Virus record (IMG/VR): IMGVR_UViG_2563366824_000009
Reading direction: 5' to 3' (one strand)
Length of the DNA: 30,634 nucleotides
Source of the DNA: a virus
Taxonomy: Duplodnaviria > Heunggongvirae > Uroviricota > Caudoviricetes
Shown: piece after piece, positions 1 through 30,634 of the stretch
Layout of the letters: every line of letters starts with the position of its first letter
Numbering within the stretch: the stretch's first letter is position 1
Notes under the pieces: generated by a model
Seen by the model: only the letters and a program-made list of their open reading frames with translations
What the model was told of the DNA's origin: nothing
Database searches by the model: none
Translations under genes and position numbers: made by a program

Positions 1-172
1 AACACGAGCAAACAGATAAAAAAAGGGCCAGCCAATTGGCCAGCCCTTCTTAACAGGATGTCGCTTAAGCGAAACCTTAGTTAAGACGCTCCTATTAACA
101 CCCCACAACAAACAAATACTTACCATAAAAAACAACTAGTTAAAGTAATTTTTAATGCAGTGAATTGCAGTG

Positions 173-1222
173 TTATGCAACCTCTGCCGCCACATTGTCG
201 CCAACATACAGCGATAACGGATTGAGGGTTACAGCTTGTTCAAGGTGGTCAGGAGCAAAGTGCGCATACTTCATTGTTTCTCGAATATTGGCATGTCCGA
301 GAATTTTCTGCAGCACCAGTATATTCCCTCCGTTCATCATAAAATGCGCACCAAAAGTATGACGCAAAACGTGCGTCTTCTGCCCTTCCGTCAATTCAAT
401 ATTCGTTAGTTTGAGCATCTTTTTAAACTCCTGATAGCAGGGTTTAAACATTCTGCCTTGACGTACGGACAACTCGTCGTACAGCCATTTAGGAATAGGA
501 ACTGTGCGATTCTTCTTACCTTTGGTTTTGGTGAACGTTAGTTTATATGGAGAAAGTTGAGGTCGGGTCAATCTCTCCGCTTCCCCCCATCGAGCCCCGG
601 TTGCAAGGCACACCTTAACAATCATGGTGAGGTCTTCTTTGCCGTATTGCTCGCAGGCTCGAAACAGCTCCGGGAGCTGAGACAAAGTTAGCCAGGACAT
701 TTCTTTCTCAGCTTCTTTGAATACTCGGATCCCATCAAGTGGATTGGGTAGGCTCCACTCCCCTAACCGGCGGAGCTCATTAAACACTGCTTCTAGGTAT
801 TGTTGTTCGCGATTGACGGTTATAGGTTTGGCGATCCATTTCGAGGGGTCTTTATGATAACCATTGTCTATTTCACCACGTAATCGACGGTCACGATAAT
901 GAGCCCAGTCTTTCGCGGTAAGGCGAGATGCAATCGGGTCGCCAAGTCCATTACATACGATTTGAAGCTTTGCAAACCTCGACTTACTGGCGACTAACGC
1001 TTGACCGTGCAAATTGTGCCAAAGCTGAATAATCTCGCTTAAGCGTCGGCGGTCTTCTTTCTTGCCGAGCCACGGCTTATCTTCACTCTCGCTTTTGGTA
1101 AATGCTTCAAATGCCTCGGCCTCACCTTTGGTATTGAATTGCCGACGTATACGCCGCCCTTCTCGACCATTTGGATAGAGTTCACACAACCATTTTCCAC
1201 TTTTTTGTTTACTTACAGTCAT
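173..1222 (-). CDS. int: Tyrosine integrase (P2/186 type)
   Basis: 349 aa; C-terminal tyrosine-recombinase motifs in translation (HVLRHTFGAHF ... LGHANIRETMKYAHF); position at prophage edge next to repressor. Confidence 0.9.
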   Translation of the reverse strand: MTVSKQKSGKWLCELYPNGREGRRIRRQFNTKGEAEAFEAFTKSESEDKPWLGKKEDRRRLSEIIQLWHNLHGQALVASKSRFAKLQIVCNGLGDPIASRLTAKDWAHYRDRRLRGEIDNGYHKDPSKWIAKPITVNREQQYLEAVFNELRRLGEWSLPNPLDGIRVFKEAEKEMSWLTLSQLPELFRACEQYGKEDLTMIVKVCLATGARWGEAERLTRPQLSPYKLTFTKTKGKKNRTVPIPKWLYDELSVRQGRMFKPCYQEFKKMLKLTNIELTEGQKTHVLRHTFGAHFMMNGGNILVLQKILGHANIRETMKYAHFAPDHLEQAVTLNPLSLYVGDNVAAEVA

Positions 1223-1246
1223 TGCGATACCGAGGCTAAAAGAAAA

Positions 1247-1585
1247 TTAATTACAAAGGGCTGTAGCGGCATCAATCACCGGTGAAATTGAAATTTTAAC
1301 GCCGTCATACTCAGGGTCATCCTTCCATACGTCATCTAAGTTAGACCCCTCCAGCTTTCCTGATTTAACAGCATCTACCGCCATGCCATTCAGAGGATAT
1401 CTATCATCAGTTTTGATGTCATACACAAAAGCATAAGCACGGTTAACACATGATACCTTTGCCTTTTCAAAGGTTAGAGGCCACTTGTCACCATATGCAG
1501 CGCCGTCTATCTCTTTAAACTTCTCAGCGGCTATGACTGAGGAAGAAAGTGCAATGCAGACTATCGCAAATATAAACTTTTTCAT
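1247..1585 (-). CDS. Secreted small protein (signal peptide, two Cys), possibly DUF2511/YebY-like; cargo (moron) gene
   Basis: 112 aa; N-terminal MKKFIFAIVCIALSSSVIAAEK looks like a Sec signal peptide; WPLTF...VSCV...YPLNG...ALC pattern; local sequence visibly AT-richer than flanks. Confidence 0.6.
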   Translation of the reverse strand: MKKFIFAIVCIALSSSVIAAEKFKEIDGAAYGDKWPLTFEKAKVSCVNRAYAFVYDIKTDDRYPLNGMAVDAVKSGKLEGSNLDDVWKDDPEYDGVKISISPVIDAATALCN

Positions 1586-1594
1586 TACTGCTCC

Positions 1595-2440
1595 TTAAAC
1601 ATGCTTTTCCAAAGTAAAAATAACCGCACCTGATGGTGTGATATCTGAAATATTACATTCAAACTCAGCAGACTTATTTGATAACCTGACCTTTCCGCCT
1701 GGCAACCTGATTACGTCAAAAACATCGAGTGCGCCATCAATACCAATAAGCCAGCGACCATTTCCTATCTTCGAGTTAGAACTATCAACAAGCCAAGATG
1801 TGCTCACACCATCAATAAACACTAAATCATCAGTATTTGATGGAACCATAGATATATCAGGAGTCCAGCGTCCGATATCTTTGAGTTCGCCCGCCTCGAG
1901 GCGGCACTTTCTAATCGTTAAAGCATTTGCCGGTTCACCATCATTACTGTTACGCATCTGGCCTTTTCCGGTTGATAACCATTCTAACGATACGCCAGTA
2001 TCAAGGGCGCAAGTGACAACCACGTCACCGGGGAAAAAATCGCGTCTAACCCAAGTGCTTATAGTGCCGGAAGATATGCCTAATAAATCTCCAAGCTCTT
2101 TTTGCAGAGTAAAACCATACGCATCGAGAATCCGACGCAGAACCGCCCTCCCTCCATTTGCCATGATTTCATCATAGAGTTGCTTACCTTTAAGCTTAGT
2201 TTTCACCACTTCAAATCTTGCATTTGCAAGCTCACCATTAATTAGCCATCGCAGGTCAGCTCCAGTATCAAGAGCACACTCAACGAAAACGTTGCTAGGG
2301 ATTACGTTTCTAGCAAGCCAGCTACTCACGTTGTTTGCATGTATGCCAAGCCTTTCGGCTAGTTCCTTTTGCTGCTTAAAGCCGTATGCAGAAAGGACAC
2401 GTTCCAATGCGGCAGACGCATTAACATCATTTTTAGACAT
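1595..2440 (-). CDS. Immunity repressor: tandem 186-CI-type HTH domains plus C-terminal S24 (LexA/CI-like) domain
   Basis: Start placed at ATG 2440 (MSKNDV...), not the ORF-track start at 2629; two internally repeated HTH modules (LERVLSAYGFKQQKELAERLGI... and LRRILDAYGFTLQKELGDLLGI...); C-terminus with DISMVP ... GKVRL resembling LexA Ser/Lys region. Confidence 0.7.
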   Translation of the reverse strand: MSKNDVNASAALERVLSAYGFKQQKELAERLGIHANNVSSWLARNVIPSNVFVECALDTGADLRWLINGELANARFEVVKTKLKGKQLYDEIMANGGRAVLRRILDAYGFTLQKELGDLLGISSGTISTWVRRDFFPGDVVVTCALDTGVSLEWLSTGKGQMRNSNDGEPANALTIRKCRLEAGELKDIGRWTPDISMVPSNTDDLVFIDGVSTSWLVDSSNSKIGNGRWLIGIDGALDVFDVIRLPGGKVRLSNKSAEFECNISDITPSGAVIFTLEKHV

Positions 2441-2461
2441 ATGACACCAACAATAATTTTG

Positions 2462-2490
2462 TTTACAACCAAAATTTAGCGATCTATATT
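2462..2490 (+). promoter_or_regulatory. Putative sigma70 early (lytic) promoter: TTTACA - 17 nt - TATATT
   Basis: -35 TTTACA at 2462..2467, 17-nt spacer, -10 TATATT at 2485..2490, upstream of the Cox-position gene; in switch region between repressor and early operon. Confidence 0.45.
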
Positions 2491-2553
2491 GGTGCTCATC
2501 GACCAAGATGCACACCACTGCACTACATTTCAAACAACAGGAGATAATGCGAT

Positions 2554-2925
2554 ATGTCAGATGCAAAATCAATCTCGACGAATGATTCGCAAAACTCACA
2601 AAATCAAACTGTGCTGTTAGATCCAACACAGTTTGATGCCATCGTTACCGCCATGCTGCCAGCTCTCCAGACAATGATTCGCTCCGCTATGTCAGACACG
2701 ATGACTGTGAAAGACTTCGCCGCTACTCGCGGTGTTAGCGAGCGTCTGGTCTGGCAATGGCTCGATGAGGGAGTCCTTCTCAAAGCTCCGACCAAAGACT
2801 TTTCCAACAAAGAGGAAGCTGCTAAACGAAGCCGAACCCTCGTAAACGTAAAAGCATGGCGCGATAAGCTGACTCAACAAGCGATTGATTGTCGCTACAT
2901 CGACCAGCGCACCGCTCTTAACTGA
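2554..2925 (+). CDS. Excisionase-family HTH DNA-binding protein in Cox/Apl position
   Basis: 123 aa; AGGAGA SD 9 nt upstream; HTH-like segment MTVKDFAATRGVSERLVWQWLDEG; first gene of rightward early operon opposite the repressor. Confidence 0.55.
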   Translation: MSDAKSISTNDSQNSQNQTVLLDPTQFDAIVTAMLPALQTMIRSAMSDTMTVKDFAATRGVSERLVWQWLDEGVLLKAPTKDFSNKEEAAKRSRTLVNVKAWRDKLTQQAIDCRYIDQRTALN

Positions 2926-2957
2926 ATTTGATTATGCAAGTTAGAGGGAATTTAACC

Positions 2958-3467
2958 ATGTTTGATTTTCAGGTTTCCAAACATCCCCACTATGACGAAG
3001 CATGCCGCATTTTCGCACAGCGTCACAACATGGCGAAGCTGGCCGAGCGTGCAGGTATGAACGTTCAAACGTTACGTAACAAGCTCAACCCGGAACAGCC
3101 TCACCAGTTCACGCCACCTGAATTGTGGCTGCTGACTGACCTGACCGAAGACTCAACCCTCATTGATGGTTTTTTAGCGCAGATTCACTGCCTACCATGC
3201 GTGCCGGTTAATGAGTTGGCTAAAGACAAATTGCAGTCTTATGTCATGCGCGCAATGCGTGAACTCGGCGAACTGGCGAGCGGCGCGGTATCTGATGAGC
3301 GTCTGACCACTGCCCGTAAGCACAACATGATTGAAAGCGTTAACTCTGGTATTCGCATGTTGTCATTGTCGGCTCTGGCACTGCATGCACGTCTGCAGAC
3401 TAATCCTGCAATGTCGAGCGTGGTCGATACCATGAGCGGTATTGGCGCATCGTTTGGTCTGATTTGA
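2958..3467 (+). CDS. cII: Phage CII-family regulatory protein (186 CII-like)
   Basis: Start at ATG 2958 (MFDFQVSKHPHYDEACRIF...) with GAGGGAA SD; sequence recalled as close to 186 CII; position after Cox/Apl gene. Confidence 0.7.
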   Translation: MFDFQVSKHPHYDEACRIFAQRHNMAKLAERAGMNVQTLRNKLNPEQPHQFTPPELWLLTDLTEDSTLIDGFLAQIHCLPCVPVNELAKDKLQSYVMRAMRELGELASGAVSDERLTTARKHNMIESVNSGIRMLSLSALALHARLQTNPAMSSVVDTMSGIGASFGLI

Positions 3468-3474
3468 GGTGCGT

Positions 3475-3675
3475 ATGCTGAAAAGTGAACCGTCATTCGC
3501 GTCTCTGCTCGTTAAGCAAAGTCCCGGCATGCACTACGGCCACGGCTGGATCGCAGGTAAGGACGGCAAGCGCTGGCACCCGAGCCACTCGCAGGCTGAT
3601 TTACTGGCTGGCCTCTCTACTCAAAAGCGGGGGGGATCATGGCTATCGAAGCTGTTTCCGCGACTGTTCCGCTAA
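3475..3675 (+). CDS. Hypothetical small protein (Fil/Dhr region of 186-like early operon)
   Basis: 66 aa from ATG 3475, GAGG SD at 3466..3469; overlaps next ORF start. Confidence 0.4.
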   Translation: MLKSEPSFASLLVKQSPGMHYGHGWIAGKDGKRWHPSHSQADLLAGLSTQKRGGSWLSKLFPRLFR

Positions 3676-3977
3676 AAGCGGGTGAACGTCTGGCCGGTCT
3701 CAATCATGTTGCCGAATTGCGCGCGAGATATTGGGGCGATAGCTGGAAAGAGGTTGAACGTTTTGTCGATGATATGCGCGATAAACGTGACCCACAATTT
3801 GAAGAAAATAATCGGGCGCTGGCCGCTATTTTCTTTCTGGCAAAAATACCGGCGGCTCGTCATGAACTCGAATTAAGTGAGCTGACTACTGACGAGAAAA
3901 AGGCGCTTATTACAGCGATGAATCATTTTCGTGCAGTAGTGAGCTTATTTCCCAAACGGCTAACCATGCCGAATTAA
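3639..3977 (+). CDS. Hypothetical early-operon protein
   Basis: 112 aa; G-rich SD immediately upstream; no recognisable motif. Confidence 0.5.
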   Translation: MAIEAVSATVPLKAGERLAGLNHVAELRARYWGDSWKEVERFVDDMRDKRDPQFEENNRALAAIFFLAKIPAARHELELSELTTDEKKALITAMNHFRAVVSLFPKRLTMPN

Positions 3978-4044
3978 TCCAAACAGAAATTTAATGGCGT
4001 AAACCCGCCGGGCATCTTATTGCCCGAAATCAGGAGAGTTAATT

Positions 4045-4272
4045 ATGCGTAATACCGAAATCCGTAGTTTTAACACTGATAGCGATGCGCTGGCCGTATT
4101 GCTGACCGATGCAAAAAAAGAAGAGCGTAAAGACCGCGCGCTCGCTGTTTCCATCCGCCTTGAGGCGCTGGCTATCCATATTACCAGAGAGGGAATGAGC
4201 GGCACCGAAGCTGCCGAACTGCTGCGCCGTGAAGCAACCCGCTTTGAGAATGAATCACAGGAGCTGCACTAA
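4045..4272 (+). CDS. Hypothetical early-operon protein
   Basis: 75 aa; AGGAGAG SD at 4031..4037. Confidence 0.5.
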   Translation: MRNTEIRSFNTDSDALAVLLTDAKKEERKDRALAVSIRLEALAIHITREGMSGTEAAELLRREATRFENESQELH

Positions 4273-4493
4273 TGGCCGACGCAATGGATTTAGCACAACT
4301 GCGCGAGCAGGAAGACCGCGAACGCCACATCAGCAATGCACGCACCCGTATCGCTGCACCTTCCCGTTTTCTTTGCGAGGAATGTGACGCACCAATCCCG
4401 GAAGCTCGCCGCATTGCGATTCCGGGCGTGGCTTTTTGCGTAACCTGCCAGCAAATCGCAGAGCTAAAAAACAAACACTATCGGGGGGTATAA
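4272..4493 (+). CDS. TraR/DksA-family C4 zinc-finger protein (P2 orf82-like)
   Basis: 73 aa; CEEC-x17-CVTC four-cysteine motif; immediately upstream of replication gene A. Confidence 0.75.
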   Translation: MADAMDLAQLREQEDRERHISNARTRIAAPSRFLCEECDAPIPEARRIAIPGVAFCVTCQQIAELKNKHYRGV

Positions 4494-4494
4494 A

Positions 4495-6717
4495 TTGGCT
4501 GTTCAATTCGCTTATCCGTGGAACGTCCCACGGTCGGCAATCTCCAGCCCATACCTTACTTATGAGCAACAGCATCGCCGCGACCGTATGTTCGCGGCTT
4601 TGCTGCATGCGAAAAAGGTGCTTTCTCTCCAGCCCGACTGCGTGCGGTTAGATGTTTATCGCACTGCTGCGGTGCTGGAGCAAAATCAGGGTAGTCAACG
4701 AGCCAATGCATTTTTAATCAGCTTCTGCAAAAAGGCATTGCCGCGTCTTGAACTGGTCGCAAAAAAATACGAATGCGCTGGTATCAACAGCAAGGTATCA
4801 ACCGCTGTTTTTGGAAGTCATTTTGATACTCAGCAAATGCAATATCTGTCGTCACGCATGGTTAATATGGTCGCCCGATATAACCGTCTCCCGGACATGT
4901 CGCGCGCTGATGTTGACCTGTTGGCCGCTGATATTGCTAATTTCATTCGTGGTGAACTTGCCAACATTAATGACCACGGATTCGGCGAGCTTAAAACGCT
5001 GTACACCTGGTATATTCGTGCTGGCTTTATTTCCCTCCAATTCAACGTTATCCCACCACATTGGGAGCGGGTTGAAAAAAAATATGTCGGTGCGGATGAA
5101 ATCGCACCGGCTATCGCCAAAATGTTTAACGATGGGTGGTGGCGCGGTCGTTTGCGCCGTGTTGCAGCTACGTGGCGCGAACACCTGCAAATTGCAGTCG
5201 GCAACGTCAGTAAGAAAAAAAACACTTACGCGAGTAAAAACTGCGTGACTGACTGGCGTGAACAAAAGCGCCGCACTCGTGAATTTCTCAAAGGTCTGGA
5301 TCTCGAAGACGAAGACGGCAACCGTATCAGCCTAATTGAAAAATATGATGGCTCAGTTGCTAACCCTGCGATTCGCCGCTGTGAGCTCATGACCCGCATT
5401 CGTGGGTTTGAAAACATCTGTAATGAGCTCGGTTATGTCGGTGAGTTTTACACTCTAACCGCGCCGTCAAAATATCACGCCACGACTAAAGCCGGTTACC
5501 GTAACAGCAAATGGAGCGGTGCCAGCCCGGCTGACACGCAAAACTATCTAACCGGTATCTGGGCGCGTATCCGTGCCAAACTACATCGGGAAGATGTCCG
5601 TATTTTCGGTATTCGTGTCGCCGAGCCCCATCACGACGGCACTCCACACTGGCACATGCTGATGTTCATGCTGCCGGAAGATGTTGAATATGTTCGCTCC
5701 ATCGTCCGTAAATACGCATGGAAAGAAGACCGCCACGAACTGAAAAGCGATAAATCCAAAAAAGCACGTTTCCACGCCGAGTCCATTGACCCGGAGAAAG
5801 GCAGCGCAACCGGCTATGTTGCTAAATACATTTCAAAAAATATCGACGGTTATGCTCTCGATGATGAAACCGATGATGAAAGCGGTGAGCTGCTGAAAGA
5901 GACAGCCCCCGCCGTTTCAGCATGGGCTGCGCGCTGGCACATCCGTCAGTTTCAGTTTATTGGTGGTGCGCCGGTGACGGTTTACCGTGAGTTGCGTCGC
6001 CTCGCTGATACCGAAACCGCGCACGGTCTGAGCGTTGAGTTTGCCGCCGTCCATGATGCCGCCGACGCTGGTGACTGGGCTGGTTATGTTAATGCTCAGG
6101 GTGGGCCGTTTGTCCGTCGCGATGATTTACAGGTGCGCACACTGTATGAACCGCGTACCGAGCTTAATCAGTACGGTGAGGAAACGGTATGTATTAAGGG
6201 GGTCTACGATTCCTCCATAGGTGCAGGAAGCCCGATTTTAACCCGGCTCACTCAGTGGAAGATTGTTCCGAAGCGTGCTGTTGATTTGGCCGTTGACCTT
6301 CAGGACGGCAAAGCCGTCCCTCGGAGTTCTGTCAATAACTGTACGGGAAGCGAAAGCGATCCACCGATACTGGATTTAACAAAACCACTGAGTCGGCGTG
6401 AAAGACGAGAATTAACCAACCGACTCAGGAAGCAAAAGCCAGCAGCACGGCGAAAATTCATCCACGGAACGGATGAGCAAAACGCAGCTATAGCTAAAAC
6501 TATCGATGAGATACATCTGACAACCGGCATTAATATCAGCCGGGGCGAAGCCCTGCACCTGATGGCCGGTGGTAAAAGTTGTTTTGATGGTAAATGGCTA
6601 CGCGGAACGGCCAAAGGAGAAATATTTTCCGCAGCACCATCGCATGAGGCTAAAGCTCGGAAAATCCTTAATCGTGTTGCGGCGATGGCTGAAGCATCAA
6701 AACCAATACATGAGTAA
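4495..6717 (+). CDS. A: Rolling-circle replication initiator endonuclease (P2 gpA family)
   Basis: 740 aa; TTG start preceded by GGGGGG SD; HUH-like PHWHMLMF and paired tyrosines in YVAKYISKNIDGY. Confidence 0.9.
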   Translation: MAVQFAYPWNVPRSAISSPYLTYEQQHRRDRMFAALLHAKKVLSLQPDCVRLDVYRTAAVLEQNQGSQRANAFLISFCKKALPRLELVAKKYECAGINSKVSTAVFGSHFDTQQMQYLSSRMVNMVARYNRLPDMSRADVDLLAADIANFIRGELANINDHGFGELKTLYTWYIRAGFISLQFNVIPPHWERVEKKYVGADEIAPAIAKMFNDGWWRGRLRRVAATWREHLQIAVGNVSKKKNTYASKNCVTDWREQKRRTREFLKGLDLEDEDGNRISLIEKYDGSVANPAIRRCELMTRIRGFENICNELGYVGEFYTLTAPSKYHATTKAGYRNSKWSGASPADTQNYLTGIWARIRAKLHREDVRIFGIRVAEPHHDGTPHWHMLMFMLPEDVEYVRSIVRKYAWKEDRHELKSDKSKKARFHAESIDPEKGSATGYVAKYISKNIDGYALDDETDDESGELLKETAPAVSAWAARWHIRQFQFIGGAPVTVYRELRRLADTETAHGLSVEFAAVHDAADAGDWAGYVNAQGGPFVRRDDLQVRTLYEPRTELNQYGEETVCIKGVYDSSIGAGSPILTRLTQWKIVPKRAVDLAVDLQDGKAVPRSSVNNCTGSESDPPILDLTKPLSRRERRELTNRLRKQKPAARRKFIHGTDEQNAAIAKTIDEIHLTTGINISRGEALHLMAGGKSCFDGKWLRGTAKGEIFSAAPSHEAKARKILNRVAAMAEASKPIHE

Positions 6718-6791
6718 TTCATATCCATATCATGCACATACAGCAATCGCTCTATTCGTTTTTTTTCTTCCCATCTTTTGCCAATACATGC

Positions 6792-6811
6792 TACTGTATA
6801 AATATACAGTA
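6792..6811. promoter_or_regulatory. LexA box (SOS operator) TACTGTATAAATATACAGTA
   Basis: Palindromic CTGT-N8-ACAG match; candidate -35 TTGCCA at 6778..6783 places the box over the -10 region; 20 nt upstream of ORF 6831. Confidence 0.7.
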
Positions 6812-6830
6812 ACCCTATGGGAGGGATTTC

Positions 6831-7013
6831 ATGGTTGGCGAACATTTCAGCCGAACGCAGCAAAAGTGGGCTTGTGTGCAATTTATTGCCGAGGTATCTC
6901 TGATTGCAAACTGCAAGCCATCAGACTTAAAGCTCGCGCTCACTCTCATTGCAGACCTAGCAAACAGCGAAAATAACGAAACCGAAGATGATAATTTTTA
7001 TAAGGCTGATTAG
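6831..7013 (+). CDS. N-terminal part of Tum-like SOS-induced gene (60 aa), ends at in-frame TAG
   Basis: GGGAGG SD 6 nt upstream of ATG; in the same reading frame as the DinI-like ORF, separated only by TAG plus one codon. Confidence 0.45.
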   Translation: MVGEHFSRTQQKWACVQFIAEVSLIANCKPSDLKLALTLIADLANSENNETEDDNFYKAD

Positions 7014-7016
7014 ATT

Positions 7017-7250
7017 ATGAGAATCAATATCACGTTGGATAAAGAGCAAAAAATTAGTCAGGCAACATTGGATGCACTTGAGGCTGAACTGTACCGCAAT
7101 CTTCAACCTATTTACCCAAAGACTGCTATCCGAATTCGCAAGGGCTCCGCTAATGGCGTTGAACTAAGCGGTTTGAAACTGGACGAAGATAAAAAACGAG
7201 TAATGGAAATCATGCAGCAGGTATGGGAGGACGATAGCTGGCTGCATTAA
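7017..7250 (+). CDS. DinI-family protein (DinI-like domain as in 186 Tum C-terminus)
   Basis: 77 aa; MRINITLDKEQ...DALEAELYRNLQ...RIRKGSANGVELSGLKLDEDKKRVMEIMQQVWEDDSW matches DinI family pattern and length. Confidence 0.85.
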   Translation: MRINITLDKEQKISQATLDALEAELYRNLQPIYPKTAIRIRKGSANGVELSGLKLDEDKKRVMEIMQQVWEDDSWLH

Positions 7251-7252
7251 CA

Positions 7253-7321
7253 AACGCCGCCGGTGCTGAAACTTGCTTTCAGTGCTGGCGGGGTTGAACA
7301 ACTCGCACCGCGAGGCGCTAG
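7253..7321 (+). repeat. Copy 1 of 69-nt structured 3' element (15-bp stem, loop CTTGC at 7257..7291)
   Basis: Begins 2 nt after the DinI-like stop; about 85 percent identical to copy 2; stem pairs fully only as plus-strand RNA (uses G-U pairs). Confidence 0.6.
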
Positions 7322-7445
7322 TTCTTCCTCTCAAAGTTTCTCGATGTTTTATTGGTTACACACCAGTGATGAATGGGACGTTACCTTAGCGGGTTTTATA
7401 GTGGCGCTGTGGCAGCACTAAATAAAATTCATTGAGGGCGATAAT

Positions 7446-7655
7446 ATGCATCGACTACCGGGCGAAATTCCGCAGCACAAAACTAAAAGCATCAAACTGA
7501 TGGCCATCGTTCATCGTCTGCAGCAGATAATGGTCAATGAGAATTTGACACCCGCCGAGCTGGTCGGGTGTGCCGAAATAGTCAGGGATAATTACGGCAA
7601 GCTGGATAGCATCAGCAAGCCGACACATTACTCACCGCCACCACGTCGACCATAG
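7446..7655 (+). CDS. Hypothetical small protein (variable region)
   Basis: 69 aa; GAGGG SD 5-6 nt upstream; followed directly by repeat copy 2. Confidence 0.45.
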   Translation: MHRLPGEIPQHKTKSIKLMAIVHRLQQIMVNENLTPAELVGCAEIVRDNYGKLDSISKPTHYSPPPRRP

Positions 7656-7657
7656 AT

Positions 7658-7726
7658 AACGCCGCCGGAGTTGAAACTCGCTTTCAGGTCTGGCGGGGTT
7701 GAACAACGAGCTACGCGAGGCGTTAG
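7658..7726 (+). repeat. Copy 2 of 69-nt structured 3' element (stem-loop 7662..7696)
   Basis: Begins 2 nt after the stop of ORF 7446..7655; compensatory substitutions relative to copy 1 preserve pairing. Confidence 0.6.
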
Positions 7727-7788
7727 CCGGTCATAGCGTCGCAAATACTTCAACCGTCTGCTGGTTAAATAATTCGAGGTTTTTGGAC

Positions 7789-7983
7789 ATGCAAAATCCC
7801 CTTTCATCGAAAAATGACCCGTTTGCCGATTGGGCAAAGAATCTGACTTTAATGGCTTTAAATAACGACCTGAGCTCTCGCGAGGTGGAAAGCTACACCG
7901 CAAAAATGGTCGAGCAGGCCGGTAAAGATGAGCTATCAGTCGTTATCAAACACCTGTTAAATCACATCAGAATGCGCAAATAA
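7789..7983 (+). CDS. Hypothetical small protein (variable region); possibly distant paralogue of 7446..7655
   Basis: Start moved to ATG 7789 (MQNPLSS...) with GAGG about 9 nt upstream, because the ORF-track start overlaps repeat copy 2. Confidence 0.4.
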   Translation: MQNPLSSKNDPFADWAKNLTLMALNNDLSSREVESYTAKMVEQAGKDELSVVIKHLLNHIRMRK

Positions 7984-7999
7984 GAGGAACTATATAAAT

Positions 8000-8101
8000 A
8001 TGTTATCTCTCGTTTATGAAAATCCGTGGACGACGATTTTTCTGATGATTGTTGCCAGCATGTGCCTCAACAGTGTTATTGGCGCATTGCGCGGTCATTA
8101 A
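8000..8101 (+). CDS. 33-aa hydrophobic peptide MLSLVYENPWTTIFLMIVASMCLNSVIGALRGH (small membrane peptide)
   Basis: Not in ORF track (too short); AAGAGGA at 7982..7988 before ATG 8000; single predicted TM helix; followed by terminator. Confidence 0.35.
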   Translation: MLSLVYENPWTTIFLMIVASMCLNSVIGALRGH

Positions 8102-8122
8102 TCGCGACAAAACCAGACTAAA

Positions 8123-8150
8123 GCCGGCACCCTGAATGCCGGTTTTTTTA
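8123..8150 (+). terminator. Rho-independent terminator (CCGGCA / TGCCGG stem, 7-nt loop, T7 tract)
   Basis: Stem 8124..8129 with 8137..8142 followed by TTTTTTT at 8143..8149. Confidence 0.55.
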
Positions 8151-8309
8151 TGCCATTTTTCCGCGAATTTCCCGTTTTTTAGTCGTGCATGCATCAGGTG
8201 CATGGTTTTGCATGCGTCAGTCTTGCCCGTTCTGTTCGTGCGCCGCCAGAGCTAGCGCGGATCCAGAGTTGTCATGCAACTGCATTAAAACCGCCCCATA
8301 AAGCGGGCA

Positions 8310-8328
8310 GGCGTGGCGGGGAAAGCAT
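8310..8328. other. cos cohesive-end site GGCGTGGCGGGGAAAGCAT (186/P2 type)
   Basis: 19-mer matches the P2/186 cohesive-end sequence as recalled from memory (0-2 mismatches); position between A-side genes and portal Q as in P2 prophage maps. Confidence 0.55.
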
Positions 8329-8532
8329 TGCGCGCCAGCGGTGGTGCGTATTATTAAAAATTATCGTCTGAGAACGTCGTGACGGCGCTGTAGTGGCCGG
8401 GTGTGATCGTGGGCGCGTGGTGCGTCTGTGGCGTGGTGCTAAAGGATGGGATCAGTTGCACAATTTTACGGTTTCGCTTTGGCTAATATCCATATTGAGA
8501 CTTTATGTTCCCCACAACAGTTGGAGGCTTTA

Positions 8533-8757
8533 ATGGATAACTATCATATTACAAAAGATGGCGATAAGTGGAAGTTGCAAAAAGAGGGCAATGACCGCCC
8601 TAGCAAGACCGCGACCACAAAGGCCGAGCTGATTAAAACAACATCTGAGTTTATGTCGAACAAAACAGGCTCGGTCAAAATTCACAAGGAAGATGGGAAA
8701 ATTCAGGAAGAACGCACTTATCAGAGAAAAGATGATCCTAAAAAGTCTAAAGGCTAA
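8533..8757 (+). CDS. DUF2188-like small protein
   Basis: 74 aa from ATG 8533 with GGAGG SD; pattern YHITKDGDKWKL...GSVKIHKEDGKIQEERTYQRKDDP resembles the DUF2188 family. Confidence 0.5.
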   Translation: MDNYHITKDGDKWKLQKEGNDRPSKTATTKAELIKTTSEFMSNKTGSVKIHKEDGKIQEERTYQRKDDPKKSKG

Positions 8758-8760
8758 CAT

Positions 8761-8785
8761 AGCAAAAGCCGCCAAAATGGCGGCT
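8761..8785 (-). terminator. Terminator hairpin downstream of portal gene (8-bp stem AGCCGCCA/TGGCGGCT, loop AAA)
   Basis: Perfect inverted repeat 8767..8785; T-rich on minus strand after the stem; also lies 3' of the plus-strand DUF2188 gene. Confidence 0.5.
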
Positions 8786-8795
8786 TAAAAGGTGA

Positions 8796-9842
8796 TTATT
8801 CCGGGTTGTCGAGTGTGTACTCTTTGAACCTGATGACCTCCATACCGAGCCAGTCGTTTACCTCCCTGAACCTATCCTGCAGGGGTGACAGCTCATTACG
8901 CACAAATACCTTTGCCACCTTCTCAACGTCACCGAGTGAACCGATATTCTCGGGCTTGCCGCCCATGAGCTGGAACGGTACGCGGTGCGCGTCCATCAGA
9001 TCGGCGGCACTGGCCTTCTTGATGTTGAAAAAGTCATCCTTTGTGGCGACCTCGCTCAGTGGCACGATTTTGATGCCGTCCGGTTTTCCGCCGGGAGCGT
9101 AGAAAAACAGGTTCTTAAAGTTGCCGAGCCCTTTTGAGTTGCGCATCGCCTCGCGCAGCGATTCGACGTCGGTCGCGCTCTGCGCCGGGTCAGTCACATA
9201 CATGATGTAACCCGCGTGCGCGCCGTTCTGATAATACTTGCGGCGGAACAGCGTCGCGGATTCATTCAGCCAGGCGGAATTTAGCGCGCTGAGATATTCG
9301 GGCAGGCCGTAAATCTCCTGATTAATGTCGGGCTCCAGCAGGTGAAACACGGTATCAGGCGCGAACTCGTGCGGCTGGGTGAAGTTTTCCACAAACCAGA
9401 AAATCGAATCGTCGACTCCGCGTCGGGTGTATTTGGCTGGCGAGGCCAGCAGTTTGATTAACTGGCCGGTGACACTGTGGCGCTGCTCAAGAAAGGCGTT
9501 ACCGAACACCAGATAATCGAGCGCAAAGCGGCTGAAATCCTGACGGGATAACAACGGGTGCGGAATGTAGGTGCTCGCGAGCACGTTACGCTTAACATAA
9601 ATTGGCGAGCTGTGATGCACGGCAGAGCGCAGGCTCTTTGCCAGCCCTGAGAAGCTGACCGGCGGCTCGTACCATTTGCCGTTACTGATGCACTCGACGT
9701 AATCCAGAATGTCGCGCTTATCGAGTACCGGCACCGGCTCGCCGAAGGTGAACGCTGTCGTTTTTGGCGGTGCGCTGGCGGTCAGTTGTTGTGGTTTGCT
9801 GGCCTTTTGTGCGTTGGCTTTACGGGATTTTTGTTTACCCAT
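8796..9842 (-). CDS. Q: Portal protein (P2 gpQ family)
   Basis: 348 aa (P2 Q about 344 aa); adjacent to and co-oriented with terminase P, divergent from O. Confidence 0.9.
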   Translation of the reverse strand: MGKQKSRKANAQKASKPQQLTASAPPKTTAFTFGEPVPVLDKRDILDYVECISNGKWYEPPVSFSGLAKSLRSAVHHSSPIYVKRNVLASTYIPHPLLSRQDFSRFALDYLVFGNAFLEQRHSVTGQLIKLLASPAKYTRRGVDDSIFWFVENFTQPHEFAPDTVFHLLEPDINQEIYGLPEYLSALNSAWLNESATLFRRKYYQNGAHAGYIMYVTDPAQSATDVESLREAMRNSKGLGNFKNLFFYAPGGKPDGIKIVPLSEVATKDDFFNIKKASAADLMDAHRVPFQLMGGKPENIGSLGDVEKVAKVFVRNELSPLQDRFREVNDWLGMEVIRFKEYTLDNPE

Positions 9843-9843
9843 T

Positions 9844-11613
9844 TTAGTTGAACTCCAGAATAGATTTAGGCTGCATGCCGCTACCGGCAGAAAGCGGTTC
9901 GTTTAACAGGGCGTGCATGGTCGCCCATGCGATATCGGCGTGGCTGGCTTCCTCGGTGCGGCTGGCCTCATAGGTGGCGCTGCGCCCGCTGCTGGTCATG
10001 GTTTTGCGGATGGACATAAACGACTGCGTGACGTCGGTTGCTCCGGCGTCGTACTCCAGACAGCCACGGCGAATGGTGTCTTTCGCCTTGAGTACCATTG
10101 CGGTTTTCATTTCAGGTGTGTAACGGATGCCGCGTGCCGCCGGGTAAAATGAGCGCACCAGCTGGAACACGCCGAGACCGAGGCCGGTTGCGTCAATGCC
10201 GATGTATTCGACGTTGTATTTCTCGGTCAGCTTGCGGATGCCCTCTGCCTGTGCTGCAAAATCCATGCCCTTCCACTGGTGGTGCTCCAGCATGCGGAAC
10301 TTGCCACCAGAGACCACCGGCGGCGCGAGCACGACGCACCCGGCACTGTCGCCGGTGTGTGACGGGTCGTAGCCAATCCAGACAGGACGAGAGCCGAACG
10401 GATGGTCGGCGAACGGGGCAAAGTCCTCCCATTCCTCCATCACATCGACCATGCAGCGCTGCAGCTCCTCGAACGGGAATACCGACGCTTTATCGTCGAC
10501 AAACTCGCACATAAACAGGTTCTTAAAGTCCTCATCACTGTTTTCGCGTTTGAGCTGGTCGAGGTCGAACAGGGTGCAGCCACCCGCAAGGGCGTCCTCA
10601 ATGGTGACAATCTGCCGCCACTGGCCATCGTCGCAGAGCTGGCCACCGGCGAGCGCGCTGTGACTGATGTCGATTTCGATGCGGTCGGCAATCCGGCTGC
10701 GCCCCTTGTTGAACAGCTCGCCAGACCAGAAGGGGTAAGCGCCGTGCGCCAGCGTGGAAGGTGTCGAAAAATAGGTCGAGCGCAGGTGCTTTTGCGAGGC
10801 CATGCCCGAGGCGACTTTGCGCAGTTTCTGAAAATTCGGGATCCAGAATATTTCATCGACATACAGATCGCCGTTATGGCTCTGCGCGGTGTTGGAATTG
10901 GTACCGAGAAAAATCAGTTTTGCGCCGTTGTTACCGATGACAATCGGGTCGCCAGTCAGGTCAACGTCGACCAGTCGCGCAAACTGGATGATGTATTCGC
11001 GGAACACGTAAGCCTGCGTTTTACTGGCTGATAAAAATATCTGGTTATGGCCGGTTTTGAGTGCGCGCAGCAGTGCCTCGCGGGAGAAATAGAATGTCGC
11101 GCCAATCTGGCGGGATTTGAGAATGTCACGAATACGGTGCTCCAGTCCTGCGCGGTACCACTGCAACTGGTACTCGAAAGACTGGTCGAAAAATAATTCC
11201 TCTAGTTTATCGATAGCCTCGTCGCTGAAAAAATTCTTTTTCGGCTTTTTGCGCTCCCCTTTGTTGCGGTTGGCGACGTTGGGGTTAAGGTCGGCTTCGT
11301 TGCCGGTCTGGCTGTAGCGGTTGACTCGCGCCAACCGTTCAATCTGCCGTCCGAGCAGGTCAATCTCTTTGAAATCACCCCCTGTCTTTTGCGGCTTGGC
11401 GATGAGCTGAATCAGCCTAGCCTCAAGGCTGCTTTCAACGCGGGAAATCGGCGCGATGCCGTCCCAGCCGTCGCGCTGCTTCCAGCTCTGCACGGTCGGG
11501 CGCTTGACCTGCAGCATTTCGGCAATCTGTGGCACGGAAAAACCCTGCCAGTAAAGCAGCGATGCCTGCCGTCGCGGGTCATGCAACAAGGTTGTATCGG
11601 TGGAAATGGTCAT
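9844..11613 (-). CDS. P: Terminase large (ATPase) subunit (P2 gpP family)
   Basis: 589 aa; position and length as P2 P. Confidence 0.9.
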   Translation of the reverse strand: MTISTDTTLLHDPRRQASLLYWQGFSVPQIAEMLQVKRPTVQSWKQRDGWDGIAPISRVESSLEARLIQLIAKPQKTGGDFKEIDLLGRQIERLARVNRYSQTGNEADLNPNVANRNKGERKKPKKNFFSDEAIDKLEELFFDQSFEYQLQWYRAGLEHRIRDILKSRQIGATFYFSREALLRALKTGHNQIFLSASKTQAYVFREYIIQFARLVDVDLTGDPIVIGNNGAKLIFLGTNSNTAQSHNGDLYVDEIFWIPNFQKLRKVASGMASQKHLRSTYFSTPSTLAHGAYPFWSGELFNKGRSRIADRIEIDISHSALAGGQLCDDGQWRQIVTIEDALAGGCTLFDLDQLKRENSDEDFKNLFMCEFVDDKASVFPFEELQRCMVDVMEEWEDFAPFADHPFGSRPVWIGYDPSHTGDSAGCVVLAPPVVSGGKFRMLEHHQWKGMDFAAQAEGIRKLTEKYNVEYIGIDATGLGLGVFQLVRSFYPAARGIRYTPEMKTAMVLKAKDTIRRGCLEYDAGATDVTQSFMSIRKTMTSSGRSATYEASRTEEASHADIAWATMHALLNEPLSAGSGMQPKSILEFN

Positions 11614-11778
11614 TGATGCCTCGCCGTAGTGGATTCAGGGCAAGGCTACTTAATGGCCGTCAGTGATTCGCTAAGGTGCTGTTGTGTGGGCGGTTGTCCA
11701 GTCGTCATTGGTGGTCTGGCGTGTCCTGAGTCTGGAAACTGGCGGTGACCAGTAACCTCAACCTCAGGACTCCTGACA

Positions 11779-12633
11779 ATGGCAAAAAAAGTCTCAAAAT
11801 TCTTTCGCATCGGCGTCGAGGGTGACACCTGCGACGGCCGCATTATCAGCGGCAACGATATTCAGGAAATGGCCGAATCGTTTGACCCTCGCGTCTACGG
11901 TTGCCGCATTAACCTTGAGCATATTCGCGGTCTCTTTCCTGATGGCGACTTCAAACGCTTAGGCGATGTGGTTGAACTGAAAGCTGAAATAATTGACGAC
12001 GATTCTGCGCTTAACGGCAAATGGGCGTTGTTCGCCAGAATCACCCCAACCGACGACCTGATTGCGATGAATAAAAAATTGCAGAAGGTCTACACCTCAA
12101 TGGAAATTCAGCCGAATTTTGCCAATACCGGCAAATGCTACCTCGTCGGCCTTGCTGTCACCGATGACCCGGCGAGCCTCGGCACTGAATACCTCGAATT
12201 CTGCCGCAACGCGAAGCACAACCCTCTGCAGCGCTTTAAGGCCAACCCTGAAAACGTTTTTTCCGCTGCCACGCTGGCCGAACTGGAATTTGAAGACGTT
12301 CCCGATACGGTGCTAAACAGCCTGGCAGATAAGGTGAAAGCCATTTTCAGCCGTAAGCAGGTCAGCGACGATGCGCGCCTGAATGATGTGCATGAAGCGG
12401 TGACCACCGTCAGCGAGCATGTGCAGACCAACCTCACTGCGCAGGATAAGCGTCTTTCCGCTATGGAAGCCGCACTTACCACCTTTAAACAGGAACTGAC
12501 CGGCAAGATTGAAGAAACCAGCCAGGCATTTTCCGCCCTGAAAGCCACCCTCGACAAAACCGAAAGTTTCAGCCAGCCGCGACGCACGAAAGCCAGCGGC
12601 GGTGGTGGCGATGAGCTGCTGACCGACTGCTGA
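11779..12633 (+). CDS. O: Capsid scaffolding protein (P2 gpO family)
   Basis: 284 aa, same as P2 O; first gene of rightward late operon. Confidence 0.85.
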   Translation: MAKKVSKFFRIGVEGDTCDGRIISGNDIQEMAESFDPRVYGCRINLEHIRGLFPDGDFKRLGDVVELKAEIIDDDSALNGKWALFARITPTDDLIAMNKKLQKVYTSMEIQPNFANTGKCYLVGLAVTDDPASLGTEYLEFCRNAKHNPLQRFKANPENVFSAATLAELEFEDVPDTVLNSLADKVKAIFSRKQVSDDARLNDVHEAVTTVSEHVQTNLTAQDKRLSAMEAALTTFKQELTGKIEETSQAFSALKATLDKTESFSQPRRTKASGGGGDELLTDC

Positions 12634-12709
12634 TAAACCGCAGACCAGAAACCGGGCGGTAACTCCGCCCGATGCAGTGACTAACCGATAAATTCAAACA
12701 GGAAATACT

Positions 12710-13777
12710 ATGCGCCCGGAAACCCGTTTTAAGTTCAATGCCTATCTGACCCGCGTCGCTGAGCTGAACGGCATCAGCACTGATGACGTCAGTAAAAAAT
12801 TCACCGTCGAGCCGTCCGTCACGCAAACGCTGATGAACAAAGTGCAGGAGTCATCCGCGTTTCTGCAGACGATTAACATTCTGCCGGTCGCAGAAATGAA
12901 GGGTGAGAAAATCGGCGTCGGTGTGACCGGTACTATCGCCAGCACGACCGACACCTCGGGCGATGATGAGCGTAAGACCGCAGACTTCACCGCGCTTGAG
13001 TCCAACAAGTACGAGTGCGACCAGATTAACTTTGACTTCCATCTGAAATATAAAACCCTCGACCTGTGGGCGCGTTTTCAGGACTTTCAGCGCCGCATCC
13101 GTGACGCCATTGTTAAGCGTCAGGCGCTCGATTTCATCATGGCCGGTTTTAACGGTACCACTCGCGCCGCCACCTCTGACCGCACCAAAAATCCGATGCT
13201 GCAGGATGTAGCCGTCGGCTGGCTGCAGAAATACCGCAACGAAGCCCCGACGCGTGTGATGAGCAATATCACCGATGCTGACGGTAAGGTCGTTTCGGCA
13301 GTGATTCGCGTCGGTAAAAACGGCGACTATGAGAACCTCGACGCGCTGGTGATGGATGCTACCAACAACCTGATTGACGAGGTTTATCAGGATGACCCGA
13401 AACTCGTTGCCATCGTTGGCCGTAAGCTGCTGGCCGACAAATATTTCCCGCTGGTGAACAAGCCGCAAGAAAACAGCGAAGCGCTCGCGGCAGATATCAT
13501 CATCAGCCAGAAGCGAATCGGCAACCTGCCTGCTGTGCGTGTGCCGTACTTCCCGGCGAATGCCGTGTTAGTGACAACGCTGGAAAACCTCTCTATCTAT
13601 TTCATGGATGAGAGCCACCGCCGCAGCATTGATGAAAACCCGAAAAAAGACCGCGTGGAAAACTACGAGTCAATGAATATCGACTATGTGGTCGAGGCGT
13701 ATGCCGCCGGGTGTCTGCTGGAAAACATCACCCTGGGCGATTTCACCGCACCTGCAGCACCGGAAAGCGGAGAGTAA
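12710..13777 (+). CDS. N: Major capsid protein (P2 gpN family)
   Basis: 355 aa; position between O and M. Confidence 0.9.
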   Translation: MRPETRFKFNAYLTRVAELNGISTDDVSKKFTVEPSVTQTLMNKVQESSAFLQTINILPVAEMKGEKIGVGVTGTIASTTDTSGDDERKTADFTALESNKYECDQINFDFHLKYKTLDLWARFQDFQRRIRDAIVKRQALDFIMAGFNGTTRAATSDRTKNPMLQDVAVGWLQKYRNEAPTRVMSNITDADGKVVSAVIRVGKNGDYENLDALVMDATNNLIDEVYQDDPKLVAIVGRKLLADKYFPLVNKPQENSEALAADIIISQKRIGNLPAVRVPYFPANAVLVTTLENLSIYFMDESHRRSIDENPKKDRVENYESMNIDYVVEAYAAGCLLENITLGDFTAPAAPESGE

Positions 13778-13781
13778 GCCC

Positions 13782-14531
13782 ATGACGAGCCCCGCACAGC
13801 GTCACATGATGCGGGTCTCGGCCTCTCAAGCCGCGCAGCGGGAACAAGCCCCGCTGCGCCATGCAACCGCCTACGAGCAGATGCTGGTAAAGCTGGCCGA
13901 TGACCGCCGCACGTTGAAAACCATCCGTTCAAACGAACTGAAAGCCGCGAAAAAGCGTGAGCTGCTGCCGTTCTATGCGCCGTGGGTCGCCGGTGTGCTG
14001 GCTGATGGCCGTGGTGCGCAGGATGACATTCTGATGACAGTCATGCTGTGGCGTCTCGATGCCGGTGATATCGCTGGCGCGCTGGAAATTGCGCCATACG
14101 CGCTGAAGTACGGCCTCACCTCTGACTATCGCCGCACGACACCTTACATGCTGGTTGAGGAGGTGGCGCTTGCCGCGCTGCGCCTGCGCGATACCGGTGA
14201 GCCTGTCGACCTCGCATTACTGCTGACCACCCTTAGCCTGACCGACGGCGCTGACGTTCCCGATATGGTGCGCGCTCGACTGCATAAGGTGACCGGTCTA
14301 ACCCTGCGCGATGCCGGTCAGAGCGCCGAAGCACTGGCACAGTTTCAGCGCGCGATGCAGCTCGACCGCAATGCCGGTGTGCGCAAAGAGATTGAGCGAC
14401 TGGAGCGGGCATTGAAGCCTAAGCCCGATGCCGCGCCCCGTAAAACGACTAAACCGCGCACGCGCAAACCTGCCACCAAACCGGCGGCAAAGCGCGGGCG
14501 TCCACCAAAGGCGGTAAAAACCGCCGGTTAA
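13782..14531 (+). CDS. M: Terminase small/endonuclease subunit (P2 gpM family)
   Basis: Start at ATG 13782 (MTSPAQRH...) with GGAGAG SD; 249 aa; basic Lys/Arg/Pro-rich C-terminus. Confidence 0.8.
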   Translation: MTSPAQRHMMRVSASQAAQREQAPLRHATAYEQMLVKLADDRRTLKTIRSNELKAAKKRELLPFYAPWVAGVLADGRGAQDDILMTVMLWRLDAGDIAGALEIAPYALKYGLTSDYRRTTPYMLVEEVALAALRLRDTGEPVDLALLLTTLSLTDGADVPDMVRARLHKVTGLTLRDAGQSAEALAQFQRAMQLDRNAGVRKEIERLERALKPKPDAAPRKTTKPRTRKPATKPAAKRGRPPKAVKTAG

Positions 14532-14624
14532 CTGAACGCTCCCCGAGCCGGGCGGCACGCCGGTCAAAGCGGGTTTTGACCCTGACGGCGACCGGCGTCC
14601 ACCGCCCAACCTAATGAGGTTGTC

Positions 14625-15134
14625 ATGACGACAGTAATACTGAATCAGCCCGACGAACCGCAGGACGTACCGGGCGTGGTGATTCCCGCACCGGAGACGG
14701 GCGACGCAGTGATTAAAAACACGTTCTTTTTCCCTGATGTGGATCCGAAGCGGGTGCGCGAGCTGATGCGCCTTGAGCAGACGGTTTCCGATGCGCGCCT
14801 GCGCAACGCCATCAAGACCGGCATGGCGGAAACCAATGCGGAGCTTTACGACTACCGGCTGCGCCAGATTGTCGCAGGGTTTAAGACACTGGCCGACGTG
14901 CCTGACGCCGAGGAAATCGACGGCGAGAATGTGCGCGTTTTCCACTACCTCAGCGCCGTGACGGCGATGGCGACCGCCACCCTGTATGAGCGTTATCGCG
15001 GGGTTGAGGCCACCGGCAAGGGTGACAAAAAAGCCGACAGCGTCGAAACCACCATTGATGACCTGTGGCGGGATATGCGCTGGTCGGTCTCGCGCCTGCA
15101 GGGTAAGCCGCGCTGCATCGTGGGTCAGCTCTGA
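14625..15134 (+). CDS. L: Head completion/stabilisation protein (P2 gpL family)
   Basis: 169 aa, identical length to P2 L; position. Confidence 0.85.
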   Translation: MTTVILNQPDEPQDVPGVVIPAPETGDAVIKNTFFFPDVDPKRVRELMRLEQTVSDARLRNAIKTGMAETNAELYDYRLRQIVAGFKTLADVPDAEEIDGENVRVFHYLSAVTAMATATLYERYRGVEATGKGDKKADSVETTIDDLWRDMRWSVSRLQGKPRCIVGQL

Positions 15135-15337
15135 TGAAAGTCTACGCGATGCAGGGCGACACCATCGACGCGCTTTGCGCCCGGCATTACGGGCGCACTG
15201 AGGGCGTGGTCGAGGCGGTGCTGCAGGCTAATCCCGGTCTGTCTGAGCTGGGCGTCATTCTGCCGCATGGCACGGCAATTGACCTGCCCGACGTGGCATC
15301 GTCACCCGTAACAGAAACTATCAACCTTTGGGAGTAA
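15134..15337 (+). CDS. X: Tail protein X (P2 gpX family)
   Basis: 67 aa, same as P2 X; position before holin. Confidence 0.8.
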   Translation: MKVYAMQGDTIDALCARHYGRTEGVVEAVLQANPGLSELGVILPHGTAIDLPDVASSPVTETINLWE

Positions 15338-15340
15338 ACC

Positions 15341-15637
15341 ATGACAGAAGGGGAAAAAGGCGTCCTGTCACTGTTTGTGATTGGCGTGATGATTGTTGTC
15401 GGAAAAGTGCTGGCGGGTGGTGAGCCCATTACCCCGCGCCTGTTTATCGGCCGCATGCTGCTCGGCGGTTTTGTTTCAATGGTCGCCGGTGTTGTTCTGG
15501 TGCAGTTTCCAGATATGTCACTGCCTGCCGTTTGTGGGATTGGATCCATGCTCGGCATTGCAGGTTATCAGGTGGTGGAAATCGCCATTCAGCGCCGCTT
15601 TAAGTCACAACAGGGGGATAGCGATGCCGGTCATTAA
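15341..15637 (+). CDS. Holin
   Basis: 98 aa with three hydrophobic segments and charged C-terminus; immediately upstream of endolysin with overlapping start. Confidence 0.7.
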   Translation: MTEGEKGVLSLFVIGVMIVVGKVLAGGEPITPRLFIGRMLLGGFVSMVAGVVLVQFPDMSLPAVCGIGSMLGIAGYQVVEIAIQRRFKSQQGDSDAGH

Positions 15638-16121
15638 TACTCACCAGAATATCGCCGCGTTTCTGGACATGCTGGCCTATTCCGAAGGGACGGCGATGCA
15701 TCCGCTGACGAAAAATCGTGGTTACGACGTCATTGTCACTGGCATTGATGGCAAGCCGGAAATTTTCACCGACTACACCGACCACCCTTTCGCACATGGC
15801 AGACCAGCGAAAGTGTTTAATCGACGCGGCGAAAAATCCACGGCATCAGGGCGTTACCAGCAGCTTTATCTCTACTGGCCGCACTATCAGAAACAGCTCG
15901 CATTGCCTGATTTCAGCCCGTTGTCGCAGGACAAACTTGCGATTCAGTTAATCCGGGAGCGCAGTGCCATTGAGGATATTAAAGCGGGGCGTATTGAGCG
16001 AGCAATTTCACGTTGCCGCAATATATGGGCGTCGCTGCCGGGTGCAGGTTACGGCCAGCGTGAGCACAGCCTCGACAAACTGGTCACTGTGTGGCGCACG
16101 GCTGGCGGGGTGATGGCATGA
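15624..16121 (+). CDS. K: Endolysin (lysozyme-like; P2 gpK family)
   Basis: Start at ATG 15624 (MPVINTHQNIAAFLDMLAYSEGT...), AGGGGGA SD; 165 aa; ORF-track upstream extension rejected. Confidence 0.85.
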   Translation: MPVINTHQNIAAFLDMLAYSEGTAMHPLTKNRGYDVIVTGIDGKPEIFTDYTDHPFAHGRPAKVFNRRGEKSTASGRYQQLYLYWPHYQKQLALPDFSPLSQDKLAIQLIRERSAIEDIKAGRIERAISRCRNIWASLPGAGYGQREHSLDKLVTVWRTAGGVMA

Positions 16122-16531
16122 AAATCCTGATAACGCTGCTGGTGATGGCCGTGCTCGGGCTGCTGTGGTTGCGCCATGAGAACGGCAATTTATCCCGCTC
16201 CTTTGAGACGGCAAACCGCGTCGCAAGCGAACAAAAGACGACGATTGGCATGCTGAAAAATCAGCTCAGTGTTGCCGGTCAGCTTGCCCGACGTAATGAA
16301 TCCGCGCAGGTGGAACTGCGCGAACAGCTCGCAAAGGCCAGCGCAGAGGCCAGCCGCCGTGAGCAGACGATAACGAGGTTACTTAATGAAAATGAAGCCT
16401 TTCGCCGCTGGTATAACGCTGCTTTGCCTGATGTTGTGCGTCGGCTGCACACCCGCACCGCCTGCGCCAGTGCCGGTAATTGTGGTCAGCGGATGCCCGA
16501 GGGTGAGCCTTTGTCCGATGCCGGGAAGTGA
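16118..16531 (+). CDS. lysB: Rz-like i-spanin (LysB-like)
   Basis: ATG 16118 overlaps endolysin stop (ATGA); N-terminal TM helix (ILITLLVMAVLGLLWL) then coiled-coil-like region. Confidence 0.65.
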   Translation: MKILITLLVMAVLGLLWLRHENGNLSRSFETANRVASEQKTTIGMLKNQLSVAGQLARRNESAQVELREQLAKASAEASRREQTITRLLNENEAFRRWYNAALPDVVRRLHTRTACASAGNCGQRMPEGEPLSDAGK

Positions 16532-16676
16532 CCCGAAAACCAATGGTGACCTGAGCGCAGATATCCGCCGTCTTGAGGGCGCGCTGACCGCCTGCGCGCT
16601 GCAGGTTAAAACCGTCAAACACTGTCAGGATGAACTCGATGCAGAAGCACAAAAGCCTGCGCAAAGCGCTGATTAA
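16386..16676 (+). CDS. lysC: Rz1-like o-spanin lipoprotein (LysC-like), overlapping lysB 3' end in another frame
   Basis: 96 aa; signal/lipobox-like LMLCVGC followed by proline-rich PAPPAPVPV; overlapped architecture typical of P2 lysB/lysC. Confidence 0.6.
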   Translation: MKMKPFAAGITLLCLMLCVGCTPAPPAPVPVIVVSGCPRVSLCPMPGSDPKTNGDLSADIRRLEGALTACALQVKTVKHCQDELDAEAQKPAQSAD

Positions 16677-17106
16677 CGCCGTGCCGCAGCTCCGAAATAA
16701 TCCCGATATGCTGCGCCTTTTTGCCGACAACGGCCATACCGATTCCCGACTGGCGAGCTCGCTGTCGTTTGAAAAGGTGTACGTGCTTAACGTGGTGGTG
16801 ACCGACTTCACCGGTGACCTTGATTTGATATTCGTGCCGGTGCAGGCGTGGCTGCGTGAACATCAGCCGGACATTATGACCACCGACGACGGGCGGGAAA
16901 AAGGATTCACCTGGATTATTGATATCAATAACGACGATTCGCTCGATATCAGTATCAGCCTGAGGCTCACCGAGCGCACACTCGTCAAAGAGGTCGACGG
17001 CGCGCTGCACGTCAGCTATGCCCCTGAGCCGCCACTGCCTGAGCCGGTGACGCGCCCGGTCGAGCTGTACGTTAACGGCGAACTGGTGAGTAAGTGGGAT
17101 GAGTGA
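16639..17106 (+). CDS. R: Tail completion protein R (P2 gpR family)
   Basis: 155 aa from ATG 16639, same as P2 R; the ORF-track start at 16630 is an alternative. Confidence 0.8.
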   Translation: MQKHKSLRKALINAVPQLRNNPDMLRLFADNGHTDSRLASSLSFEKVYVLNVVVTDFTGDLDLIFVPVQAWLREHQPDIMTTDDGREKGFTWIIDINNDDSLDISISLRLTERTLVKEVDGALHVSYAPEPPLPEPVTRPVELYVNGELVSKWDE

Positions 17107-17545
17107 ATTAACCGTGCTGCAGGAACGCCTTGCCGGTCTGATTGCCAGCCTGTCACCGGCGGCACGTCGGCAAATGGCGGCTGAGATTGCGAAAAAGCTG
17201 CGTACCAGTCAGCAACAGCGTATCAAGCGCCAGCAGGCACCCGACGGCACCCCGTATGCGGCACGAAAGCGCCAGCCGGTGCGGAGCAAGAAAGGTCGGA
17301 TTAAACGTGAAATGTTCGCCAAACTGCGCACCAGTCGCTTTATGAAAGCCAAAGGCAGCGACAGTGCGGCGGTGGTGGAGTTTACCGGCAAGGTGCAGCG
17401 CATGGCGCGGGTTCATCAGTACGGCCTCAAAGACCGGCCAAACCGTAACAGCCGGGATGTGCAGTACGAGGCGCGCCCGTTGCTCGGTTTCAATAGTATA
17501 GATATGAGAATTATTGAGCGGTTAATAATTGGGGCTTTGGATTAA
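17099..17545 (+). CDS. S: Tail completion protein S (P2 gpS family), C-terminal approx 17 aa encoded by AT-rich inserted DNA
   Basis: 148 aa; conserved body, then divergent AT-rich-encoded tail NSIDMRIIERLIIGALD. Confidence 0.85.
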   Translation: MSELTVLQERLAGLIASLSPAARRQMAAEIAKKLRTSQQQRIKRQQAPDGTPYAARKRQPVRSKKGRIKREMFAKLRTSRFMKAKGSDSAAVVEFTGKVQRMARVHQYGLKDRPNRNSRDVQYEARPLLGFNSIDMRIIERLIIGALD

Positions 17546-17573
17546 TTATGATCTAATATATTATTTTGTGATG

Positions 17574-17602
17574 AGGCTGGATAAACACCAGCCTTGATTT
17601 TA
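17574..17602 (+). terminator. Hairpin (AGGCTGG / CCAGCCT, 7-nt loop) followed by T-rich run; shared 3' end of S and the convergent cassette
   Basis: Stem 17574..17580 with 17588..17594, then TGATTTTAT. Confidence 0.4.
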
Positions 17603-18244
17603 TAGTTTGAAATCTGCGTAATTATCAATAACCTCTAGAACACCGCTGATGTTGTTATCTCTGCGCCAATTCCAATTGCCATGTATCAAATTTGCATTAG
17701 AATAAAGATATCTAAGGAACTGAGATGGTAAGAGTGGTTTGTTGCATAAAAATTCATCATAACTATTACTCATATACCACACATATCCATTTTTAATGTC
17801 AAAACTTAAATTCTCACCTTCAATTTTCTTAAAGTTAATTTCTTTATTTAGAGCATTTTCAAACTCTTGCGTATAATAAACACAGTGTATATGAGCGTGA
17901 GAAATGCACCCTCCCGAACGATCTATATTTTCACCTGCTCCGCTTTCAAAGAAAATTAGAGATCTACCAGATTGGTGGATTATAAATTCATTAAGTTCTC
18001 GCAGAATCTCCTTGCCATTACTCCGGGTATCTCGATCAAGAGCAGCAAAGGAGTTGATATGCCGCTTAGGAATCAGCATCACATGCGAATTATTTAGCGG
18101 GCCAATACTAGGTACAATTAGAAAATCATTTGTTTCTGCAATGATATTTTTCTTGTCATTTACGATTTCATCGTATCCTTTGATAAGGCTAATGCCATTT
18201 ATTTCATCGCATATTCCACAGAACGAATTACAAGAATTATTCAC
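17600..18244 (-). CDS. HIT (histidine-triad) family protein with N-terminal Cys cluster and about 90-aa C-terminal extension; cargo gene
   Basis: 214 aa; GTG start with AGGAGA SD 8 nt upstream; C-x3-C-x2-C near N-terminus; HIT-like HVMLIPKRH and canonical H-phi-H-phi-H-phi-phi motif HAHIHCV (nt 17885..17899); AT-rich. Confidence 0.7.
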   Translation of the reverse strand: MNNSCNSFCGICDEINGISLIKGYDEIVNDKKNIIAETNDFLIVPSIGPLNNSHVMLIPKRHINSFAALDRDTRSNGKEILRELNEFIIHQSGRSLIFFESGAGENIDRSGGCISHAHIHCVYYTQEFENALNKEINFKKIEGENLSFDIKNGYVWYMSNSYDEFLCNKPLLPSQFLRYLYSNANLIHGNWNWRRDNNISGVLEVIDNYADFKL

Positions 18245-18803
18245 GTTTATTGTCTCCTGGTTTTTTAGGGAGCAATTTTTCAGCCCAAGATGCGAGTCGG
18301 CTTAGAACTAAGTCTGAAAAATATCCTAATATAAAACAAATCGAGAATGCAATTTTGGTCTTACCATGCCCTTTAATGGAGGATACAAACGTATCCGGAG
18401 ATAATAGCGTATAAGAACAAAAAGCCACTAAAGCAGCTAAGAACGGAATAAAAATCCTCCAGTAGAACTTATGGGATTCCCAAGGGAAATTATACTGATT
18501 GTTTTTCCCTCTAGCAGTTACTCTATAAAACCATTTTGCATTATACACCCACCCTCCAAAAAAACCGCCAAGAATAGAAAACAAAGATATTTTATTATTA
18601 TATGTCAGCTCAAAAACAAATTGAAAAAGAAAGGCGAGAATGCAACCTATTACAAAAAGAACTATTAAATAAGCAAATTCGAATTTTATTTGTTCACAAT
18701 CGTTATTAAAATAAGGCACAACCTCATCATCGCCTAAGGTTTTTTTTCTTTCAGTCATTTGCCAAACACCTTCATTTTTTACTGTGAGCCAGGGTAATTG
18801 CAT
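18237..18803 (-). CDS. Integral membrane protein (about 4 predicted TM helices), first gene of two-gene cargo operon
   Basis: About 188 aa from ATG 18803 (alternative start at 18761 with AGGTG SD); hydrophobic segments FAYLIVLFVIGCILAFLFQFVF, ISLFSILGGFFGGWVY, YWRIFIPFLAALVAFCSYTLL, KIAFSICFILGYFSDLVL; its stop overlaps the GTG start of the HIT gene. Confidence 0.65.
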   Translation of the reverse strand: MQLPWLTVKNEGVWQMTERKKTLGDDEVVPYFNNDCEQIKFEFAYLIVLFVIGCILAFLFQFVFELTYNNKISLFSILGGFFGGWVYNAKWFYRVTARGKNNQYNFPWESHKFYWRIFIPFLAALVAFCSYTLLSPDTFVSSIKGHGKTKIAFSICFILGYFSDLVLSRLASWAEKLLPKKPGDNKRE

Positions 18804-18934
18804 ATTCAACTTGGCTATTCTAATTAATTCTCACAAGATTTCATAGATGTTGAGTAGACCTCTCAGAAGTTGTTTCATTCCTCACAGAATCCATCTCGAT
18901 TGCCACTAATCTTGCCGGGCGTCATCCTTCCCAT

Positions 18935-19570
18935 ATGAAAAATCTAAATTCTTTGCAAGAAATCGCACGCGCGATCCGAAATCTCATCCGTACCGGCATC
19001 GTTAGCGACGTAGACCTCAAGGAGGGGCTATGTCGTATCCAGACCGGGGGGATGCAAACCACTTGGCTGAACTGGCTGACCACCCGAGCCGGTCGTTCGC
19101 GGACGTGGTGGGCTCCCTCGGTCGGTGAGCAGGTTCTGCTGCTGGCAATCGGTGGCGAGCTTGATACCGCTTTCGTGCTGCCGGGTATTTTCTCCGACGA
19201 TAATCCCGCCCCGTCTGCCTCGGCGGATGCGTGGCATGTGGCTTTCCCTGATGGTGCGGTCATTGAGTACGAGCCCGAAACCGGCGCGCTGACGGTCAGC
19301 GGCATAAAAACGGCCGACGTGACGGCATCGGAGTCCATCACCGCAACCGTACCGCTGGTACTGGTGAAAGCCTCGACCAGTATCACCCTCGACACCCCGG
19401 AGGTGATTTGCACCAATAAGCTAACGACGGCGACGCTTGAGGTGCAGAAAGGCGGCAAGATGAGCGGCAATATCGAACATACCGGCGGGTCACTGTCGTC
19501 TAATGGCAAGGTACTCCACACCCATAAACACCCGGGCGACAGCGGCGGGCAAACGGGGGCACCGTTATGA
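18935..19570 (+). CDS. V: Baseplate spike/assembly protein V (P2 gpV family)
   Basis: 211 aa, same as P2 V; close match to recalled P2 V sequence. Confidence 0.9.
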   Translation: MKNLNSLQEIARAIRNLIRTGIVSDVDLKEGLCRIQTGGMQTTWLNWLTTRAGRSRTWWAPSVGEQVLLLAIGGELDTAFVLPGIFSDDNPAPSASADAWHVAFPDGAVIEYEPETGALTVSGIKTADVTASESITATVPLVLVKASTSITLDTPEVICTNKLTTATLEVQKGGKMSGNIEHTGGSLSSNGKVLHTHKHPGDSGGQTGAPL

Positions 19571-19914
19571 CGGCGCGCTATCAGGGGATGAACCGAAATA
19601 CCGGCCTTGGCATCAGCGATACCGAGCATATCAGCCAGAGCATGCGCGATATTCTGCTGACGCCGGTCGGCTCGCGGGTGATGCGTCGTGAATATGGCTC
19701 GCTTCTGTCGGCGCTGATTGATATGCCGCAAAACCCGGCGCTCAGGCTGCAAATTATGGTGGCGTGCTATTCGGCTATCCAGAAGTGGGAGCCGCGCATC
19801 AGGCTTACATCCATCAGCTTTGAGGCCGGCGACGCTGGCGAGATGTATGTCGATATTACCGGGATGCGTACCGATACCGGTGCGTCAGTTTCAACCACTG
19901 TTTCACTGAGTTAA
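19567..19914 (+). CDS. W: Baseplate wedge protein W (gp25-like)
   Basis: 115 aa; overlapping start with V stop; position. Confidence 0.85.
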   Translation: MTARYQGMNRNTGLGISDTEHISQSMRDILLTPVGSRVMRREYGSLLSALIDMPQNPALRLQIMVACYSAIQKWEPRIRLTSISFEAGDAGEMYVDITGMRTDTGASVSTTVSLS

Positions 19915-19920
19915 ATAACT

Positions 19921-20829
19921 ATGGCAACCGTTGACCTGAGTCAGTTACCCGTTCCCGATGTGGTTGAGGAACTGGACTATGAAACCATCCTTGCGGAACG
20001 CAAAGCGACGCTGATATCGCTCTATCCAGAAGACCAGCAGGAGGCCATTGCCCGGACGCTCACACTTGAGTCAGAGCCGGTTGTTAAGCTGCTGCAGGAA
20101 AACGCCTACCGTGAAGTTATCTGGCGTCAGCGGGTGAACGAAGCCGCGCAGGCGGTGACGCTGGCCTACTCCGCCGGTAACGACCTCGACGTCGTAGCCG
20201 GGAACAATAATACCGAACGCCTGACCATCACCCCGGCGGATGATACCACCATCCCGCCGACACCTGCCGTTATGGAATCTGATACCGACCTGCGACTGCG
20301 CACGCAACAGGCGTTTGAGGGATTGAGCGTGGCGGGTCCGGTCGGTGCATATGAGTATCACGGTCGCAGCGCCGACGGGCGGGTCGCTGACGTTTCGGTC
20401 GCCAGCCCGTCGCCAGCCTGCGTGACGATTACCGTGCTATCGCGTGAGGGTGACGGCACTGCCAGCCCTGAGCTACTGGCGATTGTTGATAAAGCGCTGA
20501 ACGCCGAAGATGTGCGCCCGGTGGCTGACCGGGTGACCGTCCAGTCAGCCGAGATTGTACCGTACCAGATTGACGCGACGATCTACGTTTACCCCGGCCC
20601 CGAATCTGAACCCATCAGGCAGGCGTCAGAGCAGAAGCTGCAGAGCTACATCAGCGCGCAGCACCGCCTCGGGCGTGATATCCGTCTGTCAGCCATTTAT
20701 GCGGCGCTGCATGTTGAGGGGGTGCAGCGTGTCGAGCTGACATCACCGCAGGCCGACATAGTGCTGAGTAAGTCGCAGGCGTCGAACTGTACCGAGTACC
20801 AGATAACTATCGGGGGCTCGGATGAATGA
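19921..20829 (+). CDS. J: Baseplate protein J
   Basis: 302 aa; position and length as P2 J. Confidence 0.9.
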   Translation: MATVDLSQLPVPDVVEELDYETILAERKATLISLYPEDQQEAIARTLTLESEPVVKLLQENAYREVIWRQRVNEAAQAVTLAYSAGNDLDVVAGNNNTERLTITPADDTTIPPTPAVMESDTDLRLRTQQAFEGLSVAGPVGAYEYHGRSADGRVADVSVASPSPACVTITVLSREGDGTASPELLAIVDKALNAEDVRPVADRVTVQSAEIVPYQIDATIYVYPGPESEPIRQASEQKLQSYISAQHRLGRDIRLSAIYAALHVEGVQRVELTSPQADIVLSKSQASNCTEYQITIGGSDE

Positions 20830-21430
20830 CCGGCTATTACCCGTTGGCTCGTCGCCGCTGGAGGTCGCCGCCGCCGCTGCGTTCTCTGAGATTCAGCGCG
20901 TGCCGGTACCGCTGCGCACCCTGTGGAACTGGCGCACCTGCCCGGTAAAGCTGCTGCCGTATCTGGCGTGGGCGCTGTCGGTCGACAGGTGGGATGAGAA
21001 ATGGCCGGAGGCGACAAAGCGCAGCGTCTGCGCGTCCTCGTTTTTCGTCCATCAGCACAAAGGCACCATCAGCGCATTGCGTCGGGTCGTCGAGCCGCTC
21101 GGCTTTCTGATTGAGGTGCGCGAGTGGTGGCAACTCGACGAGGAGCCAGGCACATTCCGCCTCGTTGTTGGCGTCCTCGACAGCGGCATCACTGACGAAA
21201 TGTATCAGGAGCTTGAGCGCCTGATTGAAGACGCCAAACCGGCAAGTCGCCACCTGACCGGGCTGGCTATCAGTCTGAGCTCGACCGGCGAACTGTATGT
21301 CGGCGCGGGATGCTATCACGGCGACGCGCTGACTGTTTACCCCTACACCCCCGAGGAGATTGTCGTCGGCGGTGAATATTACCCGGCCTCGGCCATCCAT
21401 TTGATTGATAACCTGAGAGTAAACGCATGA
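20822..21430 (+). CDS. I: Baseplate/tail protein I
   Basis: 202 aa; LLPVGSSPLE...VPLRTLW...LLPYLAWALSVDRWDE matches recalled P2 I. Confidence 0.85.
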   Translation: MNDRLLPVGSSPLEVAAAAAFSEIQRVPVPLRTLWNWRTCPVKLLPYLAWALSVDRWDEKWPEATKRSVCASSFFVHQHKGTISALRRVVEPLGFLIEVREWWQLDEEPGTFRLVVGVLDSGITDEMYQELERLIEDAKPASRHLTGLAISLSSTGELYVGAGCYHGDALTVYPYTPEEIVVGGEYYPASAIHLIDNLRVNA

Positions 21431-22491
21431 CCGCAAAATATTTTGCCATTCTGACCAATCAGGGCGCGGCGCGGCTGGCGAACGCGGCGGCACTCGGTAC
21501 CAAACTCAACCTGACGCAGATGGCCGTCGGTGATGCGAATGGTTCGTTGCCGACCCCTGAGCCGGCGCAGACGAAGCTCATTAACCAGAAACGCATCGCG
21601 CCGCTGAACCTGCTGACCGTTGACCCGGCCAATACCAGTCAGATTATCGCGGAACAGATTATTCCCGAGAATGAAGGTGGTTTCTGGATCCGCGAGATTG
21701 GTCTCTATGACGATGATGGTATTCTGATTGCCGTGGCGAACTGTCCGGAGACCTACAAGCCACAACTGCAGGAGGGAAGCGGTCGCACGCAGACCATTCG
21801 CATGATTCTGATTGTGTCGAGCACATCGGCAATCACCCTGAAAATCGACCCGGCAGTCGTGCTGGCAACGCGCCAGTATGTCGACGACAAGGTTATCGAG
21901 GTGAAAGGATATGCTGATGACCTGATGAAAAAACATGTTGAGGCCGCCAATCCACACAAGCAGTACCCGTTAATCGCTAATGCTCTGAAAGAAATGGTTG
22001 ACGCGGGACTGGTCGGCGACGTTCTTAAAAACCTTGGTTTGGGAGAAGGTGCTCCAGCTATTGGCGTTCCGTTCTTCTGGCCGTCCGCTGCAATGCCAAA
22101 TACTGTAATCGATAGCTGGTCCAGTATGGTGTTTTTGAAGTTCAACGGGGCGAAATTTTCTGCCTCTGATTACCCTGTGCTGGCAAAAGTGTTTCCTTCG
22201 CTGGTATTACCTGAAGCCCGCGGTGATTTCATTCGTATCTGGGATGATGGGCGAGGGGCGGACAGTGGGCGAGCATTATTAAGCTGGCAGGCAGCAACAG
22301 CTTTATCGCAATTTGGCGGTAATTATCCAGAAGGGTCCGGCCATGCGATTGCTGATTACGATGGAATATCAGCACACCAACCAGGTTTCTCTCGATTTCA
22401 GTACACCAGTAACTCAGTAGGAGATGGTGTTAATTTTATTGCCGTCAGACCACGTAACATTGCATTTAACTTTCTGGTGAGGGCTAAATAA
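21427..22491 (+). CDS. H: Tail fibre protein H; constant N-terminal part plus invertible C-terminal segment (current orientation)
   Basis: 354 aa; crossover site lies inside the gene at 22022..22047; C-terminal variable part downstream. Confidence 0.85.
   Translation: MTAKYFAILTNQGAARLANAAALGTKLNLTQMAVGDANGSLPTPEPAQTKLINQKRIAPLNLLTVDPANTSQIIAEQIIPENEGGFWIREIGLYDDDGILIAVANCPETYKPQLQEGSGRTQTIRMILIVSSTSAITLKIDPAVVLATRQYVDDKVIEVKGYADDLMKKHVEAANPHKQYPLIANALKEMVDAGLVGDVLKNLGLGEGAPAIGVPFFWPSAAMPNTVIDSWSSMVFLKFNGAKFSASDYPVLAKVFPSLVLPEARGDFIRIWDDGRGADSGRALLSWQAATALSQFGGNYPEGSGHAIADYDGISAHQPGFSRFQYTSNSVGDGVNFIAVRPRNIAFNFLVRAK
22022..22047 (+). other. Gin/Hin/Cin-type inversion crossover site (left) TTCTTAAAAACCTTGGTTTGGGAGAA
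   Basis: 26-bp site with hix/gix-like dyad (AAACC-N-GGTTT); inverted partner at 23844..23869 shares 21 of 26 positions. Confidence 0.7.
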
Positions 22492-23084
22492 TGAAACCTG
22501 TTTTTGATGAAAATGGACTGGCTACAGTGCCGGGTGATATGCGTTGTTTTTATTATGATGCAGTAACGTATGAATATACGGGCTGGTCTGATGAATATAT
22601 TAATACTGGTGTAAGTATGCCCGCCTGTTCCACTGGTATTGACCCGGGCGAAAACATTCCGGGAAAAGTGGCAGTATTTACAGGTAAGGGATGGAGCCAT
22701 GAAGAAGACCATCGCAATGAGACTGTTTACTCAATCGAAAATGGTGCTGCTGTTACAGTGGATTATATCGGTGCCATCAAAAACGGTTATGTCACGCTTT
22801 CACCGTTAACGCCATATGATAAATGGGATGGTGAGAAATGGGTGACAGATACTGAGGCACAACACGGTGCCGCAGTAGAAGCGGCAGAAGCACAGCGCCA
22901 GTCACTGATTGATGCAGCAATGGCTTCCATCAGTCTGATTCAGCTGAAATTACAGGCCGGGCGGAAGCTGACGCAGGCAGAAACCACCCGGCTTAACGCC
23001 GTGCTTGATTACATTGACGCGGTGACGGCAACAGATACGAGCACCGCGCCGGATGTCATCTGGCCTGAACTGCCGGAGGCGTAG
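22491..23084 (+). CDS. G: Tail fibre assembly protein (chaperone) for current H variant
   Basis: 197 aa; directly downstream of H; C-terminal ...TAPDVIWPELPEA. Confidence 0.8.
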   Translation: MKPVFDENGLATVPGDMRCFYYDAVTYEYTGWSDEYINTGVSMPACSTGIDPGENIPGKVAVFTGKGWSHEEDHRNETVYSIENGAAVTVDYIGAIKNGYVTLSPLTPYDKWDGEKWVTDTEAQHGAAVEAAEAQRQSLIDAAMASISLIQLKLQAGRKLTQAETTRLNAVLDYIDAVTATDTSTAPDVIWPELPEA

Positions 23085-23496
23085 GCCATTCAATATCTGG
23101 CGCACCGGAAGTATCGACCAGTTCCAGTGCGTCCAGATAATCCAGCCACAAATTATATTGCGCCAGTTCCTCACCTTTCAGGCGACCAATCGCCGCTTTA
23201 CCAGGCCATTGCTTACTGTTTATGTATTCGTTGACCTGATTAATCAATTGCTGCTTTTCCAGTTCGGCTGCGGCAATTTGTTCCTCATGAGTTGGCGGTG
23301 GAATATCAATCCATGCTGGCATTCCGTCGATGACACCTCTGTACTTTCCTTCTGGTGCTTCCTTCATAAATTCAGCGGCAGCAGTGTCGTCAATTTCGAT
23401 TCCATCATCAGGCCATTTCCCCGCTTCCTGATAAGCAATTTTAAGCTCCACAGGGAAAAACGCATTTTTATCAGCACTGAAAATATATTTCTGCAT
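23056..23496 (-). CDS. Alternative tail fibre assembly protein (for inverted orientation)
   Basis: 146 aa, convergent with G and overlapping its 3' end; C-terminus ...SGAPDIEWPTPPAVQAR parallels G C-terminus. Confidence 0.75.
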   Translation of the reverse strand: MQKYIFSADKNAFFPVELKIAYQEAGKWPDDGIEIDDTAAAEFMKEAPEGKYRGVIDGMPAWIDIPPPTHEEQIAAAELEKQQLINQVNEYINSKQWPGKAAIGRLKGEELAQYNLWLDYLDALELVDTSGAPDIEWPTPPAVQAR

Positions 23497-23498
23497 TT

Positions 23499-23852
23499 CT
23501 ACCGTCCTATCGAAATATAACTGAATCTGTATTGTTGAGAGATATCACTGATTGCCACGCGCCACGCTGAATTACTGATATGTTCAAAATTTACAGATAA
23601 AACCAGCGGTGCAGGATTCGACGGTTCTGACTGAACGGCATCAGACATGACACTGACTGAAACAAGCGGTTGATTAGGGAATGGTATAGGGAAGTGTCCA
23701 CTGATAATGCGGGTCGTGTTCCCTGAAAAAGTGCCAAACTGAACAATATATCCACCTGGTAGCCTGAACCATCCCGAGCCAGAAGCGAATGCTCCCATAT
23801 CCGGTATCTGATTTTCCCCTGTCCCCACATTCCTTCTTGCCGCTTCTCCCAA
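23499..23852 (-). CDS. Promoterless alternative tail fibre C-terminal segment (fused to H constant region after inversion)
   Basis: Open frame on minus strand running into the right crossover site; reads in frame with H across the shared GLGE codons; no independent ATG or SD. Confidence 0.7.
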   Translation of the reverse strand: MGEAARRNVGTGENQIPDMGAFASGSGWFRLPGGYIVQFGTFSGNTTRIISGHFPIPFPNQPLVSVSVMSDAVQSEPSNPAPLVLSVNFEHISNSAWRVAISDISQQYRFSYISIGR

Positions 23853-23869
23853 ACCAACCTTTTAGAAAA
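23844..23869 (-). other. Gin/Hin/Cin-type inversion crossover site (right) TTCTCCCAAACCAACCTTTTAGAAAA
   Basis: Reverse complement TTTTCTAAAAGGTTGGTTTGGGAGAA matches the left site over the right half. Confidence 0.7.
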
Positions 23870-23923
23870 TGCAGATATTCCGTTCAGCTGGCATGTTCCC
23901 GACTTTTTACCGGGTTATTTCTC

Positions 23924-24170
23924 ATGTTTATCGGTTATGTACGTGTATCAACAAATGACCAGAACACCGCATTACAGCGAAATGAACTGGAGTGCGCAGG
24001 ATGTGAGCTGATTTTCGAAGATAAAATCAGCGGCAAAACATCAATCAGACTGGCCGGGGCTAAAGAGGTTACTCAGAACCTTGTCAGAGGGCGATACGCT
24101 TGTGGTCTGGAAACTGGATCGCCTCGGGTATCTCAACGCTATACAAACAATTTCCCGCATCCGTTGCTGA
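23924..24170 (+). pseudogene. Serine DNA invertase (Gin/Pin/Hin family) remnant: frameshifted and 3'-truncated
   Basis: MFIGYVRVSTNDQNTALQRNELECAGCELIFEDKISGKTS in frame, then homology (DWPGLKRLL...GDTLVVWKLDRLG) continues in another frame and stops; about 110 C-terminal codons including the DNA-binding domain are absent. Confidence 0.75.
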
Positions 24171-24268
24171 TGTCTCAATGTGTCAGACATCGCCCAACAC
24201 TGACAAATAGCCCCTCAACAGACCAGCCAGGACAATAACACTTGCCCACTAACCACGGAGTTAACCGG

Positions 24269-25447
24269 ATGAGTGATTTTCACCACGGCGTGCAGGTGCT
24301 TGAGATTAACGACGGCACCCGCGTCATTTCCACTGTTGCAACCGCAATCGTCGGCATGGTCTGTACAGCCAGCGATGCGGATGCGGCAACCTTTCCCCTC
24401 AACGAGCCGGTACTGATTACCAATGTGCAAAGCGCCATTGCGAAAGCCGGTAAAAAAGGCACGCTGGCCGCGTCCCTGCAGGCCATCGCCGACCAGTCAA
24501 AACCTGTCACAGTTGTCGTGCGTGTTGCCGAAGGTACCGGAGAAGACGCCGAAGCGCAGACCATTTCCAATATCATCGGCGGCACGGATGAGAACGGTAA
24601 ATATACCGGCATCAAGGCGCTGTTGACTGCCGAAGCAGTCACCGGCGTTAAGCCGCGCATTCTCGGCGTGCCGGGTCTCGATACCAAAGAGGTCGCAGTC
24701 GCACTTGCTTCGGTCTGTATCAGCCTGCGCGCCTTTGGCTATATCAGCGCATGGGGTTGTAAAACCATTTCCGAGGCGATGGCCTATCGCGAGAATTTCA
24801 GTCAGCGCGAGCTGATGGTCATCTGGCCTGATTTCCTTGCATGGGATACCACCACAAACGCCACCGCACCGGCATACGCAACTGCGCGCGCACTCGGCCT
24901 GCGTGCCTATATCGACCAGACCGTCGGCTGGCACAAAACCCTGTCTAACGTCGGCGTGCAGGGTGTTACCGGCATCAGTGCGTCAGTGTTTTGGGATTTG
25001 CAGGCATCCGGCACCGATGCTGATCTGCTCAACGAGGCCGGGGTCACGACACTGGTGCGTAAGGATGGCTTCCGCTTTTGGGGTAACCGCACCTGCTCTG
25101 ATGACCCGCTTTTCCTGTTTGAGAACTACACCCGCACCGCGCAGGTGCTGGCCGACACGATGGCCGAGGCGCACATGTGGGCGGTCGATAAGCCCATCAC
25201 CGCATCACTTATCCGTGACATTGTCGACGGCATTAACGCCAAATTCCGCGAGCTGAAATCAAACGGCTACATCGTGGACGGTGAATGCTGGTTCGACGAG
25301 GAATCGAACGATAAGGAAACCCTCAAGGCCGGGAAACTGTATATCGACTACGACTATACACCGGTTCCACCACTGGAAAGCCTAACCCTGCGCCAGCGTA
25401 TCACCGATAAATATCTGGTGAATCTGGCCGAATCGGTCAACAGCTAA
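24269..25447 (+). CDS. FI: Tail sheath protein (P2 gpFI family)
   Basis: Start at ATG 24269 (MSDFHHGVQVLEINDGTRV...), ACGGAG SD; 392 aa; close match to recalled P2 FI. Confidence 0.9.
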   Translation: MSDFHHGVQVLEINDGTRVISTVATAIVGMVCTASDADAATFPLNEPVLITNVQSAIAKAGKKGTLAASLQAIADQSKPVTVVVRVAEGTGEDAEAQTISNIIGGTDENGKYTGIKALLTAEAVTGVKPRILGVPGLDTKEVAVALASVCISLRAFGYISAWGCKTISEAMAYRENFSQRELMVIWPDFLAWDTTTNATAPAYATARALGLRAYIDQTVGWHKTLSNVGVQGVTGISASVFWDLQASGTDADLLNEAGVTTLVRKDGFRFWGNRTCSDDPLFLFENYTRTAQVLADTMAEAHMWAVDKPITASLIRDIVDGINAKFRELKSNGYIVDGECWFDEESNDKETLKAGKLYIDYDYTPVPPLESLTLRQRITDKYLVNLAESVNS

Positions 25448-25462
25448 GGAGCCTGAAACAAC

Positions 25463-25981
25463 ATGGCACTACCCCGCAAACTTAAATATCTGAACATGTT
25501 CAATGACGGCCTTAGCTACATGGGCGTTGTTGAATCCGTGACGCTGCCGAAGCTGACCCGCAAGCTCGAAAACTATCGCGGCGGCGGCATGAATGGCGCG
25601 GCGGCGATTGACCTTGGTCTCGACGATGATGCGCTCACCGTCGAATGGTCTGTCGGTGGCCTGCCTGATGTGGCGCTATGGGCGCAGTACGCCGCGCCGG
25701 GTGCTGACGCTGTGCCGTTGCGTTTTGCTGGCTCTTACCAACGTGACGACACTGGCGAAATCGTGGCGGTCGAGGTGGTCATGCGTGGCCGTCATAAAGA
25801 AATCGACGGCGGCGAGAATAAGCAGGGTGAAAACACCTCGACCAAACTGTCGACCGTATGCACCTATTACCGCCTCACGATTGATGGTAGCGACGTCATC
25901 GAAATCGACACCGTCAACATGGTTGAGAAGGTGAACGGCGTCGACCGTCTGGAACAGCACCGCCGCGCAATCGGGCTGTAA
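25463..25981 (+). CDS. FII: Tail tube protein (P2 gpFII family)
   Basis: 172 aa, same as P2 FII; position. Confidence 0.9.
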   Translation: MALPRKLKYLNMFNDGLSYMGVVESVTLPKLTRKLENYRGGGMNGAAAIDLGLDDDALTVEWSVGGLPDVALWAQYAAPGADAVPLRFAGSYQRDDTGEIVAVEVVMRGRHKEIDGGENKQGENTSTKLSTVCTYYRLTIDGSDVIEIDTVNMVEKVNGVDRLEQHRRAIGL

Positions 25982-26044
25982 TTCCCTGACCGGTCAGCAC
26001 TGCTGGCCGGTTATTAATCCCCATTCAGAGCAGAGAAAAACATC

Positions 26045-26380
26045 ATGGCAAAAGCACCACGTAAAACCGCTGAATTTGTTGATATGGCTGGCAATGAAAT
26101 TGACACCGTAAACCCGAACGTCGTGACCCTCGACAAGCCGATTAAGCGCGCCGGTCAGACGATTGATAAAGTCACCCTGATTGAGCCGAACGCCGGTACC
26201 CTGCGCGGTGTCAGTCTGGCGGCGGTGGCGCAGTCCGAGGTCGATGCGCTGATTAAAGTGCTGCCCCGCATGACCTATCCCGCGCTCACCACGCAGGAGC
26301 TAACCGCGATGAACCTGCCCGATATGCTTTCGCTGGCCGCTAAGGTGATTGGTTTTTTGTCACCGGCTTCGGCGGAGTAG
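26045..26380 (+). CDS. E: Tail assembly chaperone E
   Basis: 111 aa; between tube and tape measure genes. Confidence 0.8.
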   Translation: MAKAPRKTAEFVDMAGNEIDTVNPNVVTLDKPIKRAGQTIDKVTLIEPNAGTLRGVSLAAVAQSEVDALIKVLPRMTYPALTTQELTAMNLPDMLSLAAKVIGFLSPASAE

Positions 26381-26527
26381 ATTTTCCGCCCGACCTGTCG
26401 ACCGATGACCTGATGGCGGATATTGCAGTGATATTCCACTGGTCGCCATCAGAGCTCTATTCCCTGAGCCTGACCGAGCTCATCACATGGCGCGAAAAGG
26501 CGCTACAGCGTAGCGGAAACCACAATG
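26045..26527 (+). CDS. Tail assembly chaperone E+E' (-1 programmed frameshift product)
   Basis: Slippery run GGTTTTTTG at 26351..26359; -1 frame continues ...DLMADIAVIFHWSPSELYSLSLTELITWREKALQRSGNHNE to a TAA at 26525..26527 that overlaps the T start. Confidence 0.7.
26353..26359 (+). other. Programmed -1 ribosomal frameshift slippery site (T TTT TTG)
   Basis: Heptanucleotide near the 3' end of E; conserved position of the E/E' (G/GT-like) frameshift of long-tailed phages. Confidence 0.65.
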
Positions 26528-28969
26528 AGTAATAACCTGAGGCTTGAGGTATTGCTGAAAGCGGTCGACCAGGCGACCCGACCGCTTAAATCCATCCAGA
26601 CCGCGAGTAAAACCCTCTCGGGTGATATTCGCGACACACAAAAAGGGCTGCGTGACCTGAACGGTCAGGCATCGAAAATCGACGGCTTTCGCAAGGCAAG
26701 CGCTCAACTGGCCGTGACCAGTCAGTCGCTTGAGAAAGCGAAACGCGAAGCCGGTGAACTGGCCGTGCAGTTTAAAAACACCACCAGTCCGACCCGGGCG
26801 CAGGCGCAGGCACTCGACGCTGCAAAGCGTGCCGCCTCTGAGCTGCAGACGAAATACAACAGCCTGAGAGCGTCGGTACAGCGTCAGCGCTCCGAGCTGA
26901 TGCAGGCCGGTATTAATACCCGCACCCTGTCTGCTGATGAGCGTCGGCTCAAAACCTCCATCAGCGAAACGACGGCGCAGCTTAACCGCCAGCGTGAGGC
27001 ACTGGCGCGCGTCAGTGCGCAGCAGGCGAAATTAGGCCGGGTGAAAGAGCGATATAAATCAGGCAAGGAGCTTGCCGGTAACATGGCCGCTGCAGGTGCT
27101 GCCGGGGTCGGTATTGCGACAGCGGGAACGATGGCCGGGGTTAAATTGCTGATGCCCGGTTATGACTTTGCGCAAAAAAACTCCGAGCTGCAGGCTGTGC
27201 TCGGGGTCGATAAGCAGTCGCCAGAAATGCAGGCGTTACGCAAACAGGCGCGCCAGCTCGGTGACAATACAGCCGCTTCTGCTGATGATGCTGCCAGTGC
27301 GCAGATTATCATTGCAAAAGGTGGTGGTGATGCGGCGGCTATAGCGGCCATGACACCTGTGACTCTCAACCTGTCGCTTGCAAACAAAAAAACAATGGAG
27401 GAAAACGCGCAACTGTTGATGGGGACAAAAGCCGCCTTTCAGCTTTCTAATGACGCGGCTGCGCATATCGGTGATGTTCTTTCAACCACGATGAACAAAA
27501 CCACCGCTGATTTTCAGGGACTAAGTGACTCATTAAGTTACCTTGCCCCTGTTGCGAAAAATGCTGGGGTGAGTCTTGAACAGGCGGCGGCGATTACCGG
27601 CACACTTCATGATAATAACATCAGGGGGTCAATGGCTGGGACTGGCGGCGCTGCTGTTATAACGAGACTACAGGCACCCACAGGCAAAGCATACGATGCT
27701 CTCAAAGAGCTGGGAGTTAAAACCTCAGACAGCAAAGGCAATACGCGCCCGCTATTTACCATCCTGAAAGAAATGCAGGCCAGTTTTAAGCGCAACAATC
27801 TTGGTACCTCACAAAAGGCCGAGTACGTGAAAACGATATTCGGCGAGGAGGCTATGAAGTCTGCAAGTGTCCTTATGGCGGCAGCGGCAAGCGGAAAACT
27901 CGATAAGCTAACTGCCACGATAAAGGATTCAGACGGTAAAACAGAGGAGCTGGTCAAGGTTATGCAGGATAACCTCGGCGGCGACTTCAAGGAGTTCCAG
28001 TCAGCATATGAGGCGGTCGGCACTGACCTCTATGACCAGCAAGATAGCTCATTGCGTCAGCTAACTCAGACAGCAACACGGTATGTGCTAAAGCTTGATG
28101 ACTGGATCAAAGACAACAAGGAGTTAGCGGAAACTATCGGCATCATCGCCGGTGGTGCGCTGGCGCTGATTGGTATCATCGGCGGCATTGGTCTCGTTGC
28201 GTGGCCGGTTGTCATGGGGATTAATGCAATTATCGCCGCTGCTGGCGTGCTGGGTACGGTCTTTACTGTCGTCGGTAGTGCCATTGCGACAACGCTCGGT
28301 GCGATTACCTGGCCGATAGTGGCCGTCGGTGCGGCGATTGTGGCGGGGGCGCTACTCATCCGTAAATATTGGGAGCCCATCAGCGCATTTTTCTCGGGAG
28401 TGATTGAAGGCATCATGAGTGCCTTTGCCCCAGTCGGGGAAATGTTAGCTCCACTGGCTCCCATTTTTGATGGTCTCGGCGAGAAACTGCGCGGCGTCTG
28501 GCAGTGGTTTAAAGACCTGATAGCACCGGTTAAGGCCACGCAGGAAACGCTTGATAGCTGCAAAAATGTCGGCGTCATATTTGGTCAGGCACTGGCCTCT
28601 GCCTTGATGGCTCCGCTCAATGTTTTTAACAAGCTGCGCAGCGGTGTCGACTGGCTTCTCGAAAAGCTCGGCATCATCAACAAAGAGTCGGACAGCCTCG
28701 ACCAGACCGCCGCCAAAACCAATGCCGCCACACAGGGTAATTCCTACATCCCGGCAACCAGCACATATGGCGGTTATCAGGCTTATCAGCCAGTTACCGC
28801 ACCGGCGGGGCGCTCTTACATTGACCAGAGCAAAAGCGAATACAACATCAATCTGCCGGGAGGTGTTGCGCCGGGGCATCAGCTTGACAGACAACTACGC
28901 GACACGCTCGAACAGATTGAGCGCGATAAACGCGCCCGCCAGCGTGCCAACATGACCCACGACTATTGA
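26525..28969 (+). CDS. T: Tail tape measure protein (P2 gpT family)
   Basis: 814 aa; coiled-coil-rich N-terminus, Gly/Ala-rich hydrophobic segments in C-terminal half; position. Confidence 0.9.
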   Translation: MSNNLRLEVLLKAVDQATRPLKSIQTASKTLSGDIRDTQKGLRDLNGQASKIDGFRKASAQLAVTSQSLEKAKREAGELAVQFKNTTSPTRAQAQALDAAKRAASELQTKYNSLRASVQRQRSELMQAGINTRTLSADERRLKTSISETTAQLNRQREALARVSAQQAKLGRVKERYKSGKELAGNMAAAGAAGVGIATAGTMAGVKLLMPGYDFAQKNSELQAVLGVDKQSPEMQALRKQARQLGDNTAASADDAASAQIIIAKGGGDAAAIAAMTPVTLNLSLANKKTMEENAQLLMGTKAAFQLSNDAAAHIGDVLSTTMNKTTADFQGLSDSLSYLAPVAKNAGVSLEQAAAITGTLHDNNIRGSMAGTGGAAVITRLQAPTGKAYDALKELGVKTSDSKGNTRPLFTILKEMQASFKRNNLGTSQKAEYVKTIFGEEAMKSASVLMAAAASGKLDKLTATIKDSDGKTEELVKVMQDNLGGDFKEFQSAYEAVGTDLYDQQDSSLRQLTQTATRYVLKLDDWIKDNKELAETIGIIAGGALALIGIIGGIGLVAWPVVMGINAIIAAAGVLGTVFTVVGSAIATTLGAITWPIVAVGAAIVAGALLIRKYWEPISAFFSGVIEGIMSAFAPVGEMLAPLAPIFDGLGEKLRGVWQWFKDLIAPVKATQETLDSCKNVGVIFGQALASALMAPLNVFNKLRSGVDWLLEKLGIINKESDSLDQTAAKTNAATQGNSYIPATSTYGGYQAYQPVTAPAGRSYIDQSKSEYNINLPGGVAPGHQLDRQLRDTLEQIERDKRARQRANMTHDY

Positions 28970-28982
28970 GGGGGATTAAACG

Positions 28983-29468
28983 ATGATGCTTGCTCTCGGA
29001 ATGTTTGTGTTTGAACTTCGCACCCTGCCTTACCAGTCGATGCAGCATTCGAAAGATTATCGCTGGGTGTCCAATGACCGGGTGGGTAAACCACCTGCCT
29101 ATCAGTTTCTTGGCGAGGGGGAAACCTCTATACAGCTTGCTGGTACGCTATACCCCGCTATCACTGGCGGTTGGATCTCACTTAAGGCTGTAGAGGTGAT
29201 GGCCAATGAAGGCAGAGCGTGGCCGTTGATAGAGGGAACCGGAAATATCCTCGGGATGTATATCGTCGATAAAGTATCGACTACACGCACCGAGTTTTTC
29301 AGTGATGGTGCGGCCAGAAAGATTGATTTCACGCTTTCGCTAAAACGGGTTGATGAATCGCTGACAGAGATGTTTGGTGACCTGAATAAACAGGCCAGTG
29401 AGCTTCTCGGCTCTGCCGGTAATTTGACAGATAAACTGCAGGGTATGCCCGGAGGTTTCACTGCATGA
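28983..29468 (+). CDS. U: Tail protein U
   Basis: 161 aa; GAGGGGGA SD; position after T. Confidence 0.85.
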   Translation: MMLALGMFVFELRTLPYQSMQHSKDYRWVSNDRVGKPPAYQFLGEGETSIQLAGTLYPAITGGWISLKAVEVMANEGRAWPLIEGTGNILGMYIVDKVSTTRTEFFSDGAARKIDFTLSLKRVDESLTEMFGDLNKQASELLGSAGNLTDKLQGMPGGFTA

Positions 29469-30634
29469 TAACGGGGATGGCAATTGACGCCGGTGCCAGC
29501 CTTGCACCGGCATTTATGTTGACGCTGAACAGCCAGGACATTACCAGCAATTTTAGTGACCGATTGATTTCTCTCACCATGACCGATAACCGGGGTTTTG
29601 AGGCTGACCAGCTCGATATTGAGCTTGATGATACCGACGGGAAAGTTGAGTTACCCCTGCGCGGGGCAGTGCTGACGCTGTGGCTTGGCTGGCAGGGCTC
29701 GGCGTTGCTGAATAAGGGGGATTTTACGGTCGATGAGATTGAGCACCGGGGAGCGCCTGACACCCTGACCATCCGGGCGCGCAGCGCGGACTTTCGCGGC
29801 ACGCTAAATTCCAGGCGTGAAGAGTCATGGCATGACACCACCATCGGAGAACTGGTCAGCACCATCGCAAAACGCAATAAACTGACGGCCAGTGTCGCTG
29901 ATTCACTGAAAAAAATCCCGGTACCGCATATCGACCAGTCGCAGGAGTCCGACGCGGTGTTTCTGACCCGGCTAGCTGACCGAAACGGAGCTGCGGTGTC
30001 AGTGAAAGCGGGGAAATTGCTGTTTCTGAAAGTCGGTAGTGCGATGACGGCCAGCGGCAGACCCATCCCGCAAATGACGCTGACCCGTAGCAATGGTGAC
30101 CGTCATCAATTTGCTATTGCCGACCGTGGGGCTTATACCGGCGTAACGGCAAAATGGTTGCACACCAAAGACCCGAAGCCGCAAAAGCAAAAAGTGACGC
30201 TGAAACGCCAGCCAAAAGAGAAACACCTACGCGCACTGGAGCACCCGAAAGCAAAACCTGTCAGCAAAAAGACAAAGGCCAAAAAAGAGCAGGAGGCTCG
30301 CGAGGGTGAGTATATGGCCGGTGAAGCCGATAACGTGCTGGCGCTGACAACGGTCTACGCATCAAAGGCGCAGGCGATGCGTGCCGCTCAGGCTAAGTGG
30401 GATAAACTGCAGCGAGGCGTTGCGGAGTTTTCAATCACACTGGCGCTAGGGCGAGCGGATTTATTTCCTGAGACGCCTGTACGTGTGTCGGGCTTTAAGC
30501 GCGTCATAGACGAGCAGGCATGGTTAATCAGCAAGGTGACCCACAACCTCAATAATAACGGTTTCACGACGGGCTTAGAGCTTGAGGTTAAACTCTCCGA
30601 TGTGGAGTACAGCTCAGAAGAAAATGAGGAGTGA
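29465..30634 (+). CDS. D: Tail protein D (late control D family)
   Basis: 389 aa (P2 D about 387 aa); last gene of tail cluster; stop at window end. Confidence 0.9.
   Translation: MITGMAIDAGASLAPAFMLTLNSQDITSNFSDRLISLTMTDNRGFEADQLDIELDDTDGKVELPLRGAVLTLWLGWQGSALLNKGDFTVDEIEHRGAPDTLTIRARSADFRGTLNSRREESWHDTTIGELVSTIAKRNKLTASVADSLKKIPVPHIDQSQESDAVFLTRLADRNGAAVSVKAGKLLFLKVGSAMTASGRPIPQMTLTRSNGDRHQFAIADRGAYTGVTAKWLHTKDPKPQKQKVTLKRQPKEKHLRALEHPKAKPVSKKTKAKKEQEAREGEYMAGEADNVLALTTVYASKAQAMRAAQAKWDKLQRGVAEFSITLALGRADLFPETPVRVSGFKRVIDEQAWLISKVTHNLNNNGFTTGLELEVKLSDVEYSSEENEE

Follow-up and report, generated by a model that had tools for sequence, protein, structure and literature searches.

A DUF2511/YebY-family protein encoded between cI and int in the lysogeny module of an Escherichia coli prophage

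In the Escherichia coli prophage described here, the repressor and integrase genes are separated by a gene whose product almost certainly belongs to the DUF2511/YebY/MlbQ family. Its 112-aa precursor is predicted to be exported by the Sec pathway and cleaved after Ala19, leaving in the periplasm an alpha/beta domain of ~10 kDa with a probable Cys46-Cys111 disulfide. The gene had been correctly spotted in an earlier note on this DNA, yet it is ordinary and already annotated, and its family and genomic context are already on record. Here we give an extended description of the gene within the window (the whole stretch analysed, 30,634 nucleotides of IMG/VR record IMGVR_UViG_2563366824_000009) and of its relatives in other phages and prophages. 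Comparison of related loci shows gene-precise cassette exchange that is independent of cI; this cassette behaviour is a small new observation, and it makes functional testing worthwhile.

Gene, precursor and protein family

The features of the region are collected in Table 1. The 112-aa open reading frame that the earlier note had placed at 1247-1585 on the minus strand is confirmed at both ends, with the start codon ATG at 1585-1583 and the stop codon TAA at 1249-1247.

Table 1. Features of the lysogeny region around the DUF2511 gene (positions in the window)
Feature	Position	Strand	Remarks
Terminator-like hairpin, 14-bp stem and T-run	20..51	(-)	host flank, after int
Tyrosine integrase (Int_N + Phage_integrase)	173..1222	(-)	downstream gene in same operon layout
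24-nt spacer, DUF2511 stop to int ATG	1223..1246	(-)	contains GCCTCGGT at 1229-1236
DUF2511/YebY-family CDS, 112 aa	1247..1585, stop codon included	(-)	RefSeq WP_001544857.1, 'DUF2511 domain-containing protein'
Mature domain, codons 20-112, 93 aa, 10.2 kDa, pI 4.6	1250..1528	(-)	holds Trp35, Cys46, Cys111
Sec-type signal peptide MKKFIFAIVCIALSSSVIA, codons 1-19, predicted cleavage between VIA and AEK	1529..1585	(-)	sequence features, conserved cleavage register, low pLDDT
Shine-Dalgarno AAGGAG, 5 nt upstream of ATG	1591..1596	(-)	overlaps cI stop TAA (1595-1597)
cI repressor, 281 aa	1595..2440	(-)	two PF07022 HTH domains + PF16452

From its sequence features, the product is called as carrying an N-terminal Sec signal peptide. 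The n-region MKK is followed by a 15-residue hydrophobic core, FIFAIVCIALSSSVI, with an 11-residue Kyte-Doolittle mean of 2.0-3.0, and by the -3/-1 motif V-I-A ahead of AEK; the cleavage register is shared by 22/22 aligned homologues (e.g. AFS ahead of AEK, ALA ahead of TEK and SFA ahead of VEK). The signal peptide claimed beforehand is thus borne out in its n, h and c regions, in its -3/-1 motif and in a register kept among homologues, whose median pairwise identity is 37% in the signal region versus 63% in the mature part. The precursor has three cysteines, C10 within the signal peptide and C46 (VSCV) and C111 (C-terminal ALCN) in the mature protein, for which the earlier count of two was right. 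A lipoprotein reading of C10 was rejected, as this residue is preceded by A-I-V and there is no lipobox.

The GC content of the open reading frame is 41.9% (7.5th percentile of 339-bp windows), compared with 43.9% in cI, 46.9% in int and 52.3% in the whole window. The gene therefore does lie in an AT-richer block, as had been remarked, but the block is not specific to it, since cI has a similar GC content and a nearly equal GC3 (0.37, against 0.38 in the DUF2511 gene); the AT-rich block consists of cI and the DUF2511 gene together rather than of the DUF2511 gene alone.

The protein matches the Pfam family PF10709 (DUF2511/YebY) with 67.8 bits (cut-off 21, E 1.1e-18) over model positions 5-87 of 87, and the PHROG family phrog_2950, which carries no functional assignment, over its full length (E 3.8e-55). 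Its sole PDB sequence match is E. coli YebY, 7N0J (phmmer, E 3.5e-8), in an alignment that is gap-free over residues 32-111 and that sets C46, C111 and W35 on C48, C113 and W37 of YebY, respectively. W35, C46 and C111 are invariant in family-wide alignments of 60 and 41 sequences, and among 22 phage-clade sequences no change is seen at W35, C46 or Y63, and a single sequence lacks C111. The C-terminal Cys is replaced by W in one homologue, P0009, and truncated versions account for a few database entries. Homologues are 111-115 aa long and conserved over their full length across at least six genera.

An AlphaFold model computed from an alignment of 22 close homologues was poor (pLDDT 65.4) and was replaced by one from a 41-sequence alignment with distant relatives, which reached a mean pLDDT of 88.6, with ~96 over residues 21-110 and ~53 for residues 1-20. 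The low confidence of these first residues ahead of a folded domain beginning at 21-22, together with the periplasmic location of the homologue YebY, supports the signal-peptide call. With Foldseek, the model matched all YebY chains of 7N0J at TM 0.91-0.93 and rmsd 1.1-1.5 A; the only other significant matches were the MlbQ entries 2MVO and 6QFP (E 1.5e-3). The earlier guess of a DUF2511/YebY-like protein has proved correct on the Pfam score, the 7N0J sequence match and the structural superposition alike. The 7N0J fold is a four-stranded antiparallel sheet with surrounding helices (PMC8689200). Foldseek against the BFVD viral structures gave nothing significant (best E 0.25), a search of NCBIfam gave no meaningful family, and PADLOC-DB v2 gave 0 defence-family matches at E <= 0.1.

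Word-indexed homologue searches found no bridge from the phage clade to YebY proper; an exhaustive representative search did bridge the two, with 866 clusters at E <= 1e-3. The phage clade forms a single 50% cluster at 175 bits, with the next best protein at 94 and the YebY-like enterobacterial protein P0055 at 64 bits. Other phage-borne DUF2511 lineages were sought, and 60/60 diverse family members matched PHROG 2950 only, and tblastn of an actinobacterial DUF2511 member returned only the same Eganvirus phages.

YebY is the third gene product of the yobA-yebZ-yebY (AZY) copper-uptake operon of E. coli. It is periplasmic, and there are several lines of evidence for a stabilising Cys48-Cys113 disulfide (PMC8689200). 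The phage protein has the same Pfam family, fold, Sec signal peptide, size, invariant Trp and Cys pair, and its export and disulfide formation are predicted by analogy with YebY; in contrast, it is ~30% identical, belongs to a separate clade, is encoded in a lysogeny operon, and is strongly polymorphic and cassette-swapped. We rejected the candidate of a YebY orthologue of the AZY-operon type, as the gene is flanked by cI and int in every related locus and its product falls outside the enterobacterial YebY cluster.

The fold of YebY matches that of MlbQ, a lipoprotein for self-resistance to a lantibiotic (PMC8689200). Our model has the same DUF2511 fold as MlbQ of Microbispora, at TM 0.49 (2MVO) and 0.71 (6QFP) normalised by target; MlbQ is also extracytoplasmic, and the disulfide is equally placed in the solved MlbQ and YebY structures. 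MlbQ acts in NAI-107 self-resistance, is protective in the producer and has been proposed to bind the lantibiotic NAI-107 (PMC8689200). MlbQ has a lipobox, a long unstructured linker and ABC transporters in its lantibiotic cluster, whereas in the prophage protein a plain signal peptide leads straight into the domain and there is no anchor. A lipoprotein of the MlbQ type was likewise rejected, there being no lipobox in the protein and no lantibiotic/ABC-transporter cluster nearby.

Lysogeny operon, prophage context and distribution

The window is a prophage of E. coli that is integrated just downstream of yfiB and matches strain AST217 at 100% identity over 3.5 kb; positions 1-75 are host flank. 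Its regulatory region, which encodes CII, Fil, gpA, DUF2732 and a DksA-like protein, is of the 186/PSP3 type (Eganvirus). Nucleotide similarity to 186 is absent across the int-to-apl block (76-2956) and restarts at cII.

As had been described, the DUF2511 gene is placed between cI and int on the lysogenic strand, at a distance of 8 nt from cI and 24 nt from int, all three genes being on the same strand. Its AAGGAG is the strongest ribosome-binding site of the cI-DUF2511-int operon. No terminator-like site was found between cI, the DUF2511 gene and int; the hairpin in the host flank is the first minus-strand terminator-like site outside coding sequence downstream of cI, and the others on that strand lie within the cI or int coding sequence. 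The gaps hold no promoter of its own, and the two 9-of-12 matches inside the open reading frame correspond to the shuffle rate. The junction of cI stop and Shine-Dalgarno sequence (TAAGGAG, TAAGGGA or TAAGGAA) is kept in 13/14 compared loci, the exception, L012, having an extra open reading frame between cI and the DUF2511 gene, with the Shine-Dalgarno sequence there following GCCTCGGT. This same octamer is conserved ahead of int in related loci. Because of the short gaps, the strong ribosome-binding site and the lack of a terminator, the gene probably belongs to the lysogenic cI-int transcript, and we consider it likely from this layout that it is read in the order cI, DUF2511, int, as a counterpart of the pL/pE transcript of 186. 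Carried on such a transcript with a strong ribosome-binding site, the protein is expected in the periplasm of all lysogens.

The earlier note rightly took int and the repressor to be neighbours in P2 and 186, and both phages are without the DUF2511 gene: cI and int abut in the annotation of the 186 record and form the lysogenic pL/pE operon, and in P2 the genes C and int are neighbours with no gene between them. The conclusion drawn from this adjacency, that the gene is inserted cargo, does not hold. The gene belongs to the PSP3-type lysogeny module as a constant component, and as the whole 76-2956 block is unmatched in 186, the gene is better regarded as part of an alternative lysogeny module than as cargo in a 186 backbone. 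Conservation as backbone, the possibility set against the cargo reading at the time, is found within the PSP3 subgroup but not across all 186/P2 phages. The gene was also rejected as a textbook moron since it has neither promoter nor terminator of its own, although it does vary between presence and absence among close relatives as a moron would. Its description as a lysogenic-conversion candidate is a reasonable one.

The same gene is present at the same position in PSP3 as gp28/orf28, annotated since the original PSP3 record, and in the order cI, gene, int in SW9, SI22, SEN1, Midge, vB_EcoM-613R3 and RCIP0057. The Midge copy is annotated as 'putative periplasmic protein' and the other phage copies as 'DUF2511 domain-containing protein'. 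These copies are 112 aa long and 62-85% identical in amino acids to the window protein; only the allele distinguishes it from PSP3 gp28 and its phage copies. The gene occurs in every PSP3-type lysogeny module examined, including 8 phages, and in 10/36 phage records sharing any part of the region; it is absent from the Yersinia 186-type phages and EtG as well as from 186 and P2. Prophage copies occupy the same cI-int position in Klebsiella, Enterobacter, Pantoea and metagenome hosts, and Raoultella copies are among the database homologues. Every examined locus has a CI of ~280 aa (278-285 aa) followed by the DUF2511 gene and int, and two HTH domains are on record in CI for most of them.

A pattern scan of genome contigs gave 3 species representatives, which was too few, and the distribution was mapped in complete E. 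coli genomes instead. Of 5,426 such genomes, 124 have a 186-type cII, and 67 of these 124 carry the module. The 99%-identical protein cluster P0001 is found on 919 contigs. The plasmid collection gave one strong match of the phage type, Klebsiella CP125156 at 68.8%, a 5.37-Mb record that is probably a chromosome; distant DUF2511 genes are present on Mycobacterium, Arthrobacter and Salmonella plasmids.

The 2021 YebY paper had already listed the recombinase/CI context, to illustrate that yebY also occurs away from copper operons (PMC8689200). Our literature search found no study or experiment on any phage-borne DUF2511 copy, and comparative papers on the P2/186 regulatory region do not discuss the gene. 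Of two proteomics papers mentioning DUF2511, one has a peptide resembling chromosomal YebY and the other an accession alone, leaving the phage copy unsupported in both.

Allelic divergence and gene replacement

Across 14 loci, no gene of the module diverges more than DUF2511, which has a median amino acid identity of 56% and a median dN/dS of 0.16, compared with 71% and 0.13 for CI, 87% and 0.08 for CII, 91% and 0.03 for Int, and 96% and 0.06 for the Apl-like protein. The low dN/dS shows that the protein is under purifying selection and functional. Sliding-window identity is 97-99% through int, 58-80% from ~1200 to ~2475 (DUF2511 and cI) and 94-100% thereafter. Variable positions of the protein cluster at residues 23-33, 49-51, 57-61, 68-72, 81-85 and 92-109, and the segments WPLTFEKAKVSCVN, AFVYD, RYPLNG and VKSGKxEG are nearly fixed.

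The 43 distinct DUF2511 sequences fall into 9 classes at 80% and 5 classes at 70% mature-domain identity. The window allele belongs to the SW9/SI22-like class, and PSP3, SEN1, 613R3 and Midge carry another (62-66% identity). At >=99% nucleotide identity, the window allele is found in 17 of the 67 module-bearing E. coli genomes; a further 7 are detectable by blastn at 70-72%, and most other alleles lie beyond the reach of blastn. The allele classes cross host genera. Repressor and DUF2511 classes reassort freely: cI class A is paired with DUF classes 1 and 3, class B with 2 and 3, class C with 1 and 2, and class D with 2 and 3.

Two pairs of loci show replacement of the DUF2511 gene alone. L007 and L013 are 99% identical in Int, 94% in CI and 100% in Apl and CII, and their DUF2511 proteins are 46% identical (dS 1.4); L002 and L017 are 99% identical in CI (dS 0.04) and 77% in DUF2511 (dS 1.7). 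The breakpoints between L007 and L013 lie at the cI stop/Shine-Dalgarno junction on one side and at the last five codons and GCCTCGGTG on the other. The octamer GCCTCGGT, at which the allele swaps have their downstream breakpoint, is not claimed as a recombination signal, as the window holds 2 matches against 0.8 expected, which is no enrichment. The cI-int junction also accepts other cargo, which we count for a protective role of the protein: L012 has a second secreted open reading frame of 134 aa between cI and the DUF2511 gene, and L010 a bPH_3/SHOCT gene between the DUF2511 gene and int. Neither of these extra open reading frames matched a defence model in PADLOC.

Possible roles in the lysogen

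We tentatively propose that the DUF2511 product is a protective, immunity-type lysogenic-conversion factor in the periplasm of lysogens, acting in exclusion or in resistance to envelope agents; this is the likeliest of the roles considered, at a probability that falls short of even. The cI-DUF2511-int transcript would be made in the lysogen and the product synthesised alongside the repressor; the precursor would be exported by Sec, cut after Ala19 and folded in the periplasm with its Cys46-Cys111 disulfide. There, the small soluble protein might bind and block a target on the periplasmic side of the envelope, possibly the DNA-entry machinery of an incoming phage, in superinfection exclusion, or alternatively a toxin or peptide that acts on the envelope, as the analogy with MlbQ would suggest. 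Different alleles may then confer different binding specificities.

Such a role is favoured by production together with the repressor and by an evolution like that of conflict loci, with deep alleles, gene-precise swaps and alleles common to different host genera, the last of which disfavours adaptation to a host-specific partner. It is also favoured by the fact that one of the two studied DUF2511 members is an immunity protein, and by the existence of periplasmic blocks to phage DNA entry. Known envelope superinfection-exclusion factors include Sim of P1, which is a processed periplasmic exclusion protein, Sp/Imm of T4 and the Cor/Llp lipoproteins. Similarly, rexAB of lambda is co-transcribed with cI, and P2-like phages have defence hotspots at old, tin and fun/Z. 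Both rexAB and the hotspot genes are non-essential and expressed in the lysogen, as the DUF2511 gene would be, and like it they vary among related phages and are exchanged as cassettes; the P2 hotspots are at a different locus. A periplasmic effector that blocks phage DNA entry is described for HXS (PMC13128918). Like Sim, Sp/Imm and Cor/Llp, it is a small exported protein of a resident element, directed at the envelope against infecting phage. The analogy is one of function only; PADLOC, Foldseek and BFVD gave no sequence or fold relation between these four and the DUF2511 protein.

Several observations count against a protective role. The protein has no defence match in PADLOC and no structural match in BFVD, and its overall dN/dS is well below 1. 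The divergence could partly stem from the hypervariable immunity region beside cI or from import from distant phage lineages, instead of selection acting on the gene itself. Many exclusion proteins are membrane-anchored, and this one looks soluble. YebY, the only close relative studied biochemically, is tied to copper import and not to defence.

That last point leads to the main alternative, which we consider unlikely: the prophage protein would be a YebY-like damper of copper import through the host proteins YebZ (CopD) and YobA (CopC), and would alter the copper load and the copper-dependent mar induction of the lysogen. It is a true homologue of YebY, to which it is 30% identical and with which it shares fold and Cys pair; co-expression of YebY and YebZ lowers cellular copper, YebY has been proposed as a 'safety valve' of import, and Escherichia, Salmonella, Klebsiella and Enterobacter, which also turn up here as host genera, are among the reported carriers of AZY-like operons (PMC11923076). 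Nevertheless, the neighbours of the phage gene are cI and int rather than copC or copD, its clade is separate and tight (175 versus 94 versus 64 bits), and the YebY paper lists the recombinase/CI context as 'unrelated to copper homeostasis' (PMC8689200). Copper binding is, moreover, very slight in oxidised YebY and weak in the reduced form (KD 50-100 uM). A conserved partner such as YebZ would also leave unexplained why alleles are 44-60% identical within one host species and are swapped gene-precisely.

Somewhat less probable still is a passenger or a phage-internal role, in which the protein would have no lysogen phenotype and be kept through its embedding in the cI-int operon. There it might serve to set Int levels, as a spacer or coupler in translation, or have a role in the establishment of lysogeny, its divergence hitch-hiking with the immunity polymorphism of cI. 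The embedding is indeed tight, the gene being set off from its neighbours by 8 and 24 nt and lacking separate regulatory signals; the direct abutment of cI and int in 186 fits a relevance of coupling in the operon; and the gene sits with cI in the only strongly divergent segment of the module, ~1200-2475. However, the protein is under purifying selection (dN/dS ~0.16), with the fold-defining W35, C46 and Y63 invariant and C111 kept in all but one of 22 sequences, its signal peptide and cleavage motif are retained in all alleles, and a spacer has no need of an exported, folded protein. The swaps in which the DUF2511 gene alone is replaced while cI remains 94-99% identical (L007/L013, L002/L017) show that its divergence is not simply linked to cI. 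A chance open reading frame or decaying remnant, for which one could adduce the small size, the Cys-to-W change of P0009 and the few truncated database entries, is refuted by the Pfam and PHROG matches, the constant length of 111-115 aa across at least six genera, the dN/dS of ~0.16, the confident fold and the conserved Shine-Dalgarno sequence. The probability left over belongs to functions beyond those listed.

Taken further, the protective role would give the PSP3-type immunity cassette, in the DUF2511 gene, a second specificity locus that is independent of the first, with allele classes that each neutralise a different incoming agent, for instance the apparatus by which related P2/186-type phages bring in their DNA, or a bacteriocin or peptide aimed at the envelope. 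We regard this extension as speculative and improbable. If it were true, a 'periplasmic shield' would be an ancestral activity shared with MlbQ, which might also explain the restraint of YebZ by YebY, and the protein would represent a new class of superinfection exclusion.

The two studied members of DUF2511 have diverging roles, in copper import (YebY) and in lantibiotic self-resistance (MlbQ), and a third, phage-borne clade, probably made in lysogens and with many natural alleles, offers a convenient genetic handle on the function of the fold. The gene-precise swaps beside cI suggest that immunity is not the only polymorphic trait of the PSP3-type lysogeny module and that a second one is carried with it. 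If this second trait is exclusion or resistance, it would shape competition among common prophages of the Enterobacterales and affect the response of their lysogens to phages or envelope-acting agents.

Cargo genes and allele replacement at the cI-int junction

Comparison of two related loci carrying the PSP3-type lysogeny module, L007 and L013, revealed that the DUF2511 allele located between cI and int was replaced gene-precisely, while the proteins encoded by the rest of the two modules share 94-100% identity. The breakpoint on the cI side falls at the cI stop codon and Shine-Dalgarno sequence (TAAGG) and that on the int side at the last codons together with GCCTCGGTG upstream of int. The motif GCCTCGGT was also found upstream of the DUF2511 gene in L012, the locus with an extra inserted ORF, and is not enriched across the window as a whole.

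This extra ORF, from Escherichia sp. E1V33, encodes a product with a signal peptide (MKRSIFALVLLTSFAVHA...) that had no match in Pfam or PADLOC, and is a predicted second secreted cargo gene at the junction. A further gene, encoding bPH_3 and SHOCT domains and without a PADLOC match, is present in L010, a metagenome contig (SRR21291469_9194). The occurrence of extra genes in both L010 and L012 suggests that the cI-int junction of PSP3-type prophages is a small cargo hotspot.

Locations of features in the window and in related loci
Feature	Location	Strand	Details
Terminator hairpin	window 20-51		14-bp stem; in host flank
int-side breakpoint equivalent	window 1223-1246
cI-side breakpoint equivalent	window 1591-1597
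cI repressor	window 1595-2440	-	281 aa; two tandem PF07022 HTH domains, then PF16452 C-terminal domain
Gene at apl/cox position	window 2554-2925	+	123 aa
Replaced DUF2511 allele	L007:4000-4345; L013:4000-4345
Extra ORF	L012:3570-3974		134 aa; between cI and DUF2511 gene
bPH_3 + SHOCT gene	L010:3924-4424		166 aa; between DUF2511 gene and int

Neighbouring regulatory genes and window ends

The CI repressor of the window has two HTH domains, whereas that of phage 186 is 192 aa long with only one. CI measures 278-285 aa in all loci with the DUF2511 gene, most of which have a recorded pair of HTH domains in this protein. For PsP3 CI, a previous comparative study mentioned only 'a longer C-terminal domain' (PMC3448106). 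The product of the gene at the apl/cox position matched no Pfam family above threshold. Its PsP3 counterpart has been described as a singleton without conserved domains (PMC3448106), and the copy in phage Midge is annotated as Cox via HHpred.

Positions 1-75 of the window are host DNA downstream of yfiB (dgcN-yfiB locus). At the other end, position 30634 coincides exactly with the end of tail gene D at its stop codon, so that ogr/B and the right attachment site lie beyond the window; an att repeat was sought inside the window and none was found.

DUF2511 on actinobacterial plasmids

Distant DUF2511 genes, whose products are 33-35% identical across about 70% of the protein sequence, occur on actinobacterial plasmids (plasmid-collection records H84-H89), namely the pMUM-type plasmids of Mycobacterium ulcerans, liflandii and pseudoshottsii and a plasmid of Arthrobacter sp. 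FB24; the mycolactone plasmids are among the carriers. Because these distant members are plasmid-borne, the DUF2511 family is mobile in further lineages as well.

Follow-up and report, generated by a model that had tools for sequence, protein, structure and literature searches.

The repressor gene of the prophage analysed here encodes two HTH domains in a single chain, and we consider it likely that PSP3-type CI is a CI of the 186 type extended by another HTH domain at its N-terminus, with HTH1 reading the operator at pR, HTH2 reading constant sites in the flanks and at the late promoter, and TumA bringing about induction. The gene occupies positions 1595–2440 (minus strand; 281 amino acids plus stop, ATG at 2440) of the window, i.e. 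the whole stretch of 30,634 nucleotides that was analysed, and homology identifies its product as the immunity repressor, CI, of a PSP3-type prophage (genus Eganvirus, 186-like) in E. coli. As judged from the sequences compared, the contrast between an invariant HTH2 and a hypervariable HTH1, the covariation of HTH1 with pR, and the presence of one palindrome at the positions of FL, FR and pB of phage 186 are new here.

The initial annotation had described a tandem duplication of the 186-CI-type HTH domain followed by a C-terminal domain, and Pfam, the alignment with 186 CI and an internal BLASTP repeat agree on this arrangement. When CI residues 1-86 were compared with residues 87-281, residues 10-70 aligned ungapped with residues 99-159 (31/61 identities, 51%; E = 2e-22); of the repeat boundaries proposed originally, 10-70 hold, and 90-150 lie about ten residues too low. 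PF07022 (Phage_CI_repr) matches CI over two stretches (E 1.5e-47) and PF16452 (Phage_CI_C) matches residues 176-269 (E 4.6e-19); a search of CI against NCBIfam gave no informative family. As the solved structure of 186 CI (2fjr) aligns to residues 100-274 only (30% identity), the N-terminal HTH copy is the extra one. This copy, HTH1 (residues 10-70; 2231–2413, minus strand), is delimited by the internal repeat, its entropy and its variation among relatives and is hypervariable, and HTH2 (residues 97-160; 1961–2152, minus strand), the nearly invariant PF07022 copy, is collinear with the N-terminal domain of 186 CI. The C-terminal domain (residues 176-281; 1598–1915, minus strand) is assigned by profile, model and fold to the 186-CI-type oligomerisation domain PF16452. 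An AlphaFold model of the CI monomer (pTM 0.50, which makes the relative placement of the domains unreliable) contains five-helix bundles at residues 8-68 and 97-157 and a beta domain at residues 176-278, connected by linkers of low confidence. The predicted chain order is HTH1, flexible linker, HTH2, linker and 186-type C-terminal oligomerisation domain. CI thus has the N-terminal PF07022 and C-terminal PF16452 domains of the 186-type CI repressors, but two HTH copies per chain instead of one, and the initial view that this design, with two HTH domains and a C-terminal domain in one chain, is unlike that of 186 CI and P2 C holds.

The CI protein is 91.5% identical to CI of Salmonella phage SW9 and 73% identical to that of PSP3. 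The same architecture is present in PSP3 (cI NP_958086, AY135486/NC_005340), SW9, SI22, SEN1, Midge and RCIP0057 (67-92% identity), which also share with the window the three palindrome positions described below and TumA. The design had been held to be unusual unless the tandem repeat should prove widespread and already characterised; it was found in over 550 IMG/VR loci and in many Enterobacterales. A literature search for the double-HTH CI architecture yielded no paper describing or characterising it and no biochemical study of the repressors of these phages, and Nilsson et al. 2011 (PMC3448106) say of PSP3 CI no more than that it has 'a longer C-terminal domain'. Two PF07022 copies followed by the CI C-terminal domain, as in the window, are also found in the CI of Klebsiella phage 4LV2017 type (Elveevirus) and in three further CI types (P0137, P0162 and P0170). 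In these, the two copies share 55-68% identity with each other and no more than 20-53% with either domain of the window CI, and the AACTTGCA-WW-TGCAAGTT sites discussed below are absent; by sequence comparison these double-HTH repressors are independent duplications, and the HTH domain was duplicated on at least three occasions in the 186-type CI family. An inverted-repeat search for operators of the 4LV2017-type repressors was uninformative.

The genomic setting is of the 186 type. cI lies between the gene of a P2/186-type integrase (173–1222, minus strand), located downstream of it in the lysogenic operon, and a divergent lytic operon, the first gene of which encodes an Apl/Cox analogue (2554–2925, plus strand; phrog_3554, with a weak Cox-like profile match), followed by a 186-type cII (2958–3467, plus strand; start set from 169-aa homologues). 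The PSP3 counterpart of the Apl/Cox analogue has been termed a singleton (PMC3448106). A promoter scan identified a candidate lytic promoter pR (TTTACA-17-TATATT, 10/12; 2462–2490, plus strand), whose hexamers are kept in all relatives; a semi-conserved CGATYTA is located at its -10 element. A candidate weak lysogenic promoter pL (TTGATT-17-CATTAT, 8/12; 2544–2572, minus strand), convergent with pR, was not found by the scan and was read from the sequence by analogy to 186. It is part of a block between pR and pL that is invariant among the relatives compared (2500–2576) and is possibly read by the Apl analogue. This block includes TGCA-N6-TGCA (2509–2522), which we rejected as an HTH2 site as its spacing and half-site order are unlike those of the 18-bp palindrome introduced below. 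A 14-nt inverted repeat inside the apl analogue (2603–2637) was likewise discarded as an operator since neither SW9 nor PSP3 shows conservation of its arms, and operators of the 186 type (ATTCAC-N5-GTGAAT) matched across the window at chance level only.

The two HTH domains differ strongly in their variability. In 120 homologue clusters the mean column entropy is 0.88 bit for HTH1 versus 0.18 bit for HTH2, and 155 loci contain about 30 HTH1 helix strings versus a single HTH2 core, S(S/T)GT(I/V)STW(V/I)RR. The variation of HTH1 has a counterpart in the DNA, where the cI-proximal 60 bp differ among immunity types and the apl-proximal DNA is invariant. According to the sequence comparison HTH1 and the 60 bp around pR vary together: the latter are 85-92% identical between phages sharing an HTH1 type, although their C-terminal domains are only 23-76% identical, and 65-72% identical between phages with differing HTH1, although the C-terminal domains are then 86-99% identical. 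Comparison of the types revealed an immunity-type-specific palindrome, AATTTTGTTT-ac-AACCAAAATT (2455–2476), which is centred on the -35 element of pR, occurs once in the 30.6-kb window and is the candidate HTH1 operator. HTH1 would then be the immunity determinant that reads this palindrome and shuts off the lytic operon. The window prophage, PSP3 and Midge have different HTH1 helices and different pR-proximal DNA and are probably heteroimmune. The exact HTH1 operators differ in form among the types, some of which have direct repeats at pR (TCGATTTA twice, 22 bp apart) and not one palindrome, and this speaks against the model that we favour, as does the semi-conserved CGATYTA at the -10, for which the model offers no explanation.

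HTH2, on the other hand, is 92-93% identical to its counterparts in Midge and PSP3, and 44-54% of the codons for unchanged residues differ synonymously, which argues for selection rather than recent exchange; at the sequence level HTH2 is nearly invariant under purifying selection. It is linked to an 18-bp palindrome, AACTTGCA-WW-TGCAAGTT. The FL-like site, ATCTTGCATTTGCAAGCT (2215–2232), matches AACTTGCAWWTGCAAGTT in 16/18 positions with a perfect core, CTTGCATTTGCAAG, and is located inside cI at +208 nt, where it encodes the HTH1-HTH2 linker ELANA. The FR-like site, AATTTGATTATGCAAGTT (2925–2942; 15/18), lies where the apl analogue meets cII, corresponding in position to FR of 186, and a pB-like palindrome (17/18) covers the -35 element of the promoter of the late activator (ogr/B), immediately beyond the right end of the window. 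Only three window positions reach 14/18, two of them being the FL-like and FR-like sites (mean in shuffles, 0.3), and in PSP3-type phages the three palindrome positions are those of FL, FR and pB in 186. Close relatives have the FL-like site at the same position in 76/88 and the FR-like site in 77/88 cases; in a more distant set the FR-like site reaches 14/18 in only 5/66 loci. The FL-like site is kept in two reading frames, giving ELANA in one and NLNLQD or SLHLQD in the other, which points to selection at the DNA level.

These data bear on the initial idea that a chain uses both of its HTH domains together on a single operator, either a dyad or an extended one. One chain would then place its HTH domains on adjacent half-sites at pR, so that a monomer covers a dyad, or a dimer a four-part extended operator. 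Side-by-side binding is made physically possible by the flexible interdomain linker, the CGATYTA motif beside the variable pR palindromes of most types could be a constant contact, and in the independently duplicated 4LV2017 lineage both helices are alike, as would suit such binding. In the PSP3 group, however, HTH1 varies whereas HTH2 is invariant, and there is no HTH2-type site at pR: the best match to the HTH2-linked palindrome within 2400–2660 is 12/18, with only 9/18 in the pR-proximal part, and the strong sites are located 250-460 bp away at the positions of FL and FR in 186. We thus regard joint reading of one operator as unlikely.

The palindrome also occurs outside the double-HTH phages. 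Rahnella/Ewingella P2-like remnants from 20 species (P0139) encode a CI with the C-terminal domain of the window CI but only one HTH domain (196 aa), which is 79% identical to HTH2 and has the same recognition helix, and the palindrome (AACTTGCATTTGCAAGTT; 15-18/18) is located in the spacer of their own, divergent promoter TTGACA-17-TAGATT. Neither int, apl, cII nor tumA is found near these genes, and the divergent gene is unrelated to the Apl analogue. These comparisons make the palindrome the putative operator at the promoter of single-HTH relatives with the HTH2 recognition helix, and the Rahnella/Ewingella CI looks like the ancestral one-domain state. The palindrome was not found in 186, in 4LV2017 or in single-HTH CI loci with another helix. 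In loci with an altered HTH2 helix (PSGTMSAW) the half-site changes from TTGCA to TTA(A/C)A, in a small number of possibly closely related loci.

Induction is predicted to depend on an SOS-controlled module of the Tum type. Tum of 186 is reported to be an antirepressor that binds CI and blocks DNA binding. In the window a motif search identified a LexA box, TACTGTATAAATATACAGTA (6792–6811, plus strand; one mismatch to the consensus, none in shuffles), at the promoter of an operon comprising an antirepressor gene and a DinI-like part, namely tumA (6831–7013, plus strand), encoding a predicted antirepressor of 60 amino acids that is 98% identical to PSP3 TumA (PMC3121763), and tumB (7017–7250, plus strand), a DinI homologue (PF06183, E 7e-24) matching the C-terminal half of 186 Tum with 47% identity. 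The assignment of the upstream tum gene of PSP3 as antirepressor goes back to a personal communication (PMC3121763), and a comparison of TumA with the N-terminal half of Tum from 186 showed no similarity. TumA is 98-100% identical among phages of three immunity types and is present in exactly those ten phage records that have a double-HTH CI. This constancy suggests that TumA must recognise a constant part of CI, so that it probably docks on HTH2 or on the C-terminal domain, and HTH2 may be a TumA target as well. Upon DNA damage LexA would be cleared from its box, TumA would be made, and CI would be inactivated without self-cleavage.

A rival reading is that HTH2 does not bind DNA at all and is kept constant as a TumA docking surface or structural spacer, with HTH1 reading all operators, and the invariance of HTH2 could stem wholly from such a role. 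This reading would, however, leave a constant palindrome at three 186-like positions without a reader, even though single-HTH repressors with the helix of HTH2 have that palindrome as their putative promoter operator, in an element devoid of both TumA and Apl. Moreover, HTH2 has retained all features of the PF07022 profile. A non-binding HTH2 therefore seems improbable to us. Docking of TumA on HTH2 is compatible with the favoured model, in which HTH2 binds DNA, and both may hold.

The C-terminal domain had originally been read as LexA-like, which would make CI a self-cleaving repressor of the LexA/lambda type, undergoing RecA-stimulated autoproteolysis at Ala183-Gly184 by means of Ser197 and Lys250 and thereby parting the HTH domains from the C-terminal domain. 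Its profile is that of PF16452, outside the S24 family, and Peptidase_S24 (PF00717) gave no match to CI among 26 Pfam families even at E ≤ 1. The best structural match is the C-terminal domain of 186 CI (2fkd; TM 0.89, rmsd 2.0), and the S24 proteins LexA, lambda CI and UmuD' match at the fold level only (Foldseek; TM about 0.55-0.60, 13-19% identity). The domain does have a distantly S24-like beta fold, but this fold is also present in 186 CI, a repressor without self-cleavage. The motifs quoted in the initial annotation exist, as D195-I-S197-M and G249-K250-V-R-L, and S197 and K250 are near-invariant inside the PSP3 group, but they are absent from 186 and 4LV2017 and do not form a conserved catalytic dyad. 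In a weak hhalign alignment to LexA (4% probability) 'DISM' falls on LexA D101-P-S-L, and LexA S119 and K156 fall on the variable S213 and on V243. The linker likewise has no conserved Ala-Gly or Cys-Gly site for cleavage of the kind seen in the LexA, lambda CI and UmuD group: Ala183 of 'EAGE' is Ser in most homologues, G184 alone being invariant, and G184 is separated from S197 by only 13 residues as compared to 34 in LexA. Finally, the prophage has a LexA-controlled antirepressor operon, and the corresponding PSP3 gene is reported as an antirepressor (PMC3121763). We thus consider self-cleavage highly improbable, and the label of a LexA-like self-cleaving protein should be avoided for the entries of about 280 aa named 'phage repressor protein CI' in E. 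coli, Klebsiella, Salmonella and Enterobacter.

In the favoured model the constant HTH2 would read the constant palindromes inside cI, between the apl analogue and cII, and at the ogr/B promoter, and these sites would serve as in 186, in looping cooperativity with pR and in repression of the late activator. One may go further and tentatively picture, with some doubt, a two-tier immunity code on one polypeptide, where a hypervariable, 'private' HTH1 and its pR operator form an exchangeable cassette and an invariant, 'public' HTH2, on which a shared antirepressor acts, reads the FL, FR and late-promoter operators common to all members. If this is true, a prophage already resident could restrain the activation of late genes in a heteroimmune relative, a single SOS signal could suffice to induce every co-resident relative, and gene duplication would do what a promiscuous single HTH does in 186, namely read two operator types. 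Repression of pB in trans by HTH2 alone would, however, make all PSP3-type phages partly cross-immune, which sits uneasily with a diversifying HTH1. The double-HTH CI offers a handle on how immunity specificity evolves with long-range cooperativity and induction left intact, and possibly a scaffold for synthetic circuits, in which HTH1/operator cassettes are exchanged against a fixed background that provides looping and induction.

Of the genetic switches that differ from that of lambda, the one of phage 186 is the best studied, and 186 CI, which assembles into a wheel of seven dimers (14-mer), has the oddity that one HTH reads distinct operator types; this HTH reportedly binds two distinct recognition sequences (Shearwin et al. 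2002, cited in PMC3675496). FL, FR and pB of 186 take part in looping cooperativity with pR on the CI wheel and in direct repression of the late activator (PMC3675496). The window shares with 186 the HTH family and the C-terminal domain of CI, the gene order int-cI followed by divergent apl-cII, with candidate convergent pR and pL, and LexA-controlled induction of the Tum type. Both have palindromic sites within cI, where apl or its analogue meets cII, and at the promoter of the late activator, but the sequences of these sites are unrelated. The window differs further in that tum, one gene in 186, is split into tumA and tumB and in that the Apl analogue belongs to another family than 186 Apl. 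Above all, 186 uses a single HTH for all operators, whereas the window CI has one more N-terminal HTH and its two domains appear specialised, so that a natural and widespread relative of 186 appears to give two jobs to two domains, one diversifying and one frozen.

The window holds a complete P2/186-like prophage of E. coli directly past yfiB: it extends from directly behind the yfiB stop codon to the tail gene D stop, and the ogr/B gene, its promoter and attR lie just beyond, beside rplS. E. coli strain AST217 is 100% identical to it, and among the 5,426 complete genomes of the species 67 carry 80% or more of the first 6 kb. The neighbours of cI match the phage 186 set, comprising the integrase (173..1222), an Apl/Cox analogue divergent from cI (2554..2925), cII, a DksA-like gene and replication gene A. 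Unlike in 186, a DUF2511 moron (PSP3 orf28; 1247..1585, minus strand), whose product has a signal-like sequence at its N-terminus, separates int from cI within the lysogenic operon. By the mechanical ORF list cII would start at TTG 2928; 169-aa homologues in PSP3, SW9 and Midge place the start at ATG 2958 (2958..3467), so that the FR-like palindrome at the apl/cII junction remains intergenic.

The cI gene (1595..2440, minus strand, ATG at 2440) encodes 281 amino acids. Pfam finds the 186-type HTH (PF07022) in two stretches (E 1.5e-47); residues 176-269 match PF16452, the C-terminal domain of 186 CI (E 4.6e-19). When the first 86 residues are compared with the remainder by BLASTP, residues 10-70 align with 99-159 at 51% identity, ungapped (E 2e-22), and the AlphaFold model (mean pLDDT 74, pTM 0.50) shows three domains, helices 8-68, helices 97-157 and a beta domain 176-278, joined by flexible linkers (residues 72-81 and 162-171, pLDDT < 50). 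These results confirm the tandem HTH duplication proposed in the initial annotation, which had numbered the second repeat about ten residues too low. As the solved 186 CI (2fjr) aligns to residues 100-274 only, the N-terminal copy, HTH1, is the extra one, and the second copy, HTH2, corresponds to the HTH of 186.

A LexA-like C-terminal domain (CTD), which had also been proposed, did not hold up. Pfam gave no match of CI to the Peptidase S24 profile at E ≤ 1. The modelled CTD superimposes best on that of 186 CI (2fkd; TM 0.89, rmsd 2.0), matching LexA, lambda CI and UmuD' at fold level only (TM about 0.55-0.60, 13-19% identity). In a weak hhalign alignment (probability 4%) 'DISM' pairs with LexA D101-P-S-L, LexA S119 falls on S213, a variable position, and LexA K156 on V243. 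The Ala of 'EAGE' is replaced by Ser in most homologues, and S197 and K250 are not conserved in 186 or Klebsiella phage 4LV2017. The CTD is thus not a LexA-type protease, and self-cleavage of the LexA/lambda type is highly improbable; what the prophage carries instead is a LexA box with a predicted tumA antirepressor operon. The near-perfect box (6792-6811) precedes a 60-aa gene whose product is 98% identical to PSP3 TumA, followed after a stop codon plus 3 nt by the DinI homologue tumB (77 aa; both genes 6831-7250), which shares 47% identity with the C-terminal half of 186 Tum. What is a single tum gene in 186 is split here, and no similarity was detected between TumA and the N-terminal half of 186 Tum. 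For the split tum region of PSP3, antirepressor activity has been ascribed to the upstream half (PMC3121763, citing personal communication). TumA is 98-100% identical among phages of three immunity types and is found in ten phage records, precisely those with a double-HTH CI, a one-to-one co-occurrence in the phage collection. We suggest that upon LexA cleavage TumA is made and would inactivate CI via its constant part.

Evolution has treated the two HTH copies in very different ways. Across 120 homologue clusters, column entropy averages 0.18 bit in HTH2, 0.88 in HTH1 and 0.73 in the CTD, and 155 double-HTH loci hold about 30 different HTH1 helix-turn-helix strings and a single HTH2 core, S(S/T)GT(I/V)STW(V/I)RR. 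Compared with Midge and PSP3, HTH1 is only 51-59% identical; HTH2 is 92-93% identical while 44-54% of its unchanged codons differ synonymously, which indicates purifying selection rather than recent recombination. The HTH2 of this lineage groups with single-HTH CIs (62-81%), HTH1 being a diverged copy. In the other double-HTH CIs, 4LV2017/P0137, P0162 and P0170, the copies share 55-68% identity with one another and only 20-53% with either window domain, so sequence comparison indicates at least three independent doublings of the 186-type HTH. Unlike in the PSP3 type, both copies of these proteins have nearly the same recognition helix, and they may function differently. The HTH2 search of the representative library also retrieved proteins of 420-1312 aa with 5-7 tandem HTH stretches and acidic linkers between them (P0159, P0164, P0195, P0199, P0211, P0231, P0253).

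Single-HTH CIs of Rahnella/Ewingella (P0139) are 79% identical to HTH2, with the same recognition helix, and their genes are preceded in 20 species by the palindrome AACTTGCATTTGCAAGTT (15-18 of 18 positions), its position coinciding with the spacer of a divergent TTGACA-17-TAGATT promoter. Since the element lacks an Apl analogue, cII and int, CI is likely the reader of its own promoter palindrome. This P2-like remnant (single-HTH cI, a phrog_602 gene, a DksA-like gene, replication gene A) occupies the same place beside aroF-tyrA in at least 20 species (L013-L032, e.g. L013:331-3591); it looks vertically inherited and is possibly domesticated.

Scanning the window with the 18-mer gave only three positions of at least 14/18 (shuffles, mean 0.3): the FL-like site inside cI at +208 nt (2215-2232, 16/18, perfect core CTTGCATTTGCAAG), the FR-like site (2925-2942, 15/18) and a match at 18795-18812 (14/18) that is probably due to chance. 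A further palindrome (17/18) lies 15-32 bp past the right end of the window, over the -35 of the ogr/B promoter pB. Phage 186 has FL (inside cI, +269), FR (apl/cII junction) and pB at these positions, and such a palindrome is also present there in PSP3, SW9, Midge, RCIP0057 and Enterobacter and Kosakonia prophages. Among 88 close loci the FL-like site was found in 76 and the FR-like site in 77, against a background of one match per 23.6 kb; in a more distant set only 5 of 66 loci have the FR-like site. Two reading frames, encoding different peptides (ELANA versus NLNLQD or SLHLQD), both retain the FL-like site, an argument for selection at the DNA level. The 18-bp palindrome is absent from 186, 4LV2017 and the loci of single-HTH CIs with another helix, the last having GATATC-type repeats in its place, and in a few loci an altered HTH2 helix, PSGTMSAW, accompanies a change of half-site from TTGCA to TTA(A/C)A, hinting at covariation. 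That HTH2 does not read DNA at all, its constancy possibly being explained by TumA docking alone, is unlikely beside these patterns.

The cI-apl intergenic region consists of two parts. The apl-side, about 2500-2576 (~77 bp, between pR and the candidate pL), does not vary among the relatives, Kosakonia and Brenneria included, although in those two the neighbouring coding sequence of the apl analogue no longer aligns; this block may be read by the Apl analogue. Within it lies TGCA-N6-TGCA (2509-2522), two TGCA cores 10 bp apart, and weak palindrome matches (11-12/18) occur at 2558-2575 and 2593-2610, 35 bp apart. A weak candidate for pL (TTGATT-17-CATTAT) lies on the minus strand at 2572-2544, where it would converge on pR like its 186 counterpart.

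The cI-side 60 bp vary among relatives and contain a good promoter, the candidate pR (TTTACA-17-TATATT, 2462-2490), with a symmetric or repeated element around its -35 that is distinct for each HTH1 type. In the window this element is the palindrome AATTTTGTTT-ac-AACCAAAATT (2455-2476), a candidate HTH1 operator and the sole copy in 30.6 kb. Pairs of the same HTH1 type in different backgrounds share 85-92% of the pR-side 60 bp (three pairs; 68% in a PSP3-type pair) at CTD identities of 23-76%, and pairs of different type share 65-72% at 62-99%. As same-type pairs share pR-side DNA despite unlike CTDs, HTH1 and its putative operator appear to behave like an exchangeable immunity cassette. The HTH1 operator can be delimited in part of the types, and the -10 also carries a semi-conserved CGATYTA. 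Joint reading of one operator by both HTHs of a chain, the model first put forward, seems to us improbable.

We favour a division of labour in which HTH1 pairs would read the type-specific pR operator and HTH2 pairs the constant FL-like, FR-like and pB sites. The CTD is expected to dimerise and, by homology, may form a 186-like wheel. Looping of the flanking sites to the wheel at pR aids pR repression and relieves pL in 186 (PMC3675496), and the FL-like and FR-like sites could act likewise. Sequence comparison establishes the domain architecture, the patterns of conservation and where the sites lie, with their statistics; the matching of each domain to its sites, looping and the target of TumA are deduced. 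Heteroimmunity would become blurred if any resident CI could cross-repress pB, unless these single sites require a pR-nucleated wheel in cis.

The double-HTH design is widespread, since CI homologues of 276-289 aa form more than 100 clusters (90% identity) across Enterobacterales, IMG/VR holds at least 553 relatives, and an HTH2-only scan of 1.84 billion representatives returned about twenty 50%-identity clusters of two-HTH proteins (255-358 aa). The nearest phage proteins, all full length, are the CIs of Salmonella phages SW9 and SI22 (91.5%), PSP3 and SEN1 (73%), and Escherichia phage Midge and Klebsiella phage RCIP0057 (67%), phages of or close to the genus Eganvirus. Literature searches found no published description of the architecture, PsP3 CI being described merely as having 'a longer C-terminal domain' (Nilsson et al. 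2011, PMC3448106). The window cI belongs to the PSP3-type CIs, a known group, and is not new in itself; its tandem architecture, in which a private and a public HTH seem to have divided the tasks, appears to make it an undescribed variant of the 186 switch.

Follow-up and report, generated by a model that had tools for sequence, protein, structure and literature searches.

The tum locus of phage 186 and its relatives

The closest described counterparts of the locus reported here are the tum loci of phages 186 and PSP3, which belong to the class of LexA-controlled antirepressors set out as a concept by Lemire et al. 2011 (PMC3121763). The Tum protein of 186 binds its repressor and prevents operator binding, and in the literature view it is Tum, and not cleavage stimulated by RecA, that inactivates repressors of the 186 type (PMC3121763). 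The 186 record (U32222) annotates a LexA site and a promoter, p95, with a −35 hexamer of TTCACA and a −10 hexamer of TACTGT separated by an 18-nt spacer, the −10 hexamer constituting the first six bases of the LexA box. The same record describes Tum as a 146-aa protein that 'inhibits CI DNA binding', together with a set of nested in-frame products including Tum95.5 (GTG start, 76 aa), which 'modulates SOS induction'; the internal GTG is preceded by the Shine-Dalgarno sequence AAGGAGGG.

The record of phage PSP3 (Eganvirus PsP3; GenBank AY135486) annotates the same two open reading frames as those described below, naming them tumA ('similar to 5' end 186 tum; UV induction of prophage') and tumB ('similar to dinI and 3' end of 186 tum'). 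Lemire et al. (PMC3121763) note that tum is split by a stop codon in both PSP3 and Fels-2, and place antirepressor activity in the upstream PSP3 gene on the basis of a personal communication. Operons of the Fels-2/SopEPhi and Gifsy types have similar ingredients (a LexA box, a small antirepressor-type reading frame and a distinct DinI-like gene, the product of which is nearly identical to TumB in its C-terminal half), although in the Gifsy prophages the order is reversed and dinI comes first (PMC3121763). We take from this literature both the control of 186 Tum by LexA and its mode of action as an antirepressor, and likewise the antirepressor role given to PSP3 tumA. Annotation of the split tum locus in PSP3-like phages goes back to 2002, and the locus has also been treated in print (PMC3121763). 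As a discovery it therefore offers little that is new, and the remaining interest is modest, lying in the pairing of TumA with a tandem helix-turn-helix (HTH) CI repressor, the possibility of cross-induction, and a DinI cistron that is both optional and mobile.

Genomic setting of the locus

The 30,634-nt stretch of DNA that was analysed (the window) is a P2/186-like prophage by gene content and Pfam domains. A leftwards-transcribed integrase gene (173..1222, complementary strand) and a DUF2511 gene are followed by the cI repressor gene (1595..2440, complementary strand), a 186-type CII gene (2928..3467), a DksA/TraR zinc-finger gene and gene A, for replication (4495..6717). Next come the SOS box and the pair of tum reading frames, and then a number of small reading frames and the portal gene (8796..9842, complementary strand), which places the tumA/tumB locus between gene A and the portal/cos region. 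No counterpart of orf97, the gene downstream in phage 186, is evident here.

A 751-bp region of the locus has 94.5% DNA identity to Salmonella phage PSP3 and 93–96% identity to phages SEN1, SI22, SW9, Midge and RCIP0057. A 503-bp core is 99.6–100% identical in the best-matching complete E. coli chromosomes listed; it has a match in 81 of 5426 genomes, with at least 80% of the query covered in 37 of them, and in these 37 complete E. coli genomes the locus is annotated as two genes ('hypothetical protein' and 'DinI family protein'). We therefore consider the window to be an E. coli prophage of the PSP3 type. PSP3 carries its locus at the same site after gene A, with an identical SOS box, Shine-Dalgarno sequence and TAG-ATT-ATG junction, but differs in its immunity allele and in a short segment of the promoter region (see below). 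A preliminary description, made from the DNA sequence alone, had recognised here the tum locus of a 186-like prophage, and this identification is borne out by the position after gene A, the LexA box in front and the DinI-like C-terminal part. The region is thus very probably the SOS-induction operon of a PSP3-like prophage (Eganvirus, phage 186 family), comprising a tumA antirepressor gene and a DinI-like tumB gene.

SOS box and promoter

The LexA (SOS) box, TACTGTATAAATATACAGTA (6792..6811, no strand assigned), matches the 20-mer palindromic LexA consensus TACTGTATATATATACAGTA at 19 of 20 positions, with one mismatch, and coincides in position with the annotated LexA site of 186. It is the sole instance of CTGT-N8-ACAG in the window, and no SOS-box match arose in any of 100 shuffled sequences, even with up to three mismatches allowed; the near-consensus box reported earlier at these coordinates is therefore well founded. 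It is invariant across the window and six phages (seven in all), and a LexA box is situated ~37–43 nt upstream of the tumA start in all 29 loci obtained by scanning one genome per species. Boxes of this kind also precede the genes of phage ENT90 and of Yersinia phages whose products resemble the N-terminal part of 186 Tum (Tum-N).

A generic sigma-70 promoter scan called none at the SOS box, and the hexamers were therefore assigned by homology to the 186 p95 annotation. The probable −35 hexamer is TTCCCA (6768..6773, rightwards), identified solely through its correspondence to p95 and invariant in the seven phages; the probable −10 hexamer is TACTGT (6792..6797), the first six nucleotides of the LexA box. 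Together they match the sigma-70 consensus at only 7 of 12 positions. The preliminary description had proposed TTGCCA (6778..6783, rightwards) as the −35 hexamer, and while this sequence is present, and occurs in 186 too, it is not annotated as a −35 hexamer there and is replaced by TTATCA in three of the seven phages (PSP3, SEN1 and SI22). The p95 homology thus shifts the likely −35 hexamer to the left, but the accompanying claim that the LexA box overlaps the core promoter holds for the predicted hexamers whichever −35 applies.

The tumA gene

The first gene of the operon, tumA (6831..7013, rightwards), encodes a 60-aa candidate antirepressor and ends in a TAG codon (7011..7013). Its strong Shine-Dalgarno sequence, remarked on from the start, is a GGAGG (6820..6824, same strand) located 6 nt before the ATG at 6831 and is invariant in the seven phages. 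The product is 98% identical to PSP3 TumA, from which it differs at one residue, and matches PHROG 1993 (E 1e-31). Because this PHROG is labelled 'unknown function' and tumA is a 'hypothetical protein' in RefSeq E. coli genomes, there is some gain for annotation in recognising the gene.

Searched with TumA, a collection of 5.8 billion proteins gave 208 clusters at 90% identity. Among the 120 clusters listed, the protein is 60 aa long in 81 and 61 aa in 21, the longer entries are N-terminal over-calls running through the SOS box, and there is no TumA–DinI fusion. Hosts include Escherichia, Salmonella, Klebsiella, Citrobacter, Cronobacter, Enterobacter, Yokenella, Kluyvera, Pluralibacter, Kosakonia, Atlantibacter and Buttiauxella, among others. 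The stop codon varies across the 29 species loci, being TAG, TAA or TGA, and in an alignment of the window and six phages all but four columns of tumA are invariant. TumA is thus, as judged from these comparisons, a stand-alone family of ~60-aa proteins found across the Enterobacteriaceae, always with a LexA box upstream.

Structural prediction is of little help in assigning a function. The AlphaFold (AF2) model of TumA is a helical hairpin (helices at residues 8–25 and 30–51) with a disordered acidic tail (pLDDT 72), and Foldseek comparison of this generic hairpin with the PDB gives nothing below E 4.8. Pfam searches with TumA have no match at E≤10, and a sequence search of the PDB with the TumA profile gives chance matches alone (E ~1 or higher).

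Relationship of TumA to the N-terminal part of 186 Tum

The preliminary description supposed that the 60-aa reading frame would align with the N-terminal part of 186 Tum. BLASTP gives no alignment between the two proteins, but the supposition fares better with profiles. A 61-sequence TumA profile aligns residues 16–47 with residues 14–45 of the single 186 Tum sequence (34% identity, E 1.3e-4, probability 54%), and an hhalign comparison with a Tum-N profile composed of four N-terminal parts (186, ENT90, Yen06.16-2 and Yen324) gives a colinear match of 88.5% (E 2.7e-6), although this covers 31 columns only and both alignments are shallow (Neff ~2). A 64-aa reading frame in Yersinia phage vB_YenM_31.17 bridges the two families, scoring 97.9% with the TumA profile and 64.7% with that of Tum-N. 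Genes of both the TumA and Tum-N types all sit after gene A behind a LexA box, and their products have a common signature, (I/V)xxIAxxxxxxxC...(D/E)xxxALxxIA(D/E)(L/I)A. While the direct sequence support is weak, the bridging Yersinia sequence and the shared synteny argue for a probable homology of TumA with the N-terminal part of 186 Tum.

The same pattern, in the form xIxxIAxxxxxxxC...ALxxI(A/S)(D/E)L, is found in the small reading frames of the Fels-2/SopEPhi- and Gifsy-type operons, and a 62-aa reading frame of SopEPhi and ST15-OXA48phi14.1 carries it. The SopEPhi frame is nonetheless a third sequence type, which tblastn with either TumA or 186 Tum-N does not detect.

tumB and the tumA–tumB junction

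The second gene, tumB (7017..7250, rightwards), encodes a 77-aa protein of the DinI family. It matches Pfam DinI (PF06183) over profile positions 2–63 of 63 with 84.3 bits (gathering cutoff 24.2; E 7e-24), is similar to E. coli DinI (1GHH; E 2.6e-9), and has 47% identity to residues 71–145 of 186 Tum (E 5e-28). The alignment with E. coli DinI is full-length and includes the region of the C-terminal acidic W-E-D motif; TumB differs in being phage-borne and encoded downstream of an antirepressor, and any effect on RecA is a prediction.

The two genes lie in a single frame and meet at TAG-ATT-ATG (7011..7019, rightwards), comprising the tumA stop, one codon and the tumB start. The coordinates given earlier for two in-frame reading frames separated by TAG plus one codon, with about 139 codons altogether, all check out (60+1+1+77 = 139). 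The junction is invariant in the seven phages. Phage 613R3 has the same junction and a TumA that is 100% identical, together with a diverged, 186-like tumB allele that begins ~35 nt into tumB, and the junction is therefore a mosaic boundary too.

It had been noticed that the DinI-like reading frame lacks a good Shine-Dalgarno sequence of its own, and the only candidate is indeed an AAGG alone, 11 nt upstream of the start, which is AAAG in SI22. With no usable ribosome binding site and an ATG only 3 nt beyond the tumA stop, the most economical explanation is that tumB is probably translated by termination-reinitiation coupled to tumA. A predicted hairpin at the junction, which could occlude the start of tumB and might in that way enforce coupling, has only marginal stability (−11.4 kcal/mol, z −2.0).

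The arrangement differs in other lineages. A DinI-like gene lies directly 3' of tumA in 8 of the 29 species loci (in one it is apparently frameshifted), at a distance of 2, 3, 13 or 17 nt, and each of the three relative frames is represented. In 20 loci there is none within the ~0.5–1.5 kb of downstream flank, and one more locus ends 73 nt after tumA. Lineages with larger gaps have a Shine-Dalgarno sequence belonging to the DinI gene itself, GAGGG in a Pantoea locus and AAGGG in SopEPhi, where the gap is 10–11 nt and the frame is different from that of tumA. Whether related DinI-like reading frames stand alone with their own ribosome binding site, a point raised in the preliminary description, therefore depends on the lineage; it is so for those with larger gaps, but not for the 3-nt-gap type, which has the AAGG at −11 only.

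These differences bear on a reading in which the TAG is leaky or suppressible, giving rise, alongside the two separate products, to a minor 139-aa TumA–TumB read-through protein that is equivalent to 186 Tum and contributes to induction. Every member of the PSP3 subgroup keeps the frame across its 3-nt gap, as does an Atlantibacter locus (TAA-GCG-ATG), and 186 makes both a fused protein and a free DinI-like part. However, at gaps of 2, 13 and 17 nt the DinI-like gene is in frame +1 or +2 (loci L033, L037 and L038), the SopEPhi-type phages are likewise out of frame, 20 of the 29 species loci have no DinI-like gene in the downstream flank covered, the 120 TumA homologues listed include no fused protein, and no read-through signal is evident. 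We consider such a protein very unlikely, and programmed read-through as a conserved feature is rejected because both frame and spacing differ between lineages. Reinitiation at a separate tumB remains the preferred reading.

The CI repressor

The presumed target of TumA is the CI immunity repressor (281 aa), in which Pfam identifies two Phage_CI_repr domains and one Phage_CI_C domain, the 186-type HTH and C-terminal domains having E values of 1.5e-47 and 4.6e-19. Residues 100–274 align with full-length 186 CI (2FJR; E 4e-21), its closest solved relative, and residues 1–99 are an internal duplicate of the HTH region (43% identity, E 7e-23), so that the present CI has two HTH domains where 186 CI has one. 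PSP3 CI (286 aa) has the same tandem-HTH architecture and is 74% identical, with the first HTH the most diverged. The tandem-HTH family is large, the best 120 of 1005 matches all being 267–289 aa in length, and members accompany TumA in Kosakonia, Buttiauxella and Pluralibacter prophages.

The preliminary description also credited the repressor with an S24-like domain, and hence the prophage with potentially two SOS inputs, one being LexA-controlled TumA and the other an S24-type C-terminal domain by which CI would cleave itself when stimulated by RecA. What stands of this is a resemblance in fold. Foldseek comparison of the CI model (AlphaFold, pLDDT 71) lists LexA structures directly after the 186 CI entries (8TRG_I, E 4.8e-4; 3K2Z, E 7e-4; and the LexA C-terminal domain 1JHE, E 9e-3 over 117 columns), the match lying in the CI C-terminal domain, and a profile alignment of CI with E. 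coli LexA (the query being identical to PDB 7B5G_A), while weak (E 0.0097), is colinear with the fold match. The window CI moreover has an Ala-Gly pair (183–184) and a Ser at the position corresponding to LexA S119. The catalytic dyad of S24 peptidases is not found, however. The position aligned with LexA K156 (CI Asp242) is Asp in all 45 homologues compared, the position aligned with S119 (CI 213) is variable (G in 17, N in 13, S in 7, and H and others in the remainder), and Ala-Gly is replaced by Ser-Gly in 35 of the 45. The C-terminal domain has no Peptidase_S24 match in Pfam even at E≤10, nor is this domain among the precomputed domains of 120 CI homologues (the best of 1005). Taken with the reported inactivation of its closest solved relative, 186 CI, by Tum, these substitutions make a second input through RecA-dependent cleavage very unlikely indeed, and CI self-cleavage is rejected on the catalytic residues. 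The modelled C-terminal domain is best described as a catalytically dead relative of the LexA fold, as judged by the invariant Asp at the Lys position, the variable Ser position and the Ser-Gly in place of Ala-Gly.

Split and fused tum genes

The preliminary description had taken the locus for an interrupted tum, either pseudogenised or encoding two coupled products. The weakest of the readings, in which a formerly fused 186-type tum was recently inactivated by an amber mutation, the TAG, leaving a pseudogene and a prophage no longer SOS-inducible, can point to two in-frame reading frames one codon apart and to junction DNA homologous to the fused 186 gene (the AAGG is common to both and aligns with the 186 internal Shine-Dalgarno sequence AAGGAGGG, and the internal GTG of 186 has its counterpart in the tumB ATG), but it is scarcely credible with an identical junction in seven phages isolated independently, their hosts being Salmonella, E. 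coli and Klebsiella, and in the 37 complete E. coli genomes, a TumA of ~60 aa in essentially all 120 listed clusters, stop codons that vary among species, a PSP3 tumA entered as a 'UV induction' locus, and dN/dS ratios (Nei-Gojobori) of 0.06–0.12 for tumA against distant loci and 0–0.03 for tumB, the latter with up to 18 synonymous and no non-synonymous differences. The pseudogene reading is thus rejected on conservation and dN/dS, and the alternative of two products is retained. Because dN/dS is low for both, tumA and tumB are each kept by selection as separate genes; on this evidence from sequence comparison they are two conserved genes, with the TAG as a conserved gene boundary and no broken tum.

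The locus of 186 is similar in having a LexA box that overlaps the promoter at the same place and a DinI-like part that is also expressed alone, from the internal GTG homologous to the tumB ATG. It differs in encoding a single fused polypeptide with nested products, whereas here two cistrons have the TAG at 7011..7013 between the halves. The split and fused arrangements differ by 3 nt plus the stop codon, so a simple event at the junction connects the two. In both sequence types most antirepressor genes stand alone, with no DinI partner (20 of 29 TumA loci, and the genes of ENT90 and the Yersinia phages), and the fusion in 186 is therefore more likely to be derived, a direction also suggested by Lemire et al. 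(PMC3121763).

The construction of the module emerges from comparison of the loci. Its constant part is a LexA box with a small helical antirepressor, and DinI is an optional passenger, which may be missing, form its own cistron in whichever frame, or be joined to the antirepressor, as it is in 186.

TumA is 98–100% identical among phages whose CI proteins are only ~72–74% identical, with the divergence concentrated in the first HTH. We raise as a tentative proposal, which we do not favour, that TumA goes with the tandem-HTH CI family as a whole and is not specific to any one immunity type. If so, a damage signal from one PSP3-like prophage could cross-induce heteroimmune ones, in crosstalk of the Gifsy style. 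On this reading the in-frame TAG might also allow a trace of a 186-like fused protein.

Proposed mechanism of induction

In an undamaged cell, LexA bound at 6792..6811 would cover the −10 hexamer and the start region and keep the operon off. Upon DNA damage, activated RecA would stimulate LexA self-cleavage and the promoter would fire. TumA is then predicted to act as an antirepressor, binding the 186-type CI and blocking its operator binding, such that the lytic promoter is derepressed without CI cleavage. Ribosomes ending tumA would probably reinitiate at tumB, and we infer this coupling, as we do the promoter hexamers, from the arrangement of the locus. The free DinI-like TumB is the counterpart of Tum95.5, which 186 makes by internal initiation. 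Its most likely target is the RecA filament, through which it would tune the strength or duration of both the SOS signal and induction, a role inferred for it in the same way. For the present element, LexA binding, the TumA–CI interaction and tumB translation are all predictions from the DNA.

A hairpin downstream of tumB

An Rfam search of 6500..8800 gives only a chance Thr-leader match (E 0.98). Directly after tumB there is a strong predicted RNA hairpin (7253..7295, rightwards) with a minimum free energy of −39.4 kcal/mol (z −4.4), and none of 200 shuffled sequences is as stable. It has no U tract and is therefore not a canonical intrinsic terminator, but by analogy it may act as an attenuator or partial terminator, functionally like t95a of phage 186.

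The tumA–tumB junction

The antirepressor candidate gene tumA and the adjoining DinI-family gene tumB (window coordinates 6831–7250) were compared with the corresponding regions of related sequences (L001, L004–L007 and L013–L016). Among phages of the PSP3 subgroup, which share a TAG-ATT-ATG junction between the two genes, tumA and its promoter are nearly invariant, even at synonymous sites (0–3 synonymous changes), whereas tumB has dS values of 0.16–0.5. Moreover, a 186-like tumB allele is joined to the same tumA in phage 613R3 and in Escherichia sp. E1V33. Because of this disparity and the mixed allele combinations, the tumA–tumB junction is, on sequence comparison, a recombination (mosaic) boundary.

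The DinI-like gene 3′ of tumA in an Atlantibacter MAG (L025 coordinates 1687–1916) is split into two frames by tblastn and so appears to be frameshifted; this could reflect either decay of tumB or misassembly, the MAG being of low coverage.

Directly 3′ of the tumB stop codon is a very stable RNA hairpin (coordinates 7253–7295, plus strand) with a 15 bp stem (−39.4 kcal/mol; z −4.4) and without a U tract. It may attenuate the SOS transcript or mark a site where that transcript is processed, and it lies upstream of two small ORFs of unknown function (7446–7655, PHROG 11386; 7699–7983, PHROG 2454).

The CI repressor and its neighbor

The leftwards-transcribed repressor gene cI (coordinates 1595–2440) encodes a protein in which two tandem 186-type HTH domains, instead of the single HTH of 186 CI, precede a 186-type C-terminal domain. 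The two copies are an internal duplicate with 43% identity, and tandem-HTH CI proteins (276–289 aa) form a large family in the Enterobacteriaceae. Window and PSP3 CI diverge in the first HTH, with the second HTH and C-terminal domain conserved. TumA-type antirepressors occur alongside tandem-HTH CI in all cases examined, and 186, the one Tum-N-type phage in the comparison, has single-HTH CI.

Between the integrase gene and cI is a leftwards-transcribed gene (1247–1585) whose DUF2511 product has an N-terminus resembling a signal peptide and is the counterpart of PSP3 gp28; the gene is probably a lysogenic-conversion (moron) gene.

TumA-bearing elements in other genera

In P2-like loci of Kosakonia (L042) and Pluralibacter (L044) the genes after 7186, directly 3′ of tumA, encode tail X, holin, lysozyme and baseplate/tail proteins, and none for portal, terminase or capsid intervenes. 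From this gene order they look like head-less derivatives, possibly tailocin-like, that retain the LexA-box/TumA/CI switch. In Buttiauxella noackiae (L043) tumA and the portal gene are separated by an inserted gene for a 918-aa HD-CE domain protein (7460–10216), which takes the cargo (moron) position occupied in the window by small ORFs and a DUF2188 gene (8446–8757).

Follow-up and report, generated by a model that had tools for sequence, protein, structure and literature searches.

A conserved two-hairpin element in the tum/dinI SOS operon of 186/PSP3/Wphi-type phages: a probable cis-acting RNA at the border of a variable cargo slot

Phages of the 186, PSP3 and Wphi type share, as a family-wide feature, a 69-nt intergenic element in the tum/dinI SOS-induction operon that probably acts in cis, as an RNA of the sense strand. 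The element is built of a hairpin (P1) whose sequence drifts freely with its pairing retained, a one-G linker, and a second hairpin (P2) with a TTAG end, and it represents a previously unannotated structured RNA in this operon. A cis-acting RNA is the best supported reading because the hairpins covary, G.U pairs are favored over A.C, the orientation is always sense, and the element lies inside a mapped transcript.

The analysis started from a 30634-nt stretch of viral DNA (IMGVR_UViG_2563366824_000009), referred to here as the window, which is the genome of a 186/PSP3-type phage of the P2 family. The window appears to hold a complete phage genome, circularly permuted, and is nearly equal in length to PSP3 (30636 nt); its gene A is 99.7% identical to the counterpart in Escherichia phage vB_EcoM-613R3. 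The features discussed below are as follows, in window coordinates:

4495-6717, read rightwards: replication gene A
6792-6811, + strand: perfect LexA box TACTGTATAAATATACAGTA, recognized from sequence and equivalent in position to the 186 p95/LexA site
6831-7013, + strand: tumA-like gene (phrog_1993), just 3' of the LexA box
7017-7250, + strand: tumB/DinI-family gene (Pfam DinI, E = 7e-24), TAA at 7248-7250
7253-7321, + strand: E1, copy 1 of the element, internal (repeat search; covariance-model score 94.4 bits)
7253-7295, + strand: P1 of E1, composed of AAC, a G.G mismatch, a 15-bp stem, a loop and GUU (minimum free energy, MFE, structure; pair counts in 67 + 49 homologues)
7297-7319, + strand: P2 of E1, AAC-AA-CUCGC-ACC-GCGAG-GC-GCU, with U-A and C-G in place of tandem G.A pairs
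7446-7655, + strand: gp37/orf92-like gene (phrog_11386), TAG at 7653-7655
7658-7726, + strand: E2, copy 2, distal, with the canonical tail GGTTGAACAACGAGCnnnGCGAGGCGTTAG (repeat search; covariance-model score 90.9 bits)
7658-7700, + strand: P1 of E2, 14 bp plus a G.G 1x1 loop, with the AAC/GUU pairs (MFE structure)
7702-7724, + strand: P2 of E2, AAC-AA-C[GA]GC-UAC-GC[GA]G-GC-GUU, with tandem G.A/A.G pairs (RNAalifold consensus, pair counts)
8124-8149, + strand: t95b-like intrinsic terminator, CCGGCA..TGCCGG followed by T7 (sequence; homology to the annotated 186 t95b)

Because a perfect LexA box lies upstream of the tumA-like gene, the series tumA-tumB-E1-gp37-E2 is read as an SOS operon like that of 186 p95, with the box marking, by its sequence and its equivalence to 186, a p95-like SOS promoter for a transcript that spans both copies. 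Two small ORFs separate the region of the gp37-like ORF from the t95b-like terminator, and beyond the terminator lie the cos region and then the portal and terminase genes on the opposite strand. A gene for a DUF2188 protein (phrog_3220; 8446-8757, + strand) is found between the presumed cos region and the portal gene. The interval from copy 1 to the gp37-like gene contains an ORF of 25 codons (7345-7421; MFYWLHTSDEWDVTLAGFIVALWQH) that has a hydrophobic core and is kept in PSP3-type two-copy phages; it is in frame with DinI, so that read-through of the DinI TAA would cross copy 1 into this ORF.

An earlier, sequence-only reading of the window had described two copies of a 69-nt element, about 85% identical and each starting 2 nt past a stop codon. 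A repeat search returned exactly two such copies (7253-7321 and 7658-7726; 86% identity), spaced by 405 nt, the first behind the TAA of the DinI gene and the second behind the TAG of the ORF at 7446-7655. The same reading held that the stem is complete only as plus-strand RNA, which agrees with the predicted folds: as + strand RNA, copy 1 reaches -35.5 kcal/mol (z -4.0) and copy 2 -28.5 kcal/mol (z -2.4), and the - strand folds are much weaker, at -25.3 kcal/mol (z -1.5) and -19.5 kcal/mol (z -1.2), respectively. The 15-bp stem that had been proposed for both copies is complete in copy 1, where positions 7257-7271 pair with 7277-7291 around a loop at 7272-7276 in the MFE structure, three of the pairs are G.U, and the stem is prolonged by AAC/GUU past a G.G mismatch; in copy 2 it is reduced to 14 bp and a 1x1 G.G mismatch. 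Likewise, the substitutions said to be matched between the two arms are matched at one of the two adjacent pairs that differ between the copies (U.G becomes A-U), and at the other pair G.U becomes a G.G mismatch.

The claim that the two copies reflect selection on structure is borne out by their homologues, in which pairing is conserved far above chance and which make a stronger case than two copies could. P1 comprises 18 bp in total (AAC, the G.G mismatch, the 15-bp stem, a loop of ~5 nt, and GUU). Among 67 distinct E. coli-type copies, 96.5% of P1 cells are paired, and pairing remains at 95% in 49 copies from across genera despite wholly different stem sequences (for example, AACGUUGCGGACGAUAAAA-CUGGU-UUUUACCGUCCGCAAGGUU), as compared to 30-49% in slid controls. 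Two-sided changes affect 15 of the 18 P1 pairs (150 cells) in this 49-copy set, whose alignment was fitted to the model and whose members are mutually related, such that shuffle statistics overstate their independence; the same pairing can be seen by eye in the raw cross-genus sequences. When P1 cells depart from Watson-Crick pairing, they do so far more often as G.U than as A.C, by 152:10 in one set and 89:15 in the other, and this asymmetry is the signature of pairing that is selected on the transcribed strand. Of 86 unique hairpins, 79 fold more stably on the + strand than as the complement, and the mean advantage of the + strand is 7.8 kcal/mol. P1 pairing is thus maintained by compensatory change, and on the + strand only.

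The stretch that follows the P1 stem reads GGGGUUGAACAAC or GGGGTTGAACAAC, without a U-tract, in every copy, as the sequence-only reading had noted for the window; it is not a mere tail, since it forms a second, small hairpin. P2 has the form AAC-AA-C[GA]GC-(2-4 nt loop)-GC[GA]G-GC-GUU and is followed by AG, so that CGAGC...GCGAG, which looks like a sequence repeated directly, forms the two arms of a helix that contains tandem G.A/A.G pairs. The sole common variant of this helix, CUCGC, is found in copy 1 of the window, where both G.A pairs switch jointly to U-A and C-G. P2 is 97% paired and shows compensations from G-C to A-U and from C-G to U-A (RNAalifold consensus, pair counts). A loop-tail pseudoknot (loop CUCGC with GCGAG) was considered and rejected: it is pairable in 95% of the E. 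coli-type set, with one-sided transitions only, and it breaks down outside that set, in genera with loops such as CUGGU and UUUAU. An alternative AACG/CGUU helix was also dropped, as it cannot accommodate the GA to UC variant, which speaks for P2.

In contrast to the drifting P1, P2 hardly varies, and neither do its flanks, GGUUGAACAACGAG...CGAGGCGUUAG. Conservation within the element is highest in the 3' tail, which is nearly invariant over 30 nt, an invariance that is partly imposed by the search pattern in the one-genome-per-species set and that can be read without this bias in the DinI-selected set described below; GTTGAAC is invariant in the copies. Such invariance across genera is not explained by a simple stabilizer or processing hairpin. 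Where two copies are present, P2 of the internal one is decayed or Watson-Crick, so the function of P2 seems to be needed once, at the distal position; copy 1 of the window, with its CTCGC..GCGAG variant and an end of CTAG in place of TTAG, is typical of internal copies in both respects. Strongly diverged second copies, scoring 48-60 bits, were also observed (L163, 6223-6301; L166, 1656-1733); their tails are altered to GGGCTGAACAACGAGA..AAAGGTGTTAG and GAGTTGAGTAACGAGC..CGAGGCTTTAG, with TGA.(A/T)AACGAG ... AGG..TTAG as the positions that are kept.

The element extends well beyond the two copies of the window, to 66 phage records and many prophages. A search with the 69-nt query retrieved these 66 records, among them 186 (30344-30412), Wphi, a number of isolates named 'Peduovirus P2' and, with two copies, PSP3, and the element is annotated in none of them. 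A pattern scan of IMG/VR gave at least 120 loci, and a scan for the tail pattern in one genome per species gave ~42 true matches in about 40 species of Enterobacterales, within the genera Citrobacter, Enterobacter, Klebsiella/Raoultella, Leclercia, Kluyvera, Buttiauxella, Scandinavium, Phytobacter, Serratia, Pantoea, Erwinia, Mixta, Tatumella, Rosenbergiella and Symbiopectobacterium. As an unbiased sample, 80 IMG/VR loci were picked solely because their DinI is at least 92% identical to that of the window, and the element lies 2 nt after the stop codon in all of those with enough downstream sequence (about 78). By megablast, at least 110 of 5426 complete E. coli genomes contain the element, a lower bound owing to the 28-nt word, at one or two places each and without annotation; all contexts examined are P2-like prophages. 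Rfam 15 has no match at gathering score in the window, and none that overlaps the element at E <= 10 within 6900-8300. The element is missing from Rfam and from the annotation of every record examined.

Other members of the family are without it. Canonical P2, in which orf91 is directly followed by tin, does not have the element, and nor do ten Peduoviridae of greater distance, whose hosts range from Cronobacter to Vibrio, Haemophilus, Mannheimia and Aeromonas; no match better than E = 0.1 was found in ESSI-2, SEN5, Klebsiella ST16-OXA48phi5.4, Yersinia 56.17 and Arsenophonus, or in Vibrio kappa, HP2, Mannheimia, Aeromonas and P88. These absences indicate that the element is lineage-restricted, accessory and non-essential. 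In canonical P2 (L174, AF063097, 3146-3185) the gp37/orf92-like gene is missing as well, and the reverse-oriented tin starts 38 nt past orf91. Other 'P2' isolates (OU784549) and Wphi retain orf92 and the element, which are followed by a cytosine methylase gene.

The strand of the element is always that of the genes upstream of it. In 186 the annotated and mapped p95 SOS transcript contains it, between the stop codon of orf97 and t95b, and in Wphi-type phages it is on the sense strand of the early operon. The conserved operon ends at the element, and a variable cargo slot starts there, with the t95b terminator near cos as its right edge. In 34 of 63 measurable cases the slot is empty, the element ending 18-20 nt from a t95b-type terminator; in the remaining cases, cargo of at least 0.25-1.5 kb has been inserted precisely at the junction of TTAG with the terminator side. 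A comparison of 28 unique empty-slot sequences shows far more variation in the 20-nt spacer and the loop of the terminator than in the hairpin and tail, so the constraint on the element is independent of a downstream ORF.

One earlier suggestion, that the element is a module boundary of gene cassettes, fits well with the flanks of 180 instances, which fall into 32 upstream and 63 downstream families that occur in 88 combinations, with sharp breakpoints at the element edges. For example, 16 different downstream sequences adjoin the DinI end alone, and six upstream families share one downstream family. P1 variants are linked more tightly to the upstream family (z 12-19) than to the downstream family (z 5-9), and a variable triplet at positions 55-57 of the element, in P2, tracks both contexts; on this basis, crossovers can be placed in the invariant core. 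Two copies are present in the window, in PSP3 and in 13 of 99 IMG/VR loci, always ~405 nt apart around a gp37-like gene, the only gene ever found between two copies, and no arrays were seen (two copies at most). The two-copy state is thus one specific, old arrangement around the gp37-like gene, and not a general cassette array.

The contents of the slot are diverse. The ORFs of three unrelated families begin 8-9 nt past the GAGG in P2, with the N-termini MGKKDxNYQ.., MGFPSPAQDY.. (S24/UmuD-like) and MRKLKAVW.. (in other genera), and an ORF abuts the tail in only 12 of 182 copies. The first family, of 85-90 aa (MGKKDxNYQ(V/I)VYRGE..WVFFQRPKECGGG..), starts 2-3 nt past the element in prophages of Pantoea, Citrobacter, Enterobacter, Raoultella and Phytobacter (loci L130, L131, L146, L151, L153, L155, L164, L171 and L223-type IMG/VR loci). 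A 107-aa ORF that starts MGFPSPAQDYVE and has an S24 peptidase/UmuD-like N-terminus begins 2 nt past the element in L149 (7206-7529) and L159 (Pseudescherichia / Escherichia sp.); in L159 the element directly follows tumA, and there is no dinI. A reverse-oriented cargo ORF (..GVNLVTS*) takes its TAA stop from the complement of the terminal TTAG of the element and is found just past it in L017, L049, L067, L080, L113 and L123; L025 and L074 keep just a 20-nt remnant of this ORF between element and terminator, which indicates deletion within the slot. In L123 (Klebsiella phage ST147-VIM1phi7.1), an XRE regulator and a retron-like RNA-directed DNA polymerase lie in the region 875-2303, behind a DinI remnant and ahead of the element, so cargo can also lie upstream of it; in this copy of the element, P1 consists of Watson-Crick pairs throughout and shows a swap from C-G to G-C.

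The flank data bear directly on a different and unlikely reading, in which the element is a DNA-level recombination site, folded as + strand single-stranded DNA in an attC-like or HUH/relaxase-like manner, where a recombinase or nuclease exchanges cargo at a fixed point. Two sharp edges amid many unrelated flanks, a position directly after stop codons, crossovers that map within the invariant core, and a strand-specific hairpin closed by AAC...GTT, with GTTGAAC fitting the attC R' box GTTRRRY, are all as such a site would have them. In addition, the exchange mechanism at the hotspot in which the slot lies is acknowledged as unknown (PMC9122126). However, there are never more than two copies, always around the same gp37-like gene; the R'' box RYYYAAC is absent, the 30-nt invariant tail is unlike attC, and the G.T-rich stems are weak as DNA (mean -14.8 vs -25.2 kcal/mol as RNA). 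Neither a second site akin to the A-protein ori nor a further copy of the element was found elsewhere in the genome, the element is inherited vertically with dinI across genera, and homologous recombination in a 23-nt core explains the same pattern. It is distinctly unlikely that the cos-adjacent hotspot has a dedicated mechanism of exchange with the element as its cis-site, a phage 'cassette platform' whose folded hairpin and invariant P2/TTAG would set the point of joining for incoming defence or anti-defence cargo, beyond passive homology.

The empty slots raise the prospect, likewise an unlikely one, of a trans-acting RNA derived from the 3' UTR, whereby cleavage 3' of P1 would free the tail, spacer and t95b as an SOS-induced sRNA that uses the tail as its seed. 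3' UTR-derived sRNAs combine an invariant tail, a variable spacer and a conserved terminator stem with a variable loop, and this is the pattern seen where the element ends 18-20 nt before a t95b-type terminator. The tail is, however, equally conserved where genes follow in place of the terminator, it is predicted to fold into P2 instead of being single-stranded, and a search for complementarity, made against satellite P4 and the remainder of the phage, yielded nothing beyond chance, and thus no target.

Action on RNA polymerase, as a put-like antiterminator or anti-pausing RNA that would carry SOS or early transcription through the cargo, is very unlikely. The size and gross architecture match those of the HK022 put RNAs, which are ~70 nt, cis-acting and made of two stem-loops (PMC9378689), the element is immediately upstream of the variable cargo, and P2 invariance would suit a conserved host partner such as RNA polymerase. 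Yet put sites are found just downstream of early promoters, ahead of the terminators that they suppress, and the element at the 3' end of an operon, often just 20 nt before the annotated terminator of the 186 p95 transcript, where read-through would run antisense to late genes; moreover, there is no evident sequence relation, and P1 is a plain long helix without the bulges of put. Least probable is an atypical attenuator or terminator that replaces 186 t95a after tum/dinI, for although E1 occupies the position equivalent to this partial terminator and its hairpin is strong and GC-rich, no copy has a U-tract after the stem, a scan shows no terminator-like site at the element (in agreement with the earlier judgement that it is not a classical intrinsic terminator), and genes of the same operon follow it.

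Several further candidates were rejected. A sigma-70 promoter with TTGAAC as its -35 would have no acceptable -10 and a variable spacer of 18-20 nt, and the scan found no promoter-like site at the element; a small ORF in the tail is ruled out by indels of 2-4 nt in the variable triplet. A Chi-like GCTGGCGG in the 3' arm and a LexA box in the hairpin top were set aside because the hairpin sequence is not conserved across genera, as was a similarity of UUGAACAA to the rrn/lambda boxA, which lacks the defining core GCUCUU. A minus-strand terminator for convergent cargo genes was rejected because the U-rich flank that it would require is not conserved and the G.U pairs of the stem turn into A.C on the - strand.

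Within the preferred reading of a cis-acting RNA on the sense strand, a more specific combination can be put forward tentatively, on the model of the intercistronic hairpins known from phage and bacterial messages, in which the element closes the LexA-controlled tum/dinI operon, with P1 as a barrier or processing site, P2 as a recognition module and the core as a homology anchor. P1 may be a barrier to 3' exonucleases and/or a processing determinant for RNase III or RNase E, and would in this way set the 3' end and stability of the upstream tum/dinI message and separate this message from downstream RNA. RNase III processing sites span about two turns of dsRNA and often contain an internal mismatch; P1, which has 18 bp and a G.G mismatch that is conserved 3 bp above the base, is of borderline length for such a site. 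P2 could be a module that a protein or the ribosome recognizes by sequence. The GAGG in it, which is partly paired within P2 in the predicted fold, might serve as a Shine-Dalgarno sequence where an ORF abuts P2, a role that cannot be general because so few copies have an abutting ORF. A side effect would be that the invariant core, about 23-30 nt long, offers homology where related phages swap cargo modules. The roles proposed for the element thus concern mRNA stability, processing or translation, and the functions suggested by the sequence-only reading, namely an mRNA 3' stabilizer, an RNase III site or a protein-binding element, are plausible. This combination fits the report that tum is the top-abundance transcript of an uninduced 186-like prophage, for which post-transcriptional control was suspected (PMC7067206).

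P2-like prophages are among the commonest in Enterobacterales, and their cos-adjacent hotspot is a major reservoir of anti-phage systems in which the turnover of cargo is an open question (Rousset et al., PMC9122126). The element gives the slot of this hotspot a precise and conserved left border, and offers a testable site, a concrete left-hand recombination anchor, for crossovers there. Its covariance model is also a practical marker with which the border of the hotspot can be located in any 186/PSP3/Wphi-type prophage.

When compared to known systems, the element lacks defining features of the intrinsic terminator, put, attC and REP. It shares with the intrinsic terminator a GC-rich hairpin (at the folding energies given above for the two window copies) and is without the U-rich tract. 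With 186 t95a and t95b it has the operon and neighborhood in common, since E1 sits where t95a does and only 20 nt separate the distal copy from t95b downstream of it, but those terminators have a canonical hairpin with a U-tract, whereas the element is not of this kind and is unannotated in 186, PSP3 and Wphi. The HK022 put RNA, which binds the zinc-binding domain of the RNA polymerase beta' subunit and causes read-through of terminators (PMC9378689), resembles the element in its length of ~70 nt, its action in cis (probable for the element) on the transcript of the phage itself and its two adjacent stem-loops (P1 and P2 are predicted over 69 nt). The helix architecture is different, however, and the element is found where the operon ends, with 0.45 kb or more between it and the LexA-box promoter and, in many cases, 20 nt between it and the last terminator.

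The likeness to integron attC sites is closer in form: the element follows the stop codon of a promoterless gene, folds into an imperfect, strand-specific hairpin with AAC/GTT closure, and marks cassette borders. The attC R' box has the consensus GTTRRRY, and an invariant GTTGAAC is present at the 3' end of the hairpin; for R'', only AAC is conserved, and the bases that precede it (ACA, GCA, GAG, GAT and others) cannot pair with GAAC. Unlike attC, the element forms no arrays (at most two copies, ~405 nt apart), is conserved beyond the R boxes, with a nearly invariant 30-nt tail, and has G.T-rich stems that favor RNA.

REP/BIME repeats are host-wide, with a consensus of their own, and are dispersed in many copies in the host chromosome, whereas the element is found at one or two places per E. 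coli genome and in at least 110 of 5426 genomes. T7 RNase III sites, lambda sib and REP elements are intercistronic stem-loops that stabilize or process messages, and the element is like them in being a stable sense hairpin behind a coding region of a polycistronic transcript, with no terminator function. They differ from it in being defined by cleavage or stability experiments, where the element is known from sequence, and in that none has a P2/TTAG module.

The nearest described concept is the PeSL of T4-type phages, a conserved stem-loop of ~70 nt that belongs to a class of 'mobile regulatory cassettes' (Arbiol et al. 2010, PMC2839356). Each PeSL carries both a functional terminator and a strong early promoter of the sigma-70 type, and there are many PeSLs in a genome; the element has the stem-loop without a promoter-like site or U-tract, its variable-length triplet would make any promoter spacer vary, and it occurs in one or two copies with a second, invariant hairpin. 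What the two share is a short stem-loop intergenic cassette that borders non-essential genes in hyperplastic regions and takes part in the shuffling of modules through recombination between copies, which for the element is seen in its 88 flank combinations and in a linkage that decays across it.

What the first reader, a model, noticed from the sequence alone, without database searches (positions are those of the whole stretch)
7446..7983. Small genes in the A-to-cos variable region (P2 tin/old cargo position) are unassigned and possibly paralogous
Established knowledge: in P2-like prophages the interval between replication gene A and cos is a cargo locus (tin and old in P2) and a known hotspot for anti-phage systems. 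Seen in sequence: here it carries, after the SOS operon, two small ORFs (7446..7655 and 7789..7983) with acceptable SDs and weak mutual similarity (a shared K-x-L-x-LMA(I/L) block), each associated with a copy of the structured repeat. Inference: they may be duplicated small effectors or anti-defence proteins; no recognisable enzymatic motifs.
Basis: partly seen in the sequence, partly recalled or inferred. Interest (0 to 1): 0.4.

Follow-up and report, generated by a model that had tools for sequence, protein, structure and literature searches.

The report
Unrelated small genes ending prophage SOS operon
The two small ORFs are real, conserved but mutually unrelated genes at the tail of a 186/PSP3-type prophage's LexA-controlled operon: one is a near-backbone helical protein whose distant relatives carry a ClpX-type zinc finger, and the other is paired with an overlooked 33-residue membrane peptide; their functions are untested.

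Summary
The window is a complete P2/186-like (PSP3/SW9-type) E. coli prophage.

**What holds up**
- Both ORFs sit at the stated coordinates with good Shine-Dalgarno sequences.
- Each is next to a copy of a 69-nt repeat.
- Both are under purifying selection: pN/pS is 0.16 for ORF1 and 0.29 for ORF2.

**What does not hold up**
- The two ORFs are not paralogues. BLASTP finds no alignment, hhalign gives 0.4% probability, and the Smith-Waterman score equals the shuffle mean (p about 0.48).

**ORF1 (7446-7655)**
- It is PSP3 gp37 (phrog_11386), present in 560 of 5,426 complete E. coli genomes.
- It has backbone-like GC content and nearly always lies just after gene A, orf91 or tum.
- The hairpin usually starts 2 nt after its stop codon.
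- Six distant relatives add a C-terminal ClpX C4 zinc finger, and three of these were located in the same region of other P2-like phages.

**ORF2 (7789-7983)**
- It is phrog_2454, present in 94 of 5,426 genomes.
- It is always followed, usually 16 nt later, by an unannotated 33-aa transmembrane ORF (8000-8101).
- This pair is a facultative cassette lying between the hairpin and the homologue of the 186 terminator t95b, about 210 nt from cos.

**Most likely layout:** LexA box, tumA, tumB, hairpin, ORF1, hairpin, ORF2, ORF3, terminator.

This is an ordinary locus with a few useful new details. Function remains inferred.

The parts
6792..6811 (+). LexA box (TACTGTATAAATATACAGTA) inside the homologue of the 186 p95 promoter
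   Evidence: One mismatch to the consensus, 0 expected by chance. Aligns with the annotated p95/LexA site of phage 186.
6831..7013 (+). tumA (antirepressor part of the split Tum)
   Evidence: phrog_1993, E 1e-31. PSP3 annotates the homologue as tumA. pN/pS 0.16.
7017..7250 (+). tumB, a DinI-family protein
   Evidence: Pfam DinI, E 7e-24. PSP3 annotates the homologue as tumB.
7253..7321 (+). Hairpin element copy 1 (HP1), starting 2 nt after the tumB stop codon
   Evidence: Direct repeat. MFE -39.4 kcal/mol, z -5.4. Stem supported by covariation in 68 sequences: 95.3% of cells paired, 7 pairs with changes on both sides, 0 of 500 shuffles as good. No T-run, and not called terminator-like.
7446..7655 (+). 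ORF1, 69 aa; PSP3 gp37 / phrog_11386 family; predicted helical hairpin with a Pro/Arg tail
   Evidence: phrog_11386, E 1.7e-47. 184 homologous clusters at 90% identity. pN/pS 0.16. AF2 helices 10-31 and 36-57, pLDDT 77. Distant relatives carry a ClpX zinc finger.
7658..7726 (+). Hairpin element copy 2 (HP2), starting 2 nt after the ORF1 stop codon
   Evidence: In 76 of 85 distinct ORF1 contexts a copy lies within 120 nt downstream, and the gap is 2 nt in 62 of the 71 precisely mapped copies.
7734..7790 (-). 19-codon remnant (MSKNLELFNQQTVEVFATL*) of a 143-145-aa minus-strand gene (phrog_2266); in other phages this gene diverges from ORF2 with overlapping start codons (CATG)
   Evidence: Translation. 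Full-length gene in L013 and L099. phrog_2266, E 2e-61.
7789..7983 (+). ORF2, 64 aa; phrog_2454; predicted three-helix protein
   Evidence: phrog_2454, E 4.6e-40, matching from the ATG at 7789. 54 homologous clusters. pN/pS 0.29. AF2 pLDDT 76. No structural neighbours.
8000..8101 (+). ORF3, 33 aa, a probable single-pass membrane peptide (MLSLVYENPWTTIFLMIVASMCLNSVIGALRGH); unannotated in RefSeq
   Evidence: Follows ORF2 in 35 of 35 distinct contexts, with a gap of 16 nt in 28 of them. 33 codons kept in most copies. pN/pS 0.40. Kyte-Doolittle 19-residue maximum 2.09. Not annotated by PGAP. The codon-position bias is only a trend (p 0.28).
8120..8149 (+). Intrinsic terminator, homologue of the 186 terminator t95b (end of the SOS operon)
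   Evidence: Stem plus T7. Aligns with the annotated 186 t95b and its cos-right flank.
8310..8328 (.). cos cohesive-end sequence (GGCGTGGCGGGGAAAGCAT)
   Evidence: Read. The ORF3-to-cos distance is 196-221 nt in every related locus that has both, and 207-214 nt in nearly all.

Best explanation
The finding covers the distal part of a 186/PSP3-type SOS operon, not a pair of duplicated effectors. The order is: p95-like promoter with LexA box, tumA, tumB, hairpin, ORF1, hairpin, ORF2, ORF3, t95b-like terminator, cos.

**Shown**
- ORF1 and ORF2 are genuine protein-coding genes of two unrelated families.
- ORF1 is a near-core gene of enterobacterial P2-like phages. It is placed after A/orf91 in P2-type phages or after tum in 186-type phages, and a conserved RNA hairpin usually follows 2 nt after its stop codon.
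- ORF2 is always coupled to the tiny hydrophobic ORF3. The pair is a facultative, lower-GC cassette between the hairpin and the operon terminator.
- This window is a deletion derivative. It has lost the divergent phrog_2266 gene that accompanies the pair elsewhere.

**Inferred**
1. All three ORFs lack promoters of their own and are co-transcribed from the LexA-repressed promoter through the hairpins. They would therefore be made on DNA damage, at prophage induction.
2. The hairpins have no U-tract. In 186 one copy lies upstream of the mapped terminator. They most likely act in the mRNA as 3'-end or processing barriers that set relative cistron levels. At the DNA level, as direct repeats, they act as the junctions where cassettes are gained and lost.
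3. ORF1 is a small (about 8 kDa) helical-hairpin protein-binding module with no catalytic capacity. Its domain is repeatedly fused to a ClpX-type zinc-binding domain in related phages. The most likely activity is therefore binding a partner protein so as to modulate a ClpX-linked step, by adaptor, decoy or protection of a phage or SOS protein.
4. ORF2-ORF3 is a soluble three-helix protein plus an inner-membrane peptide. It most likely acts at the membrane during induction or in the lysogen (exclusion or host-physiology modulation), comparable in role to 186 orf97, which occupies the same operon position.
For: **Gene reality**
- pN/pS is 0.16, 0.29 and 0.40 for ORF1, ORF2 and ORF3.
- Third-position bias is significant for ORF1 and ORF2.
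- Both give full-length PHROG matches and have many homologues.

**ORF1 and ORF2 unrelated:**, and different predicted folds.

**Operon frame**
- LexA box, and promoter homology to the annotated 186 p95.
- DinI domain.
- Terminator and cos flank homologous to 186 t95b.
- No sigma-70-like promoter on the + strand between 6600 and 8800.
- In 186 the same hairpin element lies between orf97 and the annotated p95 transcript terminator t95b, so transcription passes through it.

**Hairpin**
- 128 copies, all on the + strand.
- Covariation and many G-U pairs indicate an RNA on the + strand.
- Homology between loci breaks right after GTTAG.
- L114 and L110 have tumB-HP-ORF2, as expected after recombination between the two copies.

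**Slot anatomy**
- An empty slot has hairpin-to-cos = 208-211 nt.
- ORF3-to-cos is 207-214 nt in nearly all loci that have ORF3.
- Other cargo occupies up to about 3.3 kb.
- ORF2 is always found with ORF3.
- GC is 51% for ORF1 against 43-44% for ORF2 and ORF3.

**ClpX link**
- A profile search of 1.84 billion representatives found only 31 clusters.
- Six of them (E 2.7e-11 to 1.3e-4) have Pfam zf-C4_ClpX at 42.8-68 bits against a cut-off of 27.
- P0196 and P0194 lie downstream of gene A and upstream of cargo, cos and portal in P2-like prophages. Phage P88 gp19 lies in the same region.
- Alignment A4 shows a shared roughly 50-residue domain with invariant Leu25 and Cys42.
Against: - No expression data exist. 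Co-transcription from p95 and read-through of the hairpins in this phage are inferred from 186 annotation and from the absence of promoter-like sites by a simple scan.
- A 124-nt untranslated, C-rich gap after HP1 could allow Rho-dependent polarity.
- ORF1 itself has no zinc finger (one Cys, no Pfam hit). A fused ClpX-type domain may simply be a dimerisation module, so the ClpX connection is guilt by fusion.
- One fused relative (P0203) lies outside a phage context.
- AF2 models are of moderate confidence (pLDDT 76-77) and have no structural neighbours.
- ORF3 coding evidence is weaker: codon-position bias p = 0.28, and frameshifted or truncated copies in several loci. ORF3 was not found in two small-protein data sets searched.
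- Nothing tested here shows what any of the three proteins does.
Confidence: 0.55

Rival explanations
1. One reading: ORF1 and ORF2 are duplicated (paralogous) small effectors or anti-defence proteins, each carried with a copy of the repeat.
For: Both are small, helical and basic-to-neutral, lie in the A-to-cos variable region, and each adjoins a hairpin copy. A short K-x-[IL]-x-LMA-[IL] string is shared.
Against: There is no detectable homology at sequence or profile level, and the shared string scores at the shuffle mean. The predicted folds differ. GC content differs, 51% against 44%. Their distributions are very different, 560 against 94 E. coli genomes. The hairpin belongs with ORF1, tumB and 186 orf97, not with ORF2 as such.
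Confidence: 0.03
2. ORF2-ORF3, and perhaps ORF1, are themselves the anti-phage (or anti-defence) cargo of the P2 hotspot: a minimal exclusion system expressed in the lysogen.
For: The locus is the established P2 hotspot between gpA and gpQ (PMC9122126). 186 orf97 at the equivalent operon position blocks 186 infection when expressed from a plasmid (record annotation). ORF2-ORF3 is facultative and low in GC. Small membrane proteins are a known class of exclusion factor (own knowledge).
Against: There is no PADLOC match. ORF2-ORF3 coexists with a complete type VI retron in the same slot and always sits at its cos-proximal edge. No own promoter was found, so expression in an uninduced lysogen is doubtful. 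ORF1 is too widespread and too fixed in position to be exchangeable cargo.
Confidence: 0.2
3. ORF3 is a type-I-like or TisB-like membrane toxin, and ORF2 (or the divergent phrog_2266 protein) is its antidote: an SOS-triggered toxin-antitoxin or abortive module.
For: ORF3 is a 33-aa peptide with one strongly hydrophobic helix. It sits downstream of a LexA box and is tightly coupled to ORF2.
Against: ORF3 persists intact without ORF2 in L035, L038 and phage SEN1. It also persists without the phrog_2266 gene in this window. That is not expected if either protein were an essential antidote. No antisense RNA was sought or found, and there are no family matches.
Confidence: 0.1
4. The ORFs are not functional proteins. 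Conservation reflects DNA- or RNA-level constraints (cos-flank packaging signals, the hairpin, the 5' region of a neighbouring gene).
For: ORF3 lies about 210 nt from cos at a fixed distance. Its codon-position signal is not significant. ORF2 overlaps the start region of a divergent gene in other phages.
Against: pN/pS is well below 1, with a third-position excess for ORF1 and ORF2. Phages lacking ORF2-ORF3 keep the same cos flank (hairpin-to-cos 208-211 nt), so the cassette is not needed for cos. ORF2 and ORF3 stay intact here although the divergent gene is deleted.
Confidence: 0.05
5. The hairpin elements are DNA recombination sites of an integron-like cassette system (each ORF plus its structured site being a mobile cassette), rather than RNA elements.
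For: The layout is promoterless ORFs each followed by a roughly 70-nt structured repeat. Homology between phages breaks precisely after the element's ...GGCGTTAG end. Cassette loss is consistent with exchange between copies (L114). From my recollection, a 2004 paper (Nilsson et al., Mol Biol Evol 21:1) argued for site-specific recombination at this region. I could not read it.
Against: The element's ends read AACGCC...GGCGTT, not the attC RYYYAAC...GTTRRRY arrangement. No integron integrase is known in these phages (own knowledge; not searched here). Frequent G-U pairs and strict + strand orientation favour an RNA role. Ordinary homologous recombination between 69-nt direct repeats explains the cassette losses.
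Confidence: 0.1

Closest known systems
SOS operon of coliphage 186 (p95/LexA, tum, t95a, orf97, t95b; Brumby et al. 1996 as annotated in NC_001317)
   Same: Homologous promoter with LexA box, Tum/DinI coding sequence, terminal terminator t95b and cos flank. The same hairpin element is present, between orf97 and t95b. Non-essential distal gene(s) lie downstream of tum.
   Different: Tum is split into tumA and tumB. The intrinsic partial terminator t95a is replaced by the U-less hairpin. The 243-aa orf97 is replaced by three small genes with no similarity to it.
Salmonella phage PSP3 / SW9 right-end region (tumA, tumB, gp37, ...)
   Same: About 92% DNA identity over most of the region. ORF1 is PSP3 gp37. 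SW9 has the same tumA-tumB-HP-ORF1-HP-ORF2-ORF3 order.
   Different: PSP3 carries a different gene (gp38) instead of ORF2-ORF3 after the second hairpin. ORF3 is not annotated in any of the three records inspected (SW9, and two E. coli RefSeq chromosomes).
P2 tin/old 'TO' region, the gpA-gpQ anti-phage hotspot (Rousset et al. 2022, PMC9122126)
   Same: Same genomic interval next to cos. Related loci carry recognised defence systems there, for example a type VI retron.
   Different: P2 itself lacks ORF1, the hairpin and ORF2-ORF3. P2 Orf91 is a DUF3850 protein, not ORF1. This window carries no recognised defence system at the slot. tin and old are on the opposite strand with their own promoter.
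ClpX N-terminal C4 zinc-binding domain (Pfam PF06689) and ClpX adaptors such as SspB
   Same: Six remote ORF1 relatives end in a bona fide ClpX-type zinc finger. Like SspB, ORF1 is a small protein with a flexible C-terminal tail (own knowledge for SspB).
   Different: ORF1 has no zinc finger and no similarity to SspB. No interaction with ClpX has been tested. The fused domain may serve only for dimerisation.
SOS-induced small membrane toxins (TisB, DinQ) and phage small membrane exclusion proteins
   Same: ORF3 is a roughly 30-residue single-helix hydrophobic peptide downstream of a LexA box.
   Different: There is no sequence similarity or family match. ORF3 is the last cistron of a protein-coding operon rather than a stand-alone gene with an antisense RNA. 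Toxicity is unknown.
Intercistronic stabiliser hairpins (REP-type elements) and integron attC sites
   Same: A conserved, U-less GC-rich stem-loop lies directly after stop codons in a polycistronic unit, repeated between cassettes.
   Different: It is not a REP sequence and matches no Rfam family. It lacks attC core sites. It is restricted to Peduoviridae of Enterobacterales.

Membership tests
phrog_11386 / PSP3 gp37 family (ORF1) | Full-length profile match and positional equivalence | tested here: met
   E 1.7e-47 over residues 1-69 of 69. 92% identical to PSP3 gp37 at the same position.
phrog_2454 (ORF2) | Full-length profile match | tested here: met
   E 4.6e-40 over residues 1-64 of 64, starting at the ATG at 7789.
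Paralogous pair (ORF1 ~ ORF2) | Sequence or profile similarity above chance | tested here: not met
   BLASTP finds no alignment. hhalign probability 0.4%. Smith-Waterman p about 0.48.
186-type SOS operon | LexA box overlapping a p95-like promoter upstream of tum | tested here: met
   TACTGTATAAATATACAGTA at 6792-6811. Aligns to the annotated 186 p95/LexA site.
186-type SOS operon | Tum antirepressor with DinI-like C-terminal part | tested here: met
   tumA phrog_1993; tumB Pfam DinI 7e-24. The gene is split, as in PSP3.
186-type SOS operon | Partial intrinsic terminator t95a after tum | tested here: not met
   186 t95a (stem plus T-run) has no counterpart here. The U-less hairpin element occupies the site and is not terminator-like.
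186-type SOS operon | Terminal terminator t95b next to cos | tested here: met
   8120-8149 aligns with the annotated 186 t95b and its cos flank.
186-type SOS operon | Distal genes co-transcribed from p95 on SOS induction | not testable with these tools
   Supported only indirectly: no + strand promoter-like site, and in 186 the hairpin lies upstream of the mapped terminator.
ClpX C4-type zinc finger proteins (PF06689) | Four-Cys zinc ribbon matching the Pfam model above its cut-off | tested here: not met
   ORF1 has one Cys and no PF06689 hit. Six remote relatives do match, at 42.8-68 bits against a cut-off of 27. ORF1 shares only their N-terminal domain.
Known anti-phage defence systems (PADLOC-DB v2) | Match to a defence-protein model | tested here: not met
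   No hits for ORF1 or ORF3. The only ORF2 hit is E 0.033, 11.8 bits, to PtuB.
Intrinsic (Rho-independent) terminator (for the hairpin element) | GC-rich stem followed by a U-tract | tested here: not met
   The stem is present, but it is followed by GGGGTTGAACAAC. The scan does not report it.
Integron attC cassette site (for the hairpin element) | RYYYAAC ... GTTRRRY core sites in attC arrangement, and an IntI integrase | tested here: not met
   The ends read AACGCC...GGCGTTAG, with AAC/GTT outermost. No search for IntI was run.
Type I toxin / TisB-like peptide (ORF3) | Small hydrophobic peptide | tested here: met
   33 aa; Kyte-Doolittle 19-residue maximum 2.09.
Type I toxin / TisB-like peptide (ORF3) | Toxicity on expression and a cognate antisense RNA or antidote | not testable with these tools
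   There is indirect evidence against an ORF2 antidote: ORF3 occurs without ORF2.

The most novel reading that the evidence does not exclude
The ORF1 domain defines an uncharacterised family of temperate-phage proteins that target ClpX-dependent proteolysis. In Serratia, Pectobacterium and Cedecea prophages, and in coliphages P88 and D6, the domain carries its own ClpX-type zinc-binding domain, acting as a decoy or heterodimerising module. In Escherichia, Salmonella and Klebsiella P2-like phages the zinc finger has been replaced by a Pro/Arg tail. The protein would protect a phage or SOS factor from ClpXP, or redirect it, at induction or during early replication. In parallel, the conserved U-less hairpin would be a new phage RNA element that both partitions the operon mRNA and serves as the junction for cassette exchange at the P2 defence hotspot.
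Probability: 0.15. Interest if true: 0.6.

Novelty: new member of a known kind. Interest (0 to 1): 0.3.

Why it matters
The practical gain is a cleaner map of the most studied anti-phage hotspot of P2-like prophages:
- which small genes are framework (ORF1 plus its hairpin on the left, and the terminator and cos flank on the right);
- which are exchangeable (ORF2-ORF3, the phrog_2266 gene, retrons and so on);
- where the junctions lie.

Surveys that take everything between gpA and gpQ as one candidate locus will otherwise have these genes inside their candidate systems.

Three items are new and testable:
- an unannotated 33-aa membrane peptide gene;
- a covariation-supported RNA hairpin absent from Rfam;
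- a domain-fusion link between a gene present in about 10% of complete E. coli genomes and the ClpX zinc-binding domain.

None of them changes the picture of P2/186 biology unless the ClpX link is borne out experimentally.

Tried and rejected
- **Paralogy of ORF1 and ORF2:** rejected.
- **ORF1 = P2 Orf91:** rejected. Orf91 is a DUF3850 protein, and P2 lacks ORF1. The annotated Wphi 'gp92' is a different overlapping ORF.
- **ORF1 related to TumA:** the single-pair Smith-Waterman p of about 0.01 was not reproduced with 12 other family members or by hhalign. Rejected.
- **ORF1 or ORF2 related to 186 Orf97:** no.
- **Known families:** Pfam, NCBIfam, PADLOC and PDB sequence searches found nothing significant for ORF1, ORF2 or ORF3. 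Foldseek found nothing significant with the ORF1 model against PDB, or with the ORF2 model against PDB and BFVD. The ORF1 model was not searched against BFVD, and ORF3 was not modelled or searched against PDB.
- **Rfam for the hairpin region:** no match at E <= 1.
- **Hairpin as intrinsic terminator:** no U-tract.
- **Pairing of the element's terminal AACGCC/GGCGTT, and a second 3' hairpin:** not supported. Variants break the pairing, and two sequence variants (CTCGC and CGAGC) coexist.
- **Own promoter for ORF1 or ORF2:** none found by scan or by eye.
- **The 145-aa divergent partner (phrog_2266):** no Pfam or PADLOC match, and only 'hypothetical protein' names.
- **Translation evidence for ORF3:** absent from the supplements of two small-protein studies.
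- **Searches that could not be run:** the Nilsson et al. 2004 paper on this region is not held. ORF3 is too short for the large homology search.
Full report
**1. Setting**

The window is a complete P2/186-like phage genome of the PSP3/SW9 type (Eganvirus). The region 6700-8500 is 92% identical to Salmonella phages SW9, SI22 and PSP3. The ORF1-plus-hairpin segment and the ORF2-ORF3 segment are each 100% identical to prophages in complete E. coli genomes.

Around the finding the + strand reads:
- gene A (4495-6717);
- a LexA box at 6792-6811, inside a promoter that aligns with the annotated p95 of phage 186;
- tumA (6831-7013);
- tumB, a DinI-family protein (7017-7250; Pfam DinI E 7e-24);
- a 69-nt structured repeat (7253-7321);
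- ORF1 (7446-7655);
- the second repeat copy (7658-7726);
- ORF2 (7789-7983);
- a 33-codon ORF (8000-8101);
- an intrinsic terminator (8120-8149);
- the cos sequence (8310-8328);
- a DUF2188 gene (8533-8757);
- the portal gene Q on the minus strand.

**2. The observation**

The claimed weak similarity is chance:
- BLASTP gives no alignment at E <= 100.
- Profile-profile comparison of the two family alignments gives 0.4% probability.
- The best local alignment is exactly the K-x-[IL]-x-LMA-[IL] block. It scores 22 against a shuffle mean of 22.1 (p about 0.48).
- AlphaFold models differ. ORF1 is a two-helix hairpin (helices 10-31 and 36-57, pLDDT 77). ORF2 has three helices (pLDDT 76).

**3. Are they genes?**

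Yes.
- ORF1 matches phrog_11386 end to end (E 1.7e-47) and ORF2 matches phrog_2454 end to end (E 4.6e-40).
- In a collection of 5.8 billion protein clusters, ORF1 has 184 homologous clusters and ORF2 has 54. All that carry a source name are from Enterobacterales, and none has a Pfam domain.
- Across 112 related loci from IMG/VR, pN/pS is 0.16 for ORF1 and 0.29 for ORF2. That is comparable to tumA at 0.16.
- Variable sites are enriched at third codon positions (p about 0.001 for each).
- RefSeq annotates both as hypothetical proteins.

**4. ORF1 is a near-backbone gene**

- It is PSP3 gp37.
- It is not P2 Orf91, which is a DUF3850 protein. P2 itself lacks ORF1.
- In P2-type phages (Wphi and many ECOR and Yersinia phages) it follows the orf91-like gene after A. 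In 186-type phages it follows tum.
- In 76 of 85 distinct contexts the structured repeat lies within 120 nt downstream. It starts 2 nt after the stop codon in 62 of the 71 precisely mapped copies.
- Its GC content (51%) matches the backbone (52%). tumA, tumB, ORF2, ORF3 and the DUF2188 gene are at 41-44%.
- ORF1 plus the repeat is found in 560 of 5,426 complete E. coli genomes.

**5. A functional lead for ORF1**

A profile search of 1.84 billion representative proteins found only 31 clusters.
- Six of the more distant clusters (E 2.7e-11 to 1.3e-4) share the ORF1 domain and add a C-terminal ClpX C4-type zinc finger. The Pfam PF06689 scores are 42.8-68 bits against a cut-off of 27.
- The sources name them 'ClpX C4-type zinc finger protein', from Serratia, Pectobacterium and Cedecea.
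- Two of them are encoded in P2-like prophages downstream of gene A and upstream of cargo, cos and portal. One of these is followed by a canonical terminator and then cos.
- Coliphage P88 (Peduoviridae) has such a protein in the same interval. The P1-like phage D6 has one among its accessory genes.
- Alignment A4 shows a common domain of about 50 residues with invariant Leu25 and Cys42.

ORF1 itself has no zinc finger. It ends in a variable Pro/Arg-rich tail.

The inference is that ORF1 is a protein-binding module whose partner or pathway is linked to ClpX. This rests on fusion alone. The ClpX-type domain is also a stable dimerisation unit (established knowledge), which is the simplest alternative reading.

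**6. ORF2 is half of a two-gene cassette**

- In 35 of 35 distinct contexts ORF2 is followed by the 33-codon ORF3 (MLSLVYENPWTTIFLMIVASMCLNSVIGALRGH). The gap is 16 nt in 28 of them.
- ORF3 has its own AAGAGGA/AAAGGA ribosome-binding site.
- ORF3 keeps 33 codons in 25 of 32 unique DNA variants, and its pN/pS is 0.40.
- It has one strongly hydrophobic segment (Kyte-Doolittle 19-residue maximum 2.09).
- Its codon-position bias is only a trend (p = 0.28), and several copies are frameshifted or truncated. I call it a probable gene.
- It is not annotated in the RefSeq records inspected. It was not found in the supplements of two small-protein studies.
- ORF3 also occurs without ORF2, after what looks like a precise deletion, in L035, L038 and phage SEN1. 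That argues against ORF2 being an essential antidote to ORF3.

In many phages a 143-145-aa minus-strand gene (phrog_2266, unknown function) diverges from ORF2 with overlapping start codons. This window retains only its first 19 codons (7790 down to 7734). The present arrangement is therefore a deletion derivative.

ORF2-ORF3 is in 94 of 5,426 E. coli genomes.

**7. Anatomy of the slot**

- In every locus that has both, the end of ORF3 lies 196-221 nt from cos, and 207-214 nt in nearly all.
- Where neither ORF2 nor ORF3 is present and nothing else is inserted, the end of the repeat lies 208-211 nt from cos (L008, L045, L049, L053).
- Phage 186 has orf97, the repeat, about 20 nt, then t95b.
- Other phages carry 0.2-3.3 kb of other genes at this point. 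One example is a type VI retron (HTH plus reverse transcriptase; PADLOC E 7e-31 and 7e-105) lying upstream of phrog_2266-ORF2-ORF3 in an E. coli O157:H7 prophage.
- So ORF1 plus the repeat marks the left edge of the hotspot, and the terminator and cos flank mark the right edge. ORF2-ORF3 is a small facultative module that hugs the right edge.
- A second variable slot lies between cos and Q. It is 179-184 nt when empty, and 470 nt here with the DUF2188 gene.

**8. The structured repeat**

- I found 128 copies in the fetched loci, all on the + strand.
- It is present in 67 phage records, all Peduoviridae of Enterobacterales, and no feature is annotated as this element in any listed record.
- Rfam has no match.
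- An 18-pair stem is supported by covariation: 95.3% of cells are paired, 7 pairs have changes on both sides, 0 of 500 shuffles reach this, and slid controls give 32-48%.
- The abundance of G-U pairs points to an RNA on the + strand.
- The 3' third (GGGGTTGAACAAC...GCGAGGCGTTAG) is conserved in sequence rather than in pairing.
- Homology between loci ends right after GTTAG.
- There is no U-tract, and the terminator scan does not report the element.
- In 186 the element sits upstream of the annotated p95 transcript terminator t95b. Transcription evidently passes through it.
- I infer an mRNA 3'-end or processing barrier that separates cistrons. At the DNA level, the direct repeats provide cassette junctions: L114 and L110 have tumB-repeat-ORF2, the expected product of recombination between the two copies.
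- Membership of intrinsic terminators or of integron attC sites was tested and not met.

**9. Mechanism, with what is shown and what is inferred**

Shown:
- gene reality;
- non-paralogy;
- family membership;
- positional conservation;
- the ORF2-ORF3 linkage;
- the RNA hairpin;
- homology of the promoter/LexA box and of the terminator with the 186 SOS operon.

Inferred:
- co-transcription of ORF1-ORF3 from the LexA-repressed promoter, supported by the absence of any + strand promoter-like site in 6600-8800;
- expression at SOS induction;
- a ClpX-linked binding role for ORF1;
- a membrane-level accessory role for ORF2-ORF3, comparable to 186 orf97, which blocks 186 infection when expressed from a plasmid (record note).

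**10. Verdict**

The locus is an ordinary variant of the known 186/PSP3 SOS-operon and P2-hotspot architecture, built from catalogued but uncharacterised families. The useful additions are the refutation of paralogy, the ORF3 gene, the slot map, the covariation-supported hairpin, and the ClpX zinc-finger fusion lead. Interest is modest (0.3). It would rise if ORF1-family proteins were shown to act on ClpX.

Noticed in passing
window 8533-8757 (+): A DUF2188 gene sits in a second variable slot between cos and the portal gene. It matches the PADLOC candidate defence protein PDC-S16 (E 9e-15). In related phages this slot is 179-184 nt when empty and up to about 2 kb when filled.
   Followed up: partly
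window 7253-7321 and 7658-7726; 186 (L119) 3845-3915: A conserved 69-nt element has a covariation-supported 18-bp RNA stem and a sequence-conserved 3' part. It is absent from Rfam and not annotated as a feature in any listed record of the 67 Peduoviridae records that have it. It always lies on the early/SOS-operon strand, usually 2 nt after a stop codon. Homology between phages breaks right after its GTTAG end.
   Followed up: yes
window 8000-8101 (+): An unannotated 33-codon ORF encodes a single hydrophobic helix. It is conserved next to the SOS-operon terminator about 210 nt from cos, and is present even where ORF2 is deleted.
   Followed up: yes
window 7734-7790 (-): A 19-codon remnant of a 143-145-aa gene (phrog_2266, unknown function). 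In other phages this gene diverges from ORF2 with start codons overlapping as CATG.
   Followed up: partly
window 1595-2629 (-): The repressor-like ORF contains two tandem helix-turn-helix-like repeats (...AYGFKQQKELAERLGI...WL... and ...AYGFTLQKELGDLLGIS...W...), followed by a C-terminal domain.
   Followed up: no
L125 3483-3815 (phage P88 gp19); L126 2522-2842 (phage D6 orf93): Proteins with an ORF1-like N-domain plus a ClpX-type zinc finger are named 'carboxylate--amine ligase' in RefSeq. This looks like a misannotation for proteins of about 110 aa.
   Followed up: partly
L005 3863-4057 vs 4001-4177 (phage Wphi): The annotated Wphi 'gp92' CDS is a different, overlapping ORF from the conserved ORF1 homologue, which is itself unannotated in that record.
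   Followed up: no
L099 2192-3440; L121 704-1940 (E. coli O157:H7 FRIK2533): A type VI retron (HTH plus reverse transcriptase) occupies the same slot immediately upstream of the phrog_2266 / ORF2 / ORF3 module.
   Followed up: partly
L114 3634-4192; L110: Some phages have tumB-hairpin-ORF2 with ORF1 missing. The surviving hairpin has the 5' flank of copy 1 and the body of copy 2, as expected from recombination between the two direct copies.
   Followed up: partly
window 7322-7445: A 124-nt untranslated spacer between the first hairpin and ORF1 begins with a C-rich, G-poor stretch (TTCTTCCTCTCAAAGTTTCTC). This could be a Rho loading site giving polarity in place of the 186 partial terminator t95a.
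   Followed up: no

Follow-up and report, generated by a model that had tools for sequence, protein, structure and literature searches.

A conserved gene for a 33-residue, probably single-pass inner-membrane protein at the cos-proximal edge of 186/P2-like prophages

Very small hydrophobic proteins are known from several bacterial and phage systems. Type I toxins and SOS membrane peptides such as TisB, DinQ, Hok, Ldr, Ibs and ShoB comprise 26-50 aa and have one hydrophobic helix; TisB and DinQ are LexA-regulated. AcrZ, MgtS, MgrB, PmrR, CydX and Caulobacter SidA are shorter than 50 aa, possess a single transmembrane (TM) helix and bind to a larger membrane protein. SidA, with 29 aa, is an SOS-induced, LexA-controlled inhibitor of cell division. 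Morons, which were defined for HK97 and HK022, are units of promoter, gene and terminator inserted between core genes.

The closest described operon is that of phage 186. Its GenBank record U32222 annotates the SOS-dependent promoter p95, a LexA site, tum, the terminator t95a, orf97 and the terminator t95b. The latter is designated 'p95 transcript terminator' and is positioned 161 nt from the right end of 186. According to the same record, orf97 blocks infection by 186 when expressed from a plasmid. In P2-like phages the cos-proximal region between gpA and gpQ is a hotspot for accessory and defence genes, e.g., old and tin (Rousset et al. 2022, PMC9122126).

Here, we consider a peptide gene which is located in this gpA-gpQ region of a 186/P2-like (Peduoviridae) prophage. 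The window, i.e., the whole stretch of DNA that was analysed, has 30,634 nucleotides (IMG/VR virus record IMGVR_UViG_2563366824_000009). E. coli MINF_2E is 100% identical to the window over the region concerned, which is organized as follows:

4495-6717, plus strand: replication endonuclease gene
6768-6811, plus strand: homologue of the p95 SOS promoter with LexA box, assigned from the sequence and its alignment to the annotated 186 record
6831-7013, plus strand: 60-aa Tum-like ORF
7017-7250, plus strand: DinI gene
7446-7655, plus strand: 69-aa ORF
7789-7983, plus strand: 64-aa ORF, phrog_2454 (function unknown), TAA stop at 7981-7983
8000-8101, plus strand: 33-codon peptide ORF (stop included), ATG at 8000-8002, TAA at 8099-8101
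8102-8119, plus strand: non-coding spacer from stop codon to terminator
8120-8149, plus strand: intrinsic terminator, hairpin and seven T, orthologue of 186 t95b
8003-8203, minus strand: 66-aa antisense ORF
8310-8328, no strand assigned: cos cohesive-end sequence GGCGTGGCGGGGAAAGCAT, in the PSP3 record 'identical to 186 cos'

Beyond cos the minus strand carries the portal and terminase genes.

A first-pass annotation, made from the letters of the window, had proposed a gene for a hydrophobic 33-aa peptide with its own Shine-Dalgarno (SD) sequence and a strong terminator. As read, these elements are present. Translation from ATG to TAA yields MLSLVYENPWTTIFLMIVASMCLNSVIGALRGH, the 33 residues which had been given. 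The SD motif AAGAGGA (7982-7988) shares bases with the TAA of the 64-aa ORF and is separated from the ATG by 11 nt; the ATG itself lies 16 nt behind this stop codon. A spacing of 11 nt between SD and ATG is long. The hairpin with its run of seven T was also found, and its position is 8120-8149 where the annotation had 8123..8150. The stem consists of AAAGCCGGCA (8120-8129) and TGCCGGTTT (8137-8145), separated by a loop of 7 nt, and overlaps the T run at 8143-8149. The predicted RNA fold has -14.2 kcal/mol (z = -2.4; 1 of 200 shuffles was equally stable). A consensus pattern scan did not list this hairpin on the plus strand of the window; the same scan lists the orthologous plus-strand hairpin in relatives. 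Another terminator-like hairpin, within the ORF at 8010-8033, was discarded because substitutions in relatives (GTT to ATT, ACG to ACA) break the pairing and are not compensated.

The existence of a short reading frame as such has little meaning. Between positions 6000 and 10500 there are 82 overlapping ORFs of at least 20 aa, i.e., a 33-codon ORF alone is not beyond chance and a comparison of conservation is needed. For this purpose a set of 71 homologous loci, the window included, was available. A tblastn search of a phage collection located the peptide in 15 records of Escherichia, Salmonella and Klebsiella phages. IMG/VR provided 54 loci. A scan of species-representative genomes, which rarely carry such a prophage, yielded one locus from Citrobacter and one from an Escherichia sp., and 4 further loci emerged from the neighbourhoods of the 64-aa protein in Edwardsiella, Lelliottia, Cronobacter and a metagenome. 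The conservation search in P2-like prophages, which had been suggested as a check, thus covers 71 loci, and the frame is conserved across six genera, Escherichia, Salmonella, Klebsiella, Citrobacter, Edwardsiella and Lelliottia. In 65 of the 71 loci it is intact, with 33 codons and the same stop position each time.

The six disrupted copies are of different kinds. Two contigs share an identical 1-nt deletion in a run of five T. Two loci have lost the start, one by a change of ATG to AAG, the other by deletion of the ATG in a degraded metagenomic remnant from which the terminator is also gone. A single locus combines ATG to AGG with an insertion, and the Cronobacter copy has a stop codon in place of W10 and a degraded terminator. 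These six loci indicate that the peptide gene is dispensable. Some P2-like phage lineages have the gene and others are without it. Among 5426 complete E. coli genomes 94 carry the peptide, each as a single chromosomal copy.

The signals flanking the frame are retained as well. An SD-like core (AAGGA, GAGGA, AGGA or TGGA) is found in 59 of 66 intact loci, and in 7 loci it is degenerate (AATGA). In two loci with unrelated upstream DNA a GAGGA is still present, 5 nt from the ATG. The terminator is identifiable in 63 of 66 loci; the remaining three have one mismatch in the stem. What is constant among relatives is therefore a unit of SD, ORF and terminator, and the distance from the ATG to cos is 294-311 nt in all loci in which cos was found.

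The pattern of substitutions is that of a translated sequence. The 63 intact ORFs collected first comprise 43 nucleotide sequences and 30 peptides that differ from one another. Of the 33 sites at each codon position, 16 vary at position 1, 14 at position 2 and 28 at position 3. The pooled Nei-Gojobori pN/pS is 0.32 in the peptide frame; the five alternative frames give 0.58-2.18, and the columns, shuffled 300 times, never yielded a value below 0.39. By a tree-free minimum count, 46 events were synonymous and 40 non-synonymous, where neutrality would make a fraction of 0.22 synonymous (binomial p = 1.6e-10). Individual codons illustrate this clearly. At T11 and at T12 all four Thr codons are in use, Ser3 is encoded by TCT, TCA and TCG, with AGC in the most distant copy, and synonymous variation is seen at Leu15, Leu16, Ser20, Cys22 and Leu23. 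The mean column identity of the ORF is 0.865 (0.876, 0.928 and 0.818 by codon position) as compared with 0.57 in the 18-nt spacer. Gaps affect 14 of 21 columns in the spacer versus 3 of 103 in the ORF, where the only indels are three in number, all of them frameshifting. The first-pass annotation had named a missing synonymous versus nonsynonymous pattern as the observation which would speak against a gene. The pattern is clearly a coding one, and its claim of a genuine coding sequence with an SD of its own holds up well. Judged from these sequence comparisons, the 33-codon ORF is almost certainly a real protein-coding gene. A point on the other side is that a pN/pS of 0.32 denotes only moderate constraint.

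It is a conserved phage gene for a small, predicted membrane protein, and it is largely unannotated. On at least 1000 contigs the exact peptide has been predicted by gene callers, labelled 'hypothetical' or 'uncharacterised', and one phage record, that of Klebsiella phage ST147-VIM1phi7.1, lists it as a CDS (QBQ71544.1). RefSeq/PGAP omits it in the inspected E. coli loci or annotates a non-conserved antisense ORF instead. A version of 55 aa, extended to a GTG in the annotation of phage SEN1, was rejected; the extension enters a repeat element and other lineages are unrelated there. Pfam, PHROG and NCBIfam hold no family for the peptide, the sole Pfam match being one of 10 residues to DUF883_C (E = 0.21). 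A phmmer search of 1.84 billion cluster representatives returned four close relatives and one spurious match in a 933-aa membrane protein, and no distant family. A PDB sequence search with the peptide gave nothing meaningful, a full-text literature search for its sequence gave no match, and the peptide is absent from the supplements of the paper on small genes of O157:H7 Sakai detected by RIBOseq.

The description of the product as a hydrophobic peptide with a single membrane helix is borne out by two predictions. The Kyte-Doolittle 19-mer maximum is 2.09 for residues 12-30, and AlphaFold2 places helices at residues 2-7 and 9-32 with a mean pLDDT of 87.6. The predicted layout consists of a short N-terminal helix, a kink at N8-P9, a TM helix of approximately residues 10-30 and a basic C-terminus (R31). 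According to these models the peptide is very probably inserted into the membrane as a single helix. The acidic N-terminus and the basic C-terminus suggest, by the positive-inside rule, an N-out, C-in topology. In the 30 peptide variants M1, L2, Y6, W10, T11, T12, F14, L15, C22, S25 and I27 are invariant, and E7, L23, N24, G28, L30 and R31 hardly vary. The predicted TM helix contains conserved small and polar residues, among them an Asn in the middle of the membrane, and residues of this kind are known to drive helix-helix association.

How the peptide gene might be transcribed can be read from the alignment of the window to 186. Positions 6768-6811 align to the p95 promoter and LexA site of 186. 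The p95 homologue has TTCCCA as its -35 element (6768-6773), TACTGT as its -10 element (6792-6797) and a perfect LexA box, TACTGTATAAATATACAGTA, at 6792-6811. At the other end, positions 8120-8149 align to 186 positions 30436-30463, i.e., t95b, and this t95b-type terminator is located about 160 bp before cos. Between 6811 and 8000 a pattern scan detected no terminator-like site on the plus strand. With no plus-strand terminator between the homologues of p95 and t95b, the simplest view is that the peptide gene closes a LexA-controlled operon as its last cistron. A promoter scan revealed no promoter of its own in the window. Two elements with 18-bp hairpins are situated between p95 and the peptide gene (7252-7322 and 7657-7727), and they could process or stop the p95 transcript. 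On balance, the sequence makes SOS co-transcription of the peptide gene from p95 a reasonably likely arrangement in the window.

The upstream surroundings vary among relatives. A LexA box precedes the gene in about half of the loci; in the 3 kb upstream of the others there is none. In most relatives the 64-aa gene ends 16 nt before the peptide ATG; in SEN1-type phages a repeat element adjoins the SD. The 64-aa gene is thus the usual, non-obligatory upstream neighbour. Its product is predicted as a three-helix bundle (pLDDT 75), and a comparison of the predicted structure with the PDB gave no match with E <= 0.001 and so no hint of a partnership with the peptide. Eight loci differ in that the closest gene upstream points the other way, at a distance of 330-400 nt. 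Seven of these eight stand-alone loci were aligned, and a motif TTGTTA-N19-TATAAT is invariant across an otherwise diverged spacer, approximately 27-32 nt before the ATG. It is a candidate promoter, with an atypical spacing of 19 nt, which the consensus scan did not call.

Several other explanations for the conserved stretch have to be weighed. It might owe its conservation to a function as DNA or RNA, namely as the 3' untranslated region of the SOS transcript or as a packaging signal flanking cos, with a fortuitous reading frame. Chance short ORFs are common, RefSeq/PGAP makes no call here, the distance to cos is fixed at 294-311 nt and the adjoining non-coding cos flank is conserved too (identity 0.68-0.83). 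But a three-base periodicity, the excess of synonymous changes and a constant stop position are unexpected of non-coding DNA, and the spacer which follows is rich in indels while the ORF is nearly free of them. Moreover, 186, PSP3 and Yersinia phages possess the cos flank and the terminator without the peptide stretch, which consequently is not needed for packaging. This explanation is very improbable. Even less credence can be given to a leader peptide of an attenuator, i.e., an ORF whose translation controls read-through of the terminator at 8120-8149 into cos or genes downstream. It would account for a small ORF ending 18-21 nt before a strong terminator, and Rfam does report a Thr operon leader match at 8043-8150, which with 20 bits against a gathering threshold of 55 (E = 0.94) is at chance level. 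The predicted folds contain no antiterminator pairing, the spacer which would be required for it is the least conserved part of the region, and the amino acid sequence itself is under selection. In most relatives, further, no plus-strand gene exists past the terminator; cos and the converging portal gene are found instead. Finally, the real gene could be the 66-aa ORF on the minus strand (8003-8203), which is longer than the peptide ORF and resembles minus-strand ORFs annotated in SW9 ('aI protein'), E. coli E66, OZ038535 and an O157:H7 genome. However, this frame is open across the peptide ORF in merely 3 of 53 distinct sequence contexts, its pN/pS is 0.67 with no synonymous excess (p = 0.15), and such a gene would have to cross the indel-rich spacer and the terminator. 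The chance that it is the real gene is negligible.

If the peptide is accepted as the product, its size and hydrophobicity invite a comparison with type I toxins, a resemblance which the first-pass annotation had pointed out. The peptide would then be a toxin or an SOS-induced, membrane-depolarising peptide of the TisB/DinQ kind, restrained by an antisense RNA or by the structure of its mRNA. A length of 33 aa, a single hydrophobic helix and a basic C-terminus fit this explanation, as does the LexA-controlled operon in the window; the SD can base-pair with codons 3-4 in a local hairpin, and codons 1-10 show little third-position variation. The regulatory side of such a system did not come to light. 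The annotation had advised a search for an antisense promoter or small RNA over 7990..8110. A promoter scan detected no promoter-like site on the minus strand, either across the ORF or immediately downstream of it, a consensus scan being weak evidence in this respect, and Rfam, searched with both strands, gave nothing at gathering thresholds. Nor did the toxin families of Pfam and NCBIfam (Hok/Gef, Ldr, TisB, Ibs, ShoB and others) match at E <= 1. The gene has an ordinary operon placement, 16 nt after an upstream stop codon, and roughly half of the loci dispense with a LexA box in the 3 kb upstream. The stand-alone form has a consensus -10 element and an SD, with nothing evident that would repress it, and an unchecked toxin could hardly be tolerated in this arrangement; the mRNA of the stand-alone form folds no better than shuffled sequences (z = -0.27). 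The likeness to type I toxins is therefore not supported, and a toxin of this kind is rather improbable. A pairing of toxin and antidote with the 64-aa gene was considered and rejected, since about a dozen loci have the peptide but lack the 64-aa gene.

The best reading is that of an accessory, moron-like small inner-membrane protein. Taken together, we regard the locus as probably a conserved gene of 186/P2-like prophages for a 33-residue, single-pass inner-membrane protein, which here belongs to an SOS operon and has an accessory role. The operon in the window would run from the LexA box (6792-6811) through the Tum-like ORF, DinI, the 69-aa ORF and the 64-aa ORF to the peptide and the t95b-type terminator. 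The SOS response would de-repress p95, and translation of the peptide would be directed by its own SD or would re-initiate 16 nt past the upstream stop codon. In some relatives the peptide gene may be a self-contained moron with promoter, SD, ORF and terminator. Once in the membrane, the C-terminus with R31 should face the cytoplasm by the positive-inside rule, and the conserved N-terminal YENPW would lie where the membrane meets the periplasm. Helix contacts may come from a set of conserved small or polar residues (T11, T12, S20, C22, N24, S25 and G28), and by them the peptide might bind and modulate a larger membrane protein of host or phage, or associate with itself. The most likely outcome would be an accessory effect, e.g., superinfection exclusion or an altered envelope physiology of the lysogen or the induced cell. 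We propose a partner-binding or exclusion-type role tentatively; of the phage exclusion and lysis modulation which the first-pass annotation had brought up, the orf97-like position of the gene is one hint which, by analogy, favours exclusion. A bolder proposal is that the peptide is a minimal single-gene effector of the hotspot, made in the lysogen or upon SOS induction, which on its own excludes superinfecting phage, blocks division or collapses the membrane potential, and which functionally replaces Orf97 of 186. This seems unlikely.

If the proposal of a single-gene effector were true, the peptide would be the shortest cargo of the cos-proximal hotspot of P2/186 phages. An excluding, division-blocking or membrane-perturbing activity would give the biology of these phages a very small effector that is easy to test, and would also help to explain the purpose of the distal genes in a 186-type SOS operon. 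Should the peptide have no phenotype, it is still a neat case of a small protein conserved among phages. The gene resides at a fixed edge of a well-studied anti-phage hotspot, in prophages of E. coli, Salmonella, Klebsiella and other enterobacteria. Annotation systematically overlooks small membrane proteins, and the practical value at present is a corrected annotation.

How, then, does the locus compare with the known systems? With the SOS operon of 186 (Brumby et al. 1996, GenBank U32222) it shares homologues of p95 with its LexA site and of t95b, at the same distance to cos, and the peptide gene, like orf97, is the last gene before t95b. There are also differences from 186. Orf97, with 243 aa, shows no similarity in sequence to the peptide, the gene for which is absent from 186; tum is reduced to a 60-aa ORF in the window, and DinI together with the 69-aa and 64-aa ORFs is inserted. 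The peptide is also encountered in P2-type phages without a nearby LexA box. As a side observation, the orf97-like protein encoded at one locus (L034) starts with a hydrophobic stretch and may be membrane-associated too.

With TisB, DinQ, Hok, Ldr, Ibs and ShoB the peptide has in common a small size and one hydrophobic helix. It differs from them in that no antisense RNA, family match or strong mRNA structure was found, and in being expressed, as far as the layout suggests, from an operon or a simple promoter. From AcrZ, MgtS, MgrB, PmrR, CydX and SidA it is set apart by the lack of a sequence relationship and by being phage-borne rather than part of the chromosomal core, yet it resembles them in having fewer than 50 aa, a single predicted TM helix and conserved polar and small residues which fit helix packing. 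The peptide gene also departs from the usual hotspot cargo, as it stays fixed at the cos-side edge while the genes upstream change. It is like the morons in eight relatives, in which a unit of about 180 bp comprises the candidate promoter, the SD, the ORF and the terminator.

Public records annotate the stretch that holds the peptide gene on the opposite strand. Minus-strand ORFs are present in four of the homologous loci collected for comparison:

L002, 1905-2075, minus strand, annotated ORF
L006, 1805-2002, minus strand, annotated ORF
L007, 1735-1896, minus strand, annotated ORF
L071, 2525-2794, minus strand, annotated ORF

These ORFs, named 'hypothetical' or 'aI protein', extend over the peptide gene and terminator as well as the cos flank, and their position and length vary from record to record. 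The antisense ORF that overlies the peptide gene in the window itself shows no conservation. Thus, on comparison of the sequences, the minus-strand annotations look like mis-annotations which take the place of a real small gene. The peptide frame is broken in two IMG/VR contigs, L065 and L066, which are elsewhere different from one another. Both carry an identical 1-nt deletion in a T5 run (ATTTTTCTG). It falls within codons 13-15, which correspond to 8036-8044 of the window, and leaves a peptide of 15 residues. This common deletion could be a sequencing error or the result of recurrent slippage.

The surroundings of the peptide gene comprise the following features, in the window unless stated otherwise:

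6768-7250, plus strand, 186-type p95 promoter with a perfect LexA box, then the 60-aa ORF and a DinI-family gene
7252-7322 and 7657-7727, plus strand, repeat element of about 71 nt, AAACGCCGCCGGTGCTGAAACTCGCTTTCAGTGCTGGCGGGGTTGAACAACGAGC..CGCGAGGCGTTAGC
about 2344-2414 of phage 186 (locus L070), copy of the repeat element
7731-7790, minus strand, remnant of a 143-aa gene (phrog_2266), 19 codons plus stop
8310-8291, minus strand, hairpin followed by TTTTAAT
8446-8757, plus strand, DUF2188 gene, inserted in the gap between cos and the portal gene

Downstream, the DNA from terminator to cos (8150-8309) is conserved and non-coding, with repeated TGCAT(G) motifs (GTGCATGCATCAGGTGCATGG, TTTGCATGCG and CTGCATT). 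These motifs, probably recognition sites for terminase, show no variation from E. coli through Yersinia phages. The converging transcript of the late portal-terminase genes appears to terminate at the minus-strand hairpin, 8310-8291. Beyond cos, the DUF2188 gene is shared by few relatives only; in most, some 200 nt of non-coding DNA occupy its place.

Upstream, the cargo differs. In intact relatives the start codons of the 143-aa gene (minus strand) and the 64-aa gene (plus strand) overlap by 2 nt (CATG), so the promoter of each must sit within the other gene. In L008, L009 and L071 the cargo 5' of the peptide gene is retron-like: an HTH protein and a reverse transcriptase come first, then the genes for the 143-aa and 64-aa proteins, and last the peptide gene. 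Several relatives carry such cargo, among them Klebsiella phage ST147-VIM1phi7.1 and E. coli O157:H7 strains.

The repeat element follows immediately 3' of the stop codons of differing cargo genes (DinI, the 69-aa ORF, 186 orf97). Besides the window and phage 186 it occurs in 40-odd loci, and all 49 instances counted lie on the plus strand. Its fold is an 18-bp hairpin with compensatory changes at 4 pairs, and it contains no T-run. Its 3' end is the site of module junctions: in the window the 143-aa gene is truncated at the element, and in phage SEN1 the SD of the peptide gene directly adjoins it. The element could serve in RNA processing or stability, or as a recombination linker in cassette exchange.

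At the SOS promoter region, the sequence indicates that the p95-type promoter drives the 60-aa ORF in place of a full 146-aa Tum; a DinI-family gene comes next. This ORF belongs to phrog_1993, and its SEN1 homologue is annotated 'UV induction of bacteriophage'. The partial terminator t95a is absent from 6768-7250 when compared with phage 186.

Follow-up and report, generated by a model that had tools for sequence, protein, structure and literature searches.

A portable prophage cassette encoding a CwfJ-type HIT protein and a four-TM membrane protein: a candidate anti-phage defence or exclusion system in the gap between tail genes S and V

P4-like satellites carry a system of a HAD-like hydrolase and a transmembrane protein that blocks T7 (Rousset et al. 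2022, PMC9122126), and the interval between gpA and the portal gene, the old/tin site of P2, has been defined as a cargo hotspot (PMC9122126; 10.1101/2024.10.15.618418). In the literature searched, the sole HIT-domain protein tied to defence is ThsC, an accessory protein of the PADLOC 'Thoeris type II' system whose role in Thoeris is unexplained (PMC8565338). In eukaryotes, the CwfJ module is clamped onto the 2'-5' junction of the lariat and helps Dbr1 (PMC6461851, PMC4105757), and the function of Drn1 needs residues C269, C272, H311, H319, H366, H368, R459 and W474 (PMC4105757).

Here, we analysed a stretch of 30,634 nucleotides from a Caudoviricetes virus (IMG/VR record IMGVR_UViG_2563366824_000009; here called the window), which harbors an AT-rich island between the tail genes S and V (Table 1). 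GC content, open reading frames and Pfam matches agree with the first-pass annotation of an AT-rich two-gene cargo operon that runs antisense to the late genes between the end of S at 17545 and the start of V at 18935. The GC content of the island is ~0.344-0.348 compared to 0.532 elsewhere in the window, with values of 0.31-0.39 over 17450-18950 and of ~0.6 in the flanks. The borders had to be moved: the island was initially placed at 17490-18934, but blastn homology to phage 186 stops at 17492 and restarts at 18963, and the replaced segment reaches 17 codons into the end of S and ~9 codons into the start of V. The Pfam domain Phage_tail_S spans residues 4 to 147 of the 148 residues of S. Comparison of the island with Rfam yielded no matches, and flanking repeats in the window were limited to short chance matches. 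Exchange of the cassette probably proceeds by recombination within S and V on either side. A 133-aa plus-strand ORF (17904-18305) was regarded as an artefact, since its apparent matches at other loci arise from its position antisense to conserved coding sequence. As stated in the first-pass annotation, P2 carries orf30 at the same S-V site according to the P2 annotation. Orf30, which is AT-rich and nonessential, likewise lies on the minus strand, with the O-operon terminator on one side and the pV promoter on the other. It is, however, a single membrane-type protein of 261 aa without relation to the two cassette proteins (blastp E>=3 for each) and one among at least 21 alternative cargos of the gap.

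Table 1. Features of the island and its flanking genes (positions in the window)
Feature	Position	Strand	Basis
Tail-completion gene S (186 gene O homologue), last of its late operon	17099..17545	+	PF05069 Phage_tail_S 1.2e-34; 186/P2 annotation
AT-rich island, in place of 153 bp at the S(O)-V(orf32) junction of phage 186	17493..18962		blastn vs 186
Island-supplied replacement 3' end of S (last 17 codons + stop)	17493..17545	+	186 alignment diverges, S frame stays open
GC-rich hairpin then T-run, likely S (O) late operon terminator	17572..17596	+	Terminator scan + sequence
214-aa CwfJ-type HIT protein, GTG start	17600..18244	-	
AGGAGA Shine-Dalgarno of HIT gene, inside membrane gene 3' end	18253..18258	-	Sequence read directly
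173-aa four-TM membrane protein, undescribed family	18237..18758	-	ORF list, conserved start, RefSeq
Divergent control region, cassette promoter (-) and V-operon late promoter (+) expected	18759..18934		By position
Candidate sigma-70 promoter of cassette, ATGAAA-16-TAGAAT, 9/12 matches	18817..18844	-	Consensus scan
Baseplate spike gene V, first of next late operon	18935..19570	+	Pfam Phage_base_V, Phage_spike, Apex; P2 annotation

The cassette is a minus-strand operon in which the gene for the four-TM protein comes first and overlaps the gene for the 214-aa HIT protein. The TAA codon of the membrane gene (18239-18237) gives rise to an 8-nt overlap (18237-18244), and the AGGAGA motif is located 8 nt upstream of the HIT start, so that the GTG start, ribosome binding site and overlap originally described for ORF 17600..18244 could be confirmed in the sequence. 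This overlap together with the internal AGGAGA indicates that translation of the HIT gene is coupled to that of the membrane gene. The start codon is GTG in the window and ATG at that position in other enterobacterial copies. The hairpin downstream lies between the convergent S and HIT genes, at the place equivalent to the annotated O-operon terminator of P2, and DNA homology with the cassette copy of contig L023 begins at 17575; this likely terminator belongs to the portable unit. The island is a portable, self-contained two-gene module of ~1.2 kb, in which an inner-membrane protein is encoded first. In P2, the stretch from orf30 to V, equivalent to the divergent control region, is annotated with a pV activator site and transcription start, and no Ogr/B-type activator site for the V promoter was recognised by eye in 18804-18934. 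The candidate cassette promoter is weak evidence, because such sites are no commoner than in shuffled sequences.

The assignment of the second protein to the HIT family, first made from its HVMLIPKRH and HAHIHCV (residues 116 to 122) segments, was borne out by several analyses. Scores exceeded the Pfam gathering cut-offs for HIT (23.4 bits, cut-off 21.5), DcpS_C (28.5, cut-off 24) and CwfJ_C_1 (PF04677; 28.4, cut-off 21; E 1.6e-6), with CwfJ_C_1 also precomputed for most homologues, and a PDB profile search found HIT proteins down to 8.7e-6. In agreement with this, the protein has the HIT alpha/beta fold and the two-lobed CwfJ C_1+C_2 structure. Its characteristic residues are C9-x2-C12, H54, H62, C113 and H116-A-H118-I-H120; H54, H62, C113, H116, H118 and H120 are invariant in 80 family sequences and C9 and C12 nearly so. 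Of the C-x3-C-x2-C cluster noted earlier, only C9 and C12 are conserved, and these form the ordinary CxxC of HIT/CwfJ proteins. The C-terminal 90 aa, which carry PSQFLR and WNWRR motifs and had been considered an extension of no obvious family, are CwfJ_C_2-like by structure; a profile of residues 124-214 matched no CWF19 chain in the PDB and no CwfJ_C_2 in Pfam. By structure, the closest relatives are CwfJ modules that bind nucleic acids rather than GalT or Cdh, and NCBIfam models scored far below their cut-offs, with no characterised HIT branch fitting. The protein consists of a CwfJ-type module alone and, judging from the conserved catalytic residues and the HIT fold, is predicted to be catalytically competent. 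In RefSeq, the cassette is labelled 'HIT family protein' and 'hypothetical protein', and some JGI records name homologues Ap4A hydrolase or ATP adenylyltransferase.

The membrane protein was first read as ~188 aa from 18803, and longer forms of its ORF begin at ATG 18803 or TTG 18809. Most likely, however, translation starts at ATG 18758 and yields 173 aa: this methionine (M16 of the longer form) is the conserved start among homologues and the one called by RefSeq, and DNA homology with a cassette copy at another phage site ends exactly there. The AF2 model consists of four long helices (pLDDT 80.7). No relative was found in Pfam, PADLOC or by structure, and 120 homologues are likewise without a Pfam family. 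A basic cytoplasmic loop, KWFYRVTARGK...Q..FPW..HKFYWR, is conserved. To the same genomes, the membrane protein shows 53-56% identity, compared to 42-46% for the enzyme. Such conservation is unusual for simple pore-forming effectors and suggests a specific role in binding, transport or enzymatic activity.

A strongly conserved membrane protein with a specific charged loop, more ligand handler than pore, would also suit lysogenic conversion. The HIT protein would then act on a lipid- or sugar-linked nucleotide, with GalT-type transferases or CDP-diacylglycerol pyrophosphatase as possible enzyme models and the four-TM protein as anchor, transporter or flippase; the altered surface or membrane may mask receptors or exclude superinfecting phages at DNA entry. 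Prophage cargo sites also hold surface-modifying genes, and in Burkholderia the pair adjoins phosphonate and lipid-modification genes. We nevertheless consider this explanation unlikely, since the closest structures are the CwfJ modules named above, no glycosyltransferase or GtrA-type Pfam signal is present, and the other contexts are not envelope loci. Furthermore, extended relatives bring MazG- or PRTase-like partners, which points to soluble nucleotides.

Closer examination of the insertion site revealed that the S-V gap is occupied in 34/76 sister contigs and holds 21 unrelated cargo clusters, including a DRT reverse transcriptase RT_UG17 (1.9e-158) with SLATT (2.8e-54), PDC-S59 and PDC-S31. 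The gap is therefore a variable hotspot that carries known defence genes. The cassette itself is found in this gap in E. coli and Enterobacter, and at the gpA-portal (P2 old/tin) hotspot in contigs L023 and L034-36. In Pseudomonas prophages it lies beside an S24 CI-type repressor, in Halomonas it adjoins a Wadjet-like cluster and in Vibrio an inovirus prophage, and it is kept in decayed prophages. Like other cargo of prophage defence hotspots, it resides in variable, AT-rich, lysogen-side slots. The context of homologues, which the first-pass annotation had suggested examining, thus consists of phage or defence settings instead of housekeeping operons. Chromosomal loci in Pseudomonas 9AZ, Burkholderia and Thalassospira have no obvious defence neighbours, which counts against a defence function. 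Since the cassette occupies prophage slots in which other phages keep anti-phage genes, it is a good immune-system candidate. Based on location, we tentatively propose, with a probability of roughly 45%, that it is a new anti-phage (or anti-mobile-element) defence or exclusion system composed of an enzyme and a membrane protein. Its database names (HIT family protein, Ap4A hydrolase, ATP adenylyltransferase) would fit an ordinary housekeeping function or a metabolic moron outside genetic conflict. This is highly improbable, as the distribution is rare and extremely patchy, the two genes always occur as one cassette, carried by mobile DNA or situated in variable regions, and the cassette was never seen within a conserved metabolic operon in the contexts examined.

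Co-occurrence of the two genes, proposed at the outset as a check, proved strict. The membrane gene is located directly upstream of the HIT gene in 26/26 loci with DNA available, across Proteobacteria, and IMG/VR searches with either protein return the same contigs; the pairing is obligate. A distant relative of the TM protein (E 7.5e-21, ~21% identity; hhalign 99.4%, E 1.3e-21) also adjoins a HIT protein of the family, in reversed gene order. Homologous loci number ~200, and the TM superfamily has ~350 representatives. Partners seen so far for the TM module are the HIT protein, a 423-aa protein and, as an additional gene product, a MazG- or PRTase-like protein of 841 aa. Both cassette genes are under strong purifying selection, with pN/pS of 0.08/0.67 for the membrane gene and 0.13/0.78 for the HIT gene.

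The tight coupling and constant pairing of the genes could also reflect an addiction or toxin-antitoxin (TA)-like selfish module, in which a latent-toxin membrane protein is held inactive by the HIT protein, or the reverse, and loss is harmful. Such a module would account for a cassette that outlasts the decay of the surrounding prophage and occurs at dispersed positions in chromosomes with no defence genes nearby. In Thalassospira, furthermore, a 142-bp stretch from the end of the target gene is present on both sides of the cassette, a duplication typical of a self-propagating insert. This explanation is unlikely, given that no DNA-binding or autoregulatory domain is present and that a mere antidote would need neither the intact catalytic triad nor the extensive, conserved ligand lobe. 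It also overlaps with the proposed defence function, many TA-like pairs being abortive-infection defences. A frameshifted HIT gene beside an intact TM gene, which would speak against a TA-like module as well, was seen in a single read-assembled contig (L033) and was regarded as uninformative because it stems from one 1-nt indel in a G-run.

The cassette is rare. It was found in 8/5426 E. coli genomes and at one locus in ~100,000 species representatives, a count obtained with strict search patterns that shows rarity and is not a statistic. At the DNA level, none of the 50,697 deposited phage genomes contains it, and in PHROGs two tiny families of 'unknown function' match over the full length. 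HIT enzymes hydrolyse dinucleotides and nucleotide adducts, and phages encode signal-degrading enzymes. The cassette might accordingly serve counter-defence, with the HIT protein destroying a host immune nucleotide signal or repairing a defence-inflicted nucleotide adduct, either of which would benefit the phage that carries it. That the HIT protein ThsC goes with some Thoeris systems (PMC8565338) indicates that HIT chemistry touches immune signalling. The degradation of nucleotide signals as an anti-defence function, raised in the first-pass annotation, fits poorly though and is very unlikely: the membrane partner is obligate, the cassette faces against the late operon and has its own control region, it is kept in dead prophages and at non-phage chromosomal sites, one of them beside a host defence system, and deposited phage genomes lack its DNA.

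For the proposed defence or exclusion function, we envisage the cassette as lysogen-expressed cargo of temperate phages, of the type 'cytosolic nucleotide enzyme plus small membrane protein'. The operon would be read from its own promoter, antisense to silent late genes, in an interval bounded by the S terminator and the V late promoter. The membrane protein may offer its highly conserved, basic cytoplasmic loop as the docking site of the HIT protein, whose Zn-stabilised two-lobed CwfJ cleft would hold a nucleotide-linked ligand that appears or vanishes during infection. Candidate ligands are an NMP-phosphoanhydride or phosphoramidate and a 5'-adenylylated, capped or 2'-5'-linked nucleic-acid end, and turnover could proceed through a covalent His118-NMP intermediate. 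This would switch the membrane partner, so that either the membrane is compromised (abortive infection) or genome entry is blocked. Expression in the lysogen, the physical complex, the ligand and the phenotype are inferred, and silencing of such AT-rich DNA is frequent in E. coli, which counts against lysogen expression. In a more specific version, which we regard as improbable, the HIT protein would be a prokaryotic, catalytically intact CwfJ counterpart that senses 2'-5'-linked or branched nucleic acid or nucleotide and is coupled to a new membrane-effector family. Ligands may then include retron msDNA, 2'-5' oligoadenylate-type signals, the lariat of a group II intron or an intermediate of phage ligation or capping; 2'-5' chemistry is suggested solely by the analogy with CWF19L2 (PMC6461851).

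If the defence function holds true, a HIT/CwfJ-type enzyme and an undescribed four-TM family would be added to the bacterial immune repertoire, and the S-V gap would be a further productive P2-like hotspot beside old/tin and Z/fun. In the small sample taken, the gap offers about 20 further uncharacterised cargos. Should the 2'-5' version be correct, it would define a new immune-system class and provide an activity and a bacterial conflict-system origin for the CWF19/Drn1 module. Whatever the phenotype, a compact bacterial CwfJ_C_1+C_2 protein with an intact triad is a tractable model for the lariat-bound eukaryotic module. The cassette spans a mere 1.2 kb and occurs naturally in E. coli, so that direct testing is feasible.

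To compare the cassette with known systems, both proteins were searched against 5027 PADLOC models (PADLOC-DB v2.0.0, including ThsC, hydrolase-TM and PDC), with 0 families matched at E<=1; distant relatives and their partners gave 0 PADLOC matches as well. Neither protein received a functional name from PADLOC, NCBIfam or PHROGs, and no described system composed of a HIT enzyme and a membrane protein was found in the literature searched, in line with the early statement that no named anti-phage system is known to have such a composition. The satellite-borne HAD-like hydrolase and transmembrane protein resemble the cassette as a two-gene pair of small hydrolase and membrane protein in a P2/P4-family hotspot. 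Identity with that system was rejected, as it is of HAD fold and resides in the P4-borne psu-int hotspot and no PADLOC match was obtained here. CBASS and Pycsar with TM effectors and DRT UG17 with SLATT, which fills the same S-V gap in sister phage L094, likewise place a nucleotide-handling enzyme beside a small multi-pass membrane protein. In contrast to these pairs, the cassette has no cyclase, CD-NTase, RT or SLATT homology, its membrane gene comes first, and its membrane protein is unusually conserved and lacks a soluble sensor domain. Unlike in Thoeris, the ThsC model is not matched, and TIR, ThsA and ThsB genes are not nearby.

The C-terminal modules of eukaryotic CWF19L2, CWF19L1, S. 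pombe Cwf19 and yeast Drn1 share with the HIT protein the CwfJ_C_1 domain, found here above cut-off. Mutations in CWF19L1 occur in a human ataxia. R178 and W193 of the HIT protein are invariant as well, and judging by residue spacing, C9, C12, H54, H62, H116, H118, R178 and W193 may correspond to the residue set of Drn1. The bacterial protein differs in that it is stand-alone, without Dbr1-like, zinc-finger or RRM N-terminal parts, is membrane-partnered and mobile on prophages, and has a C-terminal lobe without sequence match to CwfJ_C_2 or CWF19 chains. To our knowledge, no catalytic activity has been established for the eukaryotic module, whereas the full HxHxH is invariant in the bacterial family. 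With the wider HIT superfamily (Hint, Fhit, aprataxin, DcpS and GalT/Ap4A phosphorylase), the protein has the histidine triad, N-terminal CxxC and alpha/beta core in common, and it is set apart from the characterised enzymes by an extra conserved lobe of ~90 aa and an obligate membrane partner.

The window represents a prophage of the 186 type (P2-like); its AT-rich island matches at 100% identity the one in E. coli AST217, a strain in which yfiB and rplS flank the prophage. Pfam matches and the ORF list agree with the first-pass annotation on the bounds of the gap between the tail genes S (Phage_tail_S) and V (Phage_base_V/Phage_spike), and the claimed AT richness of this gap was recovered as well (GC of 0.31 to 0.39 versus ~0.6 in the flanks); the island has a GC of 0.348 versus 0.532 in the rest of the window. 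In phage 186, S and V are spaced by just 69 bp. Homology to 186 ends at 17492 and restarts at 18963, so that 1,470 bp stand in place of 153 bp, and the island supplies its own S 3' end (last 17 codons) and V start (first ~9 codons). The nonessential orf30 of P2, named earlier for this junction, is indeed present in the same place and orientation and is unrelated to the cassette proteins. Since orf30 has the annotated O-operon terminator on one side and the pV activator site on the other, the slot is an inter-operon gap, and late transcription is uninterrupted by cargo.

Both minus-strand genes proposed for the gap are in the ORF list. The gene for the histidine-triad protein (HIT) starts, as had been read, with GTG 8 nt downstream of AGGAGA and overlaps the end of the membrane protein (TM) gene by 8 nt; the start codon at the equivalent position is ATG in three other enterobacterial copies. 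For TM, the ORF itself stood, but not the start at 18803 (~188 aa): ATG 18758, giving 173 aa, is most likely, since this Met is conserved as start in homologues and used in the RefSeq annotation, and the DNA match to a copy from another phage site breaks off exactly there. Strong purifying selection acts on both genes: in a comparison with the Enterobacter copy, in which synonymous sites approach saturation, pN/pS is 0.08/0.67 (TM) and 0.13/0.78 (HIT).

Coordinates of features in the window and in comparison loci
Feature	Sequence	Position	Remark
Low-GC stretch	window	1201-1900	second such stretch; 500-nt windows <0.42 GC
DUF2511 gene	window	1248-1586 (-)
old/tin hotspot	window	6717-8796	gene A to portal
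S end	window	17545
Hairpin, then T-run	window	17572-17596	between convergent S and HIT genes
HIT ORF	window	17600..18244 (-)
TM ORF	window	18237..18809 (-)
Weak sigma-70-like site	window	18844-18817	frequency in island no higher than in shuffles
V start	window	18935
Tail-fibre region	window	~22807-24170	L001 (RefSeq annotation): 25262-26625
Occupied S-V gaps (examples)	L094	2229-4203
	L105	3647-4891
	L085	3636-4811
Decayed P2-like remnant with Septu-like pair	L008	4023-5754	Enterobacter sp. FB
Locus with Wadjet-like cluster	L011	2751-9167	Halomonas meridiana
Direct repeats	L015	9162-9303, 10695-10836	Thalassospira
Prophage variant lacking head genes	L020	~11700-13450	IMG/VR 2802429228_000007
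Neighbour of TM relative P0230	L117	1272-2300 (-)
TM relative (E 1e-41) with 423-aa gene	L118	4452-6544	also L119, L120
Four-gene operon with TM relative (E 7.5e-21)	L121	4982-9107	also L122

Membership of the HIT family was borne out by Pfam CwfJ_C_1, DcpS_C, and HIT, each above gathering score, and the family profile matched HIT proteins among solved structures down to 8.7e-6. In an alignment of 80 family members, no variation is seen at H54, H62, C113, H116, H118, and H120 and very little at C9 and C12; C5, the remaining residue of the suggested N-terminal Cys cluster, is unconserved and drops out of it. The C-terminal third is as conserved as the rest (GY, N-P-LPSQFLRY-Y, and WNWRR). It had been described as an extension without obvious family, and sequence profiles indeed detect no relationship to CwfJ_C_2; however, it is not family-less but the counterpart of CwfJ_C_2. 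Yeast Drn1 needs C269, C272, H311, H319, H366, H368, R459, and W474 for function (PMC4105757). Comparison of these residues with invariant positions of the HIT family revealed identical spacing for C269-x2-C272 and C9-x2-C12, H311-x7-H319 and H54-x7-H62, H366-x-H368 and H116-x-H118, and R459-x14-W474 and R178-x14-W193. HIT is predicted to be a nucleotide enzyme that is catalytically competent and has a binding lobe of the nucleic-acid type. The CwfJ module, whose activity is unknown, clamps the 2'-5' lariat junction in the human intron-lariat spliceosome (PMC6461851). One reading of low probability, of high interest if true, links the cassette with 2'-5' nucleic-acid chemistry and with how the spliceosomal CwfJ module originated.

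None of 120 TM homologues carries a Pfam domain, and TM received no PADLOC or NCBIfam assignment. Its predicted model shows four long helices (pLDDT of 80.7), fold searches returned generic helical bundles only, and hydropathy and charge predict a cytoplasmic location of the N terminus, C terminus, and second loop. This loop and its flanks are near-invariant (GG..GGW..KWFYRVTARG...Q....W..HK.YWR...P), and TM is the more conserved partner (53 to 56% identity versus 42 to 46% for HIT, to the same genomes). An exhaustive profile search yielded a wider superfamily of 346 representatives at E ≤ 1e-3 (178 at ≤ 1e-10, 20 at ≤ 1e-30); ten longer members were checked and had no Pfam domain either.

Co-occurrence of the two genes, put forward earlier as a check, was found throughout: TM lies directly upstream of HIT in 26/26 fetched loci with DNA available, spanning Escherichia, Enterobacter, Pantoea, Vibrio, Pseudomonas, Burkholderia, Halomonas, Thalassospira, Herbaspirillum, and uncultured viral contigs, and IMG/VR searches by either protein returned identical contigs. 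Even a TM relative at E 7.5e-21 adjoins a true family HIT (hhalign, 99.4%, E 1.3e-21, 187 columns) that retains HAHLH, PSQF.R, and WNWR. The order is reversed in this four-gene operon (112-aa protein, 224-aa CwfJ/HIT, 194-aa 4-TM protein, and 841-aa protein), which adjoins an IS110 transposase and a SNF2 helicase, indicating that the association is old and survives rearrangement. The 841-aa protein gave weak signals only (PRTase, E 0.0043; PRA-PH/MazG-like, E 0.12); its family has 9 members in 5.8 billion proteins, and 2/9 relatives are named MazG-superfamily pyrophosphatases by JGI. A further distant TM relative, P0230, has a neighbour with sub-threshold PRA-PH/MazG matches (E 0.15 to 0.26), which echo this hint and are too weak to rely on. 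Next to the TM relative at E 1e-41 is a gene for a 423-aa protein that is not HIT related and has no Pfam domain, in a neighbourhood with AbiEi/AbiEii and an ATPase_2 protein; judging from this one case, the TM module may combine with other partners.

In the 76 IMG/VR contigs that encode a close relative of V (L037 to L116), the S-V gap is empty (<150 bp) in 42 and occupied by inserts of 0.8 to 3 kb in 34. The 23 sampled inserts are without exception AT-rich (GC of 0.32 to 0.40) and yielded 21 unrelated protein clusters. The cargo includes a DRT system (RT_UG17, 1.9e-158, with a SLATT partner, 2.8e-54; L094), the PADLOC candidates PDC-S59 and PDC-S31, DUF4062, PIN_12, DUF4365, GTPase-DUF697, and pentapeptide/ion-channel proteins, P2 Orf30, and ~10 proteins without assignment. 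The gap is thus a frequently occupied, diverse cargo hotspot; the hotspot papers examined (among them PMC9122126 and 10.1101/2024.10.15.618418) name old/tin, Z/fun, and a tail-cI site, and the S-V gap is absent from them.

The cassette occupies this gap in P2-like prophages of E. coli (8/5,426 complete genomes) and Enterobacter, and in Pantoea-type P2-like phages (L023, L034-36) the gpA-portal gap, the classical old/tin defence hotspot (PMC9122126; 10.1101/2024.10.15.618418). It also lies directly beside an S24 CI-type repressor in lambda-like Pseudomonas prophages, where it is widespread, beside an inovirus prophage in Vibrio, at scattered chromosomal sites, and, in H. meridiana, right after a Wadjet-like JetABCD cluster (DUF3584/JetC-like, MksE/JetB, unknown, DUF7281). 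A metallo-beta-lactamase-fold protein matching the Anti-Pycsar Apyc1 Pfam family comes next in that locus. The cassette is very rare: strict patterns gave one match in ~100,000 species-representative genomes, and a DNA-level search of 50,697 deposited phage genomes was negative. Guilt by location makes defence or exclusion the most likely function, a tentative reading with a probability of about 0.45; counter-defence, the third-ranked rival, appears improbable.

The cassette outlasts prophage decay. In the Enterobacter sp. FB remnant, it is kept together with a Septu-like AAA_15/AAA_21 ATPase-HNH pair that adjoins ogr, two cargo modules that outlived the phage, and little else remains of a Pantoea prophage remnant. 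It is also intact in a near-identical E. coli prophage variant in which the lysis gene region is fused directly to replication gene A and the head, terminase, and portal genes are all deleted. That the pair is an addiction or TA-like module ranks first among the rivals and is unlikely. In Thalassospira, a 142-bp direct repeat (93% identical) flanks the cassette; it consists of the 3'-terminal part of a TetR (RutR-like) gene, with a 49-aa TetR_C_3 fragment left downstream. This resembles integration duplicating or restoring a target gene end, to which the new S 3' end in the window can be likened.

This phage carries the TM-HIT pair as its main cargo. The old/tin hotspot holds small ORFs only (DinI, DUF2188, and hypotheticals, as RefSeq annotates them in the identical prophage). 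A DUF2511 gene lies in the second low-GC stretch between integrase and CI repressor, another classic cargo position. With a tail-fibre assembly gene on the opposite strand, a pseudogene of a truncated tail protein, and a recombinase gene carrying a frameshift, the tail-fibre region has the appearance of an invertible host-range segment that was disabled.

The cassette has the anatomy of a portable, lysogen-side, two-component conflict module that couples a HIT enzyme to a small, highly specific inner-membrane protein. In defence or exclusion, the enzyme would sense or process a ligand linked to a nucleotide, and the response would fall to the membrane protein. Envelope or lipid-nucleotide conversion by the pair, ranked second among the rivals, is somewhat less probable still than addiction, and plain metabolism, ranked fourth, is very improbable. 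No PADLOC model matched, in line with the earlier claim that no named system has such a composition, and the literature searched does not connect phage defence with any protein of the HIT or CwfJ type that has a membrane partner; there, the Thoeris accessory ThsC is the sole HIT protein tied to defence. The "hydrolase + TM" system is superficially similar but HAD-based and P4-borne. Prophage hotspots that carry an enzyme along with a small membrane protein are already known as a kind of system, to which both components of the cassette are new.

Follow-up and report, generated by a model that had tools for sequence, protein, structure and literature searches.

How two conserved tail genes of a phage can share their coding ends with the AT-rich cassette that separates them, and both stay open, is the question raised by this locus. 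The window, that is, the whole stretch of 30,634 nucleotides that was analyzed, represents a 186-type (Peduoviridae) E. coli prophage, in which the order R-S-island-V-W-J runs collinear with that of phage 186 and of numerous 186-like isolates. Synteny of the S-V region is common to 186 and P2, with S belonging to the Pfam family Phage_tail_S and V to Phage_base_V/Phage_spike. The AT-rich island between the two genes measures 1.39 kb and has a GC content of 0.31 to 0.39 (about 17500-18900), compared to approximately 0.6 in its flanks. The GC3 is 0.28-0.30 for the cargo genes and 0.68-0.72 for the backbone. The junctions were located by comparison with Midge and 186, both free of cargo, and with the 97%-identical phage 613R3, whose unrelated cargo is a pentapeptide-repeat-type protein (named after the RefSeq annotation of matching E. 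coli loci). The features of the region, in window coordinates, are as follows.

17099-17545, plus strand: S, tail completion gene, homologue of 186 gene O and P2 S; 148 aa, ending in NSIDMRIIERLIIGALD
17099-17491, plus strand: S codons 1 to 131, the resident 186-like part; DNA identity 97.7% to 613R3 and 95.9% to Midge
17483-17493, no strand: left junction interval, S codons 129 to 132, at the end of the conserved ...ARPLLGF stretch; from nucleotide alignments with relatives
17492-17545, plus strand: cassette-linked S tail, codons 132 to 148 (NSIDMRIIERLIIGALD) and stop; an AT-rich, diverged homologue of the family C-terminal helix
17546-17571, no strand: AT-rich spacer from the S stop to the terminator, part of the S-V block and not of the cargo core; 92% identical to L135
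17572-17596, plus strand: predicted intrinsic terminator, a hairpin with a 9-bp stem followed by the T-run ATTTTAT (terminator scan)
17600-18244, minus strand: cargo gene 2, a HIT-superfamily protein of 214 aa with the motif HAHIHCV
18237-18758, minus strand: cargo gene 1, a small hydrophobic protein of 173 aa; ATG at 18758, overlapping the HIT gene by 8 nt
18759-18934, no strand: block intergenic region, expected to contain a minus-strand promoter for the cargo and the plus-strand late promoter of V
18935-19570, plus strand: V, baseplate spike, whole gene; 211 aa
18935-19063, plus strand: cassette-linked V head, codons 1 to 43 (MKNLNSLQEIARAIRNLIRTGIVSDVDLKEGLCRIQTGGMQTT); 64% DNA identity to Midge and 613R3
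19064-19083, no strand: right junction interval; identity to Midge, 186, and 613R3 is back from 19064
19064-19570, plus strand: V codons 44 to 211, the resident 186-like part; 99.6% identical to 613R3, with Pfam Phage_base_V, Phage_spike, and Apex

In nucleotide alignments, S was near-identical to Midge, 186, and 613R3 as far as 17492. The last site before the left junction that differs from Midge is 17482, and the diverged stretch starts with a mismatch at base 2 of codon 132 (17493). Beyond this point, DNA identity amounted to 45% with Midge and 53% with 613R3. The step in composition at the 3' end of S is sharp and far beyond chance: codons 132 to 148 have a GC content of 0.31 and a GC3 of 0.29, versus 0.60 and 0.68 for the S body, and the canonical tail of Midge has a GC3 of 0.72. 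The tail codons include ATA, AGA, and TTA, all of which are rare in E. coli. A previous reading made from the sequence only had described the last 17 or so codons of S as AT-rich and continuous with the cassette. Both points are borne out, the GC3 of the tail being that of the cargo genes, and the left boundary given there was correct to within 2-3 nt. The same reading had matched the S body to P2 S. Protein identity (91-92% to the 186 homologue) instead places S as a 186 gene-O type protein that is not close to P2 S.

On the right side, the first eight V codons have a GC content of 0.21, in agreement with the earlier remark that the first few codons are AT-rich. The divergence beyond them runs through largely GC-normal DNA to 19063. 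A V junction at about codon 8, as proposed from composition, is thus 35 codons short of the position at about codon 43 (19064-19083) that is found by alignment with relatives; composition alone puts the V-side junction in the wrong place. The DNA of the V head is 90% identical to L135 and 80% identical to L137, two loci with homologous cargo. In the comparison with L135, which has the same block and another V background, identity drops from 90% to 71% around 19080.

The alignments therefore uphold the view that the exchanged DNA starts inside the 3' end of S and stops inside the 5' end of V, with both genes open. They do not fit a simple insertion, as had been assumed, because approximately 254 nt of the empty-site allele are replaced by 1571 nt (17493-19063). 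Between the junctions, the window and 613R3 are 53-64% identical or unalignable, compared to 97.7% and 99.6% in the flanks.

The generality of this pattern was assessed in IMG/VR and GTDB genomes, from which 125 loci with genes for relatives of S were taken; the gap from S stop to V start and the S tail were measured in each. A 186-like group, defined by S proteins at least 86% identical, comprised 90 loci: 71 empty sites with a gap of 68-69 nt and 19 cargo-bearing sites. The canonical tail TRDDEQMIEDVII[RS]HLGK was present at 70 of the 71 empty sites and at 1 of the 19 cargo-bearing sites. For these 90 loci, which are not phylogenetically independent, the association between cargo and a noncanonical tail yields a Fisher p of about 1e-16. 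Across all loci, 37 distinct tails were counted in 45 cargo loci. Nearly all cargo-linked tails are AT-rich (GC 0.20-0.43), whereas the tails of distant cargo-free lineages have a GC content of 0.46-0.56. Each recurring cargo size class that was compared has a tail of its own: SSSDLQKVESLIMDALCQRH accompanies the cargo of 1064 nt, TWNDEQAIEDIIISHLNK that of 930 nt, and NADDVSVINDIIIGSLSK that of 1164 nt. The best 120 S homologues from a database of 5.8 billion proteins, all at least 84% identical, show more than 50 different tails.

The tail of the window follows the same rule. Of 5426 complete E. coli genomes, 8 contain it, each with the same cassette; it also occurs in two IMG/VR loci (L004 and L005) and six database proteins, and it was seen only with the HIT-like and membrane-protein cargo. 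Close relatives of the window have an empty site or different cargo between S and V. An identical tail in cargo-free phages had been named at the outset as the sign of an ancestral sequence; it was found at 0 of the 71 empty 186-like loci and at none of the more distant cargo-free loci. It should be noted that L083 and P2 carry cargo next to a tail that is GC-normal and near-canonical, and tail replacement is therefore not universal.

Whether the same junctions flank different cargo, a point raised together with the first reading, can be judged from 14 distinct cargo-bearing sequences from 186-like loci. On the left, the divergence points of most of them fall at about 17485-17495 in window coordinates, mostly within about 10 nt of each other. 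One of the 14 diverges in the middle of the tail (TRDDEQM|VEQLIICWLSE), and L083 shows no tail divergence. On the right, the junctions range from V codon ~10 to ~43. Most cassettes regain the consensus by V codon 10-13 or so, just before the RAIRNLIR codons, and the cassette of the window is unusual in that V divergence extends to codon 43.

Relatives of the block in other phages indicate what travels together. In L135, the whole block is about 90% identical and the two cargo genes are 90-92% identical, but the V body is only 71% identical; it is therefore one block in different V backgrounds. The tail of L135, FSSIEKRTIEQMIIESLD, is related to that of the window, and its right junction is again near 19064-19083. 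L137 is a distant P2-like phage (S body 71% identical in DNA) whose HIT and membrane proteins are 76% and 82% identical to those of the window. The same arrangement exists in Enterobacter sp. FB (L130) and in a decayed prophage of Pantoea multigeneris (L131/L132). The latter was considered as a different hotspot, which was rejected when DNA alignment showed remnants of S and V, identifying it as a decayed S-V site. The donor lineage looks to be Enterobacter/Pantoea-type P2-like prophages, a direction of transfer that we infer from these comparisons.

A copy of the HIT/membrane-protein pair on Pantoea alfalfae contigs occupies another P2 hotspot, from gpA to the presumed portal gene (tin/old). 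Its homology to the window is limited to 17575-18758, i.e., the terminator and the two open reading frames, and stops exactly at 18758; therefore, the S tail lies outside the cargo proper. This leaves 17575-18758 as the cargo proper and the S tail, spacer, promoter region, and V head as 'adaptor' parts specific to the S-V site. The spacer did not align with L130, L131, and L133, whose homology begins at 17574-17599. In prophage contexts other than P2, the pair also lies beside umuDC and beside an icd fragment.

Exchange of the entire S-V block by homologous recombination among P2-like phages is the best explanation of these observations and, in our judgment, probably the correct one. We infer the mechanism as follows. 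The unit of exchange would start 17-20 or so codons before the end of S, run through the O-operon terminator, the cargo, and the V-promoter region, and stop ~10-43 codons into V. Such blocks would be swapped between co-resident or coinfecting P2-like phages by crossovers in the closest strongly conserved DNA, namely the codons for ...EARPLLGF in S on the left and those for ...RAIRNLIR... in V, or deeper, on the right. With crossovers in the nearest conserved DNA, each block would bring its own diverged, functional alleles of the S helix and the V N terminus. In the window, a block with the membrane-protein and HIT-like genes would have taken the place of 17493-19063 in a 186-like E. coli phage, and both tail genes would be intact because homologous coding sequence was exchanged for homologous coding sequence. 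Cargo could be lost by recombination with an empty-site phage, which would restore the canonical tail as well and so account for the absence of empty sites with noncanonical tails. This model would cover the sharp steps in identity, the near-identical backbones with unrelated blocks, and the occurrence of one block in several backbones. Junction positions that vary among cassettes are expected from recombination and not from a fixed attachment site, although the clustering of left junctions within about 10 nt could derive partly from selection on S function and not from the position of the crossover.

Divergence in situ was considered as an alternative, in which the phage has kept its own ancestral tail and this tail has drifted fast toward AT under relaxed constraint, lying next to AT-rich cargo and shielded from homogenizing recombination, without the tail having been exchanged. 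Tails do change faster than the cargo linked to them. A comparison of the window with L135 gives 83% identity for the tail and 91% for the cargo, and all 9 tail differences are nonsynonymous, versus 18 synonymous and 11 nonsynonymous differences in the S body (hypergeometric p of about 0.001 for the contrast between tail and body, from this one pair only). The tail DNA is barely alignable between the window and L130, L131, and L137, whose cargo is 75-77% identical (75-82% in a second comparison, with L130 and L137), and the tail therefore evolves faster than the cargo or is exchanged separately. Across tails, conservation of the helix is confined to its hydrophobic positions and face, which is likewise in line with relaxed constraint. 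However, the S bodies of the window and 613R3 are 97.7% identical and their tails 53%, with the step lying within about 10 nt; next to flanks that have diverged by about 2%, this is too abrupt for drift. The V head, in addition, is nearer to a distant lineage with the same cargo (80% to L137) than to local cargo-free phages (64%). We consider in situ divergence unlikely as the origin of the tail, while fast tail evolution probably adds to exchange.

If AT-rich foreign DNA had been inserted illegitimately within the ends of S and V, and the frame had stayed open by chance or selection, the tail should be cargo sequence that happens to be read through. This is close to the original notion of an S end 'rewritten' by the cargo. 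Composition speaks for it, since the GC3 of the tail (0.29) is about that of the cargo (0.28-0.30), codons rare in E. coli are used, and the boundary is a composition step. The tail itself nonetheless aligns in register with the family helix, keeping residues D135, I139, E140, I143, I144, and L147, four of which (D135, E140, I143, and L147) are also retained in a four-way protein alignment. It was scored against nine GC-normal tails from 186-like, Serratia, Yersinia, Pseudomonas, Rhodocyclaceae, and P2 phages. The mean BLOSUM62 score was 21.4; one of 20,000 shuffled versions of the tail scored as high, and none of 20,000 stop-free peptides from random DNA of island composition did. Family profiles also match S through to its end: Pfam Phage_tail_S (PF05069) gave 119.8 bits (cutoff, 24.3) over residues 4-147, corresponding to profile positions 3-147 of 148, and TIGR01635 (tail_comp_S) gave 169.8 bits (cutoff, 37.65) over residues 3-147. 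With its new tail, S is a full-length family member including the C terminus, above the curated cutoffs of both profiles.

Tail length points in the same direction. Cargo-linked tails have 16-21 aa at all 45 cargo loci, versus a median of 9 codons for random read-through. AlphaFold2 predicted residues 133-147 as a helix with a pLDDT of 85-94, in a model with a pTM of 0.29 that was computed from a shallow alignment (34 sequences, all at least 84% identical). Because of this pTM, the overall fold of S was distrusted and only the C-terminal helix was used; no PDB chain matched the S sequence at E <= 1. On the V side, the exchanged DNA is homologous V sequence for 43 codons and largely GC-normal, and the cargo core exists in another hotspot without the tail. 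By in-register alignment and profile matches to the last residues, the tail of the window, though diverged, is a true form of the normal C-terminal helix and not read-through, which leaves illegitimate insertion very unlikely.

Block exchange still has to accommodate the composition of the tails. Cargo-linked tails are much AT-richer (GC 0.20-0.39 in this comparison) than the tails of distant cargo-free lineages, and simple donation of a tail by a distant lineage thus fails to account for their composition. One has to suppose that the tails have long resided beside AT-rich cargo or that the donor pool was low in GC. The simplest reading of tail divergence would combine relaxed constraint off the hydrophobic face with AT-biased change or low-GC donors.

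Site-specific insertion at a fixed site in S, whether Xer/dif-like, integron-like, or by an integrase that restores the 3' end, could produce left junctions within about 10 nt for most cassette types, and Xer-type sites have been proposed for another P2 hotspot. Fixed sites are at odds with junctions that vary, lying mid-tail in one case on the left and, on the V side, at codons from ~10 to ~43. A search for dif/cer-like (Xer) sites with up to 3 mismatches found none, flanking direct or inverted repeats did not rise above the AT-rich background (a 14-nt pair at 17505-17518 and 18820-18833, 86% complementary, is an example at chance level), and no recombinase gene was found within the block among its open reading frames or by Pfam. 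There is likewise no repeated att core at the junctions of the kind that marks phage 21-type integration at icd. We regard insertion of this type as most improbable. A coupling of helix and cargo, in which the gpS C-terminal helix is hypervariable under diversifying selection and functionally linked to the neighboring cargo, e.g., as a self-marker or escape allele, is an idea to which we give hardly any credence; if true, it would stop the phage's own systems or those of rival P2-like phages or satellites from recognizing gpS, and it would explain the tight tail-cargo linkage and the ratio of 0 synonymous to 9 nonsynonymous differences in one pair.

Sites at which P2-like phages hold horizontally acquired genes are orf30, the TO region, and the Z region (PMC3091744), and a viable P2-like phage has a different open reading frame between S and V (PMC6823313). 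In the P2 record, the layout is S, the rho-independent O-operon terminator, orf30 on the opposite strand, the pV activator site, and V. The site in the window is the P2 orf30 hotspot between S and V. Both have AT-rich coding DNA on the opposite strand (a nonessential gene in P2) in the same position and layout, and the content varies between phages, being the HIT-like and membrane-protein pair in the window and orf30 in P2. They differ in that the AT-rich DNA of P2 begins after the terminator and the P2 S tail (TGEDVQMIEEIILAHLER) is GC-normal, whereas the variable block takes in the S tail and V head in the window and in most 186-like loci with cargo.

Published passages on P2-like defense hotspots describe tin/old next to cos and Z/fun and, as a third site, one adjacent to CI, together with hotspots 'within the tail genes' (Rousset et al. 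2022, PMC9122126; Egorov & Atkinson, preprint, 10.1101/2024.10.15.618418; NAR 2026, PMC13586616). Like tin/old and Z/fun, the S-V site of the window holds variable AT-rich cargo between conserved core genes. The hotspot passages of two of these papers make no mention of gpS, gpV, or orf30, and those of the third none of 'tail completion' or 'C-terminal'; swapped coding ends of flanking genes are not mentioned in these passages either. The S-V cargo of relatives matches models for PARIS (AriA), Septu (PtuA/PDC-M01A), PD-T4-7, PDC-S15, and PDC-S31, and the S-V site therefore behaves like a defense hotspot.

Two other classes of acquired phage DNA can be compared with this block. Morons, as described by Hendrix and colleagues, are extra transcription units at clean between-gene positions in temperate phages. 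The block resembles them as a unit of odd composition between genes that are adjacent in relatives, with sharp junctions and a probable exchange by recombination, and it departs from classical morons in having its junctions inside both structural genes, where the replaced ends are homologous alleles. Phage 21 and e14 enter icd at an att site with flanking repeats by means of an integrase and supply a substitute 3' end. Here, too, the incoming DNA brings a diverged 3' end and the interrupted gene stays functional, but no integrase, att site, or repeats were found, and the target is a phage gene.

These results map, at the nucleotide level, one cassette of the long-known S-V (orf30) hotspot, where the exchanged unit usually takes in the coding ends of both flanking tail genes. 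The presence of a hypervariable S C-terminal helix within the exchange unit is a detail new to us. The result fits ordinary phage mosaicism, and current ideas on mosaicism stand. Hotspot mining by 'conserved flanking genes' will misplace the S-V boundaries and may scatter S over many protein clusters; the coding stretches for ...ARPLLGF and ...RAIRNLIR can serve as anchors for the extraction of S-V cargo.

The cargo genes of the window have homologues called in the same order elsewhere. The product of cargo gene 2 belongs to the HIT superfamily, having a histidine-triad HxHxHxx motif and profile scores above the Pfam gathering cutoffs, although barely so: 23.4 for HIT (21.5), 28.5 for DcpS_C (24), and 28.4 for CwfJ_C_1 (21). 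It matches phrog_23000 (function unknown) and has homologues across Proteobacteria. Cargo gene 1 probably encodes a membrane protein; its homologues are called with 173 aa and always precede the HIT gene, and it matches phrog_22917. Neither protein had a match in PADLOC-DB 2.0.0 at E <= 0.01 or anything meaningful in NCBIfam, and a literature search for a HIT-type defense system gave nothing relevant. Neighboring cassette types alone suggest a defense role for the pair. It is a reasonable candidate for phage defense because it occurs in two P2 hotspots and in other prophages, next to sites with PARIS-, Septu-, and PD-T4-7-like genes. That the cargo-free relatives Midge and 186 are viable lends indirect support to the cargo being dispensable in lytic growth.

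The predicted terminator, with a fold energy of -19 kcal/mol (z = -3.6), would close the S (O-operon) transcript and adjoins the 3' end of the convergent cargo operon. A hairpin exists in the same place in L130, L131, and L133, where the stem sequence differs and the pairing is kept. An Rfam scan of 17000-19500 gave no match. Within the intergenic region, a promoter-like site is located on the minus strand at 18844-18817, such sites being no commoner than in shuffled sequence. An overlap of the S tail with the activator site of the V promoter in empty-site phages was considered and rejected, since TTGT starts just past the S stop. In the window, the dyad TTGT...ACA at 18870-18886 is similar to the pV activator site annotated in P2. 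Its TTGT starts 65 nt upstream of the V ATG, in the same alignment column as in cargo-free 186-like loci, and the distance in P2 is 66 nt. The late V promoter, to judge from this conserved placement, appears to travel with the block.

Copies of the cargo pair, which comprises a membrane protein and a HIT-superfamily protein, were also found in prophages whose S gene is damaged. In a decayed prophage of Enterobacter sp. FB (L130:4244-4747), the gene S that adjoins the pair is without its 5' end; the truncated S is joined to a Cox-like N-terminus, and an integrase gene is immediately adjacent. In Pantoea multigeneris (L131), S is a pseudogene. Since both cargo genes are intact at both loci despite the damaged S, their sequences suggest that the pair is kept once its host phage has decayed.

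The pair is also located at another P2 hotspot in Pantoea alfalfae-type contigs (L133:2987-4145 and L134:2033-3191), between gpA and a convergent gene, which is taken to be the portal gene. The DNA homology of these two copies to the window is restricted to 17575-18758, that is, the terminator and both open reading frames. Beyond P2-like phages, homologues of the pair were detected at three loci (L138:2487-3645, L139:640-1798, and L141:2474-3639), with HIT proteins 56 to 69% identical. Because the pair adjoins umuD/umuC-like genes and short fragments of the isocitrate dehydrogenase gene (icd), this context suggests a prophage integrated at icd.

Further cassettes between S and V in other loci matched defense models, as follows.

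L093: AriA/PARIS-like ATPase and partner
L110: PtuA/PDC-M01A Septu-like ATPase (model match) and a second open reading frame, noted for conserved Cys/His motifs only
L049: PD-T4-7-like
L075: PDC-S15
L077: PDC-S31

The product of the commonest E. coli cassette at this site is annotated in RefSeq as pentapeptide-repeat containing, and PADLOC returned zero matches for this protein.

When the S tail of the window (17492-17545) was compared with that of L135 (4394-4447), which carries a closely related S-V block, all nine nucleotide differences were nonsynonymous. The body of S displayed 18 synonymous and 11 nonsynonymous differences between the same two loci. Coming from a single pair, the substitution pattern of the tail no more than hints that selection there is relaxed or diversifying.

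At 30,634 bp, the window is nearly equal in length to the phage 186 genome (30,624 bp), despite approximately 1.3 kb of extra cargo between S and V. Therefore, relative to 186, it must elsewhere be without, or shorter in, something of similar size. The tail-fiber region of the window contains the following features.

21427-22491: tail-fiber gene, matching Phage_tail_fib
22491-23084, plus strand: fiber-assembly gene, directly after the tail-fiber gene
23056-23496, minus strand: second fiber-assembly gene
23499-23852, minus strand: Gp53-like fiber C-terminus
23789-24238: open reading frame with a partial match to the Resolvase N-terminal domain only

The GC content drops to 0.41 to 0.46 within 22491-24238, and this region looks like an invertible segment. 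As the Resolvase N-terminal domain was matched only in part, the last open reading frame may be a truncated Cin/Gin-type invertase.
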